Positions 1 through 64,000 of a DNA stretch of 64,000 nucleotides are shown one piece after another. This DNA comes from an uncultured Alphaproteobacteria bacterium. Lineage in GTDB: Bacteria; Pseudomonadota; Alphaproteobacteria; Rs-D84. The notes beneath the pieces were generated by a model. That model worked only from the letters and a program-made list of their open reading frames with translations. It was not told where the DNA came from and ran no database searches. The translations under genes were made by a program, and so were the position numbers. Numbering within the stretch: position 1 is the first letter of the stretch; every line of letters starts with the position of its first letter. The stretch covers positions 54,327-118,326 of the forward strand of contig CALXLO010000002.1 in NCBI GenBank assembly GCA_944389235.1, in the 5' to 3' direction.

Positions 1-2
1 TA

Positions 3-710
3 AATTATTTCAGTGAACAACTGGGGGCTGTATGTGGTACAGATATGTCTTGCTTGCCGACGGATACGACAATTGCGTCATTGGTTTCTATCCCCGAAGA
101 TTCAGCCGGGTTGGCGGAATTGCGTGAAACAGTGCGTGCAAATACTGAAACCGCGGTTGACGAATTTTTTGAACAGTTCGAAAAAGACAAAACTGTTGCG
201 GCGTGTCAAGACAGCCAAAAACCAGCAGACCGTCAAAGCCTGGGCGACAGCGTGTTTAACAGTGCAAAAATGATTGCACAAATTGGTGCGGAAAATCGTG
301 CAATGCGTGAACTGGAATCCAAGATTGCAGAATTATCGCGTGAACAAGATTTGGCCGCTGCGGAAGAAAATTGTTATAACACATACCAGGTTGAAACCCC
401 GGATAAATCCAGTAAAAATTACAGTTATATCCGCAGTGTGTCATTTGAACCAGCGTTGCGTAATTGCCATGTTTGCCGCATGCAACAGGTTTGTGAAACA
501 GGTGGTCAGTCCAAGGCAACGGCCGGTGTCCAAGGTTTAGCGGGCGGATTGTCGGCTGGTGCGGCGGCGGGTACAATGGTATCGCCAGGTTGGGGTACGG
601 CAATTGGTGGCGTTGTTGGTGCCGTCGGCGGATTCTTTGCTGGACGCAGTGCAGGCGGCGAAGAAGAATTCTGTCAAGAAATTGAAACTTGCGAAGATAT
701 AAATATGTAA
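3..710 (+). CDS. 3' part of a Cys/Gly-rich secreted-family protein; the 5' end lies outside the window. Contains a glycine-zipper segment and ends in CEDINM.
   Basis: The frame is open from the window edge, with no stop before the ATG at 45. The tail ...RNCHVCRMQQVCETGG...GGVVGAVGGFFAG...FCQEIETCEDINM resembles the C-termini ending at 3271 and 3350. Confidence 0.6.
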   Translation, partial: NYFSEQLGAVCGTDMSCLPTDTTIASLVSIPEDSAGLAELRETVRANTETAVDEFFEQFEKDKTVAACQDSQKPADRQSLGDSVFNSAKMIAQIGAENRAMRELESKIAELSREQDLAAAEENCYNTYQVETPDKSSKNYSYIRSVSFEPALRNCHVCRMQQVCETGGQSKATAGVQGLAGGLSAGAAAGTMVSPGWGTAIGGVVGAVGGFFAGRSAGGEEEFCQEIETCEDINM

Positions 711-766
711 TGCAAATTGGGGTGTTTGCCCCATTGCATCTTGTTATACGGAGAGAGGAAAAATAA

Positions 767-3271
767 ATGTGGCATAAAAAAATTGTTTTGTTTTCTGTTT
801 GCGCAATGGCGGTTGTGTTTGGGGCATATAATTCGTATGCGGTCAGTCGCACGACCAAGCAATCTGCTATTCAACAGGGAACAACTGTTCGTACAAAAAT
901 AGAAGCGACCGGATTGTATGACCAGGCATGTTATGATGCATATTTTGGATGTATGGACCAATTTTGTATAACAGATAACGCCAGTGGCGGCGCGTGTATG
1001 TGCAGCGATGACAGCATTGAATATGAAAAAGAATTTGCCGCAATTCAAGAAATTCTGGACGAAGCGAATCGCTTGCGTACCGAAGAGGTTGAACGCGTCC
1101 AAGCCGGTGCAAATGCAGATATTATATTTACCGGCGAACGCCATTATGATGCAGACGGTAATATTCTGGATGATGGCGAATTAACCGCAGCAGAACAAAA
1201 GGCCAAAGAACAAGAGAGCCTGTTGTCTATGTGGAATACCAGTATTTTTGATGACCCCGCCGAAGAAGAAACAGTTAATATTGCTGATATGGTGGGTGAT
1301 GAATTATATCAGGCCGCAGATGATTTGTGCGTTGCCCAGGTGCCAGATTCTTGTTCTGGTGATATAACTTTTCTGCGTCAATTATATTCACGGCAAATTA
1401 CATCTGATTGCTTGGGGTATAAAAATTCTTTGGCGGAACAACGGTCCAAGGCTGAAAATGAATTAGCGGCGGCAGAATCCGAAGTGCGCGCTGCATTACA
1501 AGAAAGTTTTGAAAGTGCCAATAAATATGACCTGGGGCAGTGCATGGTAGAGTTCCGCAAGTGCATGCAAACCGCAGACGCGTGTGGCGATAATTGGGAA
1601 AATTGTGTCGCAGCAATTGCGTCTGAAAATATGCAAAATAATGCCGCAACCAGTACCGCTGGTACAACAGTTGAATCTGCCGAGACATACGATATAACCG
1701 CGTCCACGATGGATGTATTAAATTCCAAGCGGCCCATTTGTGAAAATGTGTTATCACAATGTGTTGCGGTGCGCGATATGGTGTGGCCGAATTTCTTGCG
1801 CGAAGTTGCGCCATCACTGCGGGTTGCGGAATTACAGGCTGAATCTAAATTCCGTCAATCTTGTTTGACGAATATTTCTGAATGTATAACAACGGCATGT
1901 CGTGATGATATTGCCGGCAAAGGCGTTGCAACAATGGATGCGTGTCTGTCGCGACCGGAAATGGCGCGCAGTTTTTGCAAGGTTGAAATTGACCCGTGCG
2001 AACGCATGGAACCGCTGATTTGGGGATATGTAGAAGACAAATTGGCGGCAATGCGTGTCGACGCATGCACCCAAGAAGTCAAAGATTGCTTTACCGCAGA
2101 TACGCGGTGTGGACCGAACTTTGAAAACTGTATTGGTATGGATTATGACTATATCCATGACATTTGTCCAATTGACAGTTTGGTCGTATGCAAGGCAAAT
2201 AATCCAAACTTTTCTATGGATGATTTAGATTCTATGTTAATGGGGTTGTATTTGAATATAGACAATTCTTTGATGGAACAATGCCAAAACTTGGTTGACC
2301 AAAAAATGGCAGAAATTTGCGGCAGCACCACTGATTGCAATCGTTTTGCCGCCGACGATACAATCGGCACTGGTTCGCTGCGTTCACAAAAAGATGGTGA
2401 TGTATATCGTGTGACGGGTATGATATCGTTCGGCAGTATCAAGATGGGTGATGCCAGTGGTCGCACGACGACAACAGATTCCCAAGGCAACAGTGTTAAA
2501 TTGGGACCTGGGGAAATAGGGGTTTCTGAATATATTGCCAAGATACGCGAACAAAACGACGATGTTCCAAATGCAGATGCGATAATCGATACCATAGAAG
2601 AAGAATTAAACAACATCGCTGGGACAATCAATCGTACGATAGAATTGATATCCCAGGACCCTGAAATTCAATATTGTGTAAGTGGTCGTGATTTATCACA
2701 AATAACTGGCGAAGATGGCGCAGCAACCCAGGCGCGTTTTCCGAACTTGCTGAACCAAATAAAGATGCAAATAGCAGTATCAGCATTGCGTCAAGCACAA
2801 GACAATTATAATAACAAATTGAATACTGCAATTGCAGATGCCACCAAAAACGCATCTGCTGACATCGCACAATACATGTGCCAGAAAATTGCAGAAAATG
2901 GTGGCAATGCGTCGGGCAGCCAGATTGCACAGTCTACGCCACTGACAACGCCATATTCTATCAGTTATGATGTTGGTACTGGTTTAACAGCCGAAGATTT
3001 GACCCGTGGTGGTGCGGGTGTTATCCAAGCAGGTGGAATTACATTCAAAAATGAAGCCTATTTGGGTGGCGGGTCTGGTCTGGAAGGTGGTGGTATGACC
3101 AAAGAAGTTACGGCTATATTTAACCGTGATACGCGTGTATGTCATATTTGTACAACGACAACAACGCAAAATTGTGAAACAACCGGCAGTGTCAGTTGGT
3201 TCCACAATAACCGTAATGTTAATTGCACCACAGAAACATCAGAACCATTCTGTGAAGATATTGTTATGTAA
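767..3271 (+). CDS. Large secreted cysteine-rich coiled-coil protein (834 aa) of unknown family. This is the expression locus of the putative invertible C-terminal switch.
   Basis: RBS ggagagagg lies upstream. Signal peptide MWHKKIVLFSVCAMAVVFGAYNSYA. N-terminal module YDQACYDAYFGCMDQFC...GACMCS is shared with the 29853..33047 protein. Many Cys pairs; C-terminus ...FCEDIVM. Confidence 0.85.
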   Translation: MWHKKIVLFSVCAMAVVFGAYNSYAVSRTTKQSAIQQGTTVRTKIEATGLYDQACYDAYFGCMDQFCITDNASGGACMCSDDSIEYEKEFAAIQEILDEANRLRTEEVERVQAGANADIIFTGERHYDADGNILDDGELTAAEQKAKEQESLLSMWNTSIFDDPAEEETVNIADMVGDELYQAADDLCVAQVPDSCSGDITFLRQLYSRQITSDCLGYKNSLAEQRSKAENELAAAESEVRAALQESFESANKYDLGQCMVEFRKCMQTADACGDNWENCVAAIASENMQNNAATSTAGTTVESAETYDITASTMDVLNSKRPICENVLSQCVAVRDMVWPNFLREVAPSLRVAELQAESKFRQSCLTNISECITTACRDDIAGKGVATMDACLSRPEMARSFCKVEIDPCERMEPLIWGYVEDKLAAMRVDACTQEVKDCFTADTRCGPNFENCIGMDYDYIHDICPIDSLVVCKANNPNFSMDDLDSMLMGLYLNIDNSLMEQCQNLVDQKMAEICGSTTDCNRFAADDTIGTGSLRSQKDGDVYRVTGMISFGSIKMGDASGRTTTTDSQGNSVKLGPGEIGVSEYIAKIREQNDDVPNADAIIDTIEEELNNIAGTINRTIELISQDPEIQYCVSGRDLSQITGEDGAATQARFPNLLNQIKMQIAVSALRQAQDNYNNKLNTAIADATKNASADIAQYMCQKIAENGGNASGSQIAQSTPLTTPYSISYDVGTGLTAEDLTRGGAGVIQAGGITFKNEAYLGGGSGLEGGGMTKEVTAIFNRDTRVCHICTTTTTQNCETTGSVSWFHNNRNVNCTTETSEPFCEDIVM
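2619..2983. repeat. Left arm of a 365-bp inverted repeat, inside the 767..3271 CDS
   Basis: Its reverse complement recurs at 3692..4056. Both boundaries were read directly. The shadow ORFs 2628..2930(-) and 3745..4047(+) have identical 100-aa translations, and the two coding copies have identical protein sequence. Confidence 0.9.
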
Positions 3272-3691
3272 AGTTTGATATAATTTATTGTAAAAAACAG
3301 TCCCGATTGATATCAATCGGGACTGTTTTATATTGTTGTGTATTGTGTTTTACATGACAATATCTTCACATTTTTCCACAGGTTCTGATTCGGTACACTT
3401 TAATTCATCTGTTGCGCCAATACCCAAAAAGCCCTTTTTACTAACCGATTCACAGCTTTTTGTAATCGTTGATGTGCAATAATGACAGGTACGCGTATCA
3501 CGATTAAACACGGACCACATTTCGCGTGTACCACTTGGTAAATCAACCTTTACACGATTCGTTCCCAGTCCGGTAAATGAATTGACCACTTCAGAAAATT
3601 TGCTTGCACCGGCTGTTTTGTCTAATGTTGCAGTGCCACCGGTCGCACTGGACGAATGTCCCGCACCCATAGTTAACAAACTATTATCCAG
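2984..3691. other. Candidate invertible DNA segment (708 bp) carrying two alternative 3' coding ends in opposite orientation
   Basis: Bounded exactly by the two repeat arms. Holds variable end A (2984..3271, +), a central palindromic terminator, and variable end B (3350..3691, -). Both repeat/unique junctions fall on codon boundaries in the same phase. Confidence 0.65.
3298..3325. terminator. Bidirectional rho-independent terminator near the centre of the invertible segment
   Basis: Perfect 28-nt palindrome cagtcccgattgat/atcaatcgggactg, flanked by an A-run on the left and a T-run on the right. Confidence 0.8.
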
Positions 3692-4056
3692 ACCAGTACC
3701 AACATCATAACTGATAGAATATGGCGTTGTCAGTGGCGTAGACTGTGCAATCTGGCTGCCCGACGCATTGCCACCATTTTCTGCAATTTTCTGGCACATG
3801 TATTGTGCGATGTCAGCAGATGCGTTTTTGGTGGCATCTGCAATTGCAGTATTCAATTTGTTATTATAATTGTCTTGTGCTTGACGCAATGCTGATACTG
3901 CTATTTGCATCTTTATTTGGTTCAGCAAGTTCGGAAAACGCGCCTGGGTTGCTGCGCCATCTTCGCCAGTTATTTGTGATAAATCACGACCACTTACACA
4001 ATATTGAATTTCAGGGTCCTGGGATATCAATTCTATCGTACGATTGATTGTCCCAG
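3350..4056 (-). other. Silent, promoterless and start-less alternative C-terminal cassette for the 767..3271 gene
   Basis: The minus-strand frame is open only from a TAA just upstream of the repeat, with no ATG or signal peptide. The first ~120 codons are identical to codons ~618-739 of the 834-aa protein. A divergent but homologous 113-aa tail follows (...FNRDTRTCHYCTSTITKSC...EKCEDIVM). Confidence 0.7.
3692..4056. repeat. Right arm of the 365-bp inverted repeat
   Basis: Reverse complement of 2619..2983. Encodes the same residues (GTINRTIELISQDPEIQYCVSGRD...YDVGTG) on the minus strand. Confidence 0.9.
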
Positions 4057-4185
4057 TAATTTTGCATTTGGAACATTAGTGGGGCGGCATTATATCCCTG
4101 GGGGGCGGGGTAATAAAATTCCTAGACATTTTTGAAAATAAATGTGATATTATATATGCAGGTAAACGAACAAAAGGGGTTATTT

Positions 4186-4554
4186 ATGAAAAAAATTTCT
4201 GCTGTTGCGGCATTATGCACAATTGTCAGCGGTGCGGCGTTCGCCGGATTCCAGCCGAACAATCCATCACCAATGGGTGGCTTTGTTGGTGGCACTGAAA
4301 ATATTGTAACGGTCAGCCAAGCCAAAGAAATGCGCGATGATACACCGGTTATTGTCCAAGGACATATTGTTCAGCGCATGGGTGATGAAAAATATTTATT
4401 TGAAGATTCAACCGGCTCAATTACTGTTGAAATAGACCGCAAAGATTGGCGTGGTCAAACAGTTACGCCATCTGATATGGTGAAACTGTACGGCGAAGTT
4501 GATGCCGGCCTGTTCAAAACAGAAATTGATGTCGATTATGTAACAAAGATGTAA
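4186..4554 (+). CDS. ygiW: Periplasmic OB-fold (BOF) stress protein, YgiW/YdeI family
   Basis: Signal peptide MKKISAVAALCTIVSGAAFA. Mature part ...VTVSQAKEMRDDTPVIVQGHIVQRMGDEKYLFEDSTGSITVEID...VKLYGEVD is typical of the YgiW family. ATG chosen at 4186. Confidence 0.75.
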   Translation: MKKISAVAALCTIVSGAAFAGFQPNNPSPMGGFVGGTENIVTVSQAKEMRDDTPVIVQGHIVQRMGDEKYLFEDSTGSITVEIDRKDWRGQTVTPSDMVKLYGEVDAGLFKTEIDVDYVTKM

Positions 4555-4556
4555 TT

Positions 4557-4586
4557 GAAAAAATCGCCCATTCGGGCGATTTTTTA
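4557..4586. terminator. Bidirectional terminator between ygiW and rplI
   Basis: Hairpin aaatcgccc-attc-gggcgattt with flanking A and T runs. Confidence 0.75.
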
Positions 4587-5204
4587 TTCTGCGTCTGCTG
4601 ATGTTGTTGTTTCAGATTCCGCCGGTTGTTCTGCGACATCTGTTTCAGATTTGTCTGATACAGGTACAGATTCCGTTTCTGTTGCTGGGGCTTCTTCTTC
4701 GGATTTCTTGGTACCGAATGTCAAAACCTTGCCGGCAACCAGTGCATCAATTTCATCTTGTGATTGTGCGACATATACTTTGACCGGAACAATAACATCC
4801 GGATGCAGCGCAATTTGCGTATCAAACGCACCCACAGATTTAATTGGCGCACCTAGCATAACCTGGGCAGATTCAACATTAATGCCAGTCAATTCTTTTA
4901 ACATGCGTGCAATATCGCGTGTTGATACAGAACCATACAGTTGACCAGTATCACCCGCCTGGCGAATCATGTGCAGTTTGGCATTTTTAATTGCATCAAC
5001 ATTACCTTCGGCGGTTTTGCGTGCTGCATCTTGACGCGCCTGTAATTCAGCCTTTTTCGCTTCGAACAGGGCGACATTTTCGCGCGACCAGCGCATTGCT
5101 TTGCCCATTGGTAATAAATAGTTGCGTGCGAAACCTGTTTTAACCTCTACGGTATCGCCGATATTACCCAGTTTTGTAATTTTTTCTGTTAAAATAACTT
5201 TCAT
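4584..5204 (-). CDS. rplI: 50S ribosomal protein L9 with an acidic C-terminal extension
   Basis: MKVILTEKITKLGNIGDTVEVKTGFARNYLLPMGKA... is a canonical L9 N-terminus. Start set at the internal ATG (5204). The ~45-aa E/T/S-rich tail is extra. Confidence 0.9.
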   Translation of the reverse strand: MKVILTEKITKLGNIGDTVEVKTGFARNYLLPMGKAMRWSRENVALFEAKKAELQARQDAARKTAEGNVDAIKNAKLHMIRQAGDTGQLYGSVSTRDIARMLKELTGINVESAQVMLGAPIKSVGAFDTQIALHPDVIVPVKVYVAQSQDEIDALVAGKVLTFGTKKSEEEAPATETESVPVSDKSETDVAEQPAESETTTSADAE

Positions 5205-5258
5205 TTTATCTGTCCTTTGTTTCAAGTTAGGGAAAAATCCCAAATATCCAATTTATAA

Positions 5259-5486
5259 TTATCCCAAGTTATTGCGAACAAACGGCATCAAGCCCAAATG
5301 ACGCGCGCGTTTAATAGCAGTTGCCAATTCGCGTTGGTCTTTTTGTGAAACACCACTGATGCGCGACGGAACAATCTTGCCGCGTTCAGTAATATAATGT
5401 GATAAAGTCTTGATGTCTTTATAGTCAATAACCTTGCCCTTTAACGGGTTAGATTTTTTACGATAAATTGCTGCACGAACGGCCAT
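5259..5486 (-). CDS. rpsR: 30S ribosomal protein S18
   Basis: ...[50 protein letters not shown]. Confidence 0.95.
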
Positions 5487-5824
5487 TATTCCACCTCTTC
5501 ATTATTTTTTTTCATCATGATTGACGGCGCAGTTGCCAATTCTTTGACGCGCACATTCAAGAAACGAATAATATCTTCGTCAATACGCATGCGGCGTTCG
5601 TATTCAGCCACCTTGTCGCCCGGCAATTCAATATTCAGCATGACATAATGCGCCTTGCGATTTTTACGAATTACATAGGCCAAGTTTTTTAATCCCCAAA
5701 ATTCGCTGGATTTTACATCACCGCCCAGTTCTTTGACTATGTCGGTGTATTTTGCCGCTTTTTCTTTGACCTGCGGCTCTGTCAAGTCCTGGCGAAAAAC
5801 CAAGACACTTTCATAAAAAGCCAT
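5486..5824 (-). CDS. rpsF: 30S ribosomal protein S6
   Basis: [19 protein letters not shown]... Operon order rpsF-rpsR-rplI; its stop overlaps the rpsR start. Confidence 0.9.
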
Positions 5825-5998
5825 TTTATTTCCTTTGGTCTATACAGCCAATGACCCCATGTCATCAGCAGGAACATCGCACATTATGACGAAAAAACAA
5901 ATAAAATCAAGTAAAATCTGACGGTAAAAAATGTTGTAATCCCTATTGACTTGGTTTAATTAAATTTATTATCATATAAATATAAAAAGAGAGATTGC

Positions 5999-6775
5999 AT
6001 GACAAATCAGTTCCATCGCGCACTAAACAGAATGGCATTTTTTACCGCACTGTTGGCGGCGGCATTATTACTGTTTTACCAGCCATTTTTGCGTGTGGCA
6101 TCTGCAAATATAATATTAAATGGTATAATAATCGGAACAACATTGTTCGGTATCGGACTGTGTTTTATTGAAATGTTCCGGTTAATGCCCGAATATCGCT
6201 GGGCACACGCATATTTTTCGGGTCGGCGGAATATTCCACTGCCGCCGCGGCTGCTGCGCCCTGTGGCAATATTATTGCGTTCGCGCCCGCGTCGGATTAT
6301 GGCATCTGCATTAAATGGGATGCTGGATATGATTCAGCTGCGCTTTGATGACGCGCGCGAATCTGTGCGATATATAACCAATACCTTGATATTCTTGGGG
6401 TTGTTGGGGACATTTTGGGGGTTGATTATAACTGTTGGCGGCTTTGCAGACTTAATCAGCAATTTGAATTTTAATGATGAATCTGTTTTACAGGCGATGC
6501 AGGCTGGATTGGCAGGACCATTATCTGGGATGGCGACCGCATTTACCAGTTCACTGATGGGACTGGCCGGCAGTTTGATTATCGGATTTTTGGGTTTACA
6601 GGTACAATCGGCACAAAACGCAATTTTCCGCGAACTGGAAGATTACTTGGCATCGCATACCAGTGTTGCAAATAATGATGATATGAATGAATTATTGCCA
6701 AAAATCAGCGATACTGCCACAGAATTAAACAACAGTGTACGCGCATTAAATCGTACATTTAATGAAATGACATAA
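5999..6775 (+). CDS. MotA/TolQ/ExbB-family proton-channel membrane protein
   Basis: N-terminal TM helices. C-terminal signature region NTLIFLGLLGTFWGLI...PLSGMATAFTSSLMGLAGSLIIGF is typical of MotA/ExbB channels. Confidence 0.7.
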   Translation: MTNQFHRALNRMAFFTALLAAALLLFYQPFLRVASANIILNGIIIGTTLFGIGLCFIEMFRLMPEYRWAHAYFSGRRNIPLPPRLLRPVAILLRSRPRRIMASALNGMLDMIQLRFDDARESVRYITNTLIFLGLLGTFWGLIITVGGFADLISNLNFNDESVLQAMQAGLAGPLSGMATAFTSSLMGLAGSLIIGFLGLQVQSAQNAIFRELEDYLASHTSVANNDDMNELLPKISDTATELNNSVRALNRTFNEMT

Positions 6776-6816
6776 TGTGATATTATGTCATTAAAAGCGA
6801 GAGAGGAGAAAACATC

Positions 6817-7929
6817 ATGATGAAATTTCGTTTTCGTAATCAGACAAATACATGGCCGGCTTTTGTCGATTTGTTTTCTAATTTAGCAATTATATTAATA
6901 TTTTTATTGATAGTGTTTGTGTTCTTGTGGACGACGACCAGTGTTTTTAACAAAGACACTGGGGCCAAGGCTGTTGCTGATTTGCGCAAGGCAAATGAAG
7001 AACAGGCACAAAAAATCGTTCAAATGACGGCTGATGAAGAAGAGGCTAAACAATTATTAATCTTGGCGCGTAATGAACTGGAAAATTTAACTGCTGATAA
7101 TACAGAAATGTCGGCGCAACTGGAACAAATTGATATCAGTATGAACGAATTGGTTGCCGAGTATGAGGCCAAGGTCGCCGAACTGCAATCCCAAGGTGTT
7201 GATTTACAATCCCAGGTTGCTGAATTGACAACACAATTAAATCAGGCAAATCTGAATCAGCAACGCACGGCGGAACTGGAACAAGAACGGCGTGAACTGC
7301 AAGACCAAATGAATCAGCAACGCGCATCGTTGGCACAACAATTGCAAAAATTGCAAGATGCATTGGCGGCGGCGGAACAAGAATCACAAGAAAAAGATAT
7401 TCAATATGTTGAAATGTCAAACCGCCTGAACAAAGCGTTGGCTGATAAGGTCGCAGAATTAAATAATGTTGCACAATATCAGTCTGAATTTTACAAGGCC
7501 ATAAAAGACGCATTGGGGGACGGTAATTATATACAACCATCTGGCGACCGCTTTATTGTATCCAGCGATATTTTATTCAGCAGCGGTTCGTATACTCTGT
7601 CGCCCGAAGGAAAAAATCAACTGCGCTTGATTGCAAATGTAATCAAAGATTTAGAAAATATCATTCCAACAGATATTGATTGGATTATTCGCGTTGATGG
7701 TCATACAGACCGCCAGCCTGTTATGTCTGGCACACGCGCATTCAAAAACAATATGGAATTATCGCTGTTGCGTGCAAATGCGGTTGTCGATGAATTGACC
7801 AAAGCAGGTGTTTCGCCCCGTCGTTTGGTCCCCAGCGGGTTTGGCGACTTGCACCCCGTAGCGTTGGGTACCGATGCCGCCAGTATGCAGCAAAATCGCC
7901 GCATAGAATTACAATTAACAAACAGATAA
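6817..7929 (+). CDS. MotB/OmpA-like peptidoglycan-binding protein with N-terminal TM helix and long Q/E-rich coiled coil
   Basis: WPAFVDLFSNLAIILIFLLIVF plug/TM region, ~200 aa of coiled coil, then an OmpA-like C-terminal domain (...RVDGHTDRQP...NMELSLLRANAVVDELTKAGVSPRRL...GFGD..P...NRRIEL). Confidence 0.75.
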   Translation: MMKFRFRNQTNTWPAFVDLFSNLAIILIFLLIVFVFLWTTTSVFNKDTGAKAVADLRKANEEQAQKIVQMTADEEEAKQLLILARNELENLTADNTEMSAQLEQIDISMNELVAEYEAKVAELQSQGVDLQSQVAELTTQLNQANLNQQRTAELEQERRELQDQMNQQRASLAQQLQKLQDALAAAEQESQEKDIQYVEMSNRLNKALADKVAELNNVAQYQSEFYKAIKDALGDGNYIQPSGDRFIVSSDILFSSGSYTLSPEGKNQLRLIANVIKDLENIIPTDIDWIIRVDGHTDRQPVMSGTRAFKNNMELSLLRANAVVDELTKAGVSPRRLVPSGFGDLHPVALGTDAASMQQNRRIELQLTNR

Positions 7930-7955
7930 AATCGCCCGAATGGGCGGTTTTTATT
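7927..7955. terminator. Bidirectional terminator shared by the MotB-like gene and the 7984..8562 gene
   Basis: Hairpin aaaatcgccc-gaat-gggcggtttt. It lies inside the repeat shared with 22996..23025. Confidence 0.75.
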
Positions 7956-7983
7956 TGCCAGCGCGGTGCCCCAGGTGGTGATG

Positions 7984-8562
7984 TTATGCGGGAAACATAT
8001 CACCGTAATATATAACATCGCCTATTTTCACATGTAATGCCGGACTGGTTAATTTTGCAGTGCGCAGATATAAAACATATTCACCAATATGTAATATACG
8101 ACCGCAATCATCTGCACTATCCGACCCCGGCGGCGAATATAATCCGTCTGGACATTGTGTTATCCCAGAATCTGTGTTTGTTGGGTTAAATGTTCCCCCA
8201 GGGCAATATGAATTTTTCGGACATTGTGTGCAAGAAGTGCTATCTGCCGGTAAATAATATCCTGGATTACAAGATATTTCTTCTATTTCCATCGGAATAC
8301 AGTCATCAATACTGTCATGGTCCGCAGCGGTATCACCAATCGTGCCCGTCCCCGCAGGACACGGGGTACACTCTTCTACTGAATAAAGACAGTCTTCTTG
8401 ATATGTGTTAACTGGGCAAACATAACACTTGCCCGAACTGTCTGGAAAGCTACCGGGGGCACATACAAAGCCGGTATCGGTACCGACTGGTTCACAAAAT
8501 ATTACCCCCCAACCGACATTGCATATCATGCACGCGACAATGGCGACAAATATCTTTTTCAT
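7984..8562 (-). CDS. Small secreted protein built of CxxCP...Y cysteine-rich repeats (furin-like / ephrin-receptor-like pattern)
   Basis: Signal peptide MKKIFVAIVACMICNVGWG. Repeats CYVCPVNTYQ, CTPCPAGTG, CTQCPKNSYCPGGTF. The 3' ~330 bp plus terminator are near-identical to 22690..23027. Confidence 0.8.
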   Translation of the reverse strand: MKKIFVAIVACMICNVGWGVIFCEPVGTDTGFVCAPGSFPDSSGKCYVCPVNTYQEDCLYSVEECTPCPAGTGTIGDTAADHDSIDDCIPMEIEEISCNPGYYLPADSTSCTQCPKNSYCPGGTFNPTNTDSGITQCPDGLYSPPGSDSADDCGRILHIGEYVLYLRTAKLTSPALHVKIGDVIYYGDMFPA

Positions 8563-8745
8563 CTTTAACCCCCATTTTGCAACAAAAAACCACCGGAAAT
8601 AAATTCAAGTGGTTGGAGGTTAGCAACTATCAAATACAATAGTGTCGTTTATTCAATATATTCACGAACCCTCCAACCCGGATTGGTTGGAGTATGCGTA
8701 TTTGCGAGGTTGCTACACCCCATATCAGAAACTTTCTGATACATC
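8563..8745 (-). ncRNA. Structured leader RNA / sRNA, copy A (unnamed motif) upstream of 7984..8562
   Basis: -10 tataat (plus-strand 8749..8754). 5' hairpin atcagaaa/tttctgat, then P1 ctccaacc/ggttggag, a hairpin with loop gaatatattgaataa, a hairpin actat/atagt, then cctccaacc overlapping the terminator aaccac/gtggtt+T-run. SD gggggttaaag follows, then the ATG. Confidence 0.6.
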
Positions 8746-8832
8746 TGTATTATAAAATAAGGCGGATTTTTTTTCCATAACAAAGTTTGTAAACTTTATT
8801 TTTCAATATTATATGTTATATAATTTTGTATT

Positions 8833-9486
8833 ATGAATTTGGAATCATCTGGAATTTTAATATCTTTGCGCCCTTTGGGTGAAACAGATTCGGTTGCGCG
8901 TGTGTTTACATCTGAATACGGTGTTTTGTGTGGCATGATGCGCGGCGCGCAACGCGCGCGCAAAAATCGCCCATTGGTGGGGCAGGTGGGTACAGCATCA
9001 TGGAATGCGCGTCTGGATTCGCAACTGGGGGTATTTCATTGGGATGCAGAAAAAAATTTGGCGGCGACACTTATCTTGTCGCGTGATGCACTGATGTTTA
9101 TGAACAGTGCTTTTGCGTTAATTTCAACATTATTGCCAGAACGAGAACAATATAAAAATTTATATCAGAAAACGGTTGTGTTATTACAAGAATTGTCTGG
9201 AAATAATGCGCATGACGCGTATTTAGATTGGGAAATTATGTTGTTGCGTGAACTGGGGTATGCACTAAATTTGGGGACTTGTTCTGGGTGTGGTACGCAT
9301 GATGATTTGGAATTTTTGTCGCCGCGAACAGGGCGGGCAGTGTGTAAAAACTGTGGTGCGCCGTATGCGACAAAATTGTATCGTTTGCCGTTAACGCTGG
9401 ATGTAACAGGTCGTTTTATTGCGCGCGCGTGTGTCAGCCAGGGCATAGAACTGCCGTTGGGGCGTAAAGTGCTGAATCAGTTATAA
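8833..9486 (+). CDS. recO: DNA repair protein RecO
   Basis: N-terminal OB-fold region (GILISLRPLGETDSVARVFTSEYGVLCGMMRG) and C-terminal zinc motif CSGCG...CKNCG. Confidence 0.8.
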   Translation: MNLESSGILISLRPLGETDSVARVFTSEYGVLCGMMRGAQRARKNRPLVGQVGTASWNARLDSQLGVFHWDAEKNLAATLILSRDALMFMNSAFALISTLLPEREQYKNLYQKTVVLLQELSGNNAHDAYLDWEIMLLRELGYALNLGTCSGCGTHDDLEFLSPRTGRAVCKNCGAPYATKLYRLPLTLDVTGRFIARACVSQGIELPLGRKVLNQL

Positions 9487-9576
9487 TTTTATTTTAGAAA
9501 TATTGATTTATTCCTTGCACAGAATTAAAAAATTCAGTATCTTTTATTTTGTTCAACAGACCAAAAGGAGAAAAGT

Positions 9577-10407
9577 ATGACTTGGACAATACTGATTCTG
9601 GTGATTGGTATCTTGTTGTTCTTGTTTGGTGGCATGCTGTTGCCAAAGAACGCGGACAAGAAGCCATCTGCTGGAAATATAGTTGTAAAAAAATCAATTA
9701 CTTTGATTGCAATCATCTTGATTGCGGGCAGTGTTTGCCGTTTGTATATGCCGTATTATCTGGTACGGGTAAACCCGATTATCGTCCAGGAAATGATTAA
9801 CGGTATGCAAGAACAGCAACAGGCCGAAAAGAACAAGCAAATCCGTAAATATGTTCGCAGCGAAGGCGATAAAATGATGCGTGATGCGCCGGTTCTGGGT
9901 AATCGTGATGCGAAAAAGACGATTTATGTGTGGACAGACTTCTCTTGTCCGTTCTGCCGTCGTGTGCATGGTGAATTGGACCGTGTAATGGCAAATCGTG
10001 ATGACTTCCGCATTGTTATTAAAAACTTCTCTATCCATGGGGCATTGTCGGATGCACCTGCCAAGGCAGTTATTGCAGCAAATCTGCAAGACCCAGCCAA
10101 AGCAGCAAAATTAACAGACATGTTGATGACACGCGAATACTATACCCAAGAAGACTTGCAAGACCAGTCTAAATTGGCTGAAAATGTAGAAGCAAATGTC
10201 ATGAAGTTTGCAAAAGAAGTAGGCTTGGATACAGAAAAATTGAAAGAAGATATGAACGGCGAAGTCGTTGCACGTGAATTAAGAAATGTTCGCGACTTGG
10301 CACAGCGCTTTGAAATCAATGGAACACCGTTCTTGATTATCGGTGAACAGGCTTTCCCAGGCGCAATACCAGCCGATCAAATTGAAAGCGCGTTGGATGC
10401 AGAATAA
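9577..10407 (+). CDS. Membrane-anchored DsbA-family thiol:disulfide oxidoreductase
   Basis: N-terminal TM helices and thioredoxin-fold active site FSCPFCRR (CxxC). ...INGTPFLIIGEQAFPGA is typical of DsbA/DsbG-like proteins. Confidence 0.8.
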   Translation: MTWTILILVIGILLFLFGGMLLPKNADKKPSAGNIVVKKSITLIAIILIAGSVCRLYMPYYLVRVNPIIVQEMINGMQEQQQAEKNKQIRKYVRSEGDKMMRDAPVLGNRDAKKTIYVWTDFSCPFCRRVHGELDRVMANRDDFRIVIKNFSIHGALSDAPAKAVIAANLQDPAKAAKLTDMLMTREYYTQEDLQDQSKLAENVEANVMKFAKEVGLDTEKLKEDMNGEVVARELRNVRDLAQRFEINGTPFLIIGEQAFPGAIPADQIESALDAE

Positions 10408-10426
10408 TATTCTTGAACTAACGCAA

Positions 10427-10456
10427 TAAAAATCCCGCAGTAATGCGGGATTTTTA
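10427..10456. terminator. Rho-independent terminator after the DsbA-like gene
   Basis: aaaaatcccgc-agtaat-gcgggattttt. Confidence 0.75.
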
Positions 10457-10752
10457 TTTGCCGGTTGGTAAATACTGCGTGTCATAGTTTGCGTGCAGTT
10501 TATTTATGTCGTCGCCAGATGTAAAAAAAAACAGCCGGGCATTTTCGCACTTGTGCAGAAAAATAACAGATTATGCCGCATATTTTGGTCAACAAAATGA
10601 TGCCAATTTAATAATATATCAATCTTATATTTTTAGATTAAAAATTCTATCCGTGTTGCATTACCTGATTTTTACGGGGAAATATCGTCGTGAAACATCA
10701 AGAATAGATACAAAAAATAAAAAAAATCCGCGCGGTGTGCGCGGATATGATT

Positions 10753-11922
10753 TTACGAATCGCTTAATATCGCAATTCCGGGCAGGGTGCGACCTTCGAT
10801 AAATTCCAGAAATGCGCCACCACCGGTGGATACATAGGTTATATCGTCTTTGACACCACATGCAGTTAATGCAGCAACAGTATCGCCACCGCCGACGATA
10901 CTTTCTAATTTGCCGGCGCGTGTTTGTTCGGCAATTGCATGTGCGATGGCAAAACTGCCGTATGACCAGGTGGGCTGCCATTCAGCCATGCCGACTGTTC
11001 CATTCCAGATTACTGTTGCGGCGGCGCGAATTTCTGCAACATCGCGTTCTGTTGTTGCAATGCCGGAATCGATTATAATGTCATCGTCGGCGATTTCAGA
11101 AAAATTTTTGTTTGTGCGTGGTGAATCTGGGGTAAATGTTTTTGATACGCCTTTATCCAGTGGTAATAAAACTGTGCAATTATTTTGTTTCGCATATTCC
11201 AAGATTTCTAATGCGGTATCTTTCTGGTCGGCTTCGTACAAAGAATTTCCAACTTTGCCACCGGTCGCAAAATTAAATGTTGTGCCCAATGCGCCACCGA
11301 TAATTAGTTTATCGGATAATTTTGCCAATGCTTTCAGTACACCGATTTTTGTTGAAACTTTGCTGCCGGCGACAATGGATAACAGTGGACGGCGCGGATT
11401 TTCCATAACCGCAGACAGATGTTCTATTTCCGATGCTAATAATTTTCCGGCATACGATGGTAATATTTCTGCGACACCAACAGTACTGGCATGCGCGCGA
11501 TGCGATACAGCAAATGCGTCGTTAATAAATATATCGTACGATTCGGCCAACTGTTGTGCAAATGTGGGGTCATTTGATTCTTCCCCTGGATAAAAACGCA
11601 CATTTTCCAGCAAGACTACATCGCCATCTTGCATGTTTTTCATAAAATCTTTGTCCAAGCAATCGGAAATTAGCGGAATTTTCATATATTCGGCAACTGG
11701 TGCCAAACTGTATTCCATATTGCGCGTACCCTTGGGACGACCCAAATGCGCGCAAATCGCGATTCGTGCGCCACCGTTACGCAGTGCGTTTATGGTTGGC
11801 ATGCTTTGTTCAATGCGAAATGCGTCGGTTATTTTTCCGTCAACAATCTGGACATTGAAATCATCGCGCAGCAATACATATTTGCCACGAACATCCAGTT
11901 TATCAATCGTGCGAAGTTTCAT
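10753..11922 (-). CDS. pgk: Phosphoglycerate kinase
   Basis: MKLRTIDKLDVRGKYVLLRDDFNV..., ...AHLGRPKG..., ...NDAFAVSHRAHAST..., ...STGGGAFLEF... Confidence 0.95.
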   Translation of the reverse strand: MKLRTIDKLDVRGKYVLLRDDFNVQIVDGKITDAFRIEQSMPTINALRNGGARIAICAHLGRPKGTRNMEYSLAPVAEYMKIPLISDCLDKDFMKNMQDGDVVLLENVRFYPGEESNDPTFAQQLAESYDIFINDAFAVSHRAHASTVGVAEILPSYAGKLLASEIEHLSAVMENPRRPLLSIVAGSKVSTKIGVLKALAKLSDKLIIGGALGTTFNFATGGKVGNSLYEADQKDTALEILEYAKQNNCTVLLPLDKGVSKTFTPDSPRTNKNFSEIADDDIIIDSGIATTERDVAEIRAAATVIWNGTVGMAEWQPTWSYGSFAIAHAIAEQTRAGKLESIVGGGDTVAALTACGVKDDITYVSTGGGAFLEFIEGRTLPGIAILSDS

Positions 11923-12538
11923 TTTTTATCCTTTCCTTAATCGGTCCAAAAGATTTTCTGTAATGTTGGTTTATACCATATTTATCAATTGCGTGCAAAT
12001 GTTCTGGGGTGGGATAACCGGCATTTTTATCCCATCCGTACATCGGATATTGTATTGATAAATCGTGCATGATTTTATCGCGTGTTTCTTTGGCAATGAT
12101 TGATGCAGCGGCAATTGATAATGATTTTGCATCCCCATGAACAACAGCAAAACCGTTAATATTTGGCGGCAACTTGTTCCCGTCAATTAAGCAAAACTGT
12201 GGTGTGCAGGTCAATTTTTGCACAGCGCGCGTCATTGCCAGTAATGACGCGTGTAATATATTTAATTCATCAATTTCCAAAGGGCTGCATTCAGCCGCCG
12301 CCCATATTGTATTTTGTGTAATCCAATCATATGCCATCGCGCGCATGCGTGGTGTCATTTGTTTAGAATCACGAATTATAACCGGAATTTCAATATCGCG
12401 GTATGGAAATATAACCGCTGCGGCAACAACTGGGCCACACAGGGGGCCGCGGCCGGCTTCGTCCACGCCGGCAACAATGTCATAATTACAACGGTTTTCA
12501 ATTTCAAATGTGGGTGTTTCTGTCATGATTGATAACAT
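11903..12538 (-). CDS. rnhB: Ribonuclease HII
   Basis: VAGVDEAGRGPLCGPVVAAAV..., ...DSKQMT..., ...IDGNKLP... The start may be the internal ATG at 12526. Confidence 0.9.
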   Translation of the reverse strand: MLSIMTETPTFEIENRCNYDIVAGVDEAGRGPLCGPVVAAAVIFPYRDIEIPVIIRDSKQMTPRMRAMAYDWITQNTIWAAAECSPLEIDELNILHASLLAMTRAVQKLTCTPQFCLIDGNKLPPNINGFAVVHGDAKSLSIAAASIIAKETRDKIMHDLSIQYPMYGWDKNAGYPTPEHLHAIDKYGINQHYRKSFGPIKERIKNETSHD

Positions 12539-12584
12539 ATCATAAATTTATAGAATTTGGGAATTTTTTTATATATAATGCGCA

Positions 12585-12762
12585 ATGTATTGGTGTATTG
12601 CCAATATGAGAAGTCAAGACCTCTTTCAGAACGCGTTTCAGTTGATTGAAACGAAAAGTCTCCAACTGCAAGTGGTTGGAGGGTGTTGAATATAAAATAA
12701 AACACGCTATTCGTTCTGATAGTTCTTGAACCTCCAACCACCTAAAAATTGGTGGTTTTTTA
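12585..12762 (+). ncRNA. Structured leader RNA / sRNA, copy C (orphan: no Cys-rich gene follows)
   Basis: -10 tatataat at 12571..12578. Hairpin attgg-tgtattg-ccaat has the same loop as copy B with a covarying stem. P1 ctccaac/gttggag, hairpin gtgtt-gaatataaaataa-aacac, hairpin ctat/atag, then cctccaacc (12731..12739) overlapping the terminator aaccacc/ggtggtt+T-run. Confidence 0.6.
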
Positions 12763-12814
12763 TTTAGGGGGTAAAATTATGTAGGGCAGGGCGATAATAG
12801 TTTCTGAATTTGAT

Positions 12815-13138
12815 GTGCGGTTGGGGCATATTATTGCAATGGTGCGTGCGCGCCACGGCATGTCGCAAAAAGATTTAGCAGAAAAACTGGGGATTTCTTT
12901 TCAACAAGTTCAAAAATATGAATGTGCAGCAAACAGAATATCTGCGGCGCGACTGTATGAAATCAGTCGTATTTTTGAAATTCCGATGTGTCGCATGATT
13001 AATGCCACAGGTGATGCGTATGTTCATGATAAATTTATGACAGATTTAATTTGTGCTATTTATAAATTAAGTACAAACAATCGCAAAATGATTGCAAAAA
13101 TTGTGTTGGCATTAACCAACAGCGATTCGCACAAATAG
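12815..13138 (+). CDS. XRE-family helix-turn-helix transcriptional regulator
   Basis: HGMSQKDLAEKLGISFQQVQKYECAANRISAARLYEISRIFEIP is a classic HTH_3 motif. The true start may be the ATG at 12839. Confidence 0.8.
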   Translation: MRLGHIIAMVRARHGMSQKDLAEKLGISFQQVQKYECAANRISAARLYEISRIFEIPMCRMINATGDAYVHDKFMTDLICAIYKLSTNNRKMIAKIVLALTNSDSHK

Positions 13139-13143
13139 CAATA

Positions 13144-14874
13144 TTATATCGACATGCGGTTGGCGATTTGCTGTTGGACATATTCGTCTTCGCTGTTATA
13201 CAGTGGCCATTGCGTATCGGCCAGTTCGCGCATGGTTGTTAATGGTTGGTCCAGACGGGCGCGATACAGCCACATATTTGACATAACGCGTTTTATATAA
13301 CTGCGGGTTTCGTATACTGGGAAACTTTCTATGTACAGCAGGGGGTCATGTGTTGCGAACATTTTTTCGAAATTGACCATTGTCCCCATGCCAGCGTTAT
13401 ATGCCGCCAACATTTTTATAATATTGTTGTTAATATTCGGATGTGCCAACAGGTCAACAATATATTGTTGACCCAAGAACATATTATGTTCTGGGTTCAA
13501 CATATCTATATCCGACATATTAACTTTGTTTTCGCGGGCAACGCGTTTGGCGGTGCTGGGCATAATTTGCATCAGACCATTTGCGCCCGCGCCAGATTTT
13601 GCATTTGCTTTGAATCCGCTTTCTTGTTTGGTAATTGCCAGCAATAATGCACGGTCAATAGACCAACCGCCCATGGGTTCCCAATCTGGCAACGGATATT
13701 GTGCGGAATAAATAATATTATCATCAATTTCCAAAATACCACGGTCTTGGACAATGCTGGATGCCTGGATTGATACACGCGGCAGACCGTATGCCGTTGC
13801 CACGGAATTTATCGCGTGCAGGGTGCGGTCGCTGACCTTTGGGGTAATCATATATTTCAGGTATAGTTCAGCACGGTCTTTTTGACCAGTTTGCAACAGC
13901 GCCAACGCGCGTTTGCCATATTTAGATTCACGCAAGACATTAATATCGTCATCAGTGCAATCTTGTTCAAAAAATTCGTATCGTGGGGTACGCCCCAGCA
14001 TAGTTGATGACAGTGCACCATAGAAAGACATTGGGTGTGTGGCGGCAATTTTCCAATATTTCTTGGCTGCTGCGCGGTCGTCATTTGCATCGGCGGCGCG
14101 ACCGGCCCAGAATGCAGCCTCGGTCTTGCGGGCATCGTTTATTTGTTCCAGTTGTAAAATTTGGCTGAAATATTTTTCACTTTCTGCAAAATTTTCTTCT
14201 TTGAAATATAACAATCCCATTGCCCACAGACCGTATTCTGATTTTGCATCAGATGCAACAAAACCCCATTTTTTTGCCAGTTCTGTTTCGCCATTTGTAT
14301 AATATAAGAATGATAAACGACCCGCCAAACGACCATAGTCCGATTCGGTTAATTTGCGTTTGAATGTGTTATCTTCCAGAATTAATCGCGCGCGTTTGGT
14401 TTGACCAGTGCGAATTGCGCGCTTGAACTGCGTGATTTTTGTGTTTGTATCGCCAGTGTATTTTTTCGCGGTCCATGTTTCTGATTGTGGTGTTTCAATA
14501 GATGCACCACCAGTTATCGTGCGTGGAATATATGCCTTGCGTACATTTGCTTGTTTTATTTTGGCCAATTTTACCATGCGGTCGGCACCGGGCATGTCAT
14601 AATAATTATTCATCCAAGAAACCAGTTCTTTGCCACGGGTGCGATATGTCTTGGATATAAAGCGTTGATATAATACTTCGTTTAATAGCAGTGGGTCTGT
14701 TAATTGTTTTTCTAATTTTTGTGCCGCACTGATTTCTTCGGCATTTTGCAACATAAATATTTGTTCGTATAATACAGCATCTTCGTCAGATAAAATATTT
14801 ATATCTGGCAAATCGCCAGCCAATGCTGCGACTGGCAAAAAAATTGCTATCAAAAATGTGAATATTTTTTTCAT
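13144..14874 (-). CDS. slt: Soluble lytic murein transglycosylase (Slt family)
   Basis: Signal peptide MKKIFTFLIAIFLPVAALA, a superhelical N-terminal region, and the catalytic SLT motif AITKQESGFKANAKSGAGANGLMQIMPSTA...AAYNAG. Start set at 14874. Confidence 0.85.
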   Translation of the reverse strand: MKKIFTFLIAIFLPVAALAGDLPDINILSDEDAVLYEQIFMLQNAEEISAAQKLEKQLTDPLLLNEVLYQRFISKTYRTRGKELVSWMNNYYDMPGADRMVKLAKIKQANVRKAYIPRTITGGASIETPQSETWTAKKYTGDTNTKITQFKRAIRTGQTKRARLILEDNTFKRKLTESDYGRLAGRLSFLYYTNGETELAKKWGFVASDAKSEYGLWAMGLLYFKEENFAESEKYFSQILQLEQINDARKTEAAFWAGRAADANDDRAAAKKYWKIAATHPMSFYGALSSTMLGRTPRYEFFEQDCTDDDINVLRESKYGKRALALLQTGQKDRAELYLKYMITPKVSDRTLHAINSVATAYGLPRVSIQASSIVQDRGILEIDDNIIYSAQYPLPDWEPMGGWSIDRALLLAITKQESGFKANAKSGAGANGLMQIMPSTAKRVARENKVNMSDIDMLNPEHNMFLGQQYIVDLLAHPNINNNIIKMLAAYNAGMGTMVNFEKMFATHDPLLYIESFPVYETRSYIKRVMSNMWLYRARLDQPLTTMRELADTQWPLYNSEDEYVQQQIANRMSI

Positions 14875-14876
14875 GG

Positions 14877-15377
14877 TTAAAATAGTGATGTTTTTGGTAA
14901 TGGGCATACGGATGCGCCATCATCAGCCTCTGGTATTTGGTCGATTATTTTTTTGAAATCCGAAATACGCGAAAATTTACGATATACAGACACAAATCGC
15001 ACAAATGCGATTGGGTCCAGATTTAACAGCGAATCTGATACCATTTGACCAACCATTGCGCTGCTGACAGTATCATCAGCCGTTTCTGTTTCCAGTCTGC
15101 GATGTATTGATGTAACCAATTTTTCAATCTGTTCGTCGCCGACATCGCGATTGCGACACGCCAGTTTTATACTGCGTGTCAATTTTTCACGGTCAAAAGG
15201 TTCCAGTTTGCCACTGTTTTTACGAACCATTAAATCGCGCATCTGGACGCGTTCAACCGTTGTAAACTTGGCACCGCATTGATTACAAACGCGCCGCCGC
15301 CGAATTATTGCGTCTTCGGTGTCTGGTCGGGAATCTGTGACCCGACTGTCGGTTGAATTACAATATGGACATCTCAT
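14877..15377 (-). CDS. nrdR: Transcriptional repressor NrdR
   Basis: MRCPYCNSTDSRVTDSRP...RRRRVCNQCGAKFTTVE (zinc ribbon) plus an ATP-cone. Start set at the ATG giving MRCPYC. Confidence 0.9.
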   Translation of the reverse strand: MRCPYCNSTDSRVTDSRPDTEDAIIRRRRVCNQCGAKFTTVERVQMRDLMVRKNSGKLEPFDREKLTRSIKLACRNRDVGDEQIEKLVTSIHRRLETETADDTVSSAMVGQMVSDSLLNLDPIAFVRFVSVYRKFSRISDFKKIIDQIPEADDGASVCPLPKTSLF

Positions 15378-15533
15378 ATTCGTATAAGGTAGCAATGAAT
15401 TTATGCACTGTAAAGCAGAATTTGCATTTTAGTGTTTCAGGGTAAAAAGTGCAATTTTTATAAAAATCAAGCATTTTATTTGTCTTGGAATCAGGCAGGA
15501 CGGCTTTTTAATATGGGTATTTTATGATAAAAT

Positions 15534-16661
15534 ATGTCTTGTATAGGGCCAGTCGGAGAGATGGAAAAATACCTGAACAAGATTTTAACAGGCGATTGTA
15601 TCGATGTAATGCGGGGGATTCCGGACGCATCTGTTGATGCAGTTTTTGCAGATGCACCATATAATCTGCAACTGGGGGCAAAAACCCTGTATCGACCCGA
15701 AGACCAAACCGCCGCCCGCGCAGTACGCGATGCGTGGGATTCTTTTGATAGTCCGGCGGCATACGATGAATTTACGCGCGCATGGATGGCAGAATGTCGG
15801 CGCGTGCTGAAACCAGACGGGGCAATGTGGGTTATTGGCAGTTATCATAATATTTTCCGTGTCGGGACGATATTGCAAGATTTGGGATTCTGGATATTAA
15901 ATGATATAGTTTGGGTGAAAACTAATCCGATGCCTAATTTCCGTGGAACGCGTTTTACAAATGCGCATGAAACACTGATTTGGGCCACACCGCGCAAGAC
16001 CGGTAAATATACATTTAATTATGAAACAATGAAAAAATTAAATGGTGGCAAGCAAATGCGTTCAGATTGGGATATAAATATATGCCTGGGCGAAGAACGG
16101 GTCAAAGATGCTGCGGGTAAAAGCCTGCATAATACCCAAAAGCCAATGGATTTATTGCGACGGGTCGTTTTGGCATCTACCAAGGCGGGCGATATAATCT
16201 TGGACCCATTTTTAGGCAGCGGAACAACCGCAGCGGTTGCCAAAGAACTGGGACGCAATTTTATCGGAATTGAACGCGAAGAATCTTATGTATCAGCGGC
16301 GCGCGCACGCGTTGACGCAGTACAGCCGGTGGATTTGACTGAAATAGAGGTCGCAACACCAAAACGGGATGAAATTCGCGTCGCATTCAAAGAATTGATA
16401 GAGGCTGGATTGCTGTATGTCGGTCAGACATTGGTCAGTCCGCGTGGTGAACGCGTTATGATTACTCGTGATGGTCAGTTGGTGCATTCGCTGCATGGCA
16501 AGGCATCAATTCATGTTATGGCGGCGCGTTTGCAACATTGTGTCAGTTTTAATGGCTGGGATTATTGGTCCGCAGAAAAACGCGATGGGTCTTTGGTGCC
16601 GATTGATGAACTGCGCAAATATGTGCGCGGAATTAAACACGATTTGAAAAAAGTTGCATAA
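15534..16661 (+). CDS. ccrM: CcrM-type site-specific DNA adenine (N6) methyltransferase
   Basis: ...[14 protein letters not shown]... (DPPY-type motif), ...[53 protein letters not shown]... and ...DPFLGSGTT match the CcrM family layout, including the C-terminal extension. The start may be 15561. Confidence 0.85.
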
Positions 16662-16780
16662 TTTTGTTTTCTTTGGTTCGTGGCTTGCAAATTTCCATAT
16701 AATCATTATATATATCATAAATTCGCGAATCGGGTTTTTGTGTGATATAGTTTTATTTGTAAGAAAAAAAGGTTTTTGTA

Positions 16781-17362
16781 ATGGCTTTGATTCCTGTTGT
16801 AATAGAAGAATCGCCGCGTGGTGAACGGTCTTTTGACATTTATTCCAGGTTGTTGCGCGACCGTATTGTTATGATTAGCGGGCAAATTGAACCGCAAATG
16901 GCAAATATTGTTGTTGCGCAGTTGCTGTTTTTGGAATCTGAAAATCCAAATGCTGATATTTCTGTGTATATCAATTCGCCGGGCGGTGATGTTTCGGCTG
17001 GATGGGCAATAATGGATACTATGCAGTATATAAAATCGCCTGTTTCAACAATTGGTATGGGGTTGGTGGCATCAATGGGTTCTGTGTTGCTGGCGGCTGG
17101 GGCCAAGGGTAAACGATTTGTTTTGCCAAATACACAAATTATGATACATCAGCCACTGGCCAGCGCCGAAGGGCAAATTACTGATATGGAAATTCGCATG
17201 GCGCAATATCAGAAAAATAAAAAAACGCTTATCAAACAGATGACGGAATTTACAGGGCGTAAAGAAAAAGAACTGTTTGAAGCAATGGAACGCGATAACT
17301 GGATGACCCCAGACGAAGCCAAAGATTTTGGGCTGATTGATGGCGTTTTATCCAGAAAATAA
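16781..17362 (+). CDS. clpP: ATP-dependent Clp protease proteolytic subunit
   Basis: ...[18 protein letters not shown]...[11 protein letters not shown]...[14 protein letters not shown]...IMIHQP... Confidence 0.95.
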
Positions 17363-17386
17363 TTTTTATATCGGGGATGAGAAATA

Positions 17387-18658
17387 ATGGGCGACGATAA
17401 AATAAAAAAATCTGACGAAAAACAAACAAATGCACCACAATTTTGCAGTTTTTGTGGCAAAGCTGTCTATGAAGTAAAAAAATTGGTCAGCGGGCGCAAT
17501 GTGTGTATTTGTGATGAATGTATAAACCTGTGTAATGATATTATGGCGGACGATATGCGTCAAAATATTGGTCGTGAAACGGCCAAGTTGCCAACGCCGC
17601 GTCAAATATATAATTTTCTGAATGAATATATCGTCGGTCAAGATGATGCAAAGCGAACTTTGTCTGTCGCAGTGTATAATCATTATAAACGGCATAGCGT
17701 TGCGGTTAATACCAGCGTGGAAATTCAAAAATCTAATGTTTTATTAATTGGTCCAACCGGTACGGGAAAAACTTTGTTTGCCCAGACATTGGCGCGGATT
17801 TTAGATGTTCCGTTTGCAATTGCAGATGCCACCACTTTGACCGAGGCTGGCTATGTCGGCGATGATGTGGAAAGTGTCTTGACGCGACTGTTGCAGAATG
17901 CAAATTTTGATGTAGAACGCGCCGGACGCGGTATAATATATATTGATGAAATTGACAAGATTGCACGCAAATCTGAAAATCCATCTTTGACCCGTGATGT
18001 GTCTGGTGAAGGTGTACAGCAAGCATTATTGAAATTAATAGAAGGCACTGTTGCAAATGTTCCGGCTGGCGGGGCAGGGCGCAAACATCCGGGTGAAGCC
18101 ACAGTTCAACTGGATACCAGCAAGATATTATTTATATGTGGTGGGGCGTTTGATGGATTGAACAAGATTATCGGCGCGCGTACCAATGAACGCGCAGGTA
18201 TCGGATTTGGTGCAGATGTGAAATCCAAGAAAGAACGCGATGATAAAAATTATTTATCAGATGTTCAACCGGCAGATTTGGTAAAGTTTGGTATAATTCC
18301 TGAATTAGTTGGTCGTCTGCCAATTGTTACAACATTGCAAGATTTGGACGAAGATGCGTTGGTGAAAATCTTGACCGAACCCAAAAATGCAATTGTAAAG
18401 CAATATGCCGCCATGTTAGAAATGGATGGGGTAAAATTAACTATCACAGATGATGGTTTGCGTGAAATTGCAAACAAGGCGGTCGCCCGCAAGACTGGCG
18501 CGCGTGGTTTACGCAGTATTTTGGAAAAAATATTGCTGGAACCAATGTTCGAAGCCCCAGAAAAAGAAGATTTGGCAGAAATTGTTATTGATAAAGATGT
18601 CGTTGCCGGTAAAAAGCCACCGGTGGAAATTCTGCGTGATGCAAAAAAAGTTGCATAA
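17387..18658 (+). CDS. clpX: ATP-dependent Clp protease ATP-binding subunit ClpX
   Basis: Zinc finger CSFCGK...CDEC, Walker A GPTGTGKT, ...[10 protein letters not shown]... Confidence 0.95.
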
Positions 18659-18687
18659 AAAAAAACGGGGCAACGCCCCGTTTTTTA
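18657..18687. terminator. Bidirectional terminator between clpX and clpB
   Basis: aaaaaacggggc-aac-gccccgtttttt. Confidence 0.8.
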
Positions 18688-20742
18688 TTTTACAACCAAA
18701 TCTTTGCCTTGGACATCAACGAAAACGGTACCGCCTTCGCCAATTTGTCCAGATAAAATCAAATCTGCGATTTTATCTTCGACCGCCGATGTGATTAACC
18801 GCTTTAACGGTCGTGCACCAAATACAGGGTCGTATCCATTATCGCCCAACCACTTAATGGCTTTGTCTGATACTTCTATACTTATGCGCCGTTCTGCCAA
18901 GCGTTTTTCCAGATTATGTAATTGAATCTTGACAATACCGGCCATAACATCTTTGCCCAATGGGTTAAAGAACACGATTTCGTCAATACGGTTTATAAAT
19001 TCTGGACGAAAACTTTTCTTTACCGCATCCATATCTGGCAAATTGCTGGTCATTATTATAATTGTGTTTGTAAAGTTCACAATATGACCTTGACCATCGG
19101 TTAGTCTGCCGTCGTCCAAAATTTGCAAGAACACATTAAATACATCTGGGTTTGCTTTTTCAATTTCATCAAACAGCAAAACTTGATACGGGCGGCGACG
19201 CACACTTTCGGTCAGCACACCGCCTTGTTCATAGCCGACATATCCGGGGGGGCTGCCGATTAAGCGCGAAACAGAATGTGGTTCCATATATTCACTCATA
19301 TCAATACGGGTCATTGCTGTATCGTCATTGAATAAATATTCTGCTAATGCCTTGGCGACTTCGGTCTTGCCGACACCAGTTGGTCCCAAGAACATGAAAC
19401 TGCCGGCTGGACGATGCGGGTCGGATAATCCTGCACGACTGCGCCGAATCGCGCGCGCCACCACGGTTAAGGCATGGTCTTGACCGACAACCCGTTTACG
19501 CAATTCGTCTTCTATATTTAACAGTTTTGATTGTTCTTCTATGCTTAATTTATCAGCCGGGACACCGGTCCATTTGCTGACAACGGCGGCAATATGTTCT
19601 GGCAAAACTGTTTTATATTCTTTTGATTCCGCGTTCATCTGGCGTATTTGTTCTTCTAATTCAGGAATCTTGCCATATTGTAATGCGGATGCTTTTTCGT
19701 AATCGCCATTACGCATGGCACTGGCGACTTCGGCCTTGGCAGCATCCAGTGCCGCCATTGCATCAGACAGTGCGCGCATTTTTGATTGTTCTTCACGCCA
19801 CAGGGCAGTCAGTTTTTCTGATTCTGCGGATGTTTCTTTGATTACAGCATCCAGTTCTTTTAGGCGTTTCTTTGAATCTTCGTCTTTTTCTTTTTTTAAC
19901 GCCTGTTGTTCTATTTTTAATTGCATCAAGTGTCGGTCTATCTCGTCCAACTTTTCTGGTTTAGATGCAACCTCAATACGAACGCGGGCGGCGGCTTCAT
20001 CAATCAAGTCAATTGCTTTGTCTGGTAAAAATCTGTCTGTAATATAACGGTTAGACAATTTTACCGCTGATACCAACGCCGCATCAGAAATACGCACACC
20101 ATGGTGGCCTTCGTATTTTTCTTTTAGACCACGCAATATGGATATAGTATCGTCAACAGATGGTTCGTCGACATAGACTGGTTGAAAACGACGCGCCAAT
20201 GCTGGGTCTTTTTCAATATATTGGCGATATTCATCCAATGTTGTTGCGCCCAAACAGTGCAGTTCACCGCGTGCCAACATAGGCTTGATTAAATTACCGG
20301 CATCCATAGAGCCTTCGCCTTTGCCGGCACCAACCAATGTATGCAGTTCATCAATGAACAATATTATCTGACCATCAGAATCTTTGACGGCTTTTAATAT
20401 TGCTTTGAAACGACCTTCGAATTGACCGCGGAACATTGCGCCCGCCATCAGTGCGCCCATATCCAGCGATAATAATTTTTTCTTTAATAAATTTTCTGGT
20501 ACATCGCCAGACACGATTCGTTCTGCCAAACCTTCGACTATTGCGGTTTTACCAACACCCGGATTGCCAATCAGCACCGGATTATTTTTTGTTCGCCGTG
20601 ATAATACCTGGATTGTGCGCCGTATTTCTTCATCGCGCCCGATAACCGGGTCCAACTTGCCATCGGCGGCCAATTTAGTAAAATCAGTCGTATATTTTGC
20701 GATTGCCTGTTCTGGCGTTTCCTGCATTTCTTCTGGATTCAT
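18685..20742 (-). CDS. clpB: ClpB-type AAA+ disaggregase lacking the N-terminal domain (685 aa)
   Basis: Starts near ...[45 protein letters not shown]. Contains the coiled-coil M-domain and a second NBD (GPTGVGKTE). No N-domain ORF lies upstream before rpmB. Confidence 0.85.
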
Positions 20743-20773
20743 GTTAAAGTTTCCTCTTTATTTTTACTTTTTC

Positions 20774-20804
20774 TATATATAGTATCATATTTCGCTTTTT
20801 CAAG
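20774..20804 (-). promoter_or_regulatory. Possible heat-shock (RpoH-like) promoter for clpB
   Basis: The minus strand reads cttgaaa-N16-ctatatat about 40 nt upstream of the clpB ATG. It only loosely fits sigma-32-type consensus. Confidence 0.3.
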
Positions 20805-20916
20805 GTACAGGAAACAAAACATTGATTTATCATAAATTGGGTGCAAATATAAAACAATCCTTGACTTTTATTGATTTTTATTATAAATTATGCCCCAGTT
20901 ATCAAAGGATTATAAT

Positions 20917-21291
20917 ATGCCACGCGTATGTAAAGTAACAGGCAAGAAAACACAAGTTGGGATGAATGTATCCCATTCTGAACGCCATACCAAGCGGACA
21001 TTCTTGCCGAATTTGCAAAAATTAAAATTTCACAGCGATATTTTGAATCGCGATTTTTCACTGCGTATTTCAACGGCTGGTTTGCGTACATTGACCAAAC
21101 ACGGCGGGCTGGATGCGTATGTTATGTCAAAATCGCCGTCGCGCTTGACCCCAGAAATGGCGGCAATTAAAAAGGCGATTAATAAAAAAATTGGTCCGGC
21201 AGAAAAACCGACAAAAAAACCAGCACACAAAGCAAATCGCAGTGCGCGTTTGGTTAAAAAGGTTGAAACACGCCAGGCAGCAACAAAATAA
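20917..21291 (+). CDS. rpmB: 50S ribosomal protein L28 with a long basic C-terminal extension
   Basis: MPRVCKVTGKKTQVGMNVSHSERHTKRTFLPNLQ... Start set at the internal ATG 20917. Confidence 0.9.
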   Translation: MPRVCKVTGKKTQVGMNVSHSERHTKRTFLPNLQKLKFHSDILNRDFSLRISTAGLRTLTKHGGLDAYVMSKSPSRLTPEMAAIKKAINKKIGPAEKPTKKPAHKANRSARLVKKVETRQAATK

Positions 21292-21310
21292 TCTTGTTGC
21301 ATTTGGTTTT

Positions 21311-21395
21311 GGCCCCGTGGCGGAATTGGTAGACGCGCTTGACTCAAAATCAAGTTCCGCAAGGAGTGTCGGTTCAAGTCCGACCAGGGCCACCA
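21311..21395 (+). tRNA. tRNA-Leu (anticodon CAA), CCA encoded
   Basis: Type II cloverleaf folded by hand. Anticodon arm cttga-ctCAAaa-tcaag, long variable arm, T arm gtcgg-ttcaagt-ccgac, discriminator A. Confidence 0.85.
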
Positions 21396-21400
21396 GAAAT

Positions 21401-21428
21401 AAAACATCTGTCATTTGACAGATGTTTT
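21401..21428 (+). terminator. Terminator after tRNA-Leu
   Basis: aaaacatctgtca-ttt-gacagatgtttt. Confidence 0.8.
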
Positions 21429-21513
21429 TTATATTTGAATATAAACCTGTATACCGCACAAAATTGTAAATATCTGACTGTGTCTATTCCGCGAAAAGTA
21501 TTTGATGAATATT

Positions 21514-21633
21514 GAATCTAAACCACCCTTTAGATTCGGCACCTTTTGAGATTAAAACAGTCCAAAAATCCAGGTTTTTTTATTTTAATTTATGCCGAAT
21601 CTAAAGGGTGGTTTAGATTCGGCATGTTTTTTT
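21514..21633 (+). repeat. Pair of hairpins with identical stems and complementary loops; the second is followed by a T-run
   Basis: gaatctaaa-CCACCC-tttagattcggca (21514..21541) and tgccgaatctaaa-GGGTGG-tttagattcggca (21593..21624), then tgttttttt. Confidence 0.7.
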
Positions 21634-21810
21634 GCGTTGCATGGTGCAGAAATCTGATAAAAATCATGATTTTTGCTATTATATAATATTACTTTATTCA
21701 ATATATACAATATAAAAATTTAGCGGCGTGTGCCAGATGCAAAAATGGCGACAAAATTTTATACATAAAACCGATAGATTTTGAAAAGTAAAATATATAT
21801 AATAATAATT

Positions 21811-22006
21811 GCAGTGGTGTGTTGCCACTGTGGGGGTCATAGCTCGATACCAAGCATCATGCGGATGTAAAACGAAACTCCAACCAATGTGGGTTGGAGG
21901 TGGCTTTGAATATATTGAATAAAAGCCACAATTCTTGGTAATTGCTATGAACCTCCAACCACCTGAATGTTTCCGGTGGTTTTTTGTTGTAAAACGGGGG
22001 GTAAAG
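21811..22006 (+). ncRNA. Structured leader RNA / sRNA, copy B, upstream of the disrupted Cys-rich gene
   Basis: A tataat-like -10 sits just upstream. Hairpin cagtgg-tgtgttg-ccactg; P1 ctccaacc (21878..21885)/ggttggag (21892..21899); hairpin gtggcttt-gaatatattgaataa-aagccac; hairpin caatt/aattg; cctccaacc (21952..21960) overlapping the terminator aaccacc/ggtggtt+T-run. SD ggggggtaaag precedes the ATG at 22007. Confidence 0.6.
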
Positions 22007-22963
22007 ATGAAAACGCAAAGCATAGCAACAAGCATGCTGATGTCAATCGGTGTTGTACTGCTATTGCTGTGGAATGTTCACCTGGGTATTATGTTTCCGG
22101 CAACAGTTGCATGGATTGTGGCAATGGCTATTATTGTCCTGATGGTATTAACAGAATATCATGTAAAGATACTGTAAAGCCGGGCTCGCCAGAACCAAAT
22201 GCGATTCAATCAATTTCAAATGGCAGTTGGGCTGACAATAATCATGCAGTCAGCGAATGGGATTGTGTATGTGATTGGGAATTTGAAGATGAAACCAGAA
22301 TAAAATATTTGAATGAAGGCGCGTGTCCAACTGGACCTTGGGAACCTGATTATACCTATTATTACTGGTGTCGCACCGGATATTATGCCAACGACCCTTT
22401 GCATAGAGGTGATTGGTATTCCAGTTGTTCGCCATGTACCAATGGACCCGAAAATTCAATATATACAGGTTATTCAACCCCATCGGTTATGTATGCTGTG
22501 GAAAGTAATTGTCCGTGGCAATGTAATGCAGGATATTATCGTGATGGTAATATTTGTATGGGTTGCCCTGAAACGCATCCAAATTCTGCCACCGGCAGTG
22601 ATAATATAAATCACTGCTATGCAATATGTAATAATAATAAAATAGCATATTATGATAACAATTGTACCTATCCGATTGAATGTACGCAGGGGTATTATTT
22701 ACCTGCAAACAGCCAGCAGTGTACACAGTGTCCGAAAAATTCATATTGCCCTGGGGGAACATTTAACCCAACAAACACAGATTCTGGGATAACACAATGC
22801 CCAGATAATATGTATTCGCCGCTGGGTTCTGATAGCGCAGATGATTGGTATATTACATATTGGCGAATATGTTTTATATCTGCGCACTGCAAAATTAACC
22901 AGTCCGGCATTACATGTGAAAATAGGCGATGTTATATATTACGGTGATATGTTTCCTGCATAA
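22007..22963 (+). pseudogene. Paralogue of 7984..8562 (CxxCP...Y Cys-rich repeat protein), apparently disrupted by two frameshifts
   Basis: The conserved SD+ATG (22007) opens a signal-peptide frame (MKTQSIATSMLMSIGVVLLLL) that stops at 22177. The Cys-rich body is in another frame (ORF 21967..22947). Five nt are missing near 22849 relative to copy 1 (gattgcggtcgtata vs gattggtata), which puts the conserved tail ...ILHIGEYVLYLRTAKLTSPALHVKIGDVIYYGDMFPA out of frame. Confidence 0.55.
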
Positions 22964-22995
22964 CATCACCACCTGGGGGGGCACCGCGCTGGTAA

Positions 22996-23025
22996 ATAAA
23001 AATCGCCCATTTGGGCGATTGATTA
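22996..23025. terminator. Bidirectional terminator, part of the repeat shared with 7927..7955
   Basis: aaaaatcgccca-tt-tgggcgatt. Confidence 0.7.
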
Positions 23026-24834
23026 ATTTTCTTGTTTTTTCTTTGGTTTGAATTGAATATCGCGCAGTTTTTTATATTCGCCATTTAATGCAACCAATTC
23101 TGCGTCTGTACCGCGTTCAATTATTTGACCGTCTTTGACAACACATATTATGTCTGCGTCTAAAATAGTTGACAAGCGGTGTGCAATAACAAATGTTGTA
23201 CGACCCTTCATCAAATCTTTTAATGCAGATTGGATTAATTTTTCACTTTGTGTATCCAATGCAGATGTTGCTTCGTCCAGCAGTAAAATTGGCGAATTTT
23301 TTAATATCGCACGCGCTATGGCAATGCGTTGTTTTTGCCCACCAGACAGCAATGCACCACCTTCGCCGACCTTGGATTTATATTTACGCGGAAAAGACAT
23401 AATAAAATCATGTGCATTTGCAGCGCGCGCGGCGGCTTCGACATCAGCGTCTGTTGCGTTAGGTGAACCGTATCTGATGTTTTCTTCTATGGTGCCGTTA
23501 AACAAGAATACATCTTGGGAAACTTCTGCTATATTACGACGCAGGGAACGCAATGTATAATTCTTTATGTCTGTGTTATTGATTTCAACATGACCAGTTT
23601 TGGGGTCATAAAAGCGTTCTATTAAATTAAACATTGTTGTTTTTCCACCACCAGATGGTCCAACCAATGCGCAAACTTGTCCCGCTGGGACATACAAATC
23701 TATGTCTGTTAATACAGGCTCGTTCTCATTGTATTCAAATGATACATGATTAAATTTCACAGACATTGGACCAGTTTGCAGTTCGCGTGCCTTGGGCGAA
23801 TCAACAATATCGGGTTTGCTGTCCAAGAAATCAAATAATACTTCGGCGGCCAACAAGCCATGTTGAATTGTATTGCTGGTTCCGGTAATATTGCGGGCTG
23901 GCTTATATGCTGCCGTCAATGCCAACAAGAACGCTGTAAAATCACCCGTTGTAATAGACCCAGAAACAATCAAATGTCCGCCAATTATTAATGCCAAGCA
24001 TAAACCAATTGAAATCATTAATTCCAATAATGGTGATTGCAATGAAAATGCCTGGGTTCCTTTGTATGAATTAATCATAGAATTGTTCAATACATGACGA
24101 AAACGGTTTGTTTCAACTTCTTCGGTGGCAAAAGACTGAATCGTTTTTATGCCGCGTAATGTTTGATTCAGGTGTTGTGATACATCGTTTGCGATACCAA
24201 ATGACTGGCGTGATAATTTGCGCCCACGACGCATAATCAGCACCATCGGTACCAATATCGCCGGTACCAAGAATAATAATACAGCACACATTTGCGGGGC
24301 ATAATAGAACATTAATCCGACGGTCATTGATAATGTAGCAATTTGTTGTACCGTGCTGATAAGTGTACCAGTTATCAAGTTCAATACCGCGCCGGCCTGG
24401 ACACCAAAATAATTCAAATGTTTGCCGATTCCGTCGCCATAGAATCTGGATATGTTCATTTTAACCATGTGGTTATAAATTCGCTGCTGTAAATCGGCAC
24501 TGGCACGCAATCCGGCTTTGGCCATAATTAATGAACGGGCGTAATTGAATGCACCCTTGAACCCGAACGCAGCAATAACCTGTAACCCAAAGAAATATAT
24601 GTTTTGCAGGCTTTTTTCAATAAAAGCCTTGTCAACGACCTGTTGCACCAGGGTGATTGTGTACGCTTCGGCGGCAGATGCACCAATTGTTGCGATAACA
24701 CCCGCCAGCAACCATTTCCATTGTGGTTTACCGATTTCGCGCCAAACGCGCGCATACAGCGACCATTTTATGCGAACATTGGTTTCGTCGCCCTTGATAA
24801 GTTTTTTTATTTGTTTTTTTAATTTTTTCCACAT
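23023..24834 (-). CDS. ABC transporter, fused permease/ATPase (MsbA/ABCB-like exporter)
   Basis: Six-TM N-terminal half, then Walker A GPSGGGKTT, signature LSGGQKQRIAIARA and Walker B ILLLDEATSALD. Confidence 0.9.
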   Translation of the reverse strand: MWKKLKKQIKKLIKGDETNVRIKWSLYARVWREIGKPQWKWLLAGVIATIGASAAEAYTITLVQQVVDKAFIEKSLQNIYFFGLQVIAAFGFKGAFNYARSLIMAKAGLRASADLQQRIYNHMVKMNISRFYGDGIGKHLNYFGVQAGAVLNLITGTLISTVQQIATLSMTVGLMFYYAPQMCAVLLFLVPAILVPMVLIMRRGRKLSRQSFGIANDVSQHLNQTLRGIKTIQSFATEEVETNRFRHVLNNSMINSYKGTQAFSLQSPLLELMISIGLCLALIIGGHLIVSGSITTGDFTAFLLALTAAYKPARNITGTSNTIQHGLLAAEVLFDFLDSKPDIVDSPKARELQTGPMSVKFNHVSFEYNENEPVLTDIDLYVPAGQVCALVGPSGGGKTTMFNLIERFYDPKTGHVEINNTDIKNYTLRSLRRNIAEVSQDVFLFNGTIEENIRYGSPNATDADVEAAARAANAHDFIMSFPRKYKSKVGEGGALLSGGQKQRIAIARAILKNSPILLLDEATSALDTQSEKLIQSALKDLMKGRTTFVIAHRLSTILDADIICVVKDGQIIERGTDAELVALNGEYKKLRDIQFKPKKKQEN

Positions 24835-24969
24835 AACGATGTATTATATATGGTATAAAAAGACCTGTCCAGAAAAAGATATAAATCATAAATTTTTATT
24901 TTTAATTTGACAATATGATGAAAAGTGTATAAAATTCGCTGGCTTGATACAAAAGCAAGGTAAAGTTTT

Positions 24970-25045
24970 GGGGTTGTAGCTCAGTTGGTAGAGCACCTGC
25001 TTTGCAAGCAGGGGGTCGTCAGTTCGAGTCTGATCAGCTCCACCA
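24970..25045 (+). tRNA. tRNA-Ala (anticodon TGC), CCA encoded
   Basis: ggggttgtagctcagttggtagagcacctgctttgcaagcagggggtcgtcagttcgagtctgatcagctccacca. G3:U70 is present. Anticodon loop ttTGCaa. Confidence 0.9.
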
Positions 25046-25078
25046 AAAATATAAAATGCGTAAAGGGGGTGAATATCG

Positions 25079-25285
25079 ATGGTAAAAGTTCTGGTTCGCG
25101 ATAATAATGTTGAACAGGCACTGCGTGTCGCAAAACGCAAATCGCAAAAAGAAGGTCTGTACCGCGAAATGAAAGAACGCCAGCGTTATGAAAAACCAAC
25201 CACTAAACGCAAGCGTTTGAAAGAAGAAGCCATACGCAATGAAAAAAAGCGTCAATCTAAACAAAGAATGGTTTTCGGATTCTAA
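25079..25285 (+). CDS. rpsU: 30S ribosomal protein S21
   Basis: [46 protein letters not shown]... Confidence 0.9.
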
Positions 25286-25297
25286 AAAAATGGTATG

Positions 25298-25328
25298 AAA
25301 AAAATCCCGCAGGTTGCGGGATTTTTTT
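25298..25328 (+). terminator. Terminator after rpsU
   Basis: aaaaaaatcccgc-aggtt-gcgggattttttt. Confidence 0.8.
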
Positions 25329-25388
25329 ATTATTATATTTATGTAAAAAAGTGATATAATTCATATGTGTTTATATAAAAAGGATGAT

Positions 25389-25910
25389 ATGATGCCTAAA
25401 ACAAAAAAAATCCAAACAAAAAAATCTGTTAAACCAAAAGTTGCGCGTAAACCCCAGGTGCCGCAAGATAGTGTCAAATATACAAATATGTTTTATGCCT
25501 ATGCTGCATTTTGGCGGCGCGGTTTTTCTGAATGGGCGGGTACATCGTCGCGGTCGGAATATTGGTGGTCTTGTTTCGTAAATAGTATATTGGGCTGTTT
25601 ATGGTTTTTGGCGTTTACCGTCGCCGGCGTGACATACACCCCGTATGGATATGATTTTGTATTTAATGGCGGAATAATGTTGTTAATTTTTGTGCTGTTT
25701 ATATATGGTATAGCGGCGATAATTCCGTCTTTATCAATGAATGTGCGGCGTTTGCATGACGCAGGATTAAGTGCGTGGTGGATGTTATTGTTAATACCAA
25801 TGGCAATGCCAGGAATCAGTTTTGTTGCCAGTATTATAATGTTAGTATTTTGTTTATTACCCACCAAGACAGATGGAAATCCGTATCATAAATTTAATAA
25901 GCAGCAATAA
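25389..25910 (+). CDS. DUF805-family inner-membrane protein
   Basis: ...FSEWAGTSSRSEYWWSCFVNSILG...RRLHDAGLSAWWMLL... is the characteristic DUF805 pattern, with a K-rich N-terminal tail. Confidence 0.75.
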   Translation: MMPKTKKIQTKKSVKPKVARKPQVPQDSVKYTNMFYAYAAFWRRGFSEWAGTSSRSEYWWSCFVNSILGCLWFLAFTVAGVTYTPYGYDFVFNGGIMLLIFVLFIYGIAAIIPSLSMNVRRLHDAGLSAWWMLLLIPMAMPGISFVASIIMLVFCLLPTKTDGNPYHKFNKQQ

Positions 25911-25912
25911 AA

Positions 25913-25931
25913 AATCCGGCATAGCCGGATT
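25913..25931. terminator. Bidirectional terminator between the DUF805 gene and polA
   Basis: aatccggc-ata-gccggatt with A and T flanks. Confidence 0.75.
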
Positions 25932-25933
25932 TT

Positions 25934-28711
25934 TTATTTACCCCAGTATTTTCCAATAACATAATCTGCCGCCAAAGGAACAGATAGTTTTGCAACATTT
26001 TCCATTTCTGTTTCAATTTGTTTTGCAAATTGTTCTGCCAGATTTTCATCGCATTCAAATATTATTTCATCGTGTACCTGCATAATCATGCGAATTTTGT
26101 CTGAATCAGGACGCACTATTTTATTTTCAATATTTACCATTGCGCGTCGCATCAGGTCTGCTTCGAATCCCTGGATTGGCGCATTAACAGCGGCACGCAG
26201 GGCATACGCGCGCATACGCGGATTTTTAACCTCTGGCAATTCTATGCGACGACCCCACGGCGTATAAACGCATGCGTTCTTTAATGCAAAATCTTTTATT
26301 TTTTCAATATATTCGCGAATTTCTGGTAATCCGGCCATATAAGAATTTATTATTTCTTGGGCGGCGGCGCGCGATATCCCCAATTGCCCGGACAGACCAA
26401 ATGATGATATGCCGTAAATAATTGAAAAGTTTACTGTTTTCGCGGCACGCCGTAATTCGCGCGGCACCGGTGCGTCGGCGGCAATGCCAAATATTTGACG
26501 CGCTGTTTGTTCGTGTATATCGGCACCTGCGTTAAATGTTTCTTTGAATGTGTGCACATTTGCAACATCTGCCAACAGACGCAGTTGTATTTGTGAATAA
26601 TCCGCAGATATTAATACACGACCATCTGGGGCGATAAAGCATTTTCTGATTTCTTCGCCCAGTTCTGTTTTAATCGGGATGTTTTGCAAGTTTGGGTCGC
26701 GACTGGACAAGCGACCAGTATTGGTGCTGGTTTGTAAATATGTTGTGTGAATACGCCCGTCAGATGCAATTTGTCGCGGCAACGCGTCCGCGTATGTGCC
26801 CGCCAGCTTTGCGATTGAACGCCATTCGGCGATTTTTTCTATGATTGGATGTTCGTCAGCCAAATCGTTCAGTGTATCTGCGTCGGTGGACCGCTTTTTG
26901 TTTGCGGGCAAGTGCAGTTCATCAAATAACACGGTTCCCAGTTGTTTGGGGCTGGCGATATTAAATTCATGTCCGGCCATCTGCCATATTTCTGATTCCA
27001 ATTTTTCCATCTGGTTATGAAATACATTTGATAATTGTACCAGACCACTTTTATTTACCAGAACCCCCGTGCGTTCCATTTGAACTAAAATCGGCATTAA
27101 TGGCAAATCGCAATTTTCATACAAGTGGCGCAATTTTTCATTTTTGTTTAATTCTGGGCGCATAATGTCATACAGTGCCATACACACAGATGCGTCTTCG
27201 GCAGCGTATGGGGCGGCAACTGATATATCCAAGTCATCAAAGCGCATGTCTGCATTGCGGGTTTTGGGTGGAAATAATGACGCAAACGATATGTTTTCGT
27301 GTCCCAGATATTTTTGCGCTAATTCGTCCAAACCATGCCCGTGCAATGTGCCATGTAATATATATGACAACAACATTGTGTCATCTATTGGGGCGATTTT
27401 ATTGATATCCCAGCCTTCGTTCGCTAATATGTGCAAGTCATATTTCAGATTATGACCAATCTTTATGATATTTGGGTTTGTAAATATTGGCATCAGATGT
27501 TTATATACATCATTAATATCCATTTGATTTGGTGCCAATGTTTTTTCTGCGAATAAATCGTCATTTCCAATACGATGCCGAATCGGTATGTATGCGCCAG
27601 TATGTGAATCAATCGCGATGGACAGGCCAACTATGCGTGCATCAAGATAATTTAGACCGGTGGTTTCTGTATCAAATGCAATAATGTTTTTTACACGACC
27701 CAAAAATTTATCCAGTGCGTCGGTGGTTGTAATTATTTCATATTCATATTTATATGCAGAACGCGATTCGCTGTTGGGTGCGGGATTGCCTGGTATCGCA
27801 CAATCAGAACCTGGATATGAAAATGGTGCAGGGCGCGATTTTTCATCAAACTTTTCCATTGGGAACAGTTTTTCTATTTTTGTGGCCAAAGAATTGCTTT
27901 CCAATTGTTCGCGCACAAATTTTAATGCCGCCGGCGTGTCAAAGAACAAAGGACGAATTTCTAAACCAGTCAGATTAACATCTGTTTTTAATGTAACCAG
28001 TTGTTTGGAAATATATGCCTTGTCGCGATTGTCGCGCAACAGGTTGCGTATTCGTTCATTTGATACTGCGTCCAAATGTTCGTATAACGCGTCCAGTGAA
28101 CCAAACTGATTGATTAATTCAGATGCTTTTTTAGGGCCAATACCTGGTACGCCGGGTACATTGTCAGACGAATCGCCCATTAAACTTTGTACATCAATTA
28201 CTTGGTCTGGACGGACACCGAATTTTTCCATAACTTGTGGGGCGCGTATTTCGCGTTCTTTCATGCCGTCGTACAAGAATACACAATCTGATACCAGTTG
28301 CATTAAGTCTTTGTCGCTGGTAATTATTCGCGTCGCGTCGGTGGTGGTGCAATTTTCATGCGCAATTGTTGCGATTACATCATCAGCCTCGACCCCTGGG
28401 ATACATAAAACAGGAATGCCCATTGCCGCAACACCAGCGCGCACCATATATGATTGCGTTATTAAATCAGCTGGGGTTTCGTGGCGATTCGCTTTGTATT
28501 GTGGATAAATGTCTTGGCGGAAAGATTGCCGCGACGCATCAAACACGCATACAAAGGCATCGTTTGGGGCGGCGTGCGCCAGATGTGGCAAAATCATGTT
28601 AAAAAATCCGTATACTGCACCGGTTGGGGTACCATCTGCGCGTGTCAAGCGATTGTGCACGCCATAATATGCACGAAATAACAATGAATTACCATCAATC
28701 AGTGTCAGCAT
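25934..28711 (-). CDS. polA: DNA polymerase I
   Basis: 5'-3' exonuclease N-terminus (LIDGNSLLFRAYY), 3'-5' exo domain (AFDTETTGL), and polymerase motifs (SADYSQIQLRLLA, RRAAKTVNFSIIYG, QVHDEIIFE). Confidence 0.95.
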   Translation of the reverse strand: MLTLIDGNSLLFRAYYGVHNRLTRADGTPTGAVYGFFNMILPHLAHAAPNDAFVCVFDASRQSFRQDIYPQYKANRHETPADLITQSYMVRAGVAAMGIPVLCIPGVEADDVIATIAHENCTTTDATRIITSDKDLMQLVSDCVFLYDGMKEREIRAPQVMEKFGVRPDQVIDVQSLMGDSSDNVPGVPGIGPKKASELINQFGSLDALYEHLDAVSNERIRNLLRDNRDKAYISKQLVTLKTDVNLTGLEIRPLFFDTPAALKFVREQLESNSLATKIEKLFPMEKFDEKSRPAPFSYPGSDCAIPGNPAPNSESRSAYKYEYEIITTTDALDKFLGRVKNIIAFDTETTGLNYLDARIVGLSIAIDSHTGAYIPIRHRIGNDDLFAEKTLAPNQMDINDVYKHLMPIFTNPNIIKIGHNLKYDLHILANEGWDINKIAPIDDTMLLSYILHGTLHGHGLDELAQKYLGHENISFASLFPPKTRNADMRFDDLDISVAAPYAAEDASVCMALYDIMRPELNKNEKLRHLYENCDLPLMPILVQMERTGVLVNKSGLVQLSNVFHNQMEKLESEIWQMAGHEFNIASPKQLGTVLFDELHLPANKKRSTDADTLNDLADEHPIIEKIAEWRSIAKLAGTYADALPRQIASDGRIHTTYLQTSTNTGRLSSRDPNLQNIPIKTELGEEIRKCFIAPDGRVLISADYSQIQLRLLADVANVHTFKETFNAGADIHEQTARQIFGIAADAPVPRELRRAAKTVNFSIIYGISSFGLSGQLGISRAAAQEIINSYMAGLPEIREYIEKIKDFALKNACVYTPWGRRIELPEVKNPRMRAYALRAAVNAPIQGFEADLMRRAMVNIENKIVRPDSDKIRMIMQVHDEIIFECDENLAEQFAKQIETEMENVAKLSVPLAADYVIGKYWGK

Positions 28712-28731
28712 AGATTTTTTTTGCCCCCCCG

Positions 28732-29280
28732 TTAGAATATATACCGCAGTTTTACGCGCAACTCATATTGTAACAAGTCCGGATTCGTATCGGCAATTGT
28801 ATAAAAATTTGGAACATAAATTGCACGACCTTCGGTATCTACTTTGAATGGTAATACTGGTAAATCAAATGTCAAACCAATCATTGCCTGGTATGCAGTA
28901 CCGGAATTTGTTTTAACTGTTGCGTCTGGTGTGATATTTACTGCACCATCAAACGCAGTGCCAACACCAACGCCCAGATATGGATGCACAACGGTTGTCG
29001 GTAATTTTCCGTATAAGTTTATCATCCCCAGGTGCATGTCATATTCTTTGTTGTTCAAATAATCGTATTCCAGTTCAATGCGAACCAGCGGAACATCCAT
29101 CCCCAGCACAGCACCGTATGAATGTGCAGTATCAGTTGAATTATGCTTGTTTTCAAAAATAGTTGCTGCACCGACACCAATTGTCGCACCAGCGTATACA
29201 TCAATCAATGCGTCCGCATTTGCCGCCCCAGAAATTAATGAACCGGCGACCGTTAATACAGTTGCATATTTTAATTTCAT
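28732..29280 (-). CDS. Small outer-membrane beta-barrel protein (OmpA-like/OmpW-like 8-strand class)
   Basis: Signal peptide MKLKYATVLTVAGSLISGAANA, alternating beta-strand pattern, C-terminal ...LRVKLRYIF with terminal Phe. Confidence 0.75.
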   Translation of the reverse strand: MKLKYATVLTVAGSLISGAANADALIDVYAGATIGVGAATIFENKHNSTDTAHSYGAVLGMDVPLVRIELEYDYLNNKEYDMHLGMINLYGKLPTTVVHPYLGVGVGTAFDGAVNITPDATVKTNSGTAYQAMIGLTFDLPVLPFKVDTEGRAIYVPNFYTIADTNPDLLQYELRVKLRYIF

Positions 29281-29327
29281 AATTTGCTCCTTTATATGAT
29301 ATCATATTAGAAAAAAGAGTGTTAAAA

Positions 29328-29849
29328 ATGCAAGAAAATAAACCTATTTTAATTGTCGGATTGGGTAATCCTGGGGCGCAATATGATTTTACGCGTCATA
29401 ATGTCGGTTTTATGGCTGTGCGGCATTTGGTGCAATCAGATGCAGTGTGGCGCAGTGAACATTCTGCAAAAACCACAACAGAAAATATTGATGGTCGCCG
29501 TGTTATATTTGCTTTGCCGCAAACTTTTATGAATAACAGTGGCGATGCGGTGCGCGCATTGGTGGCATATTATAAAATACCGCTGGAAAATATCACGGTA
29601 ATTCATGATGATATGGATTTGAAAACCGGTACACTTCGTGAAAAAGTCGGCGGCAGCAGTGCAGGGCATAATGGTATAAAATCTATTGATGCCGCCATCG
29701 GACCAGATTATCGCCGTATCAGAATCGGTATCAGTCATCCGCGTGATTACAATATACCGATGAATCCGGCAGATTGGGTTTTAGGACGATTTTCCGATTC
29801 AGAACTGATTGAAATTAATCGTGCCATATCTGATATAAAATTGTTTTAA
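29328..29849 (+). CDS. pth: Peptidyl-tRNA hydrolase
   Basis: ...ILIVGLGNPGAQYDFTRHNVGF... and ...GGSSAGHNGIKSI... Confidence 0.9.
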   Translation: MQENKPILIVGLGNPGAQYDFTRHNVGFMAVRHLVQSDAVWRSEHSAKTTTENIDGRRVIFALPQTFMNNSGDAVRALVAYYKIPLENITVIHDDMDLKTGTLREKVGGSSAGHNGIKSIDAAIGPDYRRIRIGISHPRDYNIPMNPADWVLGRFSDSELIEINRAISDIKLF

Positions 29850-29852
29850 TAA

Positions 29853-32800
29853 TTAATGTGAAACTATCCACGATTGAATTTTAGTCCCTTCTGGAACGGT
29901 ACATCCGTCTGTGCCAGAAGAAGACCAATGATTATCTGAAAATGTGGTGGCCTCACATGTTATGATTGCCGCATTTGGATCACCAGATGGATTACGATTG
30001 TAATACATGCTAATACTTTTGATTTTTTGACCATCTGGTCGTTTGTATATATTATTTGTTTTATCTACTATCACATATTCACCGTCGCATTTGACTGTTT
30101 TTCCGCTTGGGAATGCATCATCTTTGTCTGTTTCTTTGTCGTATGTTATGCTGCCAATACATAACAGAAATTCACTTGTAGAAAGGGCAGCAACGAATGT
30201 TGAACTCGGCAGGCAAAGTCCCCCATTCGGTTTTGGTGTACCAGCAGATGCAGAATTTTGTCTAGTTGCAGTGATGTCAGTGGTTATGGCATTAATTTTG
30301 TCAGCGTTTGCTTCTATGAAATACGCTTTGTCTGTGTTATAATGCAAATTTTTTATTTCTGGAACTGGAGTTTTCATACAGCAATTACCCAGTGCATCAC
30401 GGGCACCCATTGTATCGTCTGGTGTTTTACAACAATTGTTAAATCCATTATACACATAAAACTGCCAATATTTAGGTACTGGGCAGTATTGAGTGTCACC
30501 GCCAGTAAAGGAATTTGCTGGAATACATTGCCCATTATATAATATATAACCTGGTCCGCATGATGTGTCGCGGCAGCTGTCGCGTACATCCTCGGTTTTT
30601 GTGTTTTTAGCGAACCAAGACAACAATGTTTCATTTGTTGTGTCATCAACAATTTTAATTTTATTATGTGCCGCCTTATTAGAATCTATTTGACCCAATT
30701 CATTACGACCATCCATTAATAGTGCGTCTGGTTTTGCCTCGCAATTACCCCATAATTTTTCTGTTATTCTGCATGTATAACATTTTGCAGAATCTGCATT
30801 TCCGCATTCGCTGGCACACCAATCGTATACATAATTTTTGTCGTCTGTTGGTGCCTGGGTCATAGAATTGCTGTTTGTTATGTCGTCGCCATACAGCATT
30901 TTATAAAAATTGCCGTCTGTTATGTCGCCAGATTCTTTTAATTTGGCAGTTATTTGACTGATTGTGTCATCCCCCGCATCTGCCACGCATTTATATACTT
31001 CGTCCCAACACGCATCACGGTTGATAATAGATTTTCTGTTAACTGATGTATTTATGTCTTCACACAGACCAAAATTACCAGATATTGACTTGCATGATTG
31101 TATAATACAGTTGCGGCCGATTTCGCGGCATGTTGTTAAAATTGTTTCGTATGTTTTATCCAGTGCAATATCTGTCATGCCAGACCCCCAATCGCCTGTG
31201 TCGGTATCACCGGTGCCGGTGTCGCCAACTGGGGTTAATAGTGCAGTGCATGCATTTTGCACTTCGGCACACATTTGTTTAACGGTCTTGTCTGCTTGCA
31301 CACCAAATATTGACAGGGCGCGTGCATCAAAATCTTCCAGTGATTTTGCGGTATCTGTTAAGCATTGGGTTGTTAAAGTGGTACAACTTTGACGCACTTC
31401 TTCCAGTTTGCTTTCTTGGGCCAGTTTGATTTGCGCCAATGCGTCTTCCATAAAACTGTCCCATACATAATCAGAAATATCTTGGCAATTTTCTGTCGCG
31501 CTTTCTAAATATTGCTTTTTAGAATTTAAGAATGAAACAAAACGCTGATTACCCGGTGCATCAGTCCATTTTTCATCACCTGTTGGGCGGACGATTAAAG
31601 ACCCTAAGTTAACTAAATTAGCAGTTAATATCGCTTCGCCAGTTGAAGGGTCTATGTAATGACCGCTGATGTCCAAGCATTTTTGTAAATCGGTACCACA
31701 TACAGTTGTGCTGGCCAACATATCCAGCATTTTCTTTTTGCATGTCAGTATATCATCAGAATTGCGCTGTTGATAAATGTCCAGTCTTGACATATCCAGC
31801 AGTGCGCTGCCTTCGCGAATTTTATTGCGTGCCTGGTCTTGTTGTGTTTGATATGCCTTGGCAACGGTATTGCAATCTTGTTCGATTGCCATTTGATATC
31901 CGCTTTCCACGATATCCAGTTCATCTTGGGTGCATACTTCCAGTGCCATTTCACGACAGACAGGTAATGCCGCACTGTATAATTCGGTCCCGCTTAGTGC
32001 GGTTGTTGATGCGCCCATCATTGAATCAACCGTGTCAAATGCAGCATCAATGTTTAATGACAAAGATACAGGTGCCAAATTTTCACCAAATGTCGTATCA
32101 TCAAATGTCGTGTTTAATTTTTCAGAAATTTCGTCCAGTAATTTTTTTGAATCAGATTTATCATCCTGCTGAAATGCCAATTCACCTTCGGTTGCAGTAA
32201 ATAATGCTTCGGCATCTTCTTTGTCCATATTGACGGTCAGCAATCGTTGATTAAAGTCCAACAGTTTATCTTCGATTTCAGCCAGTTGTTGTTTCATTTC
32301 ATCAAATTCTGCAATACGCGATGAACAGGCACATCGTTTTAATTGGCTGTCTTTATTGGCACAAAATTCGTCCATACAACTGTAATATACTTCGCGACAT
32401 TGTGTATAGTCGCGGTTCATTATTTCTTCGGCGGTAATGCCGGCGCGTGCAACCCGACCAGATGTTGTCAGCGTGCTGCGTGATGTTGCGGCGCGTGAAG
32501 CATTTGAAATATGCCCAGCAGTTCCACGACCGGTTGTTGCCGTGCGTGATACAGTTGCGCCCGCGCGTGATACCGTTGCCGGTAATGTGGTGCGCGCAGA
32601 TGTTGCGGCGCGTGATACCGTCGCCGCCGAACGGGCAGCAGTACGGTCAGGTGATGCAACCACAGAATGTTGTGATACGGCGGCGCGCGATGTAACATTT
32701 GTTGCACTGCGCGGTGATACCGTTTGGGATGATGATGTTGTGCTGCGTGCGGAAACATCGCGTGCAACAACATTGCCACTGCGTGCAGTGGTACCAGAAC

Positions 32801-33047
32801 GGGTTGCGGTGGTGGTATCGTTTGTCGTTGGTTGAATATTTGTTGCGCGCGAAACAGTGCCAGATGCGCCGGTGCGCGTCGTAGTTGTCTGGGGCTGTTG
32901 TGCGGATTGTTGACGGTTTGATGCAACTGTTGTTGACGCAGTGCGTCGCGTCGCCGCACGGGCGATGTCATCAGCATCGTCTGCAAACGCGCCCTGAAAT
33001 ACCAGAAATCCAAGGCATGCAGTAAAAAATAGTCTTAATCCTTTCAT
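29853..33047 (-). CDS. Very large secreted cysteine-rich protein (about 1064 aa) with a T/S/R/A-rich low-complexity N-terminal region
   Basis: Start set at the ATG giving signal peptide MKGLRLFFTACLGFLVFQGAFA; the longer ORF runs into a tRNA gene. Degenerate TVSRA-type repeats are followed by the module YTQCREVYYSCMDEFC...RCACSS, homologous to the 767..3271 protein. A SCGPGYIL motif lies near the C-terminus. Confidence 0.8.
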   Translation of the reverse strand: MKGLRLFFTACLGFLVFQGAFADDADDIARAATRRTASTTVASNRQQSAQQPQTTTTRTGASGTVSRATNIQPTTNDTTTATRSGTTARSGNVVARDVSARSTTSSSQTVSPRSATNVTSRAAVSQHSVVASPDRTAARSAATVSRAATSARTTLPATVSRAGATVSRTATTGRGTAGHISNASRAATSRSTLTTSGRVARAGITAEEIMNRDYTQCREVYYSCMDEFCANKDSQLKRCACSSRIAEFDEMKQQLAEIEDKLLDFNQRLLTVNMDKEDAEALFTATEGELAFQQDDKSDSKKLLDEISEKLNTTFDDTTFGENLAPVSLSLNIDAAFDTVDSMMGASTTALSGTELYSAALPVCREMALEVCTQDELDIVESGYQMAIEQDCNTVAKAYQTQQDQARNKIREGSALLDMSRLDIYQQRNSDDILTCKKKMLDMLASTTVCGTDLQKCLDISGHYIDPSTGEAILTANLVNLGSLIVRPTGDEKWTDAPGNQRFVSFLNSKKQYLESATENCQDISDYVWDSFMEDALAQIKLAQESKLEEVRQSCTTLTTQCLTDTAKSLEDFDARALSIFGVQADKTVKQMCAEVQNACTALLTPVGDTGTGDTDTGDWGSGMTDIALDKTYETILTTCREIGRNCIIQSCKSISGNFGLCEDINTSVNRKSIINRDACWDEVYKCVADAGDDTISQITAKLKESGDITDGNFYKMLYGDDITNSNSMTQAPTDDKNYVYDWCASECGNADSAKCYTCRITEKLWGNCEAKPDALLMDGRNELGQIDSNKAAHNKIKIVDDTTNETLLSWFAKNTKTEDVRDSCRDTSCGPGYILYNGQCIPANSFTGGDTQYCPVPKYWQFYVYNGFNNCCKTPDDTMGARDALGNCCMKTPVPEIKNLHYNTDKAYFIEANADKINAITTDITATRQNSASAGTPKPNGGLCLPSSTFVAALSTSEFLLCIGSITYDKETDKDDAFPSGKTVKCDGEYVIVDKTNNIYKRPDGQKIKSISMYYNRNPSGDPNAAIITCEATTFSDNHWSSSGTDGCTVPEGTKIQSWIVSH

Positions 33048-33121
33048 CCTGTATATGTCAATGTTAGCAAATTTTTGAAAATCTGGGCAAGTGGAATTTG
33101 ATATTTTGACATGTAATATTT

Positions 33122-33207
33122 TGGTGCGGATAGGGGGACTTGAACCCCCACGGATTTTATCCACAGCATCCTTAGTGCTGCGCGTCTGCCGATTCCGCCA
33201 TATCCGC
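33122..33207 (-). tRNA. tRNA-Leu (type II); anticodon loop reads cuAAGga, i.e. anticodon AAG; CCA encoded
   Basis: Hand fold: acceptor gcggata/tatccgc, discriminator A, D arm gcg-gaatcggcaga-cgc, anticodon arm cagca-ctaagga-tgctg, variable arm ggat-aaa-atcc, T arm ggggg-ttcaagt-ccccc. Confidence 0.8.
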
Positions 33208-33327
33208 CAGGTTTATAAGATTTTTTTAGGAACTTTTGGATATTTTATAACAAGCGGTTTTGTTTTCAACTTTTTTATGGTATAATAATTCTTGATATTA
33301 ATATAAATGTAGCAGGGAGATAAAAAA

Positions 33328-34770
33328 ATGAGATTTGTGCGTTTCTTGGCGTGTGGAACCTTTGTCGCAATGATGCCGCTGGTCGCAGGTGCCGCTGGAA
33401 CATATTATACAGGGTCATATCAGTCGCCCCAGACATCTTATGCGTCCCAGGCGTATGCAAATAGATACAGCAATCAATATTCTGGCAGTTATTATACCCC
33501 GTCGTACGCCAGTACGCGATATAATAATACATACGCCAATACAACCGGCACAGGTCGCGTCGCGCAACAGCAAACATCAGATACAGCAAATGCTGTGGCA
33601 TCATCGTCAAAAAAGACAGGGTTTTGGATGGATGCCGGGGTTTCTTATGAAAATGCGATGTGGCAATTTGATATGAAATCAGCGGGCAGTCGTTTGCACT
33701 ATGATAATATCGGATGGTATGTGTTTGATGCGGCTGCTGGCTATGCGTTTGATATCGGCAGTATGACAATGCAAATTGATGCAGGCGTTCAATATGGAAT
33801 CCAGGCCGGTGAATCAACTATGACAGACGACGACATCAGTAATGGTGGGTACTTGGTAACATCGTTGTGTAATGATACAAACAGTAATGGTCAATGTGAT
33901 TCTGATGAACCAGTGCTGGGGGACCAAATTGGGCATGCGGTATCTGTCGGTACCAGCCAGGGTGGCAGTATGCTGGGCTTTAATGCAGGAATTGGGTTAA
34001 CAGATATTTTCAAAATTGGAAATATAACATTTACCCCATCGATTGGTTATCGCTATTTACAATATAAATTAACCACAGAAAATAATAATGGTTTGGCGGT
34101 TGATACTGTGTATTGTTTTGAAGAAAACGGTGAAACGCGTTGCGCGCCAATGGTTATTGTCAGTAATGGCAACACTGATACATTGTTAAAACCATCAGAT
34201 ATAAATATGGGAATGCCGTCTGATACAACAGGGACAATAACAACACCAAATACGATGTATTTCCACCAAAACGGTATCAGTCATTCGTATGAAGTCGCAT
34301 GGTCTGGACCGTATGTTGCGTTGGATATGGGGTATGCAATAAATCAAAATAATTCAGTTAATGGTCGTATAGAATTAGGATTCCCGGGATATTCTGCAAT
34401 TGGGGACCAGCCATATCGCTATGATTGGCAACACCCAAAAAGCGTAGAAGATTCAGCCGGTATGTTCAGTGGGTTGCATTTTGGTGCCGCGGCAAACTGG
34501 TCAACTGCATTGACAAATTCTATTGCGTTGACAATCGGGCTGACTTATGATTATTATACTGTCAGTGGTGCGGATGCCAATACTTACTGGAATCGGGCAT
34601 GGTATGTTGAACAGTTAAATGCTGCGACAGAACAGGATAAGACAGCTATTCAAAACACAATTAATAAATTGGATACAGAATGTCCGGGTGGTGTGTGTTT
34701 TGCCGGTGGGGAAATAGATGCGTTCTATAAATCTATGGGCTTTCGCATCGGTATTAATGCACGGTTTTAA
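33328..34770 (+). CDS. Outer-membrane beta-barrel protein (480 aa) with a Y/S/N-rich N-terminal region
   Basis: Signal peptide MRFVRFLACGTFVAMMPLVAGAAG. Alternating hydrophobic strands; terminal ...FRIGINARF. Confidence 0.7.
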   Translation: MRFVRFLACGTFVAMMPLVAGAAGTYYTGSYQSPQTSYASQAYANRYSNQYSGSYYTPSYASTRYNNTYANTTGTGRVAQQQTSDTANAVASSSKKTGFWMDAGVSYENAMWQFDMKSAGSRLHYDNIGWYVFDAAAGYAFDIGSMTMQIDAGVQYGIQAGESTMTDDDISNGGYLVTSLCNDTNSNGQCDSDEPVLGDQIGHAVSVGTSQGGSMLGFNAGIGLTDIFKIGNITFTPSIGYRYLQYKLTTENNNGLAVDTVYCFEENGETRCAPMVIVSNGNTDTLLKPSDINMGMPSDTTGTITTPNTMYFHQNGISHSYEVAWSGPYVALDMGYAINQNNSVNGRIELGFPGYSAIGDQPYRYDWQHPKSVEDSAGMFSGLHFGAAANWSTALTNSIALTIGLTYDYYTVSGADANTYWNRAWYVEQLNAATEQDKTAIQNTINKLDTECPGGVCFAGGEIDAFYKSMGFRIGINARF

Positions 34771-34779
34771 GATTAAACA

Positions 34780-35397
34780 ATGAAAAAAAACATATTACGC
34801 AGTTTATTTATTGTGATGGGGGCGATTACGGTTGTTGGTGCCCATGCGGCAGAATTGTCGGGCGCGGCATCTGTTAATATTACCAGTGATACTGCCGCCG
34901 CTGCCAAAGATATTGCTTTTGATGAAGCCAGACGGCAAATAATATCGGATGCGCTGGGGCAATATGCCAACCCAGAACAGTTGGCAGATATTGTCAGCAA
35001 GGCACCAGTTAATGATTTAACTGAATTAATCGCGTCATCCAGTGTTGATGGGGAACAGCAATCTGATACTACATATTCTGCGACAATAACAATGACAATT
35101 AACCGTGATGCTGCGCGTCAATGGATGAATGATAATTATATTCAAAATTGGCTGACAGACGGTCGGACAGGGGATGTTTTTGTCGCGCATATTGTTATGT
35201 CAGATAAATTGGCACGCTGGATTGAATTAAATGACATTGTGCGTGAAAATGATATTGATATGAATACCCAGTTTATTAATGGAAATCAAATTACAGTTGA
35301 AATTCCTGCGTCGCAGCGTGCGATATTTACAATTGCTGTACGCGATGCAGGGTGGCGACATGCAGACCAAGACGGTGTTTTGCATATATCAAAATAA
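34780..35397 (+). CDS. Secreted protein of unknown function (205 aa)
   Basis: Signal peptide MKKNILRSLFIVMGAITVVGAHA. Starts 10 nt after the preceding outer-membrane protein gene. Confidence 0.6.
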   Translation: MKKNILRSLFIVMGAITVVGAHAAELSGAASVNITSDTAAAAKDIAFDEARRQIISDALGQYANPEQLADIVSKAPVNDLTELIASSSVDGEQQSDTTYSATITMTINRDAARQWMNDNYIQNWLTDGRTGDVFVAHIVMSDKLARWIELNDIVRENDIDMNTQFINGNQITVEIPASQRAIFTIAVRDAGWRHADQDGVLHISK

Positions 35398-35421
35398 TTT
35401 CATCAAAAAAATGGGACTGAT

Positions 35422-36312
35422 GTGAAAAAGCTTGGATTTTTATTTTTGCTTTTCTTGTTGCCATCTGTTGTGTTTGCGGCACCTGATGATACCGGGGGTA
35501 ATAATGCAGATACGACAGAAAATGCAGATGCCAGTAAATTATTATTATCTGTGCGACGAATAGGTTTGGATTTGTCGCAAACCCAGGTACGCAATGCCGC
35601 TGAATATCAGGATTCGCCAGTATCTGCGTTGAACGCGACCAGTCAAGATTATATCAAGGGCGTTTTTGATACAATATTGGAATTTACCAAAAACAAATTC
35701 AAATGGGATAACAGTTTATTTATGGAATATGGTCGCACAACATTAAAACCGTATGATGCGCCACCAACAACGGATGAAAACGCCGACAAGATATTATTTT
35801 CCAGTGATTTGTCGTATGCGTGTTGGGACTGGTCAGGATTGAAATTTGGTCCAACTGTGCGCGCGGCATACGAAACACAATTTGTCGACAGTGATGATAG
35901 TCCGCGGCAAAACATATTGCGTGCCAGTGGTGGTATTTCCTTGTTTGACCACGATATTCTAAAAAGTTTGTATTTAACTGGAATACACGAATATGATTTT
36001 ACATACGCCGGCAGCCAAAATAGTAAACTGGGTGCAGAATTTGGATGGCGTATGGAATATGAAATACGCCCAGGCGTTAAAGTTTCATCTGATGGTTATT
36101 ACCGTGAATATTTTTCATATTCTGAATATGTTTCAACAGATTTAGAACGCGATTTAAGCGCGGTATTGCGTTTAGATACTAATTTATGGGGCAGTTTTAC
36201 AATGGGGCCGTATGTTCAGTATCGTTTGGCCAAGGCGCGCGGGGCAATTGATTATGGCAGTAATCTAATATTCGGAATATCGTTTAATTATATAACTAAA
36301 TTCTTGTTATAA
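35422..36312 (+). CDS. Putative outer-membrane beta-barrel protein (296 aa)
   Basis: GTG start. Signal peptide MKKLGFLFLLFLLPSVVFA. Aromatic-rich alternating strands. Confidence 0.6.
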   Translation: MKKLGFLFLLFLLPSVVFAAPDDTGGNNADTTENADASKLLLSVRRIGLDLSQTQVRNAAEYQDSPVSALNATSQDYIKGVFDTILEFTKNKFKWDNSLFMEYGRTTLKPYDAPPTTDENADKILFSSDLSYACWDWSGLKFGPTVRAAYETQFVDSDDSPRQNILRASGGISLFDHDILKSLYLTGIHEYDFTYAGSQNSKLGAEFGWRMEYEIRPGVKVSSDGYYREYFSYSEYVSTDLERDLSAVLRLDTNLWGSFTMGPYVQYRLAKARGAIDYGSNLIFGISFNYITKFLL

Positions 36313-36373
36313 TTAATTATATGTGCGGCATTTTGTTCCGGTATTTGCAAATAATATATTGATTTTTCGTTTT

Positions 36374-38743
36374 TTATTTTATAACAGTAAATTTTATGTT
36401 TGTGCCGGCACCCATTTCATCAATTATGCGAACTGTATGTGTGCCCATGCGCACATTATATTGCAAGGTTTGACCAGATGTTGTCGTGCCAATCATTTCA
36501 TTATCCAAGAACCAAAATATTTTTGCATCTGGCATATCTGATATTGCCTGAAAAGAGATTTCTTCAAAATCTTGTCCAGATAAAATAACTGTTCGTGTGC
36601 CGTCAATTGGCGATAAGATGACCGGTTGTTTACGGGTTTGTGTTATTTCATCCAGTTTGCAACCAGGCATAAATGGGGGTGGGGTATTACGACGAATGCC
36701 GGCCCGACGAAACATGTCCAGATATTCTGCGTCCCAAAATTCAAATACTGCCATTTTAGTTGTATCAGGGTTATGTGTACATGCACGCAGACCTGTTTCT
36801 TTGTCAATTGCCACGGCGCGATATACAGATGATGTTTCTATGGGGGATTTACCGGGTATAAAATATGTCAGTACTGTTTTTGGACAATATTTACCCGCCA
36901 GTCCACCAACAACATCGCACATTTCTATTTGTGATATATTCATATCGTCGCGTAAAAAATTATTGTTATGTAGTGGCTGTCCAATATCTGCGTAATATTT
37001 GGCAACTGTTCGCGCCAGTGAAAAATATATTGGTGCCGCAGTTTTTGCACCACTGAATATATTATTGGGTGTGCCATCAAAATTACCGACCCATACGATT
37101 AATACAAAATCGCCGAATATGCCGGCTGTCCACGCATCGCGAAATGATGACGATGTGCCTGTTTTCCAGTAATGACGCAGATTATCAGACTGATTGCGTG
37201 CGAACGGAATTTTATATCTGGGCGTTTGTTGATGTGCCAACATATCCAAGACAAGAAAAAATGATTCTGGTGATAATATTTGATGACCGGCATCAATTTC
37301 ATCTGTTGTGATTGTTCGTAATTTGTGCCACATACCTAAATTTGCCATACTGGCATATATTTGCGCCAGTTCATACATTGAAACTTCGGCACCACCCAGC
37401 GCAATAGATATTCCATAATAATCTGGGGATTTCAGGTTTGATACACCTGCGTCAGATAATATTTTATAAAAGTTCTTGGTTCCGATTTGTTTTAATAAGT
37501 TAATTGCAGGTATATTACGCGAATGCGTCAGTGCATCACGCGCCAATACCGGTCCATAAAATTCATTATCTGCATTTTCGGGCGCATATACACCAAAGTT
37601 GATTTTTGCGTCTTTTAACAATGTCATGGAATGGATGTATCCTGAATCCGCCGCAGCTGCATATATAAGTGGTTTCAGCGTAGAACCAGGACTGCGCCGT
37701 GCGCGAACACCATCGTTTTCGCCGTATATTGATTTATCAAAATAATCAGCAGAACCAATATAAGATAATACATCCATTGTTTTATAATTAACTAATATTG
37801 CGGCAAGATTTTTAACACCATGTGATTTGCGGCGATTAATTTCTGTATTGATTGTGTGTTCCAATGCGCGCTGTAAATTCATATCCAGTGTTGTTGTAAT
37901 CGTTGATTCAAATGATGCTGGTTTTTGTCGATGTTTGTTTTGCTTTTGGATTTCTTGATTTATAAAATGTGGCGCGCTGAATGGTAAATCGCGCGGCTGT
38001 CTGGCGCGCAGTGGCATTTGTGACAACGCAATTAAGTTTTCATCATTCGGATTTATTTCAACCCATCGACGCACTAAATCACCGCGTATATTTTGAATAT
38101 TTGCTAAACCAGTATCTGTATTTAATCCCCGTTTTACCGGATTCTGTGGAACTGTTGCCAAGGTAATTGATTCAATCTTGCTTAAATTAGATGCGGATTT
38201 ATTAAAATATATTAATGATGCGGCGGCAATACCTTCGATGTTTCCACCGTATGGTGCCAGGTTCAGATATGCTTCTAGAATATCATTTTTTGAATAAAAT
38301 GCGTCTAAATAAAGCGCAACAAAAATTTGCTTTATTTTACCCGGAATGGTTCGGGTATCCATATTATACTTTATTCGTGCAACCTGCATTGTTATTGTTG
38401 ATGCACCAATCGGACGCGTCGCACCGTGGGTAAAATATGATATTGCTGCCTTGGTCAAAGATATAGGATTAATACCAGGGTGATAATAAAAATATTTGTC
38501 TTCGTATAATACTGTTGCGTTGCGCAAATATGGACTGATTTTTTCCAGTGGAATATACAGACGATAATAATCATCTGGGGTCAAAGTTATACGCATTAAT
38601 TCATCATGGCGGTCAAAGTACGCACGACCAAAATATGTATTTGATAACAACGGTGGTGTCAAAAATAGTTTTATAAACGCATACACCAAGACAATAATGG
38701 CAACAACTATCAACGGTCGGCGATAATTTGATTTAGTCTTCAT
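36374..38743 (-). CDS. pbpC: Penicillin-binding protein 1C (bifunctional glycosyltransferase/transpeptidase)
   Basis: GT51 motifs YEDKYFYYHPGIN and GASTITMQVAR. Transpeptidase SxxK (GSTLKP). C-terminal PBP1C-type domain. Overlaps the upstream A2M gene by 11 nt. Confidence 0.9.
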   Translation of the reverse strand: MKTKSNYRRPLIVVAIIVLVYAFIKLFLTPPLLSNTYFGRAYFDRHDELMRITLTPDDYYRLYIPLEKISPYLRNATVLYEDKYFYYHPGINPISLTKAAISYFTHGATRPIGASTITMQVARIKYNMDTRTIPGKIKQIFVALYLDAFYSKNDILEAYLNLAPYGGNIEGIAAASLIYFNKSASNLSKIESITLATVPQNPVKRGLNTDTGLANIQNIRGDLVRRWVEINPNDENLIALSQMPLRARQPRDLPFSAPHFINQEIQKQNKHRQKPASFESTITTTLDMNLQRALEHTINTEINRRKSHGVKNLAAILVNYKTMDVLSYIGSADYFDKSIYGENDGVRARRSPGSTLKPLIYAAAADSGYIHSMTLLKDAKINFGVYAPENADNEFYGPVLARDALTHSRNIPAINLLKQIGTKNFYKILSDAGVSNLKSPDYYGISIALGGAEVSMYELAQIYASMANLGMWHKLRTITTDEIDAGHQILSPESFFLVLDMLAHQQTPRYKIPFARNQSDNLRHYWKTGTSSSFRDAWTAGIFGDFVLIVWVGNFDGTPNNIFSGAKTAAPIYFSLARTVAKYYADIGQPLHNNNFLRDDMNISQIEMCDVVGGLAGKYCPKTVLTYFIPGKSPIETSSVYRAVAIDKETGLRACTHNPDTTKMAVFEFWDAEYLDMFRRAGIRRNTPPPFMPGCKLDEITQTRKQPVILSPIDGTRTVILSGQDFEEISFQAISDMPDAKIFWFLDNEMIGTTTSGQTLQYNVRMGTHTVRIIDEMGAGTNIKFTVIK

Positions 38744-41700
38744 TTGATACTGTAAATGTTCCGGTTTTGCCAGTTGCGTTTATTTCAGGGTTATACATTG
38801 ATTCTGCATGTATTGCCGGAATTGTAAATTTGCCGACGGTTCCCAATTGTGCAGTATATGTAAATACGCGTTCTGTGCGGGTAATGTCAGTGTAAATCAG
38901 AACGCGGTCATCGCGCATTTCTATAAATTCCATTTCGCCGGTTGCAGATTCTGGGTCTGGGATAAATCCCCCAGGCATTAAATCTGTTATTACAATATTT
39001 GCATTATCTGTATCACCGCGTGTGCGGACAGATATCTTTACAAATACACTATCACCCAATTCGCCAGATGTAATGCGCGTGCCGTTCGCATCATAGTATT
39101 CGCGTATAATCTCGATACCGTTTGAGTGCGCGTCTGATTCGGTCGGATAGCCTTGCTGTACAATGGTATAGAATAATTGTGCGCCGTTGTTTTTGCATTC
39201 TGGACATTGAATTTCCAGTGTCTTTGCGCCGGCAGGTATTGATGCAGCAATACTGGTGCCGTATTGTGTTGTCTGGATGTCATGACCATCAATATTAATT
39301 TTTATTGAATCAATGGATGCGTTTGATTTGCCGCCGGCCAGTGCCATAATTGCAGTGGCGGATGTATATGCGCTGTATGTGCCAGATGATATATATTCGC
39401 GAATTATATCGGAATTAATGGCACTGGCACCACCAAAGTGCGCGTTCATTAAATAGTAATACATTGCATCGTCAGATACATGATTGTTGAAAATTGTTGC
39501 GCCAATGTTTTTATCAGACGGGCGATATTTATTAATTAAATCTTCGGCTAAATCGTCTTGGTGCATCAGTTTATATGATGCGGCAATATAAGAGCCCAGT
39601 ATCCCAGATTTCCAATTTTTTATGTTTTTATCTGCGTATTCTGTGAATAAATCTATATAACTGGTTGATACATAATCATTTGCGGTAATTACATAAATCG
39701 CATACGCCACAGATGTTGCATCAGCAGGATTGGATATACTTTCACCAGCGTATGTTCGCAGATAGTCAATCCCGCGTGATAGCATTTGCGTTGGAACATT
39801 AAATCCAGCATCGTGTGCAATCTTCAAAAATTGAACAGCATACGCGGTCAGATACGCATCATTTGCAGTGTTGTTATTGTTTGGGTTAAACGAATTTGTT
39901 GTCGCCCACAGTGCAAAAGAACCGTCTGGATTTTGCCGGTTTTTTAATATATTTATTGCGTTTGCAACTTGTGTTGCTGATTCATCAAATGTTGTCCCCA
40001 GTAATTTATTATCGGGCATTAACACATACGGCATCGCGCGTGATATGGTTTGTTCTGTACATGGATATTCGTATTTTTCCAGATATGCAAACAGTGGCAT
40101 GATTAATGCAGACGCATCAGTGGATATATATATGTTGCGTGTACTGTATTCAGGATACATATCAATATTGAAATTTTTTATCTTTTTTGATTTTGAATCC
40201 AGTGCGTCTGATATAACATGGGTTTCAAATGTTGTTGCCGGTCGGACAGATATATTTGTTGTGGCTGTACGCGTTGCCAATATATTGTTGTCTGAACCAG
40301 TCATTTTGGCGTTTATACTTATTTCCGAATTGCCGATATTATCTGTTGCGTGTGCGCTAAATGTAAATAATTCTTCTGCGTTTTCTGGGATATCAGAATC
40401 GGTGTTTGTTGTACCGGAAATTTCCAGTCCGCCGACGGTTGATACATTAACATACGCATTTGCAGATTTACCAGATTTGGTCATGTTGGTTATGACTGCA
40501 TTAATATCAAATTCGTCATCTGGTGCGACCGCATTCGGCGCAGAAACAGAAATTATTACTGGCGATTGCACCAGTGTTTCTGTGTCAGCAGAACCAACAG
40601 ACGAATCGTTTGCCGCAACAGCAAATACTTGGATTGCGCCATCAAAATGTTGTGGAATTTCAAATTCGACTGTGCCGGGTACATTGGCAGTTGCGTTTAT
40701 TATACCAGAATAAAATGCGACAGATTTCACATCACGACGACCAAATGGATTTGTTAAAATTTGGTTTAATCCGTCGTTGCCAGCGCCATAATCACCACCA
40801 CCAGTTTTTGCCATTTCACGCCATATATTGTATTCTGGCAATAGTAATGATAATGTCTGGAAAGTATTTACTTGTAATGCAGCCTTTTGGAAAAAGTGCC
40901 GTATAGGATTGGGAATTTGATATTTTGCAACCTGTAATATCCCGCTGTTTACTGCAAATATCATTATTTTGGACGATTTGTTGGTTGTGTATTTTATATC
41001 CAGTTTATTATCACGAATTACATCTGGTACATCTAGCTGGATATCAATTTCATGTGCTGCGTTATCTGTTTCAAATGGTGCAACCGCGTATGCGTATGGT
41101 GTTGTGAAAATATCACGACTGTTTATATTGCGTACAAAAGATACATTTACATATCCGTTCCCACTGAACCCATCGGGCAGGGTAATGTGCTGAACCGTAG
41201 ATGTTGAATCTGTATTAAACCATTTATATGCGTATACTTTGTCGCGTTCCAAGGTAATTAATCCGGTGCCGGTATACGGTGCAGTTATACCGATTTCAAT
41301 TTCTGCACCAGGTTTGTATTTTGTGGCATTTAGTTTTATTTGTAATTCAGCGGTTGCATCGGTATCTGTTATTTTATTTTTACCGCCAACAACAAAGTAT
41401 TCAATATTTGCCAAAATATTATTGTTTGAATCAATAATTTGCAGGATATAATTCCCGCCACTGGATGTATCCAGATTTATATCAGTGCCATCAACAGGGA
41501 TACTGATGTCAGACTGTGATATTAATTTATCGCGCGTGGTCGTTTGATATTTGTAGTAATTATTATAATCTTTGACCAAGGTAGTTGTGTTTTCGCGGCG
41601 CATTAATTGCATAGTTAAATTTTTTACATCAATTTGCGTCGCATCTGACCCCAGTGCAATCAGGTGAATCTTTTGCGGGGTGTTTGTTTTTATATACGAT

Positions 41701-44447
41701 AAATCACCACCGGTTGCGCGCCATCCAACAACATAGGGAACATTTGATACACGGGTTGCGATGTTTGTTTGAACGCTTTTCCCGGAACCAGATTCAAAAC
41801 CATTGATGTTCAGTGTCAATGTATATGTGCCGTATGGAATATCGCGATTAAAGTCTATATTTATATTTGCGTTGCCATTTTCATTTGTTATCGCATCTGG
41901 CATATCCGCAGCAAAGGTTTGTGTGCGTCGGATTGTGTTATCAGATAAACCAGTGCCGTGTATAAAATTTGTTGTGAATTTATATCCAGCAAAATCATCA
42001 AAAGAATATTCTGATGGCGTTAATGTCGCGTGGGTGGTTATGCGGCGTTCTGTGGCAGGGGTGCCAAACAAGTTTCGCAATGACACTGCGGCGGTAATAT
42101 TATCTGTTGAAATCCAGCCGCCGTTTGATTGTGCGTCTGTGATTTTTGCGGTTATTTTCATTGTGTCGGGGGTAAATTCTTGGACATCAAAAGATGTCAT
42201 GCCCAGCATATTATCCATATCGTTATTTGCGTTTAATGAATATAAGTATGCAAACCATGTCCCCAATGCAGCACCATCTGATACTTTTTCGCGTATATCA
42301 AACATGCCATCAGATGTTAATGAAAATGCGTGTTCCATCACAGTGCGACCGCGTGCATCATTTACGATTAGTTTGACCGGAATACCAGATAATGAACTAA
42401 AAGAGTTATTCTTTACAATGCCGCCAAAAATAATTTCTTCGCCAGGACGATAAATTCCGCGGTCAGAAAACATAAATGCGTTTAATGGATTTGTCGCGGC
42501 GGAATATACACCATCTATATCATATTTTGAATATTCTACGCGTTGCGCGTATGCGTTATATGGAATAAAAGATACATCATTTCCGCGTCGGGCAACAATG
42601 GCAACAGGTTCGCGCGTGTTTCTGTATTCGGACCAATCCAGTTGTGGGATGTCGACGCGACCGTCGGCATTTGTGCGACCTGACCATACAGGGTTGCCAT
42701 TGCGACCTAAAACATATACATCTATGTCGGCGGCCGGTTTGCCAGTGGACAGATTTGATACAAATACAGACGAAGATTCATCCATGTTTTGTTTGCGTAT
42801 TATGCCCATGTCAGTCAGCAAAATTAAACGCTGGTCATTAAATTCGGCGGCGTTGGCAGTTGTGCCAGTTTGGATTATAAATATGCCGGTTTTGTCGTTC
42901 CCTGTACGGTCCAAGTATTCGCCTAAATTTATAGATGAATAGTTAGTACGCATAACGGACGAATTTGCAAATGCGATTCGCTTTTGAAACACAACTGACA
43001 TATCGTATGTTCCAAATGCCCAAGATTTGAACGCTATGTTTGGTGCGAAAATATCGTATGTTTGTGATATTAAATGATTTATTTCATCTGATTTTACTTT
43101 ATATAAATTTACATAGGCTGTATTAACCCCACCGCGTGCAGCAATGCCGATTTGTTGGTCGCCAGATAAAGATAATAATGCACCTGTGCCGATTATTTTC
43201 ACAGACTGGTTTGGATATGGAACACGCATAACATAAGATGCGCCGTTTTTCATTATGAAACCATTTGCAGATTTTGCACCATTATCCACAGATACATATA
43301 TGTATCGTGTTTGTCCGTCTGGGACAATATACTTGAACGCATATTGATAAACCCCACCGGGATTTATAAAGTCCATTTGTGATATGTCCAGACGCTGGGA
43401 CTGGGATAATACAGAATCAGATATTTCGTCGTTGGACCAGATGTGTATGTGCCCAGATTTTTGTTCGTCTGCATCGCGATATTGTGGTAATAAATACGCA
43501 TGCACATAATCAGTCCATTTTGTGTTGTTGTCCGCGGCAACAGAGGTGTTTAATAGTATTAACTGTTGTGCGTTGCCGTCGTTGTCATCAGCAACTATTG
43601 TGTCCAGTGATGAAATTTTGAATATATTATCGGCTGATTCAATTGTTATTTTTGCGTCTGTCGATTTTGTTTTTGATTTACCATCTGCGGCATGTATGCG
43701 CCCGATATTAATTTGCATTATTTGTGGTTCGTCGGTTATTTTCACAGGTTCTGATATTATCAATGCAGTGCGATAGAAACTGTCAAATTTTACTGAAAAA
43801 TCTAAATCATCATTATCCAATTCCATTGATATGTTATTATTAAAGTCATCAACATCAATTGCATAATTAAACGATATAACCGCAACACCGACAACAGACT
43901 GGGGCGCGTTTGGGGCATCGTATAAATTAAAGTTATCAATTTGTGTGGTAATGTCAGGCGTTTCAAATGTTATGCGTCGTGTGTTTGGGCGAATGTCTGG
44001 ATTAAAAATGTCTTGATTTATTTTTATTGTGAATTTTTCACCGGCTGGCCAATTGGCATCAGGGGTAAATGTGATGGCAGAATCCCCATTTGTACGCCAT
44101 GTGCCGCGTATAAATGGTGAAATAGTTATATTTTTAGCCAATGCGTCATCAGACAAATTCATAATAAATGCAGGTGAATATTCATCAGATTCAGAATTAT
44201 ATGAAATTGTTATATCCGCGGGCGCGGTTAGTTTCCTGTCATTATTAACATCAGGGATTGAACGGGCTGTGGCAAAGAACATATTTGCATTATCTGTAAA
44301 TTCAGCGGTTGTTGGTTCTGTTATGTTTGCGCGCAACAGGGGGCGTGAATTTGTACTGGCAATATGCCACCATGCAACAGCGGCCGCAGCAATTAAAGCC
44401 ACTGTTGTGATTATCCATTGGAATAAATTACGATGTGTATGTTGCAT
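38733..44447 (-). CDS. yfhM: Bacterial alpha-2-macroglobulin (YfhM-like), 1904 aa, membrane anchored
   Basis: N-terminal TM anchor (WIITTVALIAAAAVAWW), very long Ig-like MG-domain architecture, thioester motif YPCTEQ, and the known pairing with pbpC immediately downstream. Confidence 0.85.
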   Translation of the reverse strand: MQHTHRNLFQWIITTVALIAAAAVAWWHIASTNSRPLLRANITEPTTAEFTDNANMFFATARSIPDVNNDRKLTAPADITISYNSESDEYSPAFIMNLSDDALAKNITISPFIRGTWRTNGDSAITFTPDANWPAGEKFTIKINQDIFNPDIRPNTRRITFETPDITTQIDNFNLYDAPNAPQSVVGVAVISFNYAIDVDDFNNNISMELDNDDLDFSVKFDSFYRTALIISEPVKITDEPQIMQINIGRIHAADGKSKTKSTDAKITIESADNIFKISSLDTIVADDNDGNAQQLILLNTSVAADNNTKWTDYVHAYLLPQYRDADEQKSGHIHIWSNDEISDSVLSQSQRLDISQMDFINPGGVYQYAFKYIVPDGQTRYIYVSVDNGAKSANGFIMKNGASYVMRVPYPNQSVKIIGTGALLSLSGDQQIGIAARGGVNTAYVNLYKVKSDEINHLISQTYDIFAPNIAFKSWAFGTYDMSVVFQKRIAFANSSVMRTNYSSINLGEYLDRTGNDKTGIFIIQTGTTANAAEFNDQRLILLTDMGIIRKQNMDESSSVFVSNLSTGKPAADIDVYVLGRNGNPVWSGRTNADGRVDIPQLDWSEYRNTREPVAIVARRGNDVSFIPYNAYAQRVEYSKYDIDGVYSAATNPLNAFMFSDRGIYRPGEEIIFGGIVKNNSFSSLSGIPVKLIVNDARGRTVMEHAFSLTSDGMFDIREKVSDGAALGTWFAYLYSLNANNDMDNMLGMTSFDVQEFTPDTMKITAKITDAQSNGGWISTDNITAAVSLRNLFGTPATERRITTHATLTPSEYSFDDFAGYKFTTNFIHGTGLSDNTIRRTQTFAADMPDAITNENGNANINIDFNRDIPYGTYTLTLNINGFESGSGKSVQTNIATRVSNVPYVVGWRATGGDLSYIKTNTPQKIHLIALGSDATQIDVKNLTMQLMRRENTTTLVKDYNNYYKYQTTTRDKLISQSDISIPVDGTDINLDTSSGGNYILQIIDSNNNILANIEYFVVGGKNKITDTDATAELQIKLNATKYKPGAEIEIGITAPYTGTGLITLERDKVYAYKWFNTDSTSTVQHITLPDGFSGNGYVNVSFVRNINSRDIFTTPYAYAVAPFETDNAAHEIDIQLDVPDVIRDNKLDIKYTTNKSSKIMIFAVNSGILQVAKYQIPNPIRHFFQKAALQVNTFQTLSLLLPEYNIWREMAKTGGGDYGAGNDGLNQILTNPFGRRDVKSVAFYSGIINATANVPGTVEFEIPQHFDGAIQVFAVAANDSSVGSADTETLVQSPVIISVSAPNAVAPDDEFDINAVITNMTKSGKSANAYVNVSTVGGLEISGTTNTDSDIPENAEELFTFSAHATDNIGNSEISINAKMTGSDNNILATRTATTNISVRPATTFETHVISDALDSKSKKIKNFNIDMYPEYSTRNIYISTDASALIMPLFAYLEKYEYPCTEQTISRAMPYVLMPDNKLLGTTFDESATQVANAINILKNRQNPDGSFALWATTNSFNPNNNNTANDAYLTAYAVQFLKIAHDAGFNVPTQMLSRGIDYLRTYAGESISNPADATSVAYAIYVITANDYVSTSYIDLFTEYADKNIKNWKSGILGSYIAASYKLMHQDDLAEDLINKYRPSDKNIGATIFNNHVSDDAMYYYLMNAHFGGASAINSDIIREYISSGTYSAYTSATAIMALAGGKSNASIDSIKINIDGHDIQTTQYGTSIAASIPAGAKTLEIQCPECKNNGAQLFYTIVQQGYPTESDAHSNGIEIIREYYDANGTRITSGELGDSVFVKISVRTRGDTDNANIVITDLMPGGFIPDPESATGEMEFIEMRDDRVLIYTDITRTERVFTYTAQLGTVGKFTIPAIHAESMYNPEINATGKTGTFTVSNED

Positions 44448-44627
44448 ATTGATAACTCCCTGTCCTTTGGTACAGATTTAATCATAGAAATTAAAGTGTA
44501 AAAATACAAGACTTTTAATTATTGAGGTGTATGTTTTTGGTGGGAATTTTTGCCATGTAATTAATGCTGGGAAAAATGGGGTGGGAATGGTTTTTGTTTT
44601 TCTATTTTTAATTACAGGAGACTTACA

Positions 44628-45257
44628 GTGGTATACGGATATATACGCGTATCAACAGACCATCAAACAACAGAAAACCAGCGTTTTGAAATAAAAAAAT
44701 TTTGTGCCAAGCAAGAATTGATAATTGATTGCTGGATAGAAGAAACGATTTCATCAACAATGGATTTGAATAAACGAAAGCTGGGGCGGTTATTAAAAAG
44801 GATAAAAAAAGACGATATGATAATCGCATCAGAATTATCGCGCCTGGGGCGCAATTTGTTGCAAATAATGAGTATTCTGCATCATTGTATGGATGTTGGG
44901 GCAAAAATATGGACAATAAAAGATAATTATCGCTTGGGGTCTGATATTACCAGCAAGGTTTTAGCATTTGCGTTCGGATTGTCTGCGGAAATAGAACGGA
45001 ATTTGATTTCACAACGCACCAAAGAAGCATTGGCACGAATAAAATCCGAAGGTAAACATATTGGTCGCCCATACGGCAGTCGTAATATGTGCAAACTGCA
45101 AGGGTGTGAAAAATATATATCAGACAAATTGGCAAATGGAAATACACGACATGAAATTGCGCGGCGGCTGCGGGTGCACCGTGATACATTAAGCAAATTT
45201 ATCGTTTGCAATGGTATCAAGACCGAAGCAGATAATGTCGAACATTTCAGAATTTGA
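44628..45257 (+). CDS. Small serine recombinase (resolvase/DNA-invertase family)
   Basis: GTG start with aggag RBS. N-terminal catalytic motif YGYIRVSTDHQ, ...ASELSRLGRN..., ...ERNLISQRTKEALA...GRP, and a C-terminal HTH (RHEIARRLRVHRDTLSKF). Confidence 0.85.
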   Translation: MVYGYIRVSTDHQTTENQRFEIKKFCAKQELIIDCWIEETISSTMDLNKRKLGRLLKRIKKDDMIIASELSRLGRNLLQIMSILHHCMDVGAKIWTIKDNYRLGSDITSKVLAFAFGLSAEIERNLISQRTKEALARIKSEGKHIGRPYGSRNMCKLQGCEKYISDKLANGNTRHEIARRLRVHRDTLSKFIVCNGIKTEADNVEHFRI

Positions 45258-47088
45258 TACGCCCGCGCGCCATTATGAAAAATTCATCTTGACCAAATGG
45301 GTTGTCAATAAAACTGGCTGTTAATGCGCGATATGATATTGAATATTCTATGGCTGGTTGCGTGCGTAAATCCAGTTCATAGTTGTTGTATATAATGCTG
45401 CCGTTTGGGGCACGACCAGTGGGCAGACGCAGTCCCATTGTCCCAGAAACAATCGCGTCTGGGACAGATACTGATATTGTCCAATCTTGGAATTGTGCCC
45501 CCAGTTTTATGGATGCGGTATATATATTTGAAAAATGCGATATCATTGAATCAGATGATGCGCGTGGCGCACCAAAGCCTATGCGTGCCTGGTGAAATAA
45601 AGATATGTTGCCAATATCAAATTTATGACCAGTGCCGATAAAGCCGAATTTTTGATTATCATTTGTTTTCATAAAACCATCACCAAAGATGAAATCTGTA
45701 TCCATTAAACCCATTTTAAGTCTGCCCATATCAAATACAGTGATTTCATCGTTTGCACGCAGTCGGTAAAACCCGCGTCCAGGATTTTGAATACTTATAT
45801 TGTCGCCCAGTGTGGTATTAAATGCGCGTCCGTATTTATCAAAATATGCAAATTGCAATCCTGCGGTGCGAATTTGGTGTGCAATGTTTCCAGATACGCG
45901 TGCAGTTTGCAGTGGGCGCATTATGCCGTCTGCCACTGGGACCAGCGGTGCACCAACAGGTCGGGTTGCACGTTCCATATCCAGCATGCCATGACCGTAT
46001 ATTGCGTCTGTGCCTGGTTCGCCTAAATCGCGCGCGGTTTCAAACAGCAGGTCGGTTATTTGTGATGCGGTCATGTATGGGAACGCTTCGCGGATAACAG
46101 CAATGGCGGCTGATACAATTGGTGCAGCAAAACTGGTTCCATCTGCCACGGATGTGCCGGTGTTTATATTACTGCCGGGGGCAGTTATGCACCATTCTTG
46201 TGTAATTCCGCATGCATTGCTGTAATCTGCCAATGCGCCAGTGTCGCTGTCCCAGGCGACGACATTTATAAAATGTCCGTGTAATTCAGGCATAACATTT
46301 GGCATCGCAGACAATGCACTGCTTTGACTTTTATCATAATCATTGCCGGCGGCAAATACGAATATTGCGTCTTGGTTGATGGCGGCATCAGATATACTGG
46401 AAACAAATTTAGTATCTGTCAGTTGTTCCAGTTGTGTACGCGAATGCAAATCTGGTGCCCGCATGTCCACAGACCAACTGGCATTAAAAACATTTGCGTT
46501 ATTGGCAGATGCGATAATATCGCCAATTTCACGATATGATACAAATTCCATATCGTATGCGATTTTATATGATTCTATGGTCGCATTGGGTGCAATAATC
46601 CCAGATGCCATTGCTGCGACATTACGGCCGTGCCAACTGTCCAGGCCTGTGTCCAAGACAGCAATTGTTGTATTGCGTCCGGTAAATCCACGCGCAATAG
46701 AATATGCTAATCTGATATCATTATATTGATTGAAGTTTGCGCGATATTGTGCGCTGTCCATTATTGCAGATATTTTTATTGATTCAACATCGCCGCCAAC
46801 GGTGTCGTATTTTGGTAATGCAGACATCGGCTGGGCTGCTGGTTGATTTGCATTTGAAACAGATGCAGATGCCGCAGACATTCCAATCAGGGCAAGTGCA
46901 CCACCTAAAACGCCAACGCCACCAAGTATTGGTGCAATTGTTGTTGCGCCTGAAAAAGACGCGCATTTTTCTGGGTGTGCGTTGCGGTATTCTGGGCTTG
47001 CACAGCGCAGTGCATCATTGCCGTGCGCCGCGGTGTTTATAAACACAACGCATGTCAGCCAAGCAAAAAATTTGACAAACAGTTTCAT
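45247..47088 (-). CDS. Autotransporter with subtilisin-like (S8) serine protease passenger domain
   Basis: Signal peptide MKLFVKFFAWLTCVVFINTAAHG. Asp/His/Ser triad contexts TIAVLDTGLD, WHGRNVA, GTSFAAPIVSAA. C-terminal beta-barrel ending ...ARGRIKF. Confidence 0.85.
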   Translation of the reverse strand: MKLFVKFFAWLTCVVFINTAAHGNDALRCASPEYRNAHPEKCASFSGATTIAPILGGVGVLGGALALIGMSAASASVSNANQPAAQPMSALPKYDTVGGDVESIKISAIMDSAQYRANFNQYNDIRLAYSIARGFTGRNTTIAVLDTGLDSWHGRNVAAMASGIIAPNATIESYKIAYDMEFVSYREIGDIIASANNANVFNASWSVDMRAPDLHSRTQLEQLTDTKFVSSISDAAINQDAIFVFAAGNDYDKSQSSALSAMPNVMPELHGHFINVVAWDSDTGALADYSNACGITQEWCITAPGSNINTGTSVADGTSFAAPIVSAAIAVIREAFPYMTASQITDLLFETARDLGEPGTDAIYGHGMLDMERATRPVGAPLVPVADGIMRPLQTARVSGNIAHQIRTAGLQFAYFDKYGRAFNTTLGDNISIQNPGRGFYRLRANDEITVFDMGRLKMGLMDTDFIFGDGFMKTNDNQKFGFIGTGHKFDIGNISLFHQARIGFGAPRASSDSMISHFSNIYTASIKLGAQFQDWTISVSVPDAIVSGTMGLRLPTGRAPNGSIIYNNYELDLRTQPAIEYSISYRALTASFIDNPFGQDEFFIMARGRIKF

Positions 47089-47250
47089 TTGTAAATATAT
47101 TAATACATAAAAACATTTTGTCAATTTTTTAATACATGGTTGCTTTTATCAAAAAATACTAGTTTTTGCTTGATTTTTATATGCTGGCGGGGTATTATGC
47201 ACCTACACGCAGATGCGTGAAGAACACAGTCATTTGGTCTGAATTTCTGT

Positions 47251-47272
47251 CCGAATGCAAATTCGGCTTTTT
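47251..47272 (+). promoter_or_regulatory. Hairpin plus U-run in the rpsB 5' leader (possible attenuator/autoregulatory element)
   Basis: ccgaat-gcaa-attcgg followed by cttttt, about 45 nt upstream of the rpsB ATG. The upstream gene is divergent. Confidence 0.3.
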
Positions 47273-47313
47273 ACCAATGGCGAGGATAACAACAGAAAAC
47301 AAAGGATATTATC

Positions 47314-48183
47314 ATGGCATTGCCAACATTTACAATGAAACAATTGATGGAAGCCGGTGTGCACTTTGGTCATCATACGCGCCGCTGGAATCCGCTGATG
47401 ACACCGTATGTTTATGGGGTCAAAGATAAAATTCATATTATTAATTTGAACAAAACAGCACCGCTGTTATATCGTGCATTGGTCGCACTAGAAGCAATTG
47501 CGGCGGCTGGGGGCAAGATTTTGTTTGTTGCGACAAAACACCAGGCCAAAGATATTGTCAAAGACGCAGCAGAACGTTGCGGTCAATTTTATGTTAACAA
47601 TCGTTGGTTGGGCGGTATGTTAACAAACTGGACAACTGTTTCGCAATCAATTCGCCGTTTGAAAAAAATGGAATCTGATATTGAAAATGCAGACAAATTG
47701 GGATTGACCAAGAAAGAAGTCGGCATCATGACCAAAGAAGTTGCCAAACTGCGTGATATATTTGGTGGTATTTTGGAAATGCATGGCACGCCCCAGGCAA
47801 TGATTGTTATTGATGTTCCGCGTGAAATGAACGCTGTTCGTGAAGCAAAAATCTTGGATATTCCGACAATTGCAATTTGTGATACAAACGCGAACCCGGA
47901 ATTAGTTGATTATCCTGTGCCGGGTAATGATGACGCAGCGCGTGCAACCCAGTTGTATTGCGACTTGTTCGTTGATGCGATTTTGTCTGGTATCGAAAAG
48001 CGTTTGGGTGGGGCCGCTGGGAAAAAGGTCGAATCTGATATGACGGATGCAGTGGCCGAAGATTTTGAAGCGGATATCAAAGACAAAGAAGCAAAGCAAA
48101 AGTCTAAAATGTCCGAAGCGCGCGCAGAACGCCGTGGCAAGTTAATAGAAAAAGCGGTGAAAGCCGAAAGCGCGGACAAATAA
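47314..48183 (+). CDS. rpsB: 30S ribosomal protein S2
   Basis: ...MKQLMEAGVHFGHHTRRWNPLM... Confidence 0.95.
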   Translation: MALPTFTMKQLMEAGVHFGHHTRRWNPLMTPYVYGVKDKIHIINLNKTAPLLYRALVALEAIAAAGGKILFVATKHQAKDIVKDAAERCGQFYVNNRWLGGMLTNWTTVSQSIRRLKKMESDIENADKLGLTKKEVGIMTKEVAKLRDIFGGILEMHGTPQAMIVIDVPREMNAVREAKILDIPTIAICDTNANPELVDYPVPGNDDAARATQLYCDLFVDAILSGIEKRLGGAAGKKVESDMTDAVAEDFEADIKDKEAKQKSKMSEARAERRGKLIEKAVKAESADK

Positions 48184-48275
48184 TCTTTGCTGTATATTTA
48201 TATCTTGGTCGGCAATGCGAATATTGCGTATTGCCGCGCCAAACAAGAATAATCACAAAACCAGGAGAAAACAAA

Positions 48276-49145
48276 ATGGCAGAAATAACCGCAAAATTAA
48301 TCCAAGAACTGCGTGAAAAAACATCCGCTGGGATGATGGATTGCAAAAAAGCGTTAATTGAAACAAATGGCGATATCGAAGCAGCGGCAGATTGGCTGCG
48401 TCAAAAAGGTATTGTCAAAGCAGCGTCCAAGGCAGGTCGTGTTGCTGCATCTGGATTGGTTACGGTTGTAAAATGCGATGGTATGGGATGTGTTGTTGAG
48501 GTTAATGCGGAAACAGATTTTGTTGCAAAAAATGATAAATTCCAAAAGTTGGTTTCTGATATCGCGTCCAAAGCAGCAGAATTACAGGGCGATTTTGATG
48601 CAACATTAAATGCAGTCAAAGACGATATCGCAGCAACAATTTCTACGATTGGCGAAAATATGAGCCTGCGTCGCATTGCCAAGGTTAATGGCGAACATAT
48701 TTATACATATATTCATAATGCGCTGGTTCCGGGTATGGGGCAAATTGGTGTCGTGGTTGCGATTGACGGTGATTCTGACAAGATTGATGAAATCGGAAAT
48801 AAAATCGCGATGCATATTGCGGCAAACAAGCCTGAATTTATGACAATTGCAGATGTTGACCCGGCATCAGTTGAACGCGAAAAGAAAGTATTTATTGAAT
48901 CTGGGGCAACCGACGGCAAGCCTGAAAATGTTGTTGAAAAAATGGTCGAAGGTCGTATCCATAAATACTATGCAGAAACTGTTTTAGAAGAACAGCCGTT
49001 TGTTATGGACCCGTCAAAAACAGTGAAACAAGTTGTTGAAGAAGCGGGCGGTAAATTGGCTGGGTTCGCATATTTCGTTTTGGGCGAAGGTATCCAGAAA
49101 CGCGAAGACAACTTGGCAGATGAAGTTGCAAAAATGTTATCTTGA
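48276..49145 (+). CDS. tsf: Elongation factor Ts
   Basis: MAEITAKLIQELREKTSAGMMDCKKALIETNGDIEAAADWLRQKG...; lies downstream of rpsB. Confidence 0.95.
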   Translation: MAEITAKLIQELREKTSAGMMDCKKALIETNGDIEAAADWLRQKGIVKAASKAGRVAASGLVTVVKCDGMGCVVEVNAETDFVAKNDKFQKLVSDIASKAAELQGDFDATLNAVKDDIAATISTIGENMSLRRIAKVNGEHIYTYIHNALVPGMGQIGVVVAIDGDSDKIDEIGNKIAMHIAANKPEFMTIADVDPASVEREKKVFIESGATDGKPENVVEKMVEGRIHKYYAETVLEEQPFVMDPSKTVKQVVEEAGGKLAGFAYFVLGEGIQKREDNLADEVAKMLS

Positions 49146-49173
49146 AAATTGCAATTTTATGTATAGAAATTTG

Positions 49174-49195
49174 AAAACCGCCGTCTGGCGGTTTT
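49174..49195 (+). terminator. Terminator after tsf
   Basis: aaaaccgcc-gtct-ggcggtttt. Confidence 0.75.
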
Positions 49196-49357
49196 CTTTT
49201 GTGGTGGGGTGTATGTTTTTTATAATCATATTGCGTACCGGAAATAATGGATTTTTGTATTGAGAATATAAGCATTTTTTGATAAAATATCATATATAAC
49301 ATATTCAAAAAGTGTGAAGAATCTGGCGTTTTTTATGCTTTTTGTTGTACAAAAATC

Positions 49358-50095
49358 ATGCCGAATCTAAACCTAGGGTTATTTTCAGCATTGTTGTGTA
49401 TAGGGGTGTCAGCAATAATATCAACCAATGTAAATGCGGCAGTACCAAATTATGATTCTCTGAAATCTGAACTAAAAGCCGAAACACGGCAATTTAATAG
49501 AGATATGAACGCATCGCAAAAAGCATTTAATGCAGAAATGCGTGCGCAGGCAGCAAATGATATCTATGAATATGATATGCAAGAACTGGGTAATACCTTG
49601 GACGCGCGTGTGGCAGCGGACATGGAGGCTGATTTACTGAAAGACATATCGAAAACAAATAAAGAAGCGGATAAATCGCTGAATAAAACGATTCGGGCAA
49701 GTAAATCGGAACAGCGCCAGTTCAATAAAGATATGAAACAAGATATAAAATCATCTAATGCAGAAATGCGTACGCAGGCGGCAAATGATATCTATGAATA
49801 CCAGATGCAAAAACTGGGTAATACCCTGGACGCGCGCAAGAGTGGTCGAACATGGGCTACGGTTGGTGGTGCGGTTGGCGGTGCTGGTTTAGGTGTTGGG
49901 ATAATGGAATTATTTGGCAATCGCTGGATTGGTGGCAAGGTTATGGGTCAAAAGTCGCTAGATGAAGTAGAATTGCTGTATTCTCAGATGACGACAACGG
50001 AACGGGCGCAGTACGAAGAAGCGATAACGGAACTTGGTCGTGCGTGTGATGAGCTGCATGCACTTGGTGGTGTTCATTCTGCGTGCGGGGATTAA
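49358..50095 (+). CDS. Secreted/membrane protein with an internal tandem duplication and a glycine-zipper segment
   Basis: Signal peptide MPNLNLGLFSALLCIGVSAIISTNVNA. Two copies of RQFN(R/K)DM...NAEMR(A/T)QAANDIYEY.MQ.LGNTLDAR about 75 aa apart, then VGGAVGGAGLGVGIMELFG. Confidence 0.65.
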   Translation: MPNLNLGLFSALLCIGVSAIISTNVNAAVPNYDSLKSELKAETRQFNRDMNASQKAFNAEMRAQAANDIYEYDMQELGNTLDARVAADMEADLLKDISKTNKEADKSLNKTIRASKSEQRQFNKDMKQDIKSSNAEMRTQAANDIYEYQMQKLGNTLDARKSGRTWATVGGAVGGAGLGVGIMELFGNRWIGGKVMGQKSLDEVELLYSQMTTTERAQYEEAITELGRACDELHALGGVHSACGD

Positions 50096-50327
50096 GCGAG
50101 AATAAGACAATCTGTTATGTAATAAACTAACGGGGCGTAATTAAAAAGCCCCGTTTTTATATACCAAGGAAAGACAATGAAAATAATATATTTATTAATT
50201 ATTTGGGGGGCAGAACTTTACATTATATTTTGATGTTGTATGAGCAAAGATGCATGGCTGATAATTTTATGGAAAACTTGCCATGAATTGATATATTATA
50301 TAGTATTCATAACCAAGGATTTGTAAT

Positions 50328-51545
50328 ATGCAAAATGAATTATTGCGCGAATTAGAATTACGCGGTTTTATAAATCAAGCATCCAATATGGATGGGCTAA
50401 ATGATGCGTTGAATGCTGGGCGTATGGTTGGTTATTGGGGTACAGACCCAACAGGGGATTCGCTGCATGTGGGACATTTGGCATCGCTGATGCTGATGCG
50501 TTGGTTCCAAAAATATGGTCATAAACCTATTTTATTGGTCGGTGGTGCAACCGGTCGCATTGGGGACCCGTCTGGGCGTGATAAAGGGCGACCAATGTTA
50601 ACGGATGAACAAATTGCCCACAATTGTGCCGGATTGCGTAAATCTATTTCAAAATTTATTAAGTTTGGCGATGGTGATACAGACGCAATCATGGTTGATA
50701 ATTATGATTGGATGAAAGATTACAATCATTTGGATTTCTTGCGTGAATATGGTACTGATTTTACTGTTCCGCGTATGTTGTCTATGGAAAGCGTCCGTCG
50801 TCGTTTGGCAAATGGCATGACTTTTTTAGAATTTAATTATATGACTTTCCAGGCTGTTGATTTCTTGACGCTGTATAAAAAATATGGTTGCCAATTGCAG
50901 TTCTGTGGTGCAGACCAATGGGGCAACTGTGTCATGGGAATTGAATTAATACGCAAAAAATTGGGTAAAGAAGCCTTTGTATTATCAACGGCGTTAATCA
51001 CAGATTCGCGTGGTGAAAAAATTGGCAAGTCTGCGGGTAATGCTGTTTGGGTAAACGAAGATAAAACATCGCCGTATGAATACTATCAATATTTCCGTAA
51101 TATCCCAGATGATTTAGTTGAAAAGTTTTTGAAAATATTTACAGAAATACCATTAGATGAAATTGCCCGATTGGCAGCGTTCCAGGGTGCAGAATTAAAT
51201 GTTGCAAAAAAGATTTTGGCATTTGCTGCAACAGAAATTGCACATGGGCATGATGCGGCAGTTGCGGCACAAAGTGCGGCAGATGCACTGTTTAGCGGTG
51301 GGGCAGATTCTGAAAATGTCCCGACATTTGAATTAAATATGTCAGGTGATATGGGTATTGTTGATTTCTTGGTCAATATAAATTTATTCCAATCAAAATC
51401 AGATGCACGGCGTATGATTGAACAGGGCGGTATTCAGATTGATGGTAAAAAAATTACAGATTGGAAATCTGTTGTTGTGCCAGCAGATGAAATCATGGTT
51501 CAAAAGGGTAAAAAAACATTTTTGCGTGTTGTTAATAAAAATTAA
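50328..51545 (+). CDS. tyrS: Tyrosine--tRNA ligase
   Basis: HIGH-type motif SLHVGHL, KMSKS-type motif KIGKS, and a C-terminal S4-like domain. Confidence 0.9.
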   Translation: MQNELLRELELRGFINQASNMDGLNDALNAGRMVGYWGTDPTGDSLHVGHLASLMLMRWFQKYGHKPILLVGGATGRIGDPSGRDKGRPMLTDEQIAHNCAGLRKSISKFIKFGDGDTDAIMVDNYDWMKDYNHLDFLREYGTDFTVPRMLSMESVRRRLANGMTFLEFNYMTFQAVDFLTLYKKYGCQLQFCGADQWGNCVMGIELIRKKLGKEAFVLSTALITDSRGEKIGKSAGNAVWVNEDKTSPYEYYQYFRNIPDDLVEKFLKIFTEIPLDEIARLAAFQGAELNVAKKILAFAATEIAHGHDAAVAAQSAADALFSGGADSENVPTFELNMSGDMGIVDFLVNINLFQSKSDARRMIEQGGIQIDGKKITDWKSVVVPADEIMVQKGKKTFLRVVNKN

Positions 51546-52621
51546 TGAAAAAATTTTTAGTTGTTTTTGCGTTATTGTGTGTGATGCCGACATACAGTGT
51601 ATTCGGTGCCAATGAACTGGCGAATATCCAGGCACAGATAAAAAAAACAGAACAACAAAATAAAAAGTTAAGTCAACAAGTTGAATCGTCTGATAAAGAA
51701 ATTGCGTCCACCAAAAAAAAGTTGGTTCGTGCAGCAGACCGGGTCAGTACACTGGAAGAACAACGCAGTGCAGTTGCTAAAAAAATCCAAGAATTAGATG
51801 CCCAACGCGAAAAGTTAGAAAAATCTTTGCAACAAAACCGTGTGCGTATTGCCGATGCGGCAGCCAGTATTTTATTTGTTGCAGCGCATCCCAGTTTCGA
51901 TTCTGAAAATATGCGCGAATATGTTTTAACATCTGCGATTTTATCTGGGGCGGCAAATAATTTTGATACAGAAATTCAAGCCGCCACAGCGGAAATTCGC
52001 GAGTTAGAAAAAATACGCGCCCAACGCGCGGTCGAAAAAGAAAAACTGGACCGTACGGCAAAACGATATGCAAATGAAAAAGATGAACTGGATAAATTGT
52101 TGCGTACGCGTTCGGCACAAAATCAGAAGTTGCGCACACAACAAGGGGCTTTGCAGAAAAAATTGCGCGAACTGTCGGTGCGCGCAAAAACTATTTCTGA
52201 ATTAATGGCCGGCGTGGGGAGTTCGGAAATGTCAGGGGATTCACGATTTTCGTTGCGTAAATTAAACCAGCCCGTACGCGGTCGGGTCGTTGTTCATTTT
52301 GGGGAACAAACTGCGTTGGGATTAAAATCAGATGGGTGGCGTATCAGAACCCGTGGTGATGCATTGGTAATGGCACCAGCAGATGGTGAAATTAAGTTTG
52401 CTGATAATTTCAAGGGTTTTGGTAAGGTTATAATTATGTCGCATAAAAACGGTTATAATACAATTATGACAAATCTGGGGACAATCAATGTTATGCTGGG
52501 CCAGGAAGTATTGGCCGGCGAACCAATTGGTCGTATGGATTCAAATAAATCTGAAATGTATTTGGAAGTTCGCCGTGGCGATAAAGTTGTGAATCCTGCT
52601 AACTTATTCAAAGAAGATTAA
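51545..52621 (+). CDS. envC: EnvC-like murein hydrolase activator (coiled coil plus degenerate M23/LytM domain)
   Basis: Signal peptide, about 200 aa of coiled coil, then C-terminal LytM fold ...GWRIRTRGDALVMAPADGEIKFAD.FKGFGKVIIMSHKNGYNTIMTNLG... without an intact HxH metal motif. Confidence 0.75.
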   Translation: MKKFLVVFALLCVMPTYSVFGANELANIQAQIKKTEQQNKKLSQQVESSDKEIASTKKKLVRAADRVSTLEEQRSAVAKKIQELDAQREKLEKSLQQNRVRIADAAASILFVAAHPSFDSENMREYVLTSAILSGAANNFDTEIQAATAEIRELEKIRAQRAVEKEKLDRTAKRYANEKDELDKLLRTRSAQNQKLRTQQGALQKKLRELSVRAKTISELMAGVGSSEMSGDSRFSLRKLNQPVRGRVVVHFGEQTALGLKSDGWRIRTRGDALVMAPADGEIKFADNFKGFGKVIIMSHKNGYNTIMTNLGTINVMLGQEVLAGEPIGRMDSNKSEMYLEVRRGDKVVNPANLFKED

Positions 52622-52625
52622 TTTT

Positions 52626-53558
52626 TTATCGCGACAGTTGCTGTTCCAGATTATGAATGTTTTGCATTTGTTGACGCATAAACGATAATTTTTCCAGATT
52701 ATTATCAGCACTTTTCTTGTTTGCTGGGGTTACGCGCAGGTCGTCAGATGCCTTGATAAAACGGCGTAAAAATACGACCATGATTCTATGCTTCATTATT
52801 TCACGAAATGCGTCTGTTTTTGCGCCGGGCATATAGTATAATTCTTGGTTGTGCATCTTGTAATACACATCGTAAATGTTTTTGTATATATTCAATTCAA
52901 TTTGCAGCGGTGCAAATATATCACGATAGATAAACTTATAATCTGCTTCGGCAAAATCTATGAATGACAGGCGGCTGGTTGCTGCGTCATAGATAACATT
53001 TTTTGCGCTGATATCCGCATGCGACCATGCCAAGCGCGTTTCATATTCAAATTTGCCAATTTTATCACGAATATTTGCCATTTGATATATTTCTTCGCGT
53101 GTAAACCACAGGTGCATTTTATTTTCTATGAATTTATCCAGTCGGGAAAATTTTAATTCATTCATAATATTGTTTTTCTGAACCGCGCCAATCGGTTTTA
53201 ATTCGTTCATATCAACCAGAAAACTGGCGATGCTGTTTACGATTTCAAATTTTTGACGCGCAGATAATTTACTATATAAATCTGCGGTTAATGGTTCACC
53301 AGGGGCGCGTTCTTCTAAGATTTGATATTCTGCGTCATGGATATATTCCATTGCTGGGACATTGTATAATGGATTTTTCTTGGCACGAATCGCATCAATT
53401 GCGTCTTTGGTTTTGTGCTGTTTTGCCAACCAAGCATCGCGTTTTTCAGCAGTTGAGTTAGGCAGCGGTCTTTTCAAAACAAATCTGTCGCCGTAATATA
53501 CTGCGTATGTTTCGCGTCCATGGTGCACAAGATTGCTGATGTTTTCCGGCATTTTCAT
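52626..53558 (-). CDS. Aminoglycoside-phosphotransferase-like (APH/choline-kinase fold) kinase
   Basis: ...FVLKRP... (Lys), catalytic loop WSHADISAKNVIY (HxDxxxxN), and metal site FIDFAEA. Start set at the ATG overlapping the upstream stop (TAATG). Confidence 0.7.
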   Translation of the reverse strand: MKMPENISNLVHHGRETYAVYYGDRFVLKRPLPNSTAEKRDAWLAKQHKTKDAIDAIRAKKNPLYNVPAMEYIHDAEYQILEERAPGEPLTADLYSKLSARQKFEIVNSIASFLVDMNELKPIGAVQKNNIMNELKFSRLDKFIENKMHLWFTREEIYQMANIRDKIGKFEYETRLAWSHADISAKNVIYDAATSRLSFIDFAEADYKFIYRDIFAPLQIELNIYKNIYDVYYKMHNQELYYMPGAKTDAFREIMKHRIMVVFLRRFIKASDDLRVTPANKKSADNNLEKLSFMRQQMQNIHNLEQQLSR

Positions 53559-54283
53559 TACAATATTTTTGATTTGGTTAGTACCTTGATAATTGCTTTT
53601 TGTGTGCGCAACATACATGATTTCATATAAGTCATATATGCTTTGTAATTACCGTTTGCGTACGCGGTTATTGCGTCTTTGTATTTTTGTTTATCGGATG
53701 GTTGATTAAATACAATTGGACGATATCCGCCTTGGACCAGCACCCAATTCATAATCATTCGGGACAGGCGTTTGTTAAAGTCGTCAAATGGTTGCAACAT
53801 TATTAATTCATAGTGTACCTTGAACGCACGAATTGGGGCAGAATCTTGACTGTTATTCAGGTTAAATATAATTTCATTTAATTTTGACGGTATGTCATGA
53901 TAGTCTGGTGCATGAAAGCGTTGCCCGTTTACATTTATTTCAATAACTTTTTGCGTGCTGCGGAAAACACCACCATGAATTTTTGTGCCTGCGCACATCA
54001 TGCTGTGTATGCGACATACTTCTGTTGCATCAATGGGGGTTGTCGGGTTGTGTATAATGTAATCATACGCATCGCCGATATTTTTCATTGAATTATAATC
54101 CAAGTGAGTTTTTTGCTGTTTCGCCGGCAAGTAAAACAAAGTACGCGGTTCAACATACGATATTTCAGTACGCAACCAATTTACATTATTCAGCCGCTTA
54201 ACAGTCCCAGCACCTGACAATAACCGGGTTATTGTCTGGCGGTTTGTTTCAATCGGATTTTCAAATTTTTGTGTCTTTGTCAT
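53558..54283 (-). CDS. Fic-fold protein with a degenerate active-site motif
   Basis: Fic-like core ...IHGGVFRSTQKVIEI...FHAPDYHDIPSKLNEII...IRAFKVHYELIMLQPFDDFNKRLSRMIMNWVLVQGGY. The motif position reads QPFDDFNKRLSR instead of HPFx(D/E)GNGRxxR. Confidence 0.7.
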   Translation of the reverse strand: MTKTQKFENPIETNRQTITRLLSGAGTVKRLNNVNWLRTEISYVEPRTLFYLPAKQQKTHLDYNSMKNIGDAYDYIIHNPTTPIDATEVCRIHSMMCAGTKIHGGVFRSTQKVIEINVNGQRFHAPDYHDIPSKLNEIIFNLNNSQDSAPIRAFKVHYELIMLQPFDDFNKRLSRMIMNWVLVQGGYRPIVFNQPSDKQKYKDAITAYANGNYKAYMTYMKSCMLRTQKAIIKVLTKSKIL

Positions 54284-54438
54284 GTTTTTATACCGTTATT
54301 CTCTTATAAATATAGCCCTTAAAAATAATTTGTCAAGTTTTTTAGTGGTTTTATTTGTTAAAACGGGCTTGCGACGAACGGCTTTTTGTTTTATGGTTAG
54401 TTTGTTATATTTATATCTATATATGAAAGGATTGATAA

Positions 54439-55869
54439 ATGCTGAAAAAAATGCTGGTTTTGGCAACTTTGTTAACCGTGGTGCCGGGTATGACTTTCGC
54501 AGCAGATAAGTCAAAAAAAGAAGAACCTGTTGAGCATTTAACAGATGAAGAAATTTATGAACAATTAAAGAAATTGGCCTTGGTTTTTGAGGTTGCACGC
54601 GATAATTTCGTAGAAGAAGCGGATGAAAAAAAGATGCTAGAGGCTGCAATGAACGGCATGTTGGGGGCGCTGGACCCACATTCATCGTATTTGTCGGCTG
54701 ATGATTTCAAGGAATTTAATGATAAATCTTTGGGTGAATTTGGTGGTCTGGGCATTCAAATAACCAGCGACCGTGGCGCTGTGCGTGTTATTTCGCCAAT
54801 TGATGATACACCTGCGGACAAGGCCGGAATAAAGGCAGGCGATTATATTACGCATATTGATGATGAACAAGTGTTTGATATGACACTAAATCAAGCAGTT
54901 AAGAAAATGAAAGGCCGTCCGGGGACAAAAGTAAAACTGACCATTATTTCCGAAGGGCAAGAACCACGCACTTTGACATTAAAACGCGCAATTATCAAGG
55001 TAGAATCGGTTAAATATGAAGTAAAAACAATGCCTGGTGCCGACGAAGATACCGACGAAAAAATCGGATATATTCGCATATCTGATTTTGGTGCGACAAC
55101 CGCCAAAGAATTGAACAAGGCACTGGAAAAATTAGAAAAGAAAGATGTTATCGGATATGTGCTAGATGTTCGTAATAATCCAGGGGGATATTTAACTGCG
55201 GCAATTGATGTTGCAGACGCGTTTCTGGATGCTGGTGAAATTGTGTCCACCCGCGGTAAACGCAAGACGGATATTGAACGCAACTATGCGTCCCCAGGTG
55301 ATTTAGCCAATGGCAAGCCTGTTGTTGTCTTGATAAACCATGGTTCTGCATCTGCGTCAGAAATTGTTGCTGGGGCATTACAGGATAATGGACGGGCATT
55401 GGTTATGGGGTCGCAGTCATTTGGCAAGGGCAGTGTGCAACAGCAAAAGCCATTGGGCGATGGTACGGCAATTCATATAACTATTGCGCGGTATTATACG
55501 CCGTCTGGTCGGTCAATTCAAAACGAAGGAATTACCCCAGATATAGAAGTTCTGCAAAGTAAGATAGAGGTGTTGGAACGCAAAGAAAGCCTGTATTCCG
55601 AAGCGTCATTCAAAAATGCGTTGAAAAACGAAGAAGCAGAAAAGAAAAATAAAGGCAAATCAGACGATGATACAGAATTAACAGATGAAGAAAAAGATGC
55701 GCTGGATTACCAATTGCAACGCGCAATGGATATGGTGCGCGCAATGTCAAAATTGCAGTCTCGTGCAAATATTATACCTGCGTCGCCAGATGATGATTCA
55801 GATTTGAATGCAGATATTGCCGGCAATAATGCAGATGAATCAGAATCTGAAAAATCAGATAAAAAATAA
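54439..55869 (+). CDS. ctpA: Carboxy-terminal processing protease (S41, Ctp/Prc family)
   Basis: Signal peptide, PDZ region (GGLGIQI...PIDDTPADKAGIKAGDYI), and catalytic context GSASASEIVAGALQD...SFGKGSVQ. Acidic C-terminal tail. Confidence 0.9.
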   Translation: MLKKMLVLATLLTVVPGMTFAADKSKKEEPVEHLTDEEIYEQLKKLALVFEVARDNFVEEADEKKMLEAAMNGMLGALDPHSSYLSADDFKEFNDKSLGEFGGLGIQITSDRGAVRVISPIDDTPADKAGIKAGDYITHIDDEQVFDMTLNQAVKKMKGRPGTKVKLTIISEGQEPRTLTLKRAIIKVESVKYEVKTMPGADEDTDEKIGYIRISDFGATTAKELNKALEKLEKKDVIGYVLDVRNNPGGYLTAAIDVADAFLDAGEIVSTRGKRKTDIERNYASPGDLANGKPVVVLINHGSASASEIVAGALQDNGRALVMGSQSFGKGSVQQQKPLGDGTAIHITIARYYTPSGRSIQNEGITPDIEVLQSKIEVLERKESLYSEASFKNALKNEEAEKKNKGKSDDDTELTDEEKDALDYQLQRAMDMVRAMSKLQSRANIIPASPDDDSDLNADIAGNNADESESEKSDKK

Positions 55870-55873
55870 TAAA

Positions 55874-56488
55874 ATGGTTTGTGGTATGAAAAACGAATAT
55901 AAACGATATTTTTTGCAAGATTGGCAAATTTTTGATGCCTTTGATTTACCAAAGTATTTTTGTGTAAAGGGCGATTTAGATTTATCTGATATGGAACTGA
56001 CGAAATTACCCGACCTGTCAACTGTTATGATAATGGGGCGTTTTGATTGTTCGCATAATAATTTAACTAATTTAGCAGGCGGGCCGGTGGCGGCATCTGT
56101 TTATGATTGCAGTTATAATCAATTAAAAACATTGCGTTATGCACCAAAGAAAGTGGATGTTTTTGATTGCGCTGGGAATAAATTGATATCGCTGGCAGAT
56201 GGACCACAGTATGCAAATGTATATGATTGTTGTTATAATAACTTAGTTTCATTATATGGTGCACCGGCATTTGCACAGTATTTTTGTTGCTCTTATAATC
56301 TATTGACACGGTTGACGCATGGACCGCTGCGTACAGGAATATACGATTGTTCGCATAATCGTTTGCGTACATTACGCGGTATGCCACATACAGCCGTTGA
56401 ATTTGATTGTTCTTATAACGATTCTTTGAAATTCAAGCGTATACCAATGGGTATCAAACAGTTGATTAATAATCAGCATATCAGATAA
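55874..56488 (+). CDS. Leucine-rich-repeat protein built of about seven 20-residue repeats; no signal peptide
   Basis: Repeats (Y/F)DCSxNxLxxLxxxPxxxxx with 60-nt DNA periodicity over roughly 56040..56410. Start set at the ATG at 55874, just after the ctpA stop. Confidence 0.7.
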   Translation: MVCGMKNEYKRYFLQDWQIFDAFDLPKYFCVKGDLDLSDMELTKLPDLSTVMIMGRFDCSHNNLTNLAGGPVAASVYDCSYNQLKTLRYAPKKVDVFDCAGNKLISLADGPQYANVYDCCYNNLVSLYGAPAFAQYFCCSYNLLTRLTHGPLRTGIYDCSHNRLRTLRGMPHTAVEFDCSYNDSLKFKRIPMGIKQLINNQHIR

Positions 56489-56495
56489 TAAAAAA

Positions 56496-56513
56496 ACGGG
56501 GCGATACCCCGTT
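56496..56513. terminator. Bidirectional terminator between the LRR gene and the ClpP-like gene
   Basis: aacgggg-cgata-ccccgtt with A and T flanks. Confidence 0.8.
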
Positions 56514-56515
56514 TT

Positions 56516-57190
56516 TTATCGTTGTTTTTCATTACGCTTTATGAACAAACCATCATTAGTTAAAATCCAATCGCACATATTTTTTTTCATACATACATCA
56601 GCCGACAGTTGACTGTATTCAGCACGCTGGTATTTTAACAATTCTGATTTGGTCAGATTTGTATATTTCAAATATGGTTCATAGAAATTAGCGCGCATTT
56701 CTTTTTCGAATTTTGCGGCTTTGTCTATTTCTGTTGGTTTGTTTACAGAATATGTACTGCGACCATAATGAATTAAGTTATATGCCTGTTCGTACATAAT
56801 TCTGAATCCTGGGGTGCCCTGGATTGCAATCAGACTGGCACATGATGATGCGTCGCCCATAACAAATGTGCGAATAATTGCGCCCTTGGTGCGTGCAATA
56901 TTCAGCAGTGCCATAATGCTTTTTGTGACGGGTAAAGAACCGCCTGTTGAATCTATGTTTATATCTATGACCGGCGGAGTGTTTTTTGGCAGATTATATG
57001 GATTAACAATTGTGTCTGAATTTATTGATGCGTATGTGTGTCCCCAAGGCAAATCGTTAACCATATTGCTGATGTTGCCAATCAGTTCAGCGCAACTTTC
57101 TGTATCAATATGGTCCAAGATAAAAATTGTTCTACCGGCAATATAATTTGCGGATTTTGAATTGTTTATTATTTTTGCAGCATCTGACAT
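56516..57190 (-). CDS. Divergent stand-alone ClpP/crotonase-fold serine protease homologue
   Basis: Alignable by eye to ClpP: IDSTGGSLPVTKSIMALLN vs INSPGGxVxAGxAIxDTM; GDASSCASLIA vs GxAASMGxxLL; NLIHYG vs IMIHQP. It also has an insertion and an unrelated C-terminus. Confidence 0.6.
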   Translation of the reverse strand: MSDAAKIINNSKSANYIAGRTIFILDHIDTESCAELIGNISNMVNDLPWGHTYASINSDTIVNPYNLPKNTPPVIDINIDSTGGSLPVTKSIMALLNIARTKGAIIRTFVMGDASSCASLIAIQGTPGFRIMYEQAYNLIHYGRSTYSVNKPTEIDKAAKFEKEMRANFYEPYLKYTNLTKSELLKYQRAEYSQLSADVCMKKNMCDWILTNDGLFIKRNEKQR

Positions 57191-57331
57191 AATTCATCCT
57201 GTATGTAATGTTAGTTTTTTTTACTATATGGCACAAAAATATGTATTTGTCAAGTATTTTATATATCTTGCCTTGGGAATAAATTGGGGGTATGATATTG
57301 CGCGTATATAAAATTTTGTTAGGGGATAAAA

Positions 57332-60300
57332 ATGGCAAATTTAATTGTTGATGGTAACTGGGCGGCGGCAGATGTCGCATACAGATGTGTTGATTTTGCG
57401 GCAATATATCCGATTACCCCCAGCAGTACCATGGGCGAACTGGCAGACGAATGGTCTTTCCAGCACAAGAAAAATATATGGGGCGCAATCCCACAAATCA
57501 TAGAAATGCAATCCGAAGGTGGTGCCGCCGGCGCAATGCATGGTGCATTGCAAATGGGGTCGTTGGCAACTACATTTACCGCATCCCAAGGATTGCTGTT
57601 GATGATTCCGAATATGTATAAAATCGCGGGCGAGCAAACGCCGTTTGTTATGCATGTGGCGGCGCGCGCATTGGCAACACATGCGTTGTCTATATTCGGC
57701 GACCACAGCGATGTTATGTCTGTGCGACAAACTGGTTTTGCGTTGTTGTCCAGTCATAATGTACAACAAGCGCATGATATGGCGGCAATCGCACACGCGG
57801 CAACATTGCGTGCCCGTGTACCGTTTGTGCATTTCTTTGACGGATTCCGCACCAGCCACGAAGAATCGCGCCTGGACAGAATCAGTGATGATGTATTGCG
57901 TGAATTAATGCCAGATAATTTGGTCTTGCAAAATCGTGCGCGTGGAATGACACCTGACCACCCGACTGTGCGCGGTACAGCGCAAAATCCTGATGTGTTT
58001 TTTCAAAGTCGCGAAGCGGCAAATCCGCTGTATGTAAAAACACCTGAAATAGTCCAAGAATGTATGGATAAGTTTGCTAAATTAACAGGGCGGCAATATA
58101 AATTGGTTGACTATGTCGGTGATGCAAATGCAGAACATGTTATTGTCGCAATGGGCAGTGCGTGTGAAACCATAGAAGAAACATTGCCGTATTTGCCGGC
58201 TGGTTTGGGGCTGTTAAAGGTGCACTTGTTTCGTCCGTTCCCGCGTGATGCGTTCTTGGCGGTGTTACCCCGGACGGTAAAAAATATTGCCGTGCTGGAC
58301 AGATGCAAAGAACCGGGCAGTTTGGGCGAACCGTTATACCAAGATGTCAAAACTGTTGTCGGTGATTCTGCGGCGGTATTTGGGGGGCGTTATGGATTGG
58401 GCTCTAAAGAATTTAAGCCGCGTGATGTCAAGGCGATTTATGAAAATATGATGTTGGGTACAATACATCATAATTTTACGGTTGGTATAGAAGATGATTT
58501 GTCCGGCCTGTCATTAAAAACAGACCCGGCGTTTGCTGTCCAGGCACCAAATTTTAAAACTGCGATTTTATATGGTATTGGTTCTGATGGTACAGTTGGT
58601 GCCGTAAAAAATATTGTAAAAATCGTTGGTGAAAATTCTGATTTGTATCCGCAATCGTATGCAGTATATGATTCCAAGAAATCTGGCGGATTAACAGCGT
58701 CGCATGTGCGTTTTTCTGATGCGCCGATTAAAAGTCAATATCTGATAGAGGTTGCAGATTTTATCAGTGTGTCTAACTTTATGATTGCCCAGCGTTTTGA
58801 TATATTCAAGGGCTTGCGCGCTGGTGGCACTGTTATGATAAATACATCGTTGTCGCCAGATGACGCATTTGCCAATTTACCGCGTGAAAGTCAAGAACAT
58901 TTGATTCGGATGCATGCGCGTGTATTCTTTTTGAACGCAAATGCAGCGGCGGCTGAATTGGGACTGGGGAACAGAATCAATACATTTATAATGTTAAATT
59001 TCTTTAACTTAACGCATGTTATTGACCCATCTGTTGCCGCACAAAGTGCCAAGGTCGCAATTGAAAAAACATACAAGAAAAAAGGCATGAGTGTCGTAGA
59101 AGCAAACTGGGCGGCGGTTGATAAGGCTGCGGACTATTTGCACGAGTATACATTGCCGTCATCTGTATCAAATTTTGCGCCAGACTTTGTTCCGGCCATG
59201 ACATTAGATACACCGACAGAAATTGCGGGTACATTGGGCGAAATGGCCGCACAGCGTGGTGATGATTTACCTGTTTCGCGTTTTCGTGTTGACGGTGAAT
59301 TTGGTGCCGGTCAATACCCAGTTGGTACGGCAAAATATGAAAAACGCGCGATTTCTGAACGCGTTGCAGCGGTGGATTTAGAAAAATGTATCCAGTGTGG
59401 TAAATGTTCTATGTTGTGCCCGCATGCGGCAATTCGTATCAAGGTTATGACCCCAGAACAAGCGGAACAGGCACGCGCCGACGGGGTAATTGTTGTACCT
59501 GTTAAAACGCCGGAACTGGGTGCGGATATGTATTATACGCTGAATATTTCACCGGCCGATTGTACCGGTTGCGGAATTTGTGTTGAAAATTGCCCTGTGC
59601 ATGCGTTGGCGATGATTGCGTTGCAAGATTCCAGCGAACGCCAACAGGCATTTAATGCGGCGCAAAAAATACCTGATATTTCGCGTGAAAAGTTAAACTT
59701 GAATATTCCAAAGCATGTTGAATTGTTGCCACATTATTTTGAATTTCCCGGCGCATGTGCAGGGTGTGGTGAAACGCCATATATTAAAATGATGTCGCAC
59801 TTGTTCGGCAATCGTATGATTGTTGCAAATGCAACCGGTTGTTCGTCTATATATGGGGCAAATTTGCCGACAACACCGTGGACTGCGGATTCAGACGGTC
59901 GTGGACCAGCGTGGTCTAATTCGCTGTTTGAAGATAACGCAGAATATGGGTTGGGTATGCGAATCGCGTTAAATCAAAAACGCAATACATTAAAGGGATT
60001 ATTATTTGAATTAAATATCCCGAATGTAGAAGAAATGTTCGCAGAACGAAATCCAGATAAACAACGGGAAATAGAAGAAAAATTGCGTGCCCAGTTGGAT
60101 AAAATCGATTCGCCGCGCGCCGCGTTGGCACGCAGTCTGGTTGGCGAAATTGTTGACAAGTCTGTGTGGATTATTGGTGGCGATGGATGGGCATACGATA
60201 TCGGATACGGTGGACTGGACCATGTATTACACAGTGGTGAAAATGTCAATATATTGGTTCTGGATACCGAAGGGTATTCTAATACCGGTGGGCAACAGTC

Positions 60301-60838
60301 TAAGTCAACGCCATTTGGTGCCAGTATGAAATTCGCCATTGGTGGTAAAGAACATGCCAAAAAAGACCTGGGCATGATTGCAATGATGTCTGGTGCATAT
60401 GTTGCGCAGATTGCGTTGGGTGCAAATCAGGCCCAGGCGATTCGTGCATTCCGTGAAGCCGAAGCGTTCCCAGGACCGTCAATTATATTGGCGTATGCGC
60501 CGTGTATAGCACATGGGTTTGCGCTGCAAAACGCGGTTCAGCATGAAACGCAAATGGTAAATACTGGGGCGTGGCCATTGTATCGCTTTGACCCATCGTT
60601 AATCATTGATGGCCACAGTCCACTGACCATGGATTCAAATGTGGATAATCCGACACCACTGGAAGATTTCTTGAAAACAGAAAGTCGTTTTGGTGCTGCG
60701 CGTGCGGTTAACCCACATTTTGATAGATTGGTGGAAGAAGCCAAGGAAAATAATCATTATCGCAGTGAACTGAAAAAATACATTGCGCATTTTGCAATGA
60801 AAAATTCGCCAGAGGTTAAAGAAAACGGCGAAGGATAA
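57332..60838 (+). CDS. nifJ: Pyruvate:ferredoxin (flavodoxin) oxidoreductase, single-polypeptide type
   Basis: MANLIVDGNWAAADVAYRCVDFAAIYPITPSS..., two 4Fe-4S ferredoxin motifs (CIQCGKCSMLCP, CTGCGICVENCP), and a TPP-binding region (GGDGWAYDIGYGGLDH). 1168 aa. Confidence 0.95.
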   Translation: MANLIVDGNWAAADVAYRCVDFAAIYPITPSSTMGELADEWSFQHKKNIWGAIPQIIEMQSEGGAAGAMHGALQMGSLATTFTASQGLLLMIPNMYKIAGEQTPFVMHVAARALATHALSIFGDHSDVMSVRQTGFALLSSHNVQQAHDMAAIAHAATLRARVPFVHFFDGFRTSHEESRLDRISDDVLRELMPDNLVLQNRARGMTPDHPTVRGTAQNPDVFFQSREAANPLYVKTPEIVQECMDKFAKLTGRQYKLVDYVGDANAEHVIVAMGSACETIEETLPYLPAGLGLLKVHLFRPFPRDAFLAVLPRTVKNIAVLDRCKEPGSLGEPLYQDVKTVVGDSAAVFGGRYGLGSKEFKPRDVKAIYENMMLGTIHHNFTVGIEDDLSGLSLKTDPAFAVQAPNFKTAILYGIGSDGTVGAVKNIVKIVGENSDLYPQSYAVYDSKKSGGLTASHVRFSDAPIKSQYLIEVADFISVSNFMIAQRFDIFKGLRAGGTVMINTSLSPDDAFANLPRESQEHLIRMHARVFFLNANAAAAELGLGNRINTFIMLNFFNLTHVIDPSVAAQSAKVAIEKTYKKKGMSVVEANWAAVDKAADYLHEYTLPSSVSNFAPDFVPAMTLDTPTEIAGTLGEMAAQRGDDLPVSRFRVDGEFGAGQYPVGTAKYEKRAISERVAAVDLEKCIQCGKCSMLCPHAAIRIKVMTPEQAEQARADGVIVVPVKTPELGADMYYTLNISPADCTGCGICVENCPVHALAMIALQDSSERQQAFNAAQKIPDISREKLNLNIPKHVELLPHYFEFPGACAGCGETPYIKMMSHLFGNRMIVANATGCSSIYGANLPTTPWTADSDGRGPAWSNSLFEDNAEYGLGMRIALNQKRNTLKGLLFELNIPNVEEMFAERNPDKQREIEEKLRAQLDKIDSPRAALARSLVGEIVDKSVWIIGGDGWAYDIGYGGLDHVLHSGENVNILVLDTEGYSNTGGQQSKSTPFGASMKFAIGGKEHAKKDLGMIAMMSGAYVAQIALGANQAQAIRAFREAEAFPGPSIILAYAPCIAHGFALQNAVQHETQMVNTGAWPLYRFDPSLIIDGHSPLTMDSNVDNPTPLEDFLKTESRFGAARAVNPHFDRLVEEAKENNHYRSELKKYIAHFAMKNSPEVKENGEG

Positions 60839-60844
60839 ATAAAA

Positions 60845-60864
60845 ACGGGGCATTTGCCCCGTTC
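60845..60864 (+). terminator. Hairpin after nifJ
   Basis: aacggggc-attt-gccccgtt; the T-run is weak (ttctt). Confidence 0.6.
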
Positions 60865-60883
60865 TTGGTTATCTGTAATTTTC

Positions 60884-60929
60884 TATAAAAAAGTCCCCCC
60901 ATAGAGTGGGAATGAATGATATGGGGGGA
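60884..60929 (-). terminator. Minus-strand terminator-like hairpin in the nifJ-bamE spacer, with no annotated minus-strand gene upstream
   Basis: The minus strand reads tcccccca-(20 nt)-tgggggga followed by cttttttat. Confidence 0.5.
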
Positions 60930-61267
60930 TTACATAGAACTGACCCGCGTGTGAGAAACTTTTTTGGCACGCAAACCAATCCACAGGGTACCAATTATGG
61001 TATTGTCTGGGGGGATAACATAGAACAATCAATCAACAAGAAATTTTTGCGTGCACATCGAAATGACACTTTGTTTTTCGTCGCGACACCACACTATCAC
61101 ACTTGGACATTTTGTCCCGACGCTGTTGACCGGGTTCTCACACCCCATCAACGGAACACCCGTTGACGATTGTTATCATAGCCTGTTGATAAATATTTTG
61201 CAAGAGAAAATTCAAACAAAATCTTTTTATGTTGCGTCGGCTGGTGCTTTGGTGTAATGATATGTAT

Positions 61268-61696
61268 ATGAAAAAAATTGCGTTAATCTTTTTATTGGTT
61301 TTGACGGCGTGTTCGTTCCAGGTAAAACATCGTGGTTATGTGTTTCCGTCTGATTTAGAATCTGTGGTTGCGGATATAAAAACAACCAAACAATTAACTG
61401 AAAAAATTGGCTCGCCCCAGGTAAAGACTATCTATGGGGATGAAGTCTGGATTTATTACGGTGCAGATGAAAATTATCGTGGGCCTTTGCCGTTAAAGTA
61501 TGATAATAAAACGGTACTGTTGGCGTGGGTCGATGGCACACGGGTTATAAAAACAGATGTTTTACATGATGATGATTTACCTGATGTCATAATTTCCGAA
61601 GATGAAACAGAAATTCCGGCCGCTATTGAACTGAACGCATTACAGGAATTGTTTAATAACATTGGTCGTTTTTCGCCGGCGGGACTGGGACAATAA
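61268..61696 (+). CDS. bamE: Outer-membrane assembly lipoprotein BamE (SmpA/OmlA family)
   Basis: Lipobox LVLTAC after MKKIALIFLL. ...RGYVFPSDLESVVADIKTTKQLTEKIGSPQVKTIYGDEVWIYYG... is typical of BamE. Confidence 0.8.
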   Translation: MKKIALIFLLVLTACSFQVKHRGYVFPSDLESVVADIKTTKQLTEKIGSPQVKTIYGDEVWIYYGADENYRGPLPLKYDNKTVLLAWVDGTRVIKTDVLHDDDLPDVIISEDETEIPAAIELNALQELFNNIGRFSPAGLGQ

Positions 61697-61766
61697 TCTG
61701 CGGGGATAAAAGTCGTTTGCAAAAAACAAACAAACAGTGTAAAATAATCAATAAAGAGAAAAAGAA

Positions 61767-62327
61767 ATGAAAAAAATTTTAACTGCTTTATTGATGGTTG
61801 GTTTTGCAGCATTTGGTTCTGGTACAATAAATGCGGCGGACAGTTTTTCTTGCGGGCCAGGCTATATATTGGCATCACATAACGATGTTGATGATATTGA
61901 TGCGGCGGAATGCCAAAAATTGTGGTGTCGTGATTTAGAAACTGGTGATGTTATGGGAAACGGCGAACGCGCTAATAATGGGTACAAGTCTACTTCATAT
62001 CCGGTTGAACTATGTGATGCAGACGGTACATGTATCGAATGTTTCGGCGACAGGGTTTGGTGTGATGGTCAAGCGCCTGGGATATGGAACCCGGAATATG
62101 GCGCATATACATATAATGGTTCTGATGATGCAATGCATACATCATATAAAAAGGGTGGATGCTTTGCATGGAATACAACAGAAATCAGTTGTCCAATTGG
62201 ACAGATTGCCGTTCTGGATGGCGATGAATGGGTTTGTGCAACCCCCAGTGCGGGGAATGTTGTTGGCGACCGTGGTTCAACAATCCGTCGTACCAGCACC
62301 ACAACATTGCGTCGTGCAATAAGATAA
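61767..62327 (+). CDS. Small secreted cysteine-rich protein (186 aa) related by motif to the large Cys-rich proteins
   Basis: Signal peptide MKKILTALLMVGFAAFGSGTINA. The SCGPGYIL motif is shared with the 29853..33047 protein. 14 Cys. Basic T/S/R-rich tail ...RGSTIRRTSTTTLRRAIR. Confidence 0.7.
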   Translation: MKKILTALLMVGFAAFGSGTINAADSFSCGPGYILASHNDVDDIDAAECQKLWCRDLETGDVMGNGERANNGYKSTSYPVELCDADGTCIECFGDRVWCDGQAPGIWNPEYGAYTYNGSDDAMHTSYKKGGCFAWNTTEISCPIGQIAVLDGDEWVCATPSAGNVVGDRGSTIRRTSTTTLRRAIR

Positions 62328-62333
62328 TTAGTA

Positions 62334-62370
62334 AAAAAACAACCCTTCTTGTCAGGGTTGTTTTTTTTAT
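62334..62370. terminator. Bidirectional terminator
   Basis: aaaaaaacaaccct-tcttgtc-agggttgtttttttt. Confidence 0.75.
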
Positions 62371-62381
62371 TCCTGTATTGT

Positions 62382-63212
62382 TTACATGTGTTGTAATTGT
62401 TGCATGCAATTTATCAGGCTGGCGTGCCAATGTGGAATTTGTATTCCAAATGTTTGCATAATTTTTGTCTTGTCCAGCACGCTATAAAACGGTCTGGTTG
62501 CCGCCGTTGTATATTCAGACGATGGTATCGCATTAACCTGACATTTTGATTTTGCAATGTTCATTATCGCCGTGGCAAAATCGTACCAAGAACATACGCC
62601 CAGATTGGTATAATGATATATACCCGATGTGTTCCGGTTGATTTGTGGTAATATTTTTACAATAGCATCGGCTAAATCACCTGCAAAAGTTGGTGTACCG
62701 ATTTGGTCAGACACAACATTAATTGATTCTTTTTCTTGACCCAAACGCATCATAGTTTTTACGAAATTATTTCCATATTGCGAATAAAGCCACGCAGTAC
62801 GAATAATTATATATTCTGTTGAATATTTCATAACTGCCTGTTCGCCCGCCAATTTTGTTTTGCCGTATACAGATACAGGATTTGGCATATCCGATGGTGT
62901 ATACGGAATATGTCCTGTGCCATCAAAGACATAATCTGTTGATATATGTACAATTTTACGCCCTGTTTTTGCCAGATTTTTTGGACCTTCACAATTTATT
63001 TTTTGCGCAATATCAATATCTGTTTCTGCGCGGTCAACCGCTGTATATGCCGCACAGTTTATTATTGTGTCTATTTTGTTCCGGTTAACAAAATCTTGTA
63101 CAGAATTAAAATCAGTTATATCTAATTCAGATTTATCGGTTAAAATTGCATCTGGGATGCGTGCCGATAATTCGCGCCCCAGTTGCCCATTACATCCAGT
63201 TATCAGGAACAT
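62382..63212 (-). CDS. rfbD: dTDP-4-dehydrorhamnose reductase
   Basis: MFLITGCNGQLGRE... (Rossmann GxxGxxG), ...HISTDYVFDG..., ...YGKTKLAGE... Confidence 0.9.
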   Translation of the reverse strand: MFLITGCNGQLGRELSARIPDAILTDKSELDITDFNSVQDFVNRNKIDTIINCAAYTAVDRAETDIDIAQKINCEGPKNLAKTGRKIVHISTDYVFDGTGHIPYTPSDMPNPVSVYGKTKLAGEQAVMKYSTEYIIIRTAWLYSQYGNNFVKTMMRLGQEKESINVVSDQIGTPTFAGDLADAIVKILPQINRNTSGIYHYTNLGVCSWYDFATAIMNIAKSKCQVNAIPSSEYTTAATRPFYSVLDKTKIMQTFGIQIPHWHASLINCMQQLQHM

Positions 63213-63741
63213 CTTTTAATCCTTTGGCTATTCTATCTTTGTCCGAAGTAATAATTTTATCTGCTGGTATACGCCAGTCTATGCCGATTTCAGGGTCGTC
63301 ATATCTGATACCAAATTCTGATTCCTTGCAGTAAAAATTATCACATTTATATGCGAAAATAGCAGTGTCGCTAAGCACAGAAAAACCATGCAAGAAACCA
63401 CGCGGAATAAATAATTGACGCTGATTTTCCGCAGATAATTCAACGGCGACATGTTTTCCAAATGTTGGTGATGTGCGACGAATGTCAACGGCAACATCTA
63501 AAACACAGCCTTGCAGAACACGAACCAGCTTTGCCTGGGCGTGTTCACCCAATTGGCAATGCAAACCACGAATAACCCCATAGCATGATTTTGATTGATT
63601 GTCTTGGACAAATGTATTCGGAATGCCATTAGCGATAAATTCTGCTGCGTTATAACTTTCGAAAAAATAACCGCGATTATCAGTAAAAATCTTGGGTTCT
63701 ATGATAATTACACCATCAATGTCTGTTTTTATAAAATTCAT
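63190..63741 (-). CDS. rfbC: dTDP-4-dehydrorhamnose 3,5-epimerase
   Basis: ...IIEPKIFTDNRGYFFESYN...QDNQSKSCYGVIRGLHCQ...AKLVRVLQGCVLDVAVDIR..SPTFGKH... Start set at the internal ATG 63741. Confidence 0.9.
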   Translation of the reverse strand: MNFIKTDIDGVIIIEPKIFTDNRGYFFESYNAAEFIANGIPNTFVQDNQSKSCYGVIRGLHCQLGEHAQAKLVRVLQGCVLDVAVDIRRTSPTFGKHVAVELSAENQRQLFIPRGFLHGFSVLSDTAIFAYKCDNFYCKESEFGIRYDDPEIGIDWRIPADKIITSDKDRIAKGLKDVPDNWM

Positions 63742-63882
63742 ATTTTTGCCCCCTTTGGCATACAATAGAAATATAATCATAATTATTTCGCATATTCAAT
63801 ATATAAAAAACAACTGTTGAATTTTATATGTTTCTTTATTATAATATTATAGACATAAGTTTTTAGCGAGGGAGGGAAAAAC

Positions 63883-64000
63883 ATGCCAAGGTCCAAGAAA
63901 ACTGAAACAAAACAATCCGTGCGTGCCAAACCGGTGCGTTCGCGTCGTTCACATACAAATTTAGTCGCAGCATCTGTTCAGCGATTATATAATAAAAGTG
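63883..64000 (+). CDS. 5' end of an unknown basic protein; continues past the window end
   Basis: RBS gggaggg upstream of the ATG at 63883. Open to the window edge (MPRSKKTETKQSVRAKPVRSRRSH...). Confidence 0.35.
   Translation, partial: MPRSKKTETKQSVRAKPVRSRRSHTNLVAASVQRLYNKS

Follow-up and report, generated by a model that had tools for sequence, protein, structure and literature searches.

A probable invertible segment joining two alternative 3' ends to a secreted Cys-rich protein gene of Candidatus Enterousia

The window, i.e., the whole 64-kb stretch of DNA analysed here, contains a gene for a Cys-rich secreted protein whose 3' end is followed by an inverted copy of part of its own coding sequence (Table 1). 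The gene is paralogous to two neighbouring genes, and besides these Cys-rich paralogues the locus includes a BOF protein gene and rplI, rpsR, and rpsF; its context is one of chromosomal housekeeping genes. The sequence of the 834-aa protein matched none in Pfam, NCBIfam, PHROG, or PDB. The protein has more than 1,451 homologues, one of which (78% identical) carries the name Candidatus Enterousia protein. In distant members of the family, homology typically stops near residues 700–715, which correspond to the inner end of the ancestral repeat arm (see below).

Table 1. Features of the locus and of the putative invertase gene in the window.
Feature	Position	Strand	Description
Expressed gene	767..3271	+	834 aa, 37 Cys, secreted, Cys-rich; N-terminal signal-like hydrophobic segment; now with tail A
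Left (gene-internal) arm	2619..2983	+	Encodes residues ~618–739 of the constant part; exact reverse complement of 3692–4056
10-bp palindrome ATCGTACGAT	2631..2640	.	12 nt inside the outer arm edge; second copy at 4035–4044
Unique core, putatively invertible	2984..3691	.	708 bp: tail A, terminator, and tail B
Tail A	2984..3271	+	Expressed C-terminal module, 95 codons and TAA
Terminator-like hairpin	3294..3329	.	Palindrome between the two convergent 3' ends; bidirectional, intrinsic-terminator-like
Tail B	3350..3691	-	Silent alternative C-terminal module, 113 codons and TAA, phase shared with the repeat
Right arm	3692..4056	-	Copy of the constant segment without promoter or start
Decayed outer edge of the duplication	4057..4078	-	In-frame TAA (4078–4076) and 14-nt relic
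Mpi-family serine DNA invertase gene	44628..45257	+	209 aa; 41 kb from the switch; candidate catalyst

A preliminary description of this DNA had reported an exact inverted repeat of 365 bp, and sequence comparison confirmed that both arms are identical over 365 nt. When three mismatches were tolerated at the outer edge, the arms extended to 2611–2983 and 3692–4064 (373 nt, 99% identity, 708 nt apart). No other inverted repeat in the window comes close to this pair in length, and its origin by chance is impossible. The 14-nt relic beyond the right arm (4063–4076) derives from positions 2562–2575 of the gene, and its frame is now lost.

Two 3' ends, of 95 codons on the plus strand and 113 on the minus strand, had been described as homologous but different. 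Both were recovered from the open reading frames and their coordinates, with a codon of the expressed gene beginning exactly at 2984. The two tails are homologous yet diverged: they have in common the motif FNRDTRxCHxCT...CEDIVM, and their last 59 residues show about 42% identity. The minus-strand copy was inspected for a start of its own, and neither an ATG nor a signal peptide was found. Its frame is closed by the in-frame TAA about 20 nt outside the arm, in agreement with the preliminary description. A TTG at 4030 was considered as its start and rejected, since it is a Leu codon within the repeat. Flipping 2984–3691 in silico generated an unbroken product of 852 aa, the size that had been predicted for an in-frame fusion of the 739 constant codons to the other tail. 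The hairpin located between the stop codons of both tails is perfect (16-bp stem, 4-nt loop), with an A-run upstream and a T-run downstream. It had been described as a 28-nt palindromic terminator working in both directions; the hairpin with its two runs is real, and the 28 nt are only its G+C-containing core. The tail may form a beta-rich, disulfide-stabilised C-terminal module, variation of which would alter a surface or secreted interaction or antigenicity.

The preliminary description had proposed that the C-terminal part of this protein is varied by DNA inversion, and had suggested comparing related genomes for both orientations. Thirteen assemblies of the same species, with flanks 96.6–99.7% identical, were compared: eight express tail A, as the window does, and the remaining five (L084, L085, L093, L094, and L095) contain the predicted flipped state. 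In L084, positions 1–2983 and 3692–6000 of the window are collinear and 2611–4064 are inverted. This locus encodes a tail-B protein of 851 aa and a promoterless ORF of 208 aa consisting of the repeat and tail A. The inverted loci hold a reciprocal silent tail-A cassette and not a converted gene. In the left flank (1,834 nt), the window (tail A) differs from two inverted-state assemblies at 8 (L085) and 11 (L093) sites, and from another tail-A assembly (L087) at 20 sites, while L084 and L085, both with tail B, differ at 38. Judged from these sequences, the orientation of the segment is independent of the flank haplotypes and polyphyletic relative to them. Since orientation does not track these haplotypes, it would have changed more than once.

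Every orientation state was read from metagenome assemblies, and inverted repeats of 275–365 bp are poorly resolved by short-read assemblers. As an alternative explanation, the locus could represent a static partial duplication, or could serve only as donor for one-way gene conversion, in which case the inverted assemblies would be assembler artefacts at a long inverted repeat and the minus-strand copy a leftover of a duplication or a horizontal insertion. Besides the evidence on orientation coming wholly from assemblies, this explanation is favoured by arm-internal deletions (L085, L093–L096, P0143, and P0147) and by very short contigs containing the segment alone (L090, 880 nt). In-frame deletions within an arm, differing from case to case, are present in four of the five inverted-state assemblies and in one tail-A assembly from the same sample series, and suggest assembly trouble at the repeat; L084 is the only clean inverted-state assembly. 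All five come from one ENA sample series (ERZ16268xxx). Since the tail-A assembly L096 belongs to the same series, orientation is not series-specific. Against a static duplication, L084 shows a clean reciprocal product on a 224-kb scaffold, and its arms differ at 10 positions, with a longest identical run of 76 nt, so that reads could phase through them. Moreover, the inverted loci carry the reciprocal cassette described above, and the same reciprocal structure was obtained from five independent samples.

Further evidence bearing on this alternative was provided by the silent cassette itself. In other strains the arms are just 275 nt long and are followed by a proximal block specific to tail B ('MLPTTGG...'), the unique core there being 901 bp. 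In the silent cassette of the window this block has been overwritten by a tail-A-type block, stretching the identity to 365 nt. Given the 275-nt arms of the other strains, the identity over 365 nt in the window is a recent gene-conversion tract. This result was in line with the ongoing recombination or gene conversion that had been claimed for the locus; being non-reciprocal, the conversion is also a point in favour of a static donor. Mosaics were found as well (P0142, P0149, and P0150), and SNPs in the arms failed to place crossovers. The architecture recurs in a second species (L001), whose repeat has its outer and inner boundaries at the same places. Within that genome the two arms share 96% identity, while between the two species the arms differ throughout, at about one position in five (by eye), which indicates concerted evolution.

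The preliminary description had associated a dead duplication with a decayed silent copy or freely diverged arms. Instead, dN/dS between the window and L001 was 0.15 for the silent tail B (0.14 for the expressed tail A), the silent cassettes are free of stop codons in both species, and the arms of L001 are homogenised. The dN/dS values showed that the silent tail is under purifying selection. The orthologous gene of about 8 other species has tail B alone, and this tail is fused at the same junction in the full-length orthologues L023, L024, L030, L034, L035, L055, and L071, showing that it is functional elsewhere. Both the selection on the silent tail and the use of tail B at this junction argue against a static duplication. 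The cassette was absent from all 72 assessable species representatives. It is precisely absent from L028, a strain of the same species as L001, and partly deleted in L002 and L003, strains of the species of the window. The cassette is dispensable, and its presence and absence within one species would fit a static duplication. Taken with the evidence on both sides, we consider that explanation very unlikely. Of 80 species loci, about 49 have A-type tails of 93–96 aa, and loci with tail B only are scattered over the tree of the constant part. Between L023 and L030, identity is 97–98% in the distal part of tail B and 65–85% in the gene bodies; from these comparisons, tail modules appear to be traded between species.

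The locus is thus probably a gene-altering invertible segment that provides one secreted Cys-rich protein gene with two alternative 3' ends. Recombination between the inverted arms (275–365 bp, residues ~618–739) would flip the intervening 0.7–0.9 kb. Because the junctions share the codon phase, each flip would place the other tail behind the 739 constant codons, which keep their promoter and signal peptide, giving either the 834-aa tail-A protein or a tail-B protein of about 852 aa. The idle tail would be parked behind the start-less copy of the arm, and the single bidirectional hairpin would end transcription in both states. If the segment inverts, the exchange would rather likely proceed by ordinary homologous (RecA-type) recombination between the long arms, which is simpler than the participation of an Mpi-family invertase. 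With regard to RecA dependence, recO was the only gene visible in the window (RecO domains were named for the orthologous gene). In the sap S-layer system of Campylobacter fetus, inversion between conserved gene segments is RecA-dependent, and long identical inverted coding segments likewise serve as substrate of homologous recombination to generate an alternative surface-protein variant. In that system, however, the 5' ends are conserved and a promoter-bearing segment flips. In the present gene the conserved part lies internally, and it is the 3' ends that would be exchanged, the promoter staying in place. As for a sap-type process, the arms of this locus are long (275–373 nt) and 96–100% identical, and were accompanied by the conversion tract, the mosaics, and the concerted evolution in the second species.

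Catalysis by the distant serine invertase is a possible but clearly less probable way for such a segment to invert. The product of the invertase gene matched Pfam Resolvase (6e-32), a PHROG DNA invertase, and NCBIfam NF009949 ('master DNA invertase Mpi family'), the last with 303 bits against a cutoff of 272. No other recombinase, including tyrosine recombinases, was found among the window ORFs scanned (at least 150 aa), and no recombinase gene adjoins the switch. Homologues 77–89% identical to the invertase are encoded in many related MAGs, including those of species lacking the cassette. The palindrome ATCGTACGAT near the outer arm edge occurs 4 times in the window versus 2.3 expected, which is not significant alone, and the second species has ATCGAACGAT at the matching position; a role of ATCGTACGAT as a site-specific crossover site would be speculative. 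The palindrome presumably resembles the core of the Bacteroides Mpi site (CGTWCG), with a resemblance of 6 bp only.

These data were also considered in terms of a second alternative, according to which the inversion is real but site-specific, being carried out by this invertase at a site close to where each arm ends on its outer side, with the long arms representing duplicated coding sequence whose similarity is kept by occasional gene conversion. Apart from the equivalog match above the curated cutoff, this agrees with Mpi being known to invert at least 13 dispersed regions remotely (PMC5903667) and with the enrichment of Mpi-family genes beside predicted gene-altering inversions (PMC9881135). 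Targets of the invertase must exist, since it is kept at 77–89% identity throughout a genus whose genomes measure about 1 Mb. In addition, the palindrome lies at the same distance from the outer edge in both arms, and the outer repeat boundary is the same in the second species, the sequence just beyond it being decayed. However, the gene is 41 kb away from the switch and is also found on contigs of the cassette-free species L016 and L063, so there is no specific co-occurrence. Nor is the palindrome statistically enriched, and since it lies in the invariant protein motif GTINRTIE, its conservation is uninformative about a DNA site; no further inverted pair with this core was present in the window. 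On balance, site-specific inversion of this kind seems doubtful. It is likewise rather unlikely that an Mpi-type 'master invertase' regulon extends throughout Candidatus Enterousia and includes this switch among its targets, the invertase acting remotely on a coding sequence at a site at the outer arm edge. If true, this would represent Mpi-style global inversion control outside Bacteroidales, reaching from promoters to protein C-termini.

Gene-altering programmed inversions were defined by Milman, Yelin and Kishony 2023 (PMC9881135) by a repeat of at least 44 bp over two CDSs, a CDS distance of at most 2,588 bp, an orientation matching of at least 0.58, and an asymmetry of at least 0.87. The corresponding values here are 365 nt (exact), 78 nt (3271 to 3350), an orientation matching, calculated from the coordinates, of (1852+78+0)/((1852+78+0)+(288+78+342)) = 0.73, and an asymmetry of 1.0 (u_L = 1852, u_R = 0), with an in-frame stop just outside the arm. 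Intra-species variation is provided by the five inverted-state and eight window-state assemblies. As in that class, the repeats lie inside tail-to-tail CDSs, one of them full-length and the other without the part upstream of the repeat, the CDSs are closely spaced, both variants occur in genomes of the same species, and the target is of unknown function. The locus departs from the class in lacking an adjoining recombinase and in having arms far above 44 bp. This known class gains a natural example acting on an uncharacterised protein family, and no new principle is involved.

The preliminary description had compared the locus to the phage Mu G and P1 C segments and to shufflons. The logic is indeed similar to that of Mu G (Gin) and P1 C (Cin), in which inversion fuses a constant N-terminal part, encoded outside the segment, in frame to one of two alternative C-terminal parts encoded inside it on opposite strands. 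The P1 C segment also has long inverted repeats (0.6 kb), and Cin acts at their outer ends. The likeness does not extend to an adjacent invertase, a phage context, or multiple segments, all of which are absent here. The protein has no PHROG match, no accessory U/U'-type gene is present, and in place of a phage tail-fibre or flagellin-control gene the target is chromosomal, encoding a secreted Cys-rich protein. In the Din-family switches (Mu G/Gin, P1 C/Cin, and Hin) the invertase gene is adjacent to or inside the segment, whereas here it is 41 kb away. Such switches also have crossover sites of about 26–34 bp at the borders of the segment and an enhancer that depends on Fis. No gix/cix-like site of 26–34 bp was recognised at the locus, just the unenriched 10-bp palindrome near the outer arm edge. 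Shufflons of the R64 type have several segments, short sfx repeats, an adjacent rci tyrosine recombinase, and pilV as target, in contrast to the one segment and one repeat pair found here, with no tyrosine recombinase among ORFs of at least 150 aa in the window.

In phase-variable Type I R-M hsdS loci, inversion at the long repeats continues when the local recombinase is lacking. Those of Streptococcus pneumoniae (SpnD39III/ivr), Mycoplasma pulmonis (hsd), and Bacteroides fragilis (PMC7641763) resemble the present locus in their silent partial genes without a 5' end and in their inverted repeats within coding sequence, a part of which reach hundreds of bp, and by which half-genes are swapped. 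They differ from it in encoding HsdS in an R-M context, in having a local tyrosine recombinase, and in shuffling multiple repeats, while here a single segment would have two states. The Mpi-controlled invertons of Bacteroides fragilis (Coyne et al. 2003), as outlined in PMC5903667, have in common with this locus an Mpi-family invertase encoded away from its putative target, a gut habitat, and a surface or secreted target. Known Mpi targets are promoter segments between short inverted repeats with the Mpi consensus core, unlike the coding arms of 275–365 bp found here, which enclose a segment without a promoter.

The genomes of Candidatus Enterousia (order Rs-D84), a gut lineage that has not been cultured, are smaller than 1 Mb. 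The lineage is thought to be partner-dependent (PMC12306168), and its surface biology is almost wholly undescribed. In a cluster of three genes for uncharacterised Cys-rich secreted proteins, our results mark one as being subject to pressure for variation of the C-terminal module. Inversion would generate this variation within a strain, gene conversion would act between cassettes, and tails would be exchanged among species. The ratio of both orientations would provide a concrete marker readable from existing gut metagenomes. Because of this pressure for C-terminal variation, the tail is a prime candidate for contact with the host, a partner cell, phage, or the immune system.

The arrangement put forward in the preliminary description of this DNA was recovered in full: a perfect 365-bp inverted repeat, 3' ends of 95 and 113 codons on opposite strands in the phase of the arms, a start-less minus-strand copy with a nearby TAA, and a hairpin between the two ends (see table of the switch features). 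When three mismatches at the outer edges were allowed, the arms ran over 2611-2983 and 3692-4064 and were 708 nt apart, and an inverted-repeat search of the 64-kb window gave no second repeat approaching them in length. The minus-strand copy contains no ATG, and its frame does not reach outward past an in-frame TAA some 20 nt beyond the arm. Inversion of 2984-3691 in silico generated an open product of 852 aa, in agreement with the in-frame fusion of about 852 aa that had been predicted. Tail A is the 3' end expressed in the window (A state), and tail B is the silent one, expressed when the segment is inverted (B state).

Coordinates of the arms, tails and hairpin of the switch
Feature	Position	Strand or location	Description
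Left arm	2619-2983	inside the 834-aa ORF 767-3271	exact reverse complement of 3692-4056, 365 nt
Right arm	3692-4056	minus-strand copy	exact reverse complement of 2619-2983
Tail A	from 2984 (codon start)	plus strand	95 codons 3' of the left arm
Tail B	3691-3350	minus strand	113 codons 3' of the right arm, arm phase kept
Hairpin	3294-3329	between both stop codons	16-bp stem; A-run on one side, T-run on the other

Both orientations were found in assemblies of the same species, which supports the claim that the C-terminus is varied by inversion. Comparison with related genomes and MAGs, a check proposed at the outset, yielded five inverted-state loci, with L002, L003, L086-L089 and L096 in the window state. 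Within the query's own 90% cluster, tail B is carried by P0140 (851 aa) and P0145 (829 aa). P0140 is encoded on the 224-kb scaffold L084, on which window positions 1-2983 and 3692-6000 are collinear at 97.7% and 98.8% identity, respectively, and 2611-4064 aligns inverted; downstream of the gene lies a 208-aa start-less ORF made up of the arm and tail A. Since the arms of L084 show 10 differences, with a longest identical run of 76 nt, this orientation is not an arbitrary choice of the assembler. Searching with the silent tail-A ORF added three inverted-state loci (L093, L094 and L095), and L085 was the fifth. All five assemblies belong to one sample series, and orientation could have been an artefact of that series; this was ruled out by L096, which is from the same series and in the A state. 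Over 1,834 nt of gene body, the window differs at 8 and 11 positions from L085 and L093 (both B) and at 20 from L087 (A), and the two B-state loci L084 and L085 differ from each other at 38. Flank haplotypes are thus not sorted by orientation, which indicates more than one change of orientation at a divergence below 2%. In-frame deletions of 8-42 codons, differing between assemblies, were observed inside one arm in L085 and L093-L096 and in P0143, P0147, P0275 and P0276; the assemblies traced to a sample (L085, L093-L096) are all from the ERZ16268xxx series, and these deletions may be real variants or mis-assembly at the inverted repeat.

The silent tail works as a module. In the set of 80 species loci, L023, L024, L030, L034, L035, L055 and L071 have a tail-B-type end joined at the same junction, and these species are dispersed over a neighbour-joining tree, albeit a crude one, of the constant part. 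About 49 species loci have A-like tails of 93-96 aa, about 20 have short ones of 77-83 aa, and the tails of about 8 are B-like. Between the window and L001 (a second two-cassette species), dN/dS was 0.15 for silent tail B and 0.14 for expressed tail A; the values are indistinguishable, and the silent copy is not the decayed one that had been named as evidence against a switch. Over the distal 250 nt of tail B, L023 (7314-7556) and L030 share 97-98% identity although the gene bodies are only 65-85% identical, so that tails have also been exchanged between species, and this likeness points to a recent horizontal transfer of the module. That tail B might never be expressed was suggested by a word-index search returning only short ORFs, which proved to be a sensitivity artefact; full-length tail-B genes were recovered in species loci and in the query's own 90% cluster. 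P0129 and P0131, considered as silent cassettes, are actually in-line tail-B genes broken by frameshifts. In L091 (2834-5318) and L092 (2761-5360), a frameshift near the constant/variable junction splits the orthologous tail-B gene into two ORFs.

The arms themselves bear marks of exchange. In other strains of the window's species they are 275 nt long and 96-99% identical, and end at '...AQYMCQ', past which tail A continues with 'KIAENGG...' and tail B with 'MLPTTGG...'. The silent cassette of the window contains an A-type block that brings the arm identity to 365 nt and represents a non-reciprocal conversion tract. Mosaic variants are found in P0142, P0149 and P0150. The architecture recurs in L001, a species with a 73% identical orthologue, and neither the outer nor the inner boundary is shifted there; the two L001 arms match each other at 96%, yet are distinct from those of the window along their whole length, which is concerted evolution. 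The tract, the mosaics and the L001 pattern all speak for the recombination or gene conversion that had been claimed to be ongoing. A 14-nt relic of gene sequence 2562-2575 lies out of frame at 4063-4076, just beyond the outer boundary, indicating that the original duplication was longer and that similarity has been kept only from 2619 inward.

The cassette (the start-less arm copy plus the silent tail) is dispensable. All 72 species representatives for which 1.5 kb or more of sequence follows the gene lack a second copy of the constant segment, the cassette is precisely absent from L028, which is conspecific with L001 (98-99.6% identity), and a 282-nt in-frame net deletion takes out the arm/tail-B junction in L002 and L003. 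What is present at L001 5908-6633 and absent at L028 7530-7537 is the cassette together with a short G+C-rich leader. A G+C-rich stretch at about 4085-4115 of the window (CCCCGCCCCCCAGGG...GCCGCCCCAC), odd for an A+T-rich genome, resembles this leader.

No recombinase adjoins the switch locus. Pfam scans of the long ORFs of the window revealed a single one, the 209-aa product of 44628-45257 (+), which has a Resolvase domain and matches above cutoff the NCBIfam equivalog 'master DNA invertase Mpi family'. General homologous recombination between the long near-identical arms, with conversion tracts, would flip the segment, and we favour it with moderate confidence since these arms and tracts suffice as substrate and recO is nearby. 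Catalysis by the Mpi-family invertase instead seems less likely: the equivalog match speaks for it, Mpi is known from PMC5903667 to reach dispersed targets, and Mpi-family genes are enriched beside predicted gene-altering inversions (PMC9881135), but homologues 77-89% identical occur in many related Enterousia-like MAGs and the gene is also present on contigs of single-tail species (L016, 94,163 nt; L063, 288,148 nt), so that it is genus-wide and not tied to the switch locus. Each arm does contain a 10-bp palindrome 12 nt inward of its outer edge, but this palindrome shows no enrichment and lies in the codons of an invariant protein motif; over 6 bp it resembles what we take to be the Bacteroides Mpi repeat consensus. 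No further short inverted-repeat pairs with the core of this palindrome were found in the window. Crossover mapping with arm SNPs did not separate site-specific from homologous recombination because the informative sites were few and mostly strain-specific. The genomes of Enterousia (order Rs-D84) are reduced and for the most part smaller than 1 Mb (PMC12306168), and retention of a dedicated invertase in genomes of about 1 Mb implies that it has invertible targets.

The 834-aa protein, which contains 37 cysteines and begins with a signal-like segment, gave no matches in sequence searches of Pfam, NCBIfam, PHROG and PDB. It has more than 1,451 homologues, one of which (78% identical) is named as a protein of Candidatus Enterousia intestinigallinarum; the 80 species-level loci come from gut MAGs assigned to Alphaproteobacteria or Enterousia. 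An exhaustive HMMER search gave 686 clusters at the 50% identity level, and in many distant members the match ends near query residues 700-715. An AlphaFold2 model from a shallow 13-sequence alignment, of low confidence (mean pLDDT 42, pTM 0.24), gives a rough picture of a helical body with a beta-rich tail. The two upstream genes are paralogues (723 aa, 31% identical, E = 6e-62; 835 aa, 24%), and the three Cys-rich secreted proteins (835, 723 and 834 aa) form a cluster with the switch gene last (window 45-710 (+); L084 764-5944), none of them with a known domain. The 723-aa neighbour terminates in CEDINM, similar to the CEDIVM of both tails, and this common C-terminal motif could serve in sorting or folding. 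A gene pair at 5999-7929 (+) adjoins the locus in all related strains; one product is a 258-aa membrane protein weakly similar to stators of the ZorA/MotA type, the other a 370-aa coiled-coil protein whose C-terminal domain is OmpA/MotB-like. A second inverted duplication (7930-8664 and 21907-23020, 14 kb apart; 98% over a block of 131 nt, 84% over one of 167 nt and 93% over one of 44 nt) spans two Cys-rich Ephrin_rec_like genes, 7984-8562 (-) and 21967-22947 (+). The gene at the first site encodes 181, 192, 223 or 253 aa depending on the strain, and in L093 one more copy lies between rplI and the BOF gene that neighbours the switch; recombination may vary a second family of surface proteins here.

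Compared with the gene-altering inversions of Milman et al. (PMC9881135), the switch lies within the limits on repeat length (at least 44 bp) and CDS distance (at most 2,588 bp), on orientation matching (0.73) and asymmetry (1.0), both by our own arithmetic, and shows intra-species variation. The likeness to Mu G, P1 C and shufflons drawn in the preliminary description held in part: the switch shares its mode of operation with the tail-fibre switches of Mu G and P1 C and with the hsdS inversion loci, but lacks the adjacent invertase and phage context of the former, the R-M context of the latter and the multiple segments of a shufflon. The sap inversions of Campylobacter fetus are RecA-dependent; the switch is similar to them in using long homologous arms, but there the promoter moves and here the 3' ends do. 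Overall, the feature is real and its first interpretation was largely right: the switch represents a known class of inversion, now in an uncharacterised family of proteins from an unstudied lineage.

Follow-up and report, generated by a model that had tools for sequence, protein, structure and literature searches.

What is the structured RNA that appears to be encoded at positions 21811-22006 of the 64,000-nt stretch of DNA under study (hereafter, the window), and does it act on the gene that follows it or elsewhere in the cell? A first-pass annotation had proposed an unnamed RNA of about 180 nt, either a leader or an sRNA, present in three copies with covarying stems and with terminator and antiterminator alternatives. 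The window is a piece of bacterial chromosome (~41% GC) that carries the genes pgk, rnhB, recO, clpB and polA. To our knowledge, nothing is known of gene regulation in the organisms concerned, Rs-D84/Enterousia.

The Element Occurs Three Times in the Window

A covariance model built from homologues (R1) was searched against the 64-kb window and matched it in exactly three places, 21831-21985 on the plus strand (111.9 bits), 8584-8721 on the minus strand (104.9 bits) and 12608-12761 on the plus strand (104.1 bits). With the 5' hairpin H1 included, these three copies, designated C, A and B, respectively, span 21811-21985 (+), 8584-8742 (-) and 12587-12761 (+). The recovery of all three copies at 104-112 bits bore out the places that had been given for them. 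The copies matched one another over their full length, and each corresponds to a folded leader of roughly 175 nt. Their folds were far more stable than those of dinucleotide shuffles (z = -6.0, -5.9 and -3.9), and the string CCTCCAACCAC was counted four times in the window, where 0.55 occurrences were expected. ENA metagenome scaffolds were identified that encode a PGK protein identical to that of the window, and these scaffolds bear copies A and B as well. An exact look-up of the protein downstream of copy A in the assembly index returned no match.

The features of copy C, all on the plus strand, were as follows.

21781..21809, plus strand: promoter-like site TTGAAA-17-AATAAT, with an alternative TATAAT at 21798-21803
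21811..21831, plus strand: H1, the 5' hairpin, loop GUGUU (MFE fold; family covariation)
21832..21846, plus strand: H2, local hairpin GGGGG...CUC, whose loop holds the P0 5' strand
21837-21843, plus strand: P0 5' strand UCAUAGC (canonical pairing in the family alignment)
21848..21854, plus strand: PL 5' strand (L, UACCAAG), partner 21934-21940 (MFE fold; own- versus cross-partner duplex test)
21855..21867, plus strand: hairpin X, CAUC-AUGCG-GAUG, optional in the family and absent from copy A
21878..21899, plus strand: P1 hairpin CUCCAACC/GGUUGGAG, the anti-antiterminator (MFE fold; three-way covariation with the switch segment)
21902..21927, plus strand: P2, stem GGCUU(U)/(A)AAGCC with the conserved loop GAAUAUAUUGAAUAA (helix 6 of the model-fitted alignment)
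21929..21944, plus strand: CAAUU-L'-AAUUG, in which L' is the PL 3' strand (21934-21940), with flanks able to pair as the alternative hairpin P3
21944..21950, plus strand: P0 3' strand GCUAUGA (MFE fold, alignments and R1)
21952..21960, plus strand: switch segment CCUCCAACC, antiterminator with GGUUGGAGG (21892-21900), overlapping the terminator 5' arm
21957..21985, plus strand: intrinsic terminator AACCACC...GGUGGUU followed by UUUUUU (MFE fold; helices 7 and 8)
21996..22009, plus strand: Shine-Dalgarno (SD) sequence GGGGGGU and ATG (22007), the start of the downstream, frameshifted Cys-rich gene

The same elements were located in copies A and B.

8584..8742, minus strand: copy A, whole leader, with the -10 sequence TATAAT at 8749-8754
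8722-8742 and 8718-8721, minus strand: copy A, H1 and GGGG, parts of the whole leader
8709-8715 with 8621-8627 and 8698-8704 with 8631-8637, minus strand: copy A, long-range helices P0 and PL, respectively
8671-8692, 8645-8667, 8611-8619 and 8584-8614, minus strand: copy A, P1, P2, switch segment and terminator, respectively
7984..8573, minus strand: copy A, downstream SD (8569-8573), ATG (8560-8562) and coding region
12587..12761, plus strand: copy B, whole leader, with the -10 sequence TATAAT at 12574-12579 and H1 at 12587-12607
12614-12620 with 12722-12729 and 12627-12633 with 12712-12718, plus strand: copy B, long-range helices P0 and PL, respectively
12660-12681, 12731-12739 and 12736-12761, plus strand: copy B, P1, switch segment and terminator, respectively
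12779-12784 and 12839-13138, plus strand: copy B, vestigial ATG-TAG and then a 99-aa XRE-type HTH gene

The Copies Belong to a Large Family in Gut and Rumen Alphaproteobacteria

A first scan of one genome per species with the pattern CTCCAAC-N6-10-GTTGGAG-N40-70-CCTCCAAC identified at least 120 loci. Among the matches listed, six (L015, L070, L074, L078, L113 and L115) were chance matches, and every other one belonged to an uncultured alphaproteobacterium from gut, rumen or faeces, in many cases a Candidatus Enterousia. Metagenome contigs were then scanned with a pattern that covered the P2 loop plus the CRCWAT after it and left P1 and the switch segment unconstrained; R1 confirmed 92 copies in the first 100 loci among the matches listed. 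In total, over 200 family members were identified in uncultured Alphaproteobacteria of the gut and rumen (Candidatus Enterousia, order Rs-D84), most of them gathered with patterns that fix parts of the motif. There were at least eight copies in the metagenome-assembled genome Red_deer_3_mag_193 and at least six each in CAMZDE01 and JAZNAO01. Enterousia is placed within order Rs-D84; these bacteria have genomes of roughly 0.75-1 Mb, lack the TCA cycle, respiratory functions and most biosynthetic pathways, and presumably rely on other organisms (PMC12306168).

Two loci contained degenerate copies (L083:5982-6130 and L077:2623-2771), and in four (L083, L077, L201 and L214) copies stood in tandem with no ORF between them. 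Such ORF-less tandem copies, and the ATG-TAG that follows copy B, suit a stand-alone RNA as well as a leader.

A Conserved Architecture with Two Long-Range Helices

Reading of the homologues revealed a common order of elements. An extended -10 sequence, TGnTAnAAT, is the family form of the -10 box noted upstream of the copies, and is followed after ~8 nt by H1 (loop G-U/A-G/A-U-U), by GRGG-YGU, by the 7-nt P0 5' strand and by CC(Y). Next come the linker L, the optional hairpin X, an A-rich stretch, the P1 hairpin (CUCCAACC/GGUUGGAG), GG and P2, which has a short variable stem and the loop GAAUAUAUUGAAUAA; in about a quarter of the copies this loop instead reads GAAUAAU, a variable hairpin and AAAAUAAG. 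The 3' part consists of CRCUAU or CACAAUU, L', AUAGU or AAUUGU, the P0 3' strand and AACCUCCAACC, and it ends in the terminator AACCRCC...GGYGGUU with its U-run, an SD sequence and a start codon.

Three of these elements, the long-range helices P0 and PL and the local hairpin H2, were absent from the earlier description. The strands of P0 lie about 130 nt apart, and in a plain MAFFT alignment of 109 distinct copies the helix paired canonically in 108-109 of them, and as many as four Watson-Crick pair types (five with G-U) were seen at a position. PL was assessed without an alignment. The duplex of each L with its own partner had a mean energy of -9.5 kcal/mol, versus -2.9 kcal/mol with the partners of other copies; the own partner was better in 109/109 cases, and the longest complementary run averaged 8.2 versus 4.7. 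PL was also present in the MFE folds of all three window copies, as UACCAAG/CUUGGUA, CAGAACG/CGUUCUG and CAAAUAC/GUAUUUG.

The nested structure was evaluated in a model-fitted alignment of 114 copies, in which 95.0% of cells were paired, versus 76.5% in shuffles. Its covariation score was 0.478, versus 0.153 for shuffled alignments, none of 500 of which reached the observed value, and controls with slid pairings scored no higher than 0.077. Both sides had changed at 29 of the 35 pairs. Hairpin X (helix 4) was 93.8% paired, P2 (helix 6) was 98.2% paired with compensation at all three of its pairs, and the terminator (helices 7 and 8) covaried as well. In 93 homologues, H1 had compensatory changes at seven of nine pairs. 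The 5' hairpin and the P2 hairpin, which had been proposed from the window copies, are real structures, and the claim of a structured RNA with covarying stems is now backed by strong covariation across more than 200 homologues.

The local hairpin H2 (GRGG/CCYC) is supported by a G-C to A-U exchange at its second pair (pair 2-15: GC 72, AU 21, GU 17). Since the P0 5' strand sits in the H2 loop, the topology is that of an H-type pseudoknot, which H2 and P0 likely form.

The region around L' had been described as a simple hairpin with compensatory stems. The exchange in its flanking stem is clear (P3 pair 192-213: UA 58, AU 53, other 3), but this hairpin is not part of the main fold, as its loop L' pairs with L ~80 nt upstream to form PL. 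P3 and PL are mutually exclusive, and the CUAU/AUAG or CAAUU/AAUUG stem is at best a hairpin of an alternative conformation. With two states only, the P3 pattern could also be produced by two ancient subfamilies.

Several other pairings were considered and rejected. The 5' GGGG:CCUCC pairing seen in the copy C MFE fold had no compensation and, in the register tested, was broken by 24 sequences with A at position 2; a register shifted by one base is compatible with these sequences and carries no information. Kissing between the H1 and P2 loops was not favored, with own and cross partners having equal energies (-1.14 versus -1.12 kcal/mol). The P2 loop is unlikely to be a DNA operator (GAATA-N-GAATA), as a self-complementary hairpin of variable length splits its halves in about a quarter of the copies, so that their adjacency is kept in RNA and lost in DNA. 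We presume that the GAAUA/AAUAA of this loop resembles a UAA/GAN-type internal loop.

Three Segments Change Together at the Switch

The segment GGUUGGAGG consists of the P1 3' strand and one additional G, and it has two possible partners. With CUCCAACC it forms P1, and with CCUCCAACC it forms the antiterminator; the terminator stem, in turn, begins with the AACC of CCUCCAACC. Three-way compensatory changes across the family back the mutually exclusive 1:2 / 2:3 / 3:4 pairings that had been seen in the window. Class I reads CUCCAAC / GUUGGAG / CCUCCAACC (P1 5' strand / P1 3' strand / switch) and class II, with ~14 sequences, reads CUCCUGAC / GUCAGGAG / CCUCCUG(A/G)CC. Rare or single variants were CCCCAACC / GGUUGGGAU / AUCCCAACC, GGUUGGAUG / CAUCCAACC, GGCUGGAGG / CUCCAGCC and UCCCGACC / GGUCGGGA / CUCCCGACC. 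The joint change of the three segments was seen in model-found copies outside the first pattern, and in the set gathered with P1 and the switch unconstrained.

As the two strands of P1 and the switch segment change together in several independent variants, both P1 and the antiterminator helix are under selection, and such dual selection is the signature of a regulated alternative fold. The ninth pair, which only the antiterminator contains, had changed from G-C to U-A (GGUUGGAGU with ACUCCAACC) in at least seven sequences, with no matching change in the P1 5' strand. The switch segment was the more exact complement of the shared strand, the P1 5' strand often ending in a wobble or mismatch. 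These data substantiate P1, the CCUCCAACC segment and the terminator as first described, together with the alternative pairings among them. In addition, the variants showed that the anti-SD appearance of CCUCC is not universal, which argues against mimicry of a ribosome-binding site as the main point of this segment. An ATG before the switch (GCUAUGAACC, 21947-21949) occurs in copy C only and not in the family, and a conserved leader peptide was therefore rejected.

The energetics of the two states were compared in the window copies. Folds with P1 and the terminator enforced (OFF) had energies of -58.2, -65.6 and -78.6 kcal/mol, equal to or at most 0.2 kcal/mol from the unconstrained MFE, and folds with the antiterminator enforced (ON) had energies of -46.2, -52.2 and -55.0 kcal/mol. 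The OFF fold was thus favored by 12-24 kcal/mol in all three copies, which makes termination the thermodynamic default. P1 is itself a stable local hairpin, an observation that counts against the antiterminator winning without a factor.

Genes Downstream of the Element

Nearly every copy was sense to the gene downstream. From the end of the terminator to the start codon the median distance was 26 nt (interquartile range 22-33), and most of these start codons had a good SD before them. As there is no space for a separate promoter, downstream expression must depend on read-through. It is this spacing that favors the leader over the sRNA in the original proposal of "leader or sRNA".

A signal-peptide-like N-terminus, as called by a simple hydrophobicity rule, was present in 133 of 176 non-redundant downstream proteins (76%), whereas among 1269 control ORFs taken from these loci the share was 29.5%. 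Small HTH proteins of ~58-115 aa were the largest recognizable group among the non-secreted remainder. Pfam searches of 88 downstream proteins identified HTH_31/HTH_3 (8), Flg_new (5), Ephrin_rec_like (3), LRR (1) and an EcoRI-type methylase (1); most of the 88 had no Pfam match. No single-pathway transporters or enzymes were identified among these 88, and there was no metabolic theme that hinted at a ligand. The downstream proteins were mutually unrelated, identity per alignment column averaging 6%.

In the window, the gene after copy A encodes a 192-aa secreted Cys-rich protein with an Ephrin_rec_like domain, and copy C precedes a frameshifted paralogue of that gene; the last 37 residues of the two products are 100% identical. 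Two copies do therefore lie before genes for secreted CxxCP-repeat proteins, as had been noted, but only the gene after copy A is intact. Copy B precedes the XRE-type HTH gene rather than a Cys-rich gene. The paralogy of the genes explains the close likeness of the SD and ATG of copies A and C, which had been taken as a conserved element; across the family, conservation extends only to there being an SD and a start codon at the median distance given above.

Relationship to Known RNA Families

The element is a new, large family of structured cis-regulatory leader RNAs and a member of no described family. Scanning of the whole window with Rfam 15 (4227 models) at gathering thresholds identified three tRNAs only. 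When copy C and L012, a homologue close to the consensus, were scanned at permissive E-values, only noise far below the thresholds was returned. Rfam searches of 15 homologous loci identified only tRNA and rRNA. The cmscan check that had been suggested thus agrees with the initial view that this is not a known riboswitch class. Full-text literature searches covering Enterousia, Rs-D84 RNA elements and the literal strings CCUCCAACC and GGUUGGAGG turned up no account of the element.

Several known systems are comparable in part. In Bacillus pyr operon leaders, a terminator, an antiterminator and a PyrR-bound anti-antiterminator compete, and trp-type attenuators have 1:2 / 2:3 / 3:4 pairings. As in these, three overlapping complementary segments of the element decide terminator formation just before a gene, with P1 in the role of anti-antiterminator, GGUUGGAGG:CCUCCAACC as antiterminator and AACCRCC/GGYGGUU as terminator. 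Unlike them, the element has no conserved leader peptide and no recognized PyrR-type or other binding motif, and its switch is set in a domain of roughly 130 nt with two long-range helices and a probable pseudoknot.

The c-di-GMP-I/GEMM riboswitches occur in multiple copies before surface or secreted-protein genes in Clostridioides and Geobacter. The element resembles them in its complex covarying fold, its terminator-based platform in the 5' UTR and its many copies per genome, and in being placed to control adhesin-like or secreted proteins and not one biosynthetic pathway. Its architecture differs, however, and it had no sequence or structure match to the Rfam riboswitches. Of the properties expected of a riboswitch, the element has a covarying structured domain and a 5' UTR expression platform with exclusive terminator and antiterminator, whereas its genes do not point to one metabolite or pathway.

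T-box leaders are defined by the T-box sequence and a Stem I with specifier, are OFF by default, respond to a trans-acting RNA effector and precede aminoacyl-tRNA or amino-acid genes. The element shares with them a multi-helix layout of ~200 nt, many copies per genome, the competition of antiterminator and terminator, and the default OFF state. It is not a T-box, as it lacks the T-box sequence and Stem I/specifier, precedes secreted and HTH genes in an alphaproteobacterial host, and had no match to an RF00230-type model. In ANTAR targets, a pair of hairpins stands in tandem, each has a hexanucleotide loop, and the second one overlaps the terminator. In the family consensus, inspected by eye, the antiterminator is instead a long-range helix of 9-10 bp around P2 and P3.

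Alphaproteobacterial CcsR/"cuckoo" alpha-r14 sRNAs carry CCUCCUCCC motifs in hairpin loops and act in trans. The element is like these and Staphylococcus RsaE in its C-rich CCUCC, its own promoter and terminator, and its sibling or tandem copies. It differs from alpha-r14/CcsR in that CCUCCAACC belongs to an alternative helix within the RNA, covarying with the partner strand, and in that the element is fixed before genes. These differences, and the lack of an Rfam match, place it outside the trans-acting anti-SD sRNA families.

A Model for Transcription Attenuation, and Alternative Explanations

Based on these findings, we consider it probable that the element represents a new family of leader RNAs that attenuate transcription in cis, are OFF by default and switch via alternative folds. 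Transcription would begin at the extended -10 promoter just before H1. The nascent RNA would then fold into a compact domain, in which H2 with the P0 5' strand in its loop has the topology of an H-type pseudoknot and PL closes a junction containing the optional hairpin X, the P1 hairpin and P2 with its GAAUA...AAUAA loop or internal loop. In the OFF state, P1 would hold GGUUGGAGG and leave CCUCCAACC free, so that its AACC could join the terminator and transcription would stop ~26 nt before the start codon. In the ON state, with P1 and the long-range fold unformed or opened, the GGUUGGAGG:CCUCCAACC antiterminator (9-10 bp) and P3 would form and permit read-through. The positions of start and stop, and read-through itself, are in this model predicted from sequence.

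Other functions are conceivable. Given a -10 box and an intrinsic terminator in each copy, and a terminated form that is the thermodynamic default, short transcripts should accumulate, and these could be sibling trans-acting sRNAs in which the single-stranded, C-rich CCUCCAACC is an anti-Shine-Dalgarno seed that blocks translation. CCUCC does complement GGAGG-type ribosome-binding sites, and the tandem copies with no ORFs between them (L083, L077, L201 and L214) and the ATG-TAG after copy B fit RNAs of this kind. We nevertheless believe that such a function is unlikely to be the main one. The seed covaries with the internal GGUUGGAGG, some of its changes (ACUCC, AUCCC and CAUCC) abolish the anti-SD, as an intramolecular partner predicts, and the genes, to which nearly all copies are sense at a median of 26 nt past the terminator, depend on read-through. 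Terminated leaders may have a secondary role in trans. The CCUCC could also act mainly in translational control by sequestering the downstream SD, which would be freed when a decoy, either the 5' GGGG or the P1 GGAGG, takes its place. In line with this, SD sequences in the family are rich in G, and the MFE folds of copies A and B pair the CCUCC region with the downstream GGGGG. In almost all copies, however, an intrinsic terminator and U-run lie between CCUCC and the SD, variants of CCUCC are compensated in the P1 3' strand, the GGGG:CCUCC pairing has no compensation and is broken in the tested register by the 24 sequences with A at position 2, and both the distance and the sequence of the SD vary. 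Control of this type is the most improbable of the explanations considered.

The element could also have spread as the duplicated promoter and 5' UTR cassette of a growing family of secreted-protein genes, its copies kept alike by duplication or gene conversion, or as a mobile intergenic repeat. Its structure would then merely stabilize the mRNA or act as a constitutive insulator, and there would be no regulated switch. The number of copies in small genomes (at least eight in Red_deer_3_mag_193), the degenerate copies (L083:5982-6130 and L077:2623-2771), the fast-evolving, lineage-specific downstream proteins, and the paralogous genes after copies A and C with their identical last 37 residues would all be in keeping with such an origin. 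Yet copies from the same genome diverge widely while keeping pairing in six helices, which indicates purifying selection on structure and not recent copying. Moreover, the downstream genes are mutually unrelated (mean column identity 6%), reading of the flanks revealed neither terminal inverted repeats nor target duplications, and a constitutive element would need no compensatory upkeep of two exclusive helices, P1 and the antiterminator. We regard an unregulated cassette as very unlikely.

For the attenuating leader, switching is probably regulated, judging from the compensatory changes. As the OFF fold is the thermodynamic default, we propose that the balance is shifted by an effector acting on the domain, which may be a small molecule or, as a factor that binds the leader, a protein or another RNA. 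The best candidate sites for it are the conserved junction and the P2 GAAUA/AAUAA loop. Either an input would be needed for read-through, or the folded domain would need stabilizing to stay off. A more specific version of this proposal, which we put forward tentatively and consider possible rather than probable, is that the element is a new orphan riboswitch class. In that case, a pseudoknotted four-way-junction aptamer would bind a small molecule, for example a second messenger or a metabolite derived from a host or partner, and act as the master switch of the secreted and surface repertoire in these genome-reduced, partner-dependent bacteria, with about ten or more copies per sub-megabase genome.

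Implications

For RNA biology, a large, well-covarying class that is absent from Rfam and has a three-partner switch, with both alternative conformations supported by compensatory evolution, is well suited to structural studies and to the search for a ligand or other effector. In the bacteria themselves, the many copies per genome would co-ordinate a regulon of secreted and surface proteins and small HTH regulators. One RNA element placed before a large share of the signal-peptide proteins and of these regulators would define the main host- or partner-interaction regulon, and it would offer a direct experimental handle on what Rs-D84/Enterousia sense.

Variation in the leader hairpins

The leader copies vary in both P1, the anti-antiterminator hairpin, and P2. 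The variable part of P2 lies in the middle of its conserved loop, as seen in A2, the MAFFT alignment of 109 distinct leader copies:

A2 columns about 125-145: P2-loop insertion GAAUAAU-[hairpin]-AAAAUAAG (e.g., homologous loci L005, L010, L019, L025 and L094)

The inserted hairpin is variable, self-complementary and present in about one quarter of the copies. Because it is inserted mid-loop, the conserved P2 loop is really the two strands of an internal loop. In three leaders (L127:2573-2735, L148:5031-5194 and L139:324-478) the P1 5' strand was not recognisable, with GGUUGGAGG, the switch segment and the terminator being retained. These leaders might be read through constitutively.

Arrangement of the leaders

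Leaders were also found in tandem, with two or three per locus, at L083:5565-6130 (-), L077:2372-3004 (-), L201:8710-9106 (+) and L214:8186-8589 (+), the first two examined in sequence and the last two known from hit coordinates only. In L083 and L077 the sequence showed that each copy had a separate -10 box and that there was no ORF between the copies. Certain upstream copies within the arrays were degenerate: their terminator was weak or their P1 contained mismatches.

Short GC-rich palindromic repeats (e.g., GGTGGCGTATTTCCACGCATTTATACGCCACCACC) were observed downstream of the terminators in L084, L109, L013, L028 and L081. At loci where over 100 nt separate leader and gene, such repeats often occupy the extra space, and they look like REP-like insertions.

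Genes and hairpins adjoining the leaders in the window

21401-21428: 12-bp palindrome with a terminator score on both strands, adjoining the tRNA at 21311-21392
21591-21626, plus strand: terminator-like hairpin ~185 nt upstream of copy C, with a perfect 15-bp stem and a T-run
22007-22963, plus strand: broken Cys-rich gene downstream of leader copy C
12779-13138, plus strand: vestigial ATG and XRE-type HTH gene downstream of leader copy B

In the gene after copy C, the frame from the ATG at 22007 encodes a signal peptide and ends after 56 codons, the body of the Cys-rich protein lies in a different frame, and the final 37 residues, encoded in a third frame, match protein A, the secreted Cys-rich protein downstream of leader copy A, at 100% identity. 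The gene is either a pseudogene or the product of assembly indel errors.

At 8833-12538 the leaders have ordinary housekeeping neighbours (recO, a DsbA-like thioredoxin, pgk and rnhB), and no conserved partner gene adjoins the leader element. Copy B has retained an SD and ATG, yet a TAG codon follows the ATG directly. It is only ~80 nt past the terminator that the first real gene occurs, encoding an XRE-type HTH protein of 99 aa. Among the classes of protein encoded downstream of the leader family, small HTH proteins rank second in frequency.
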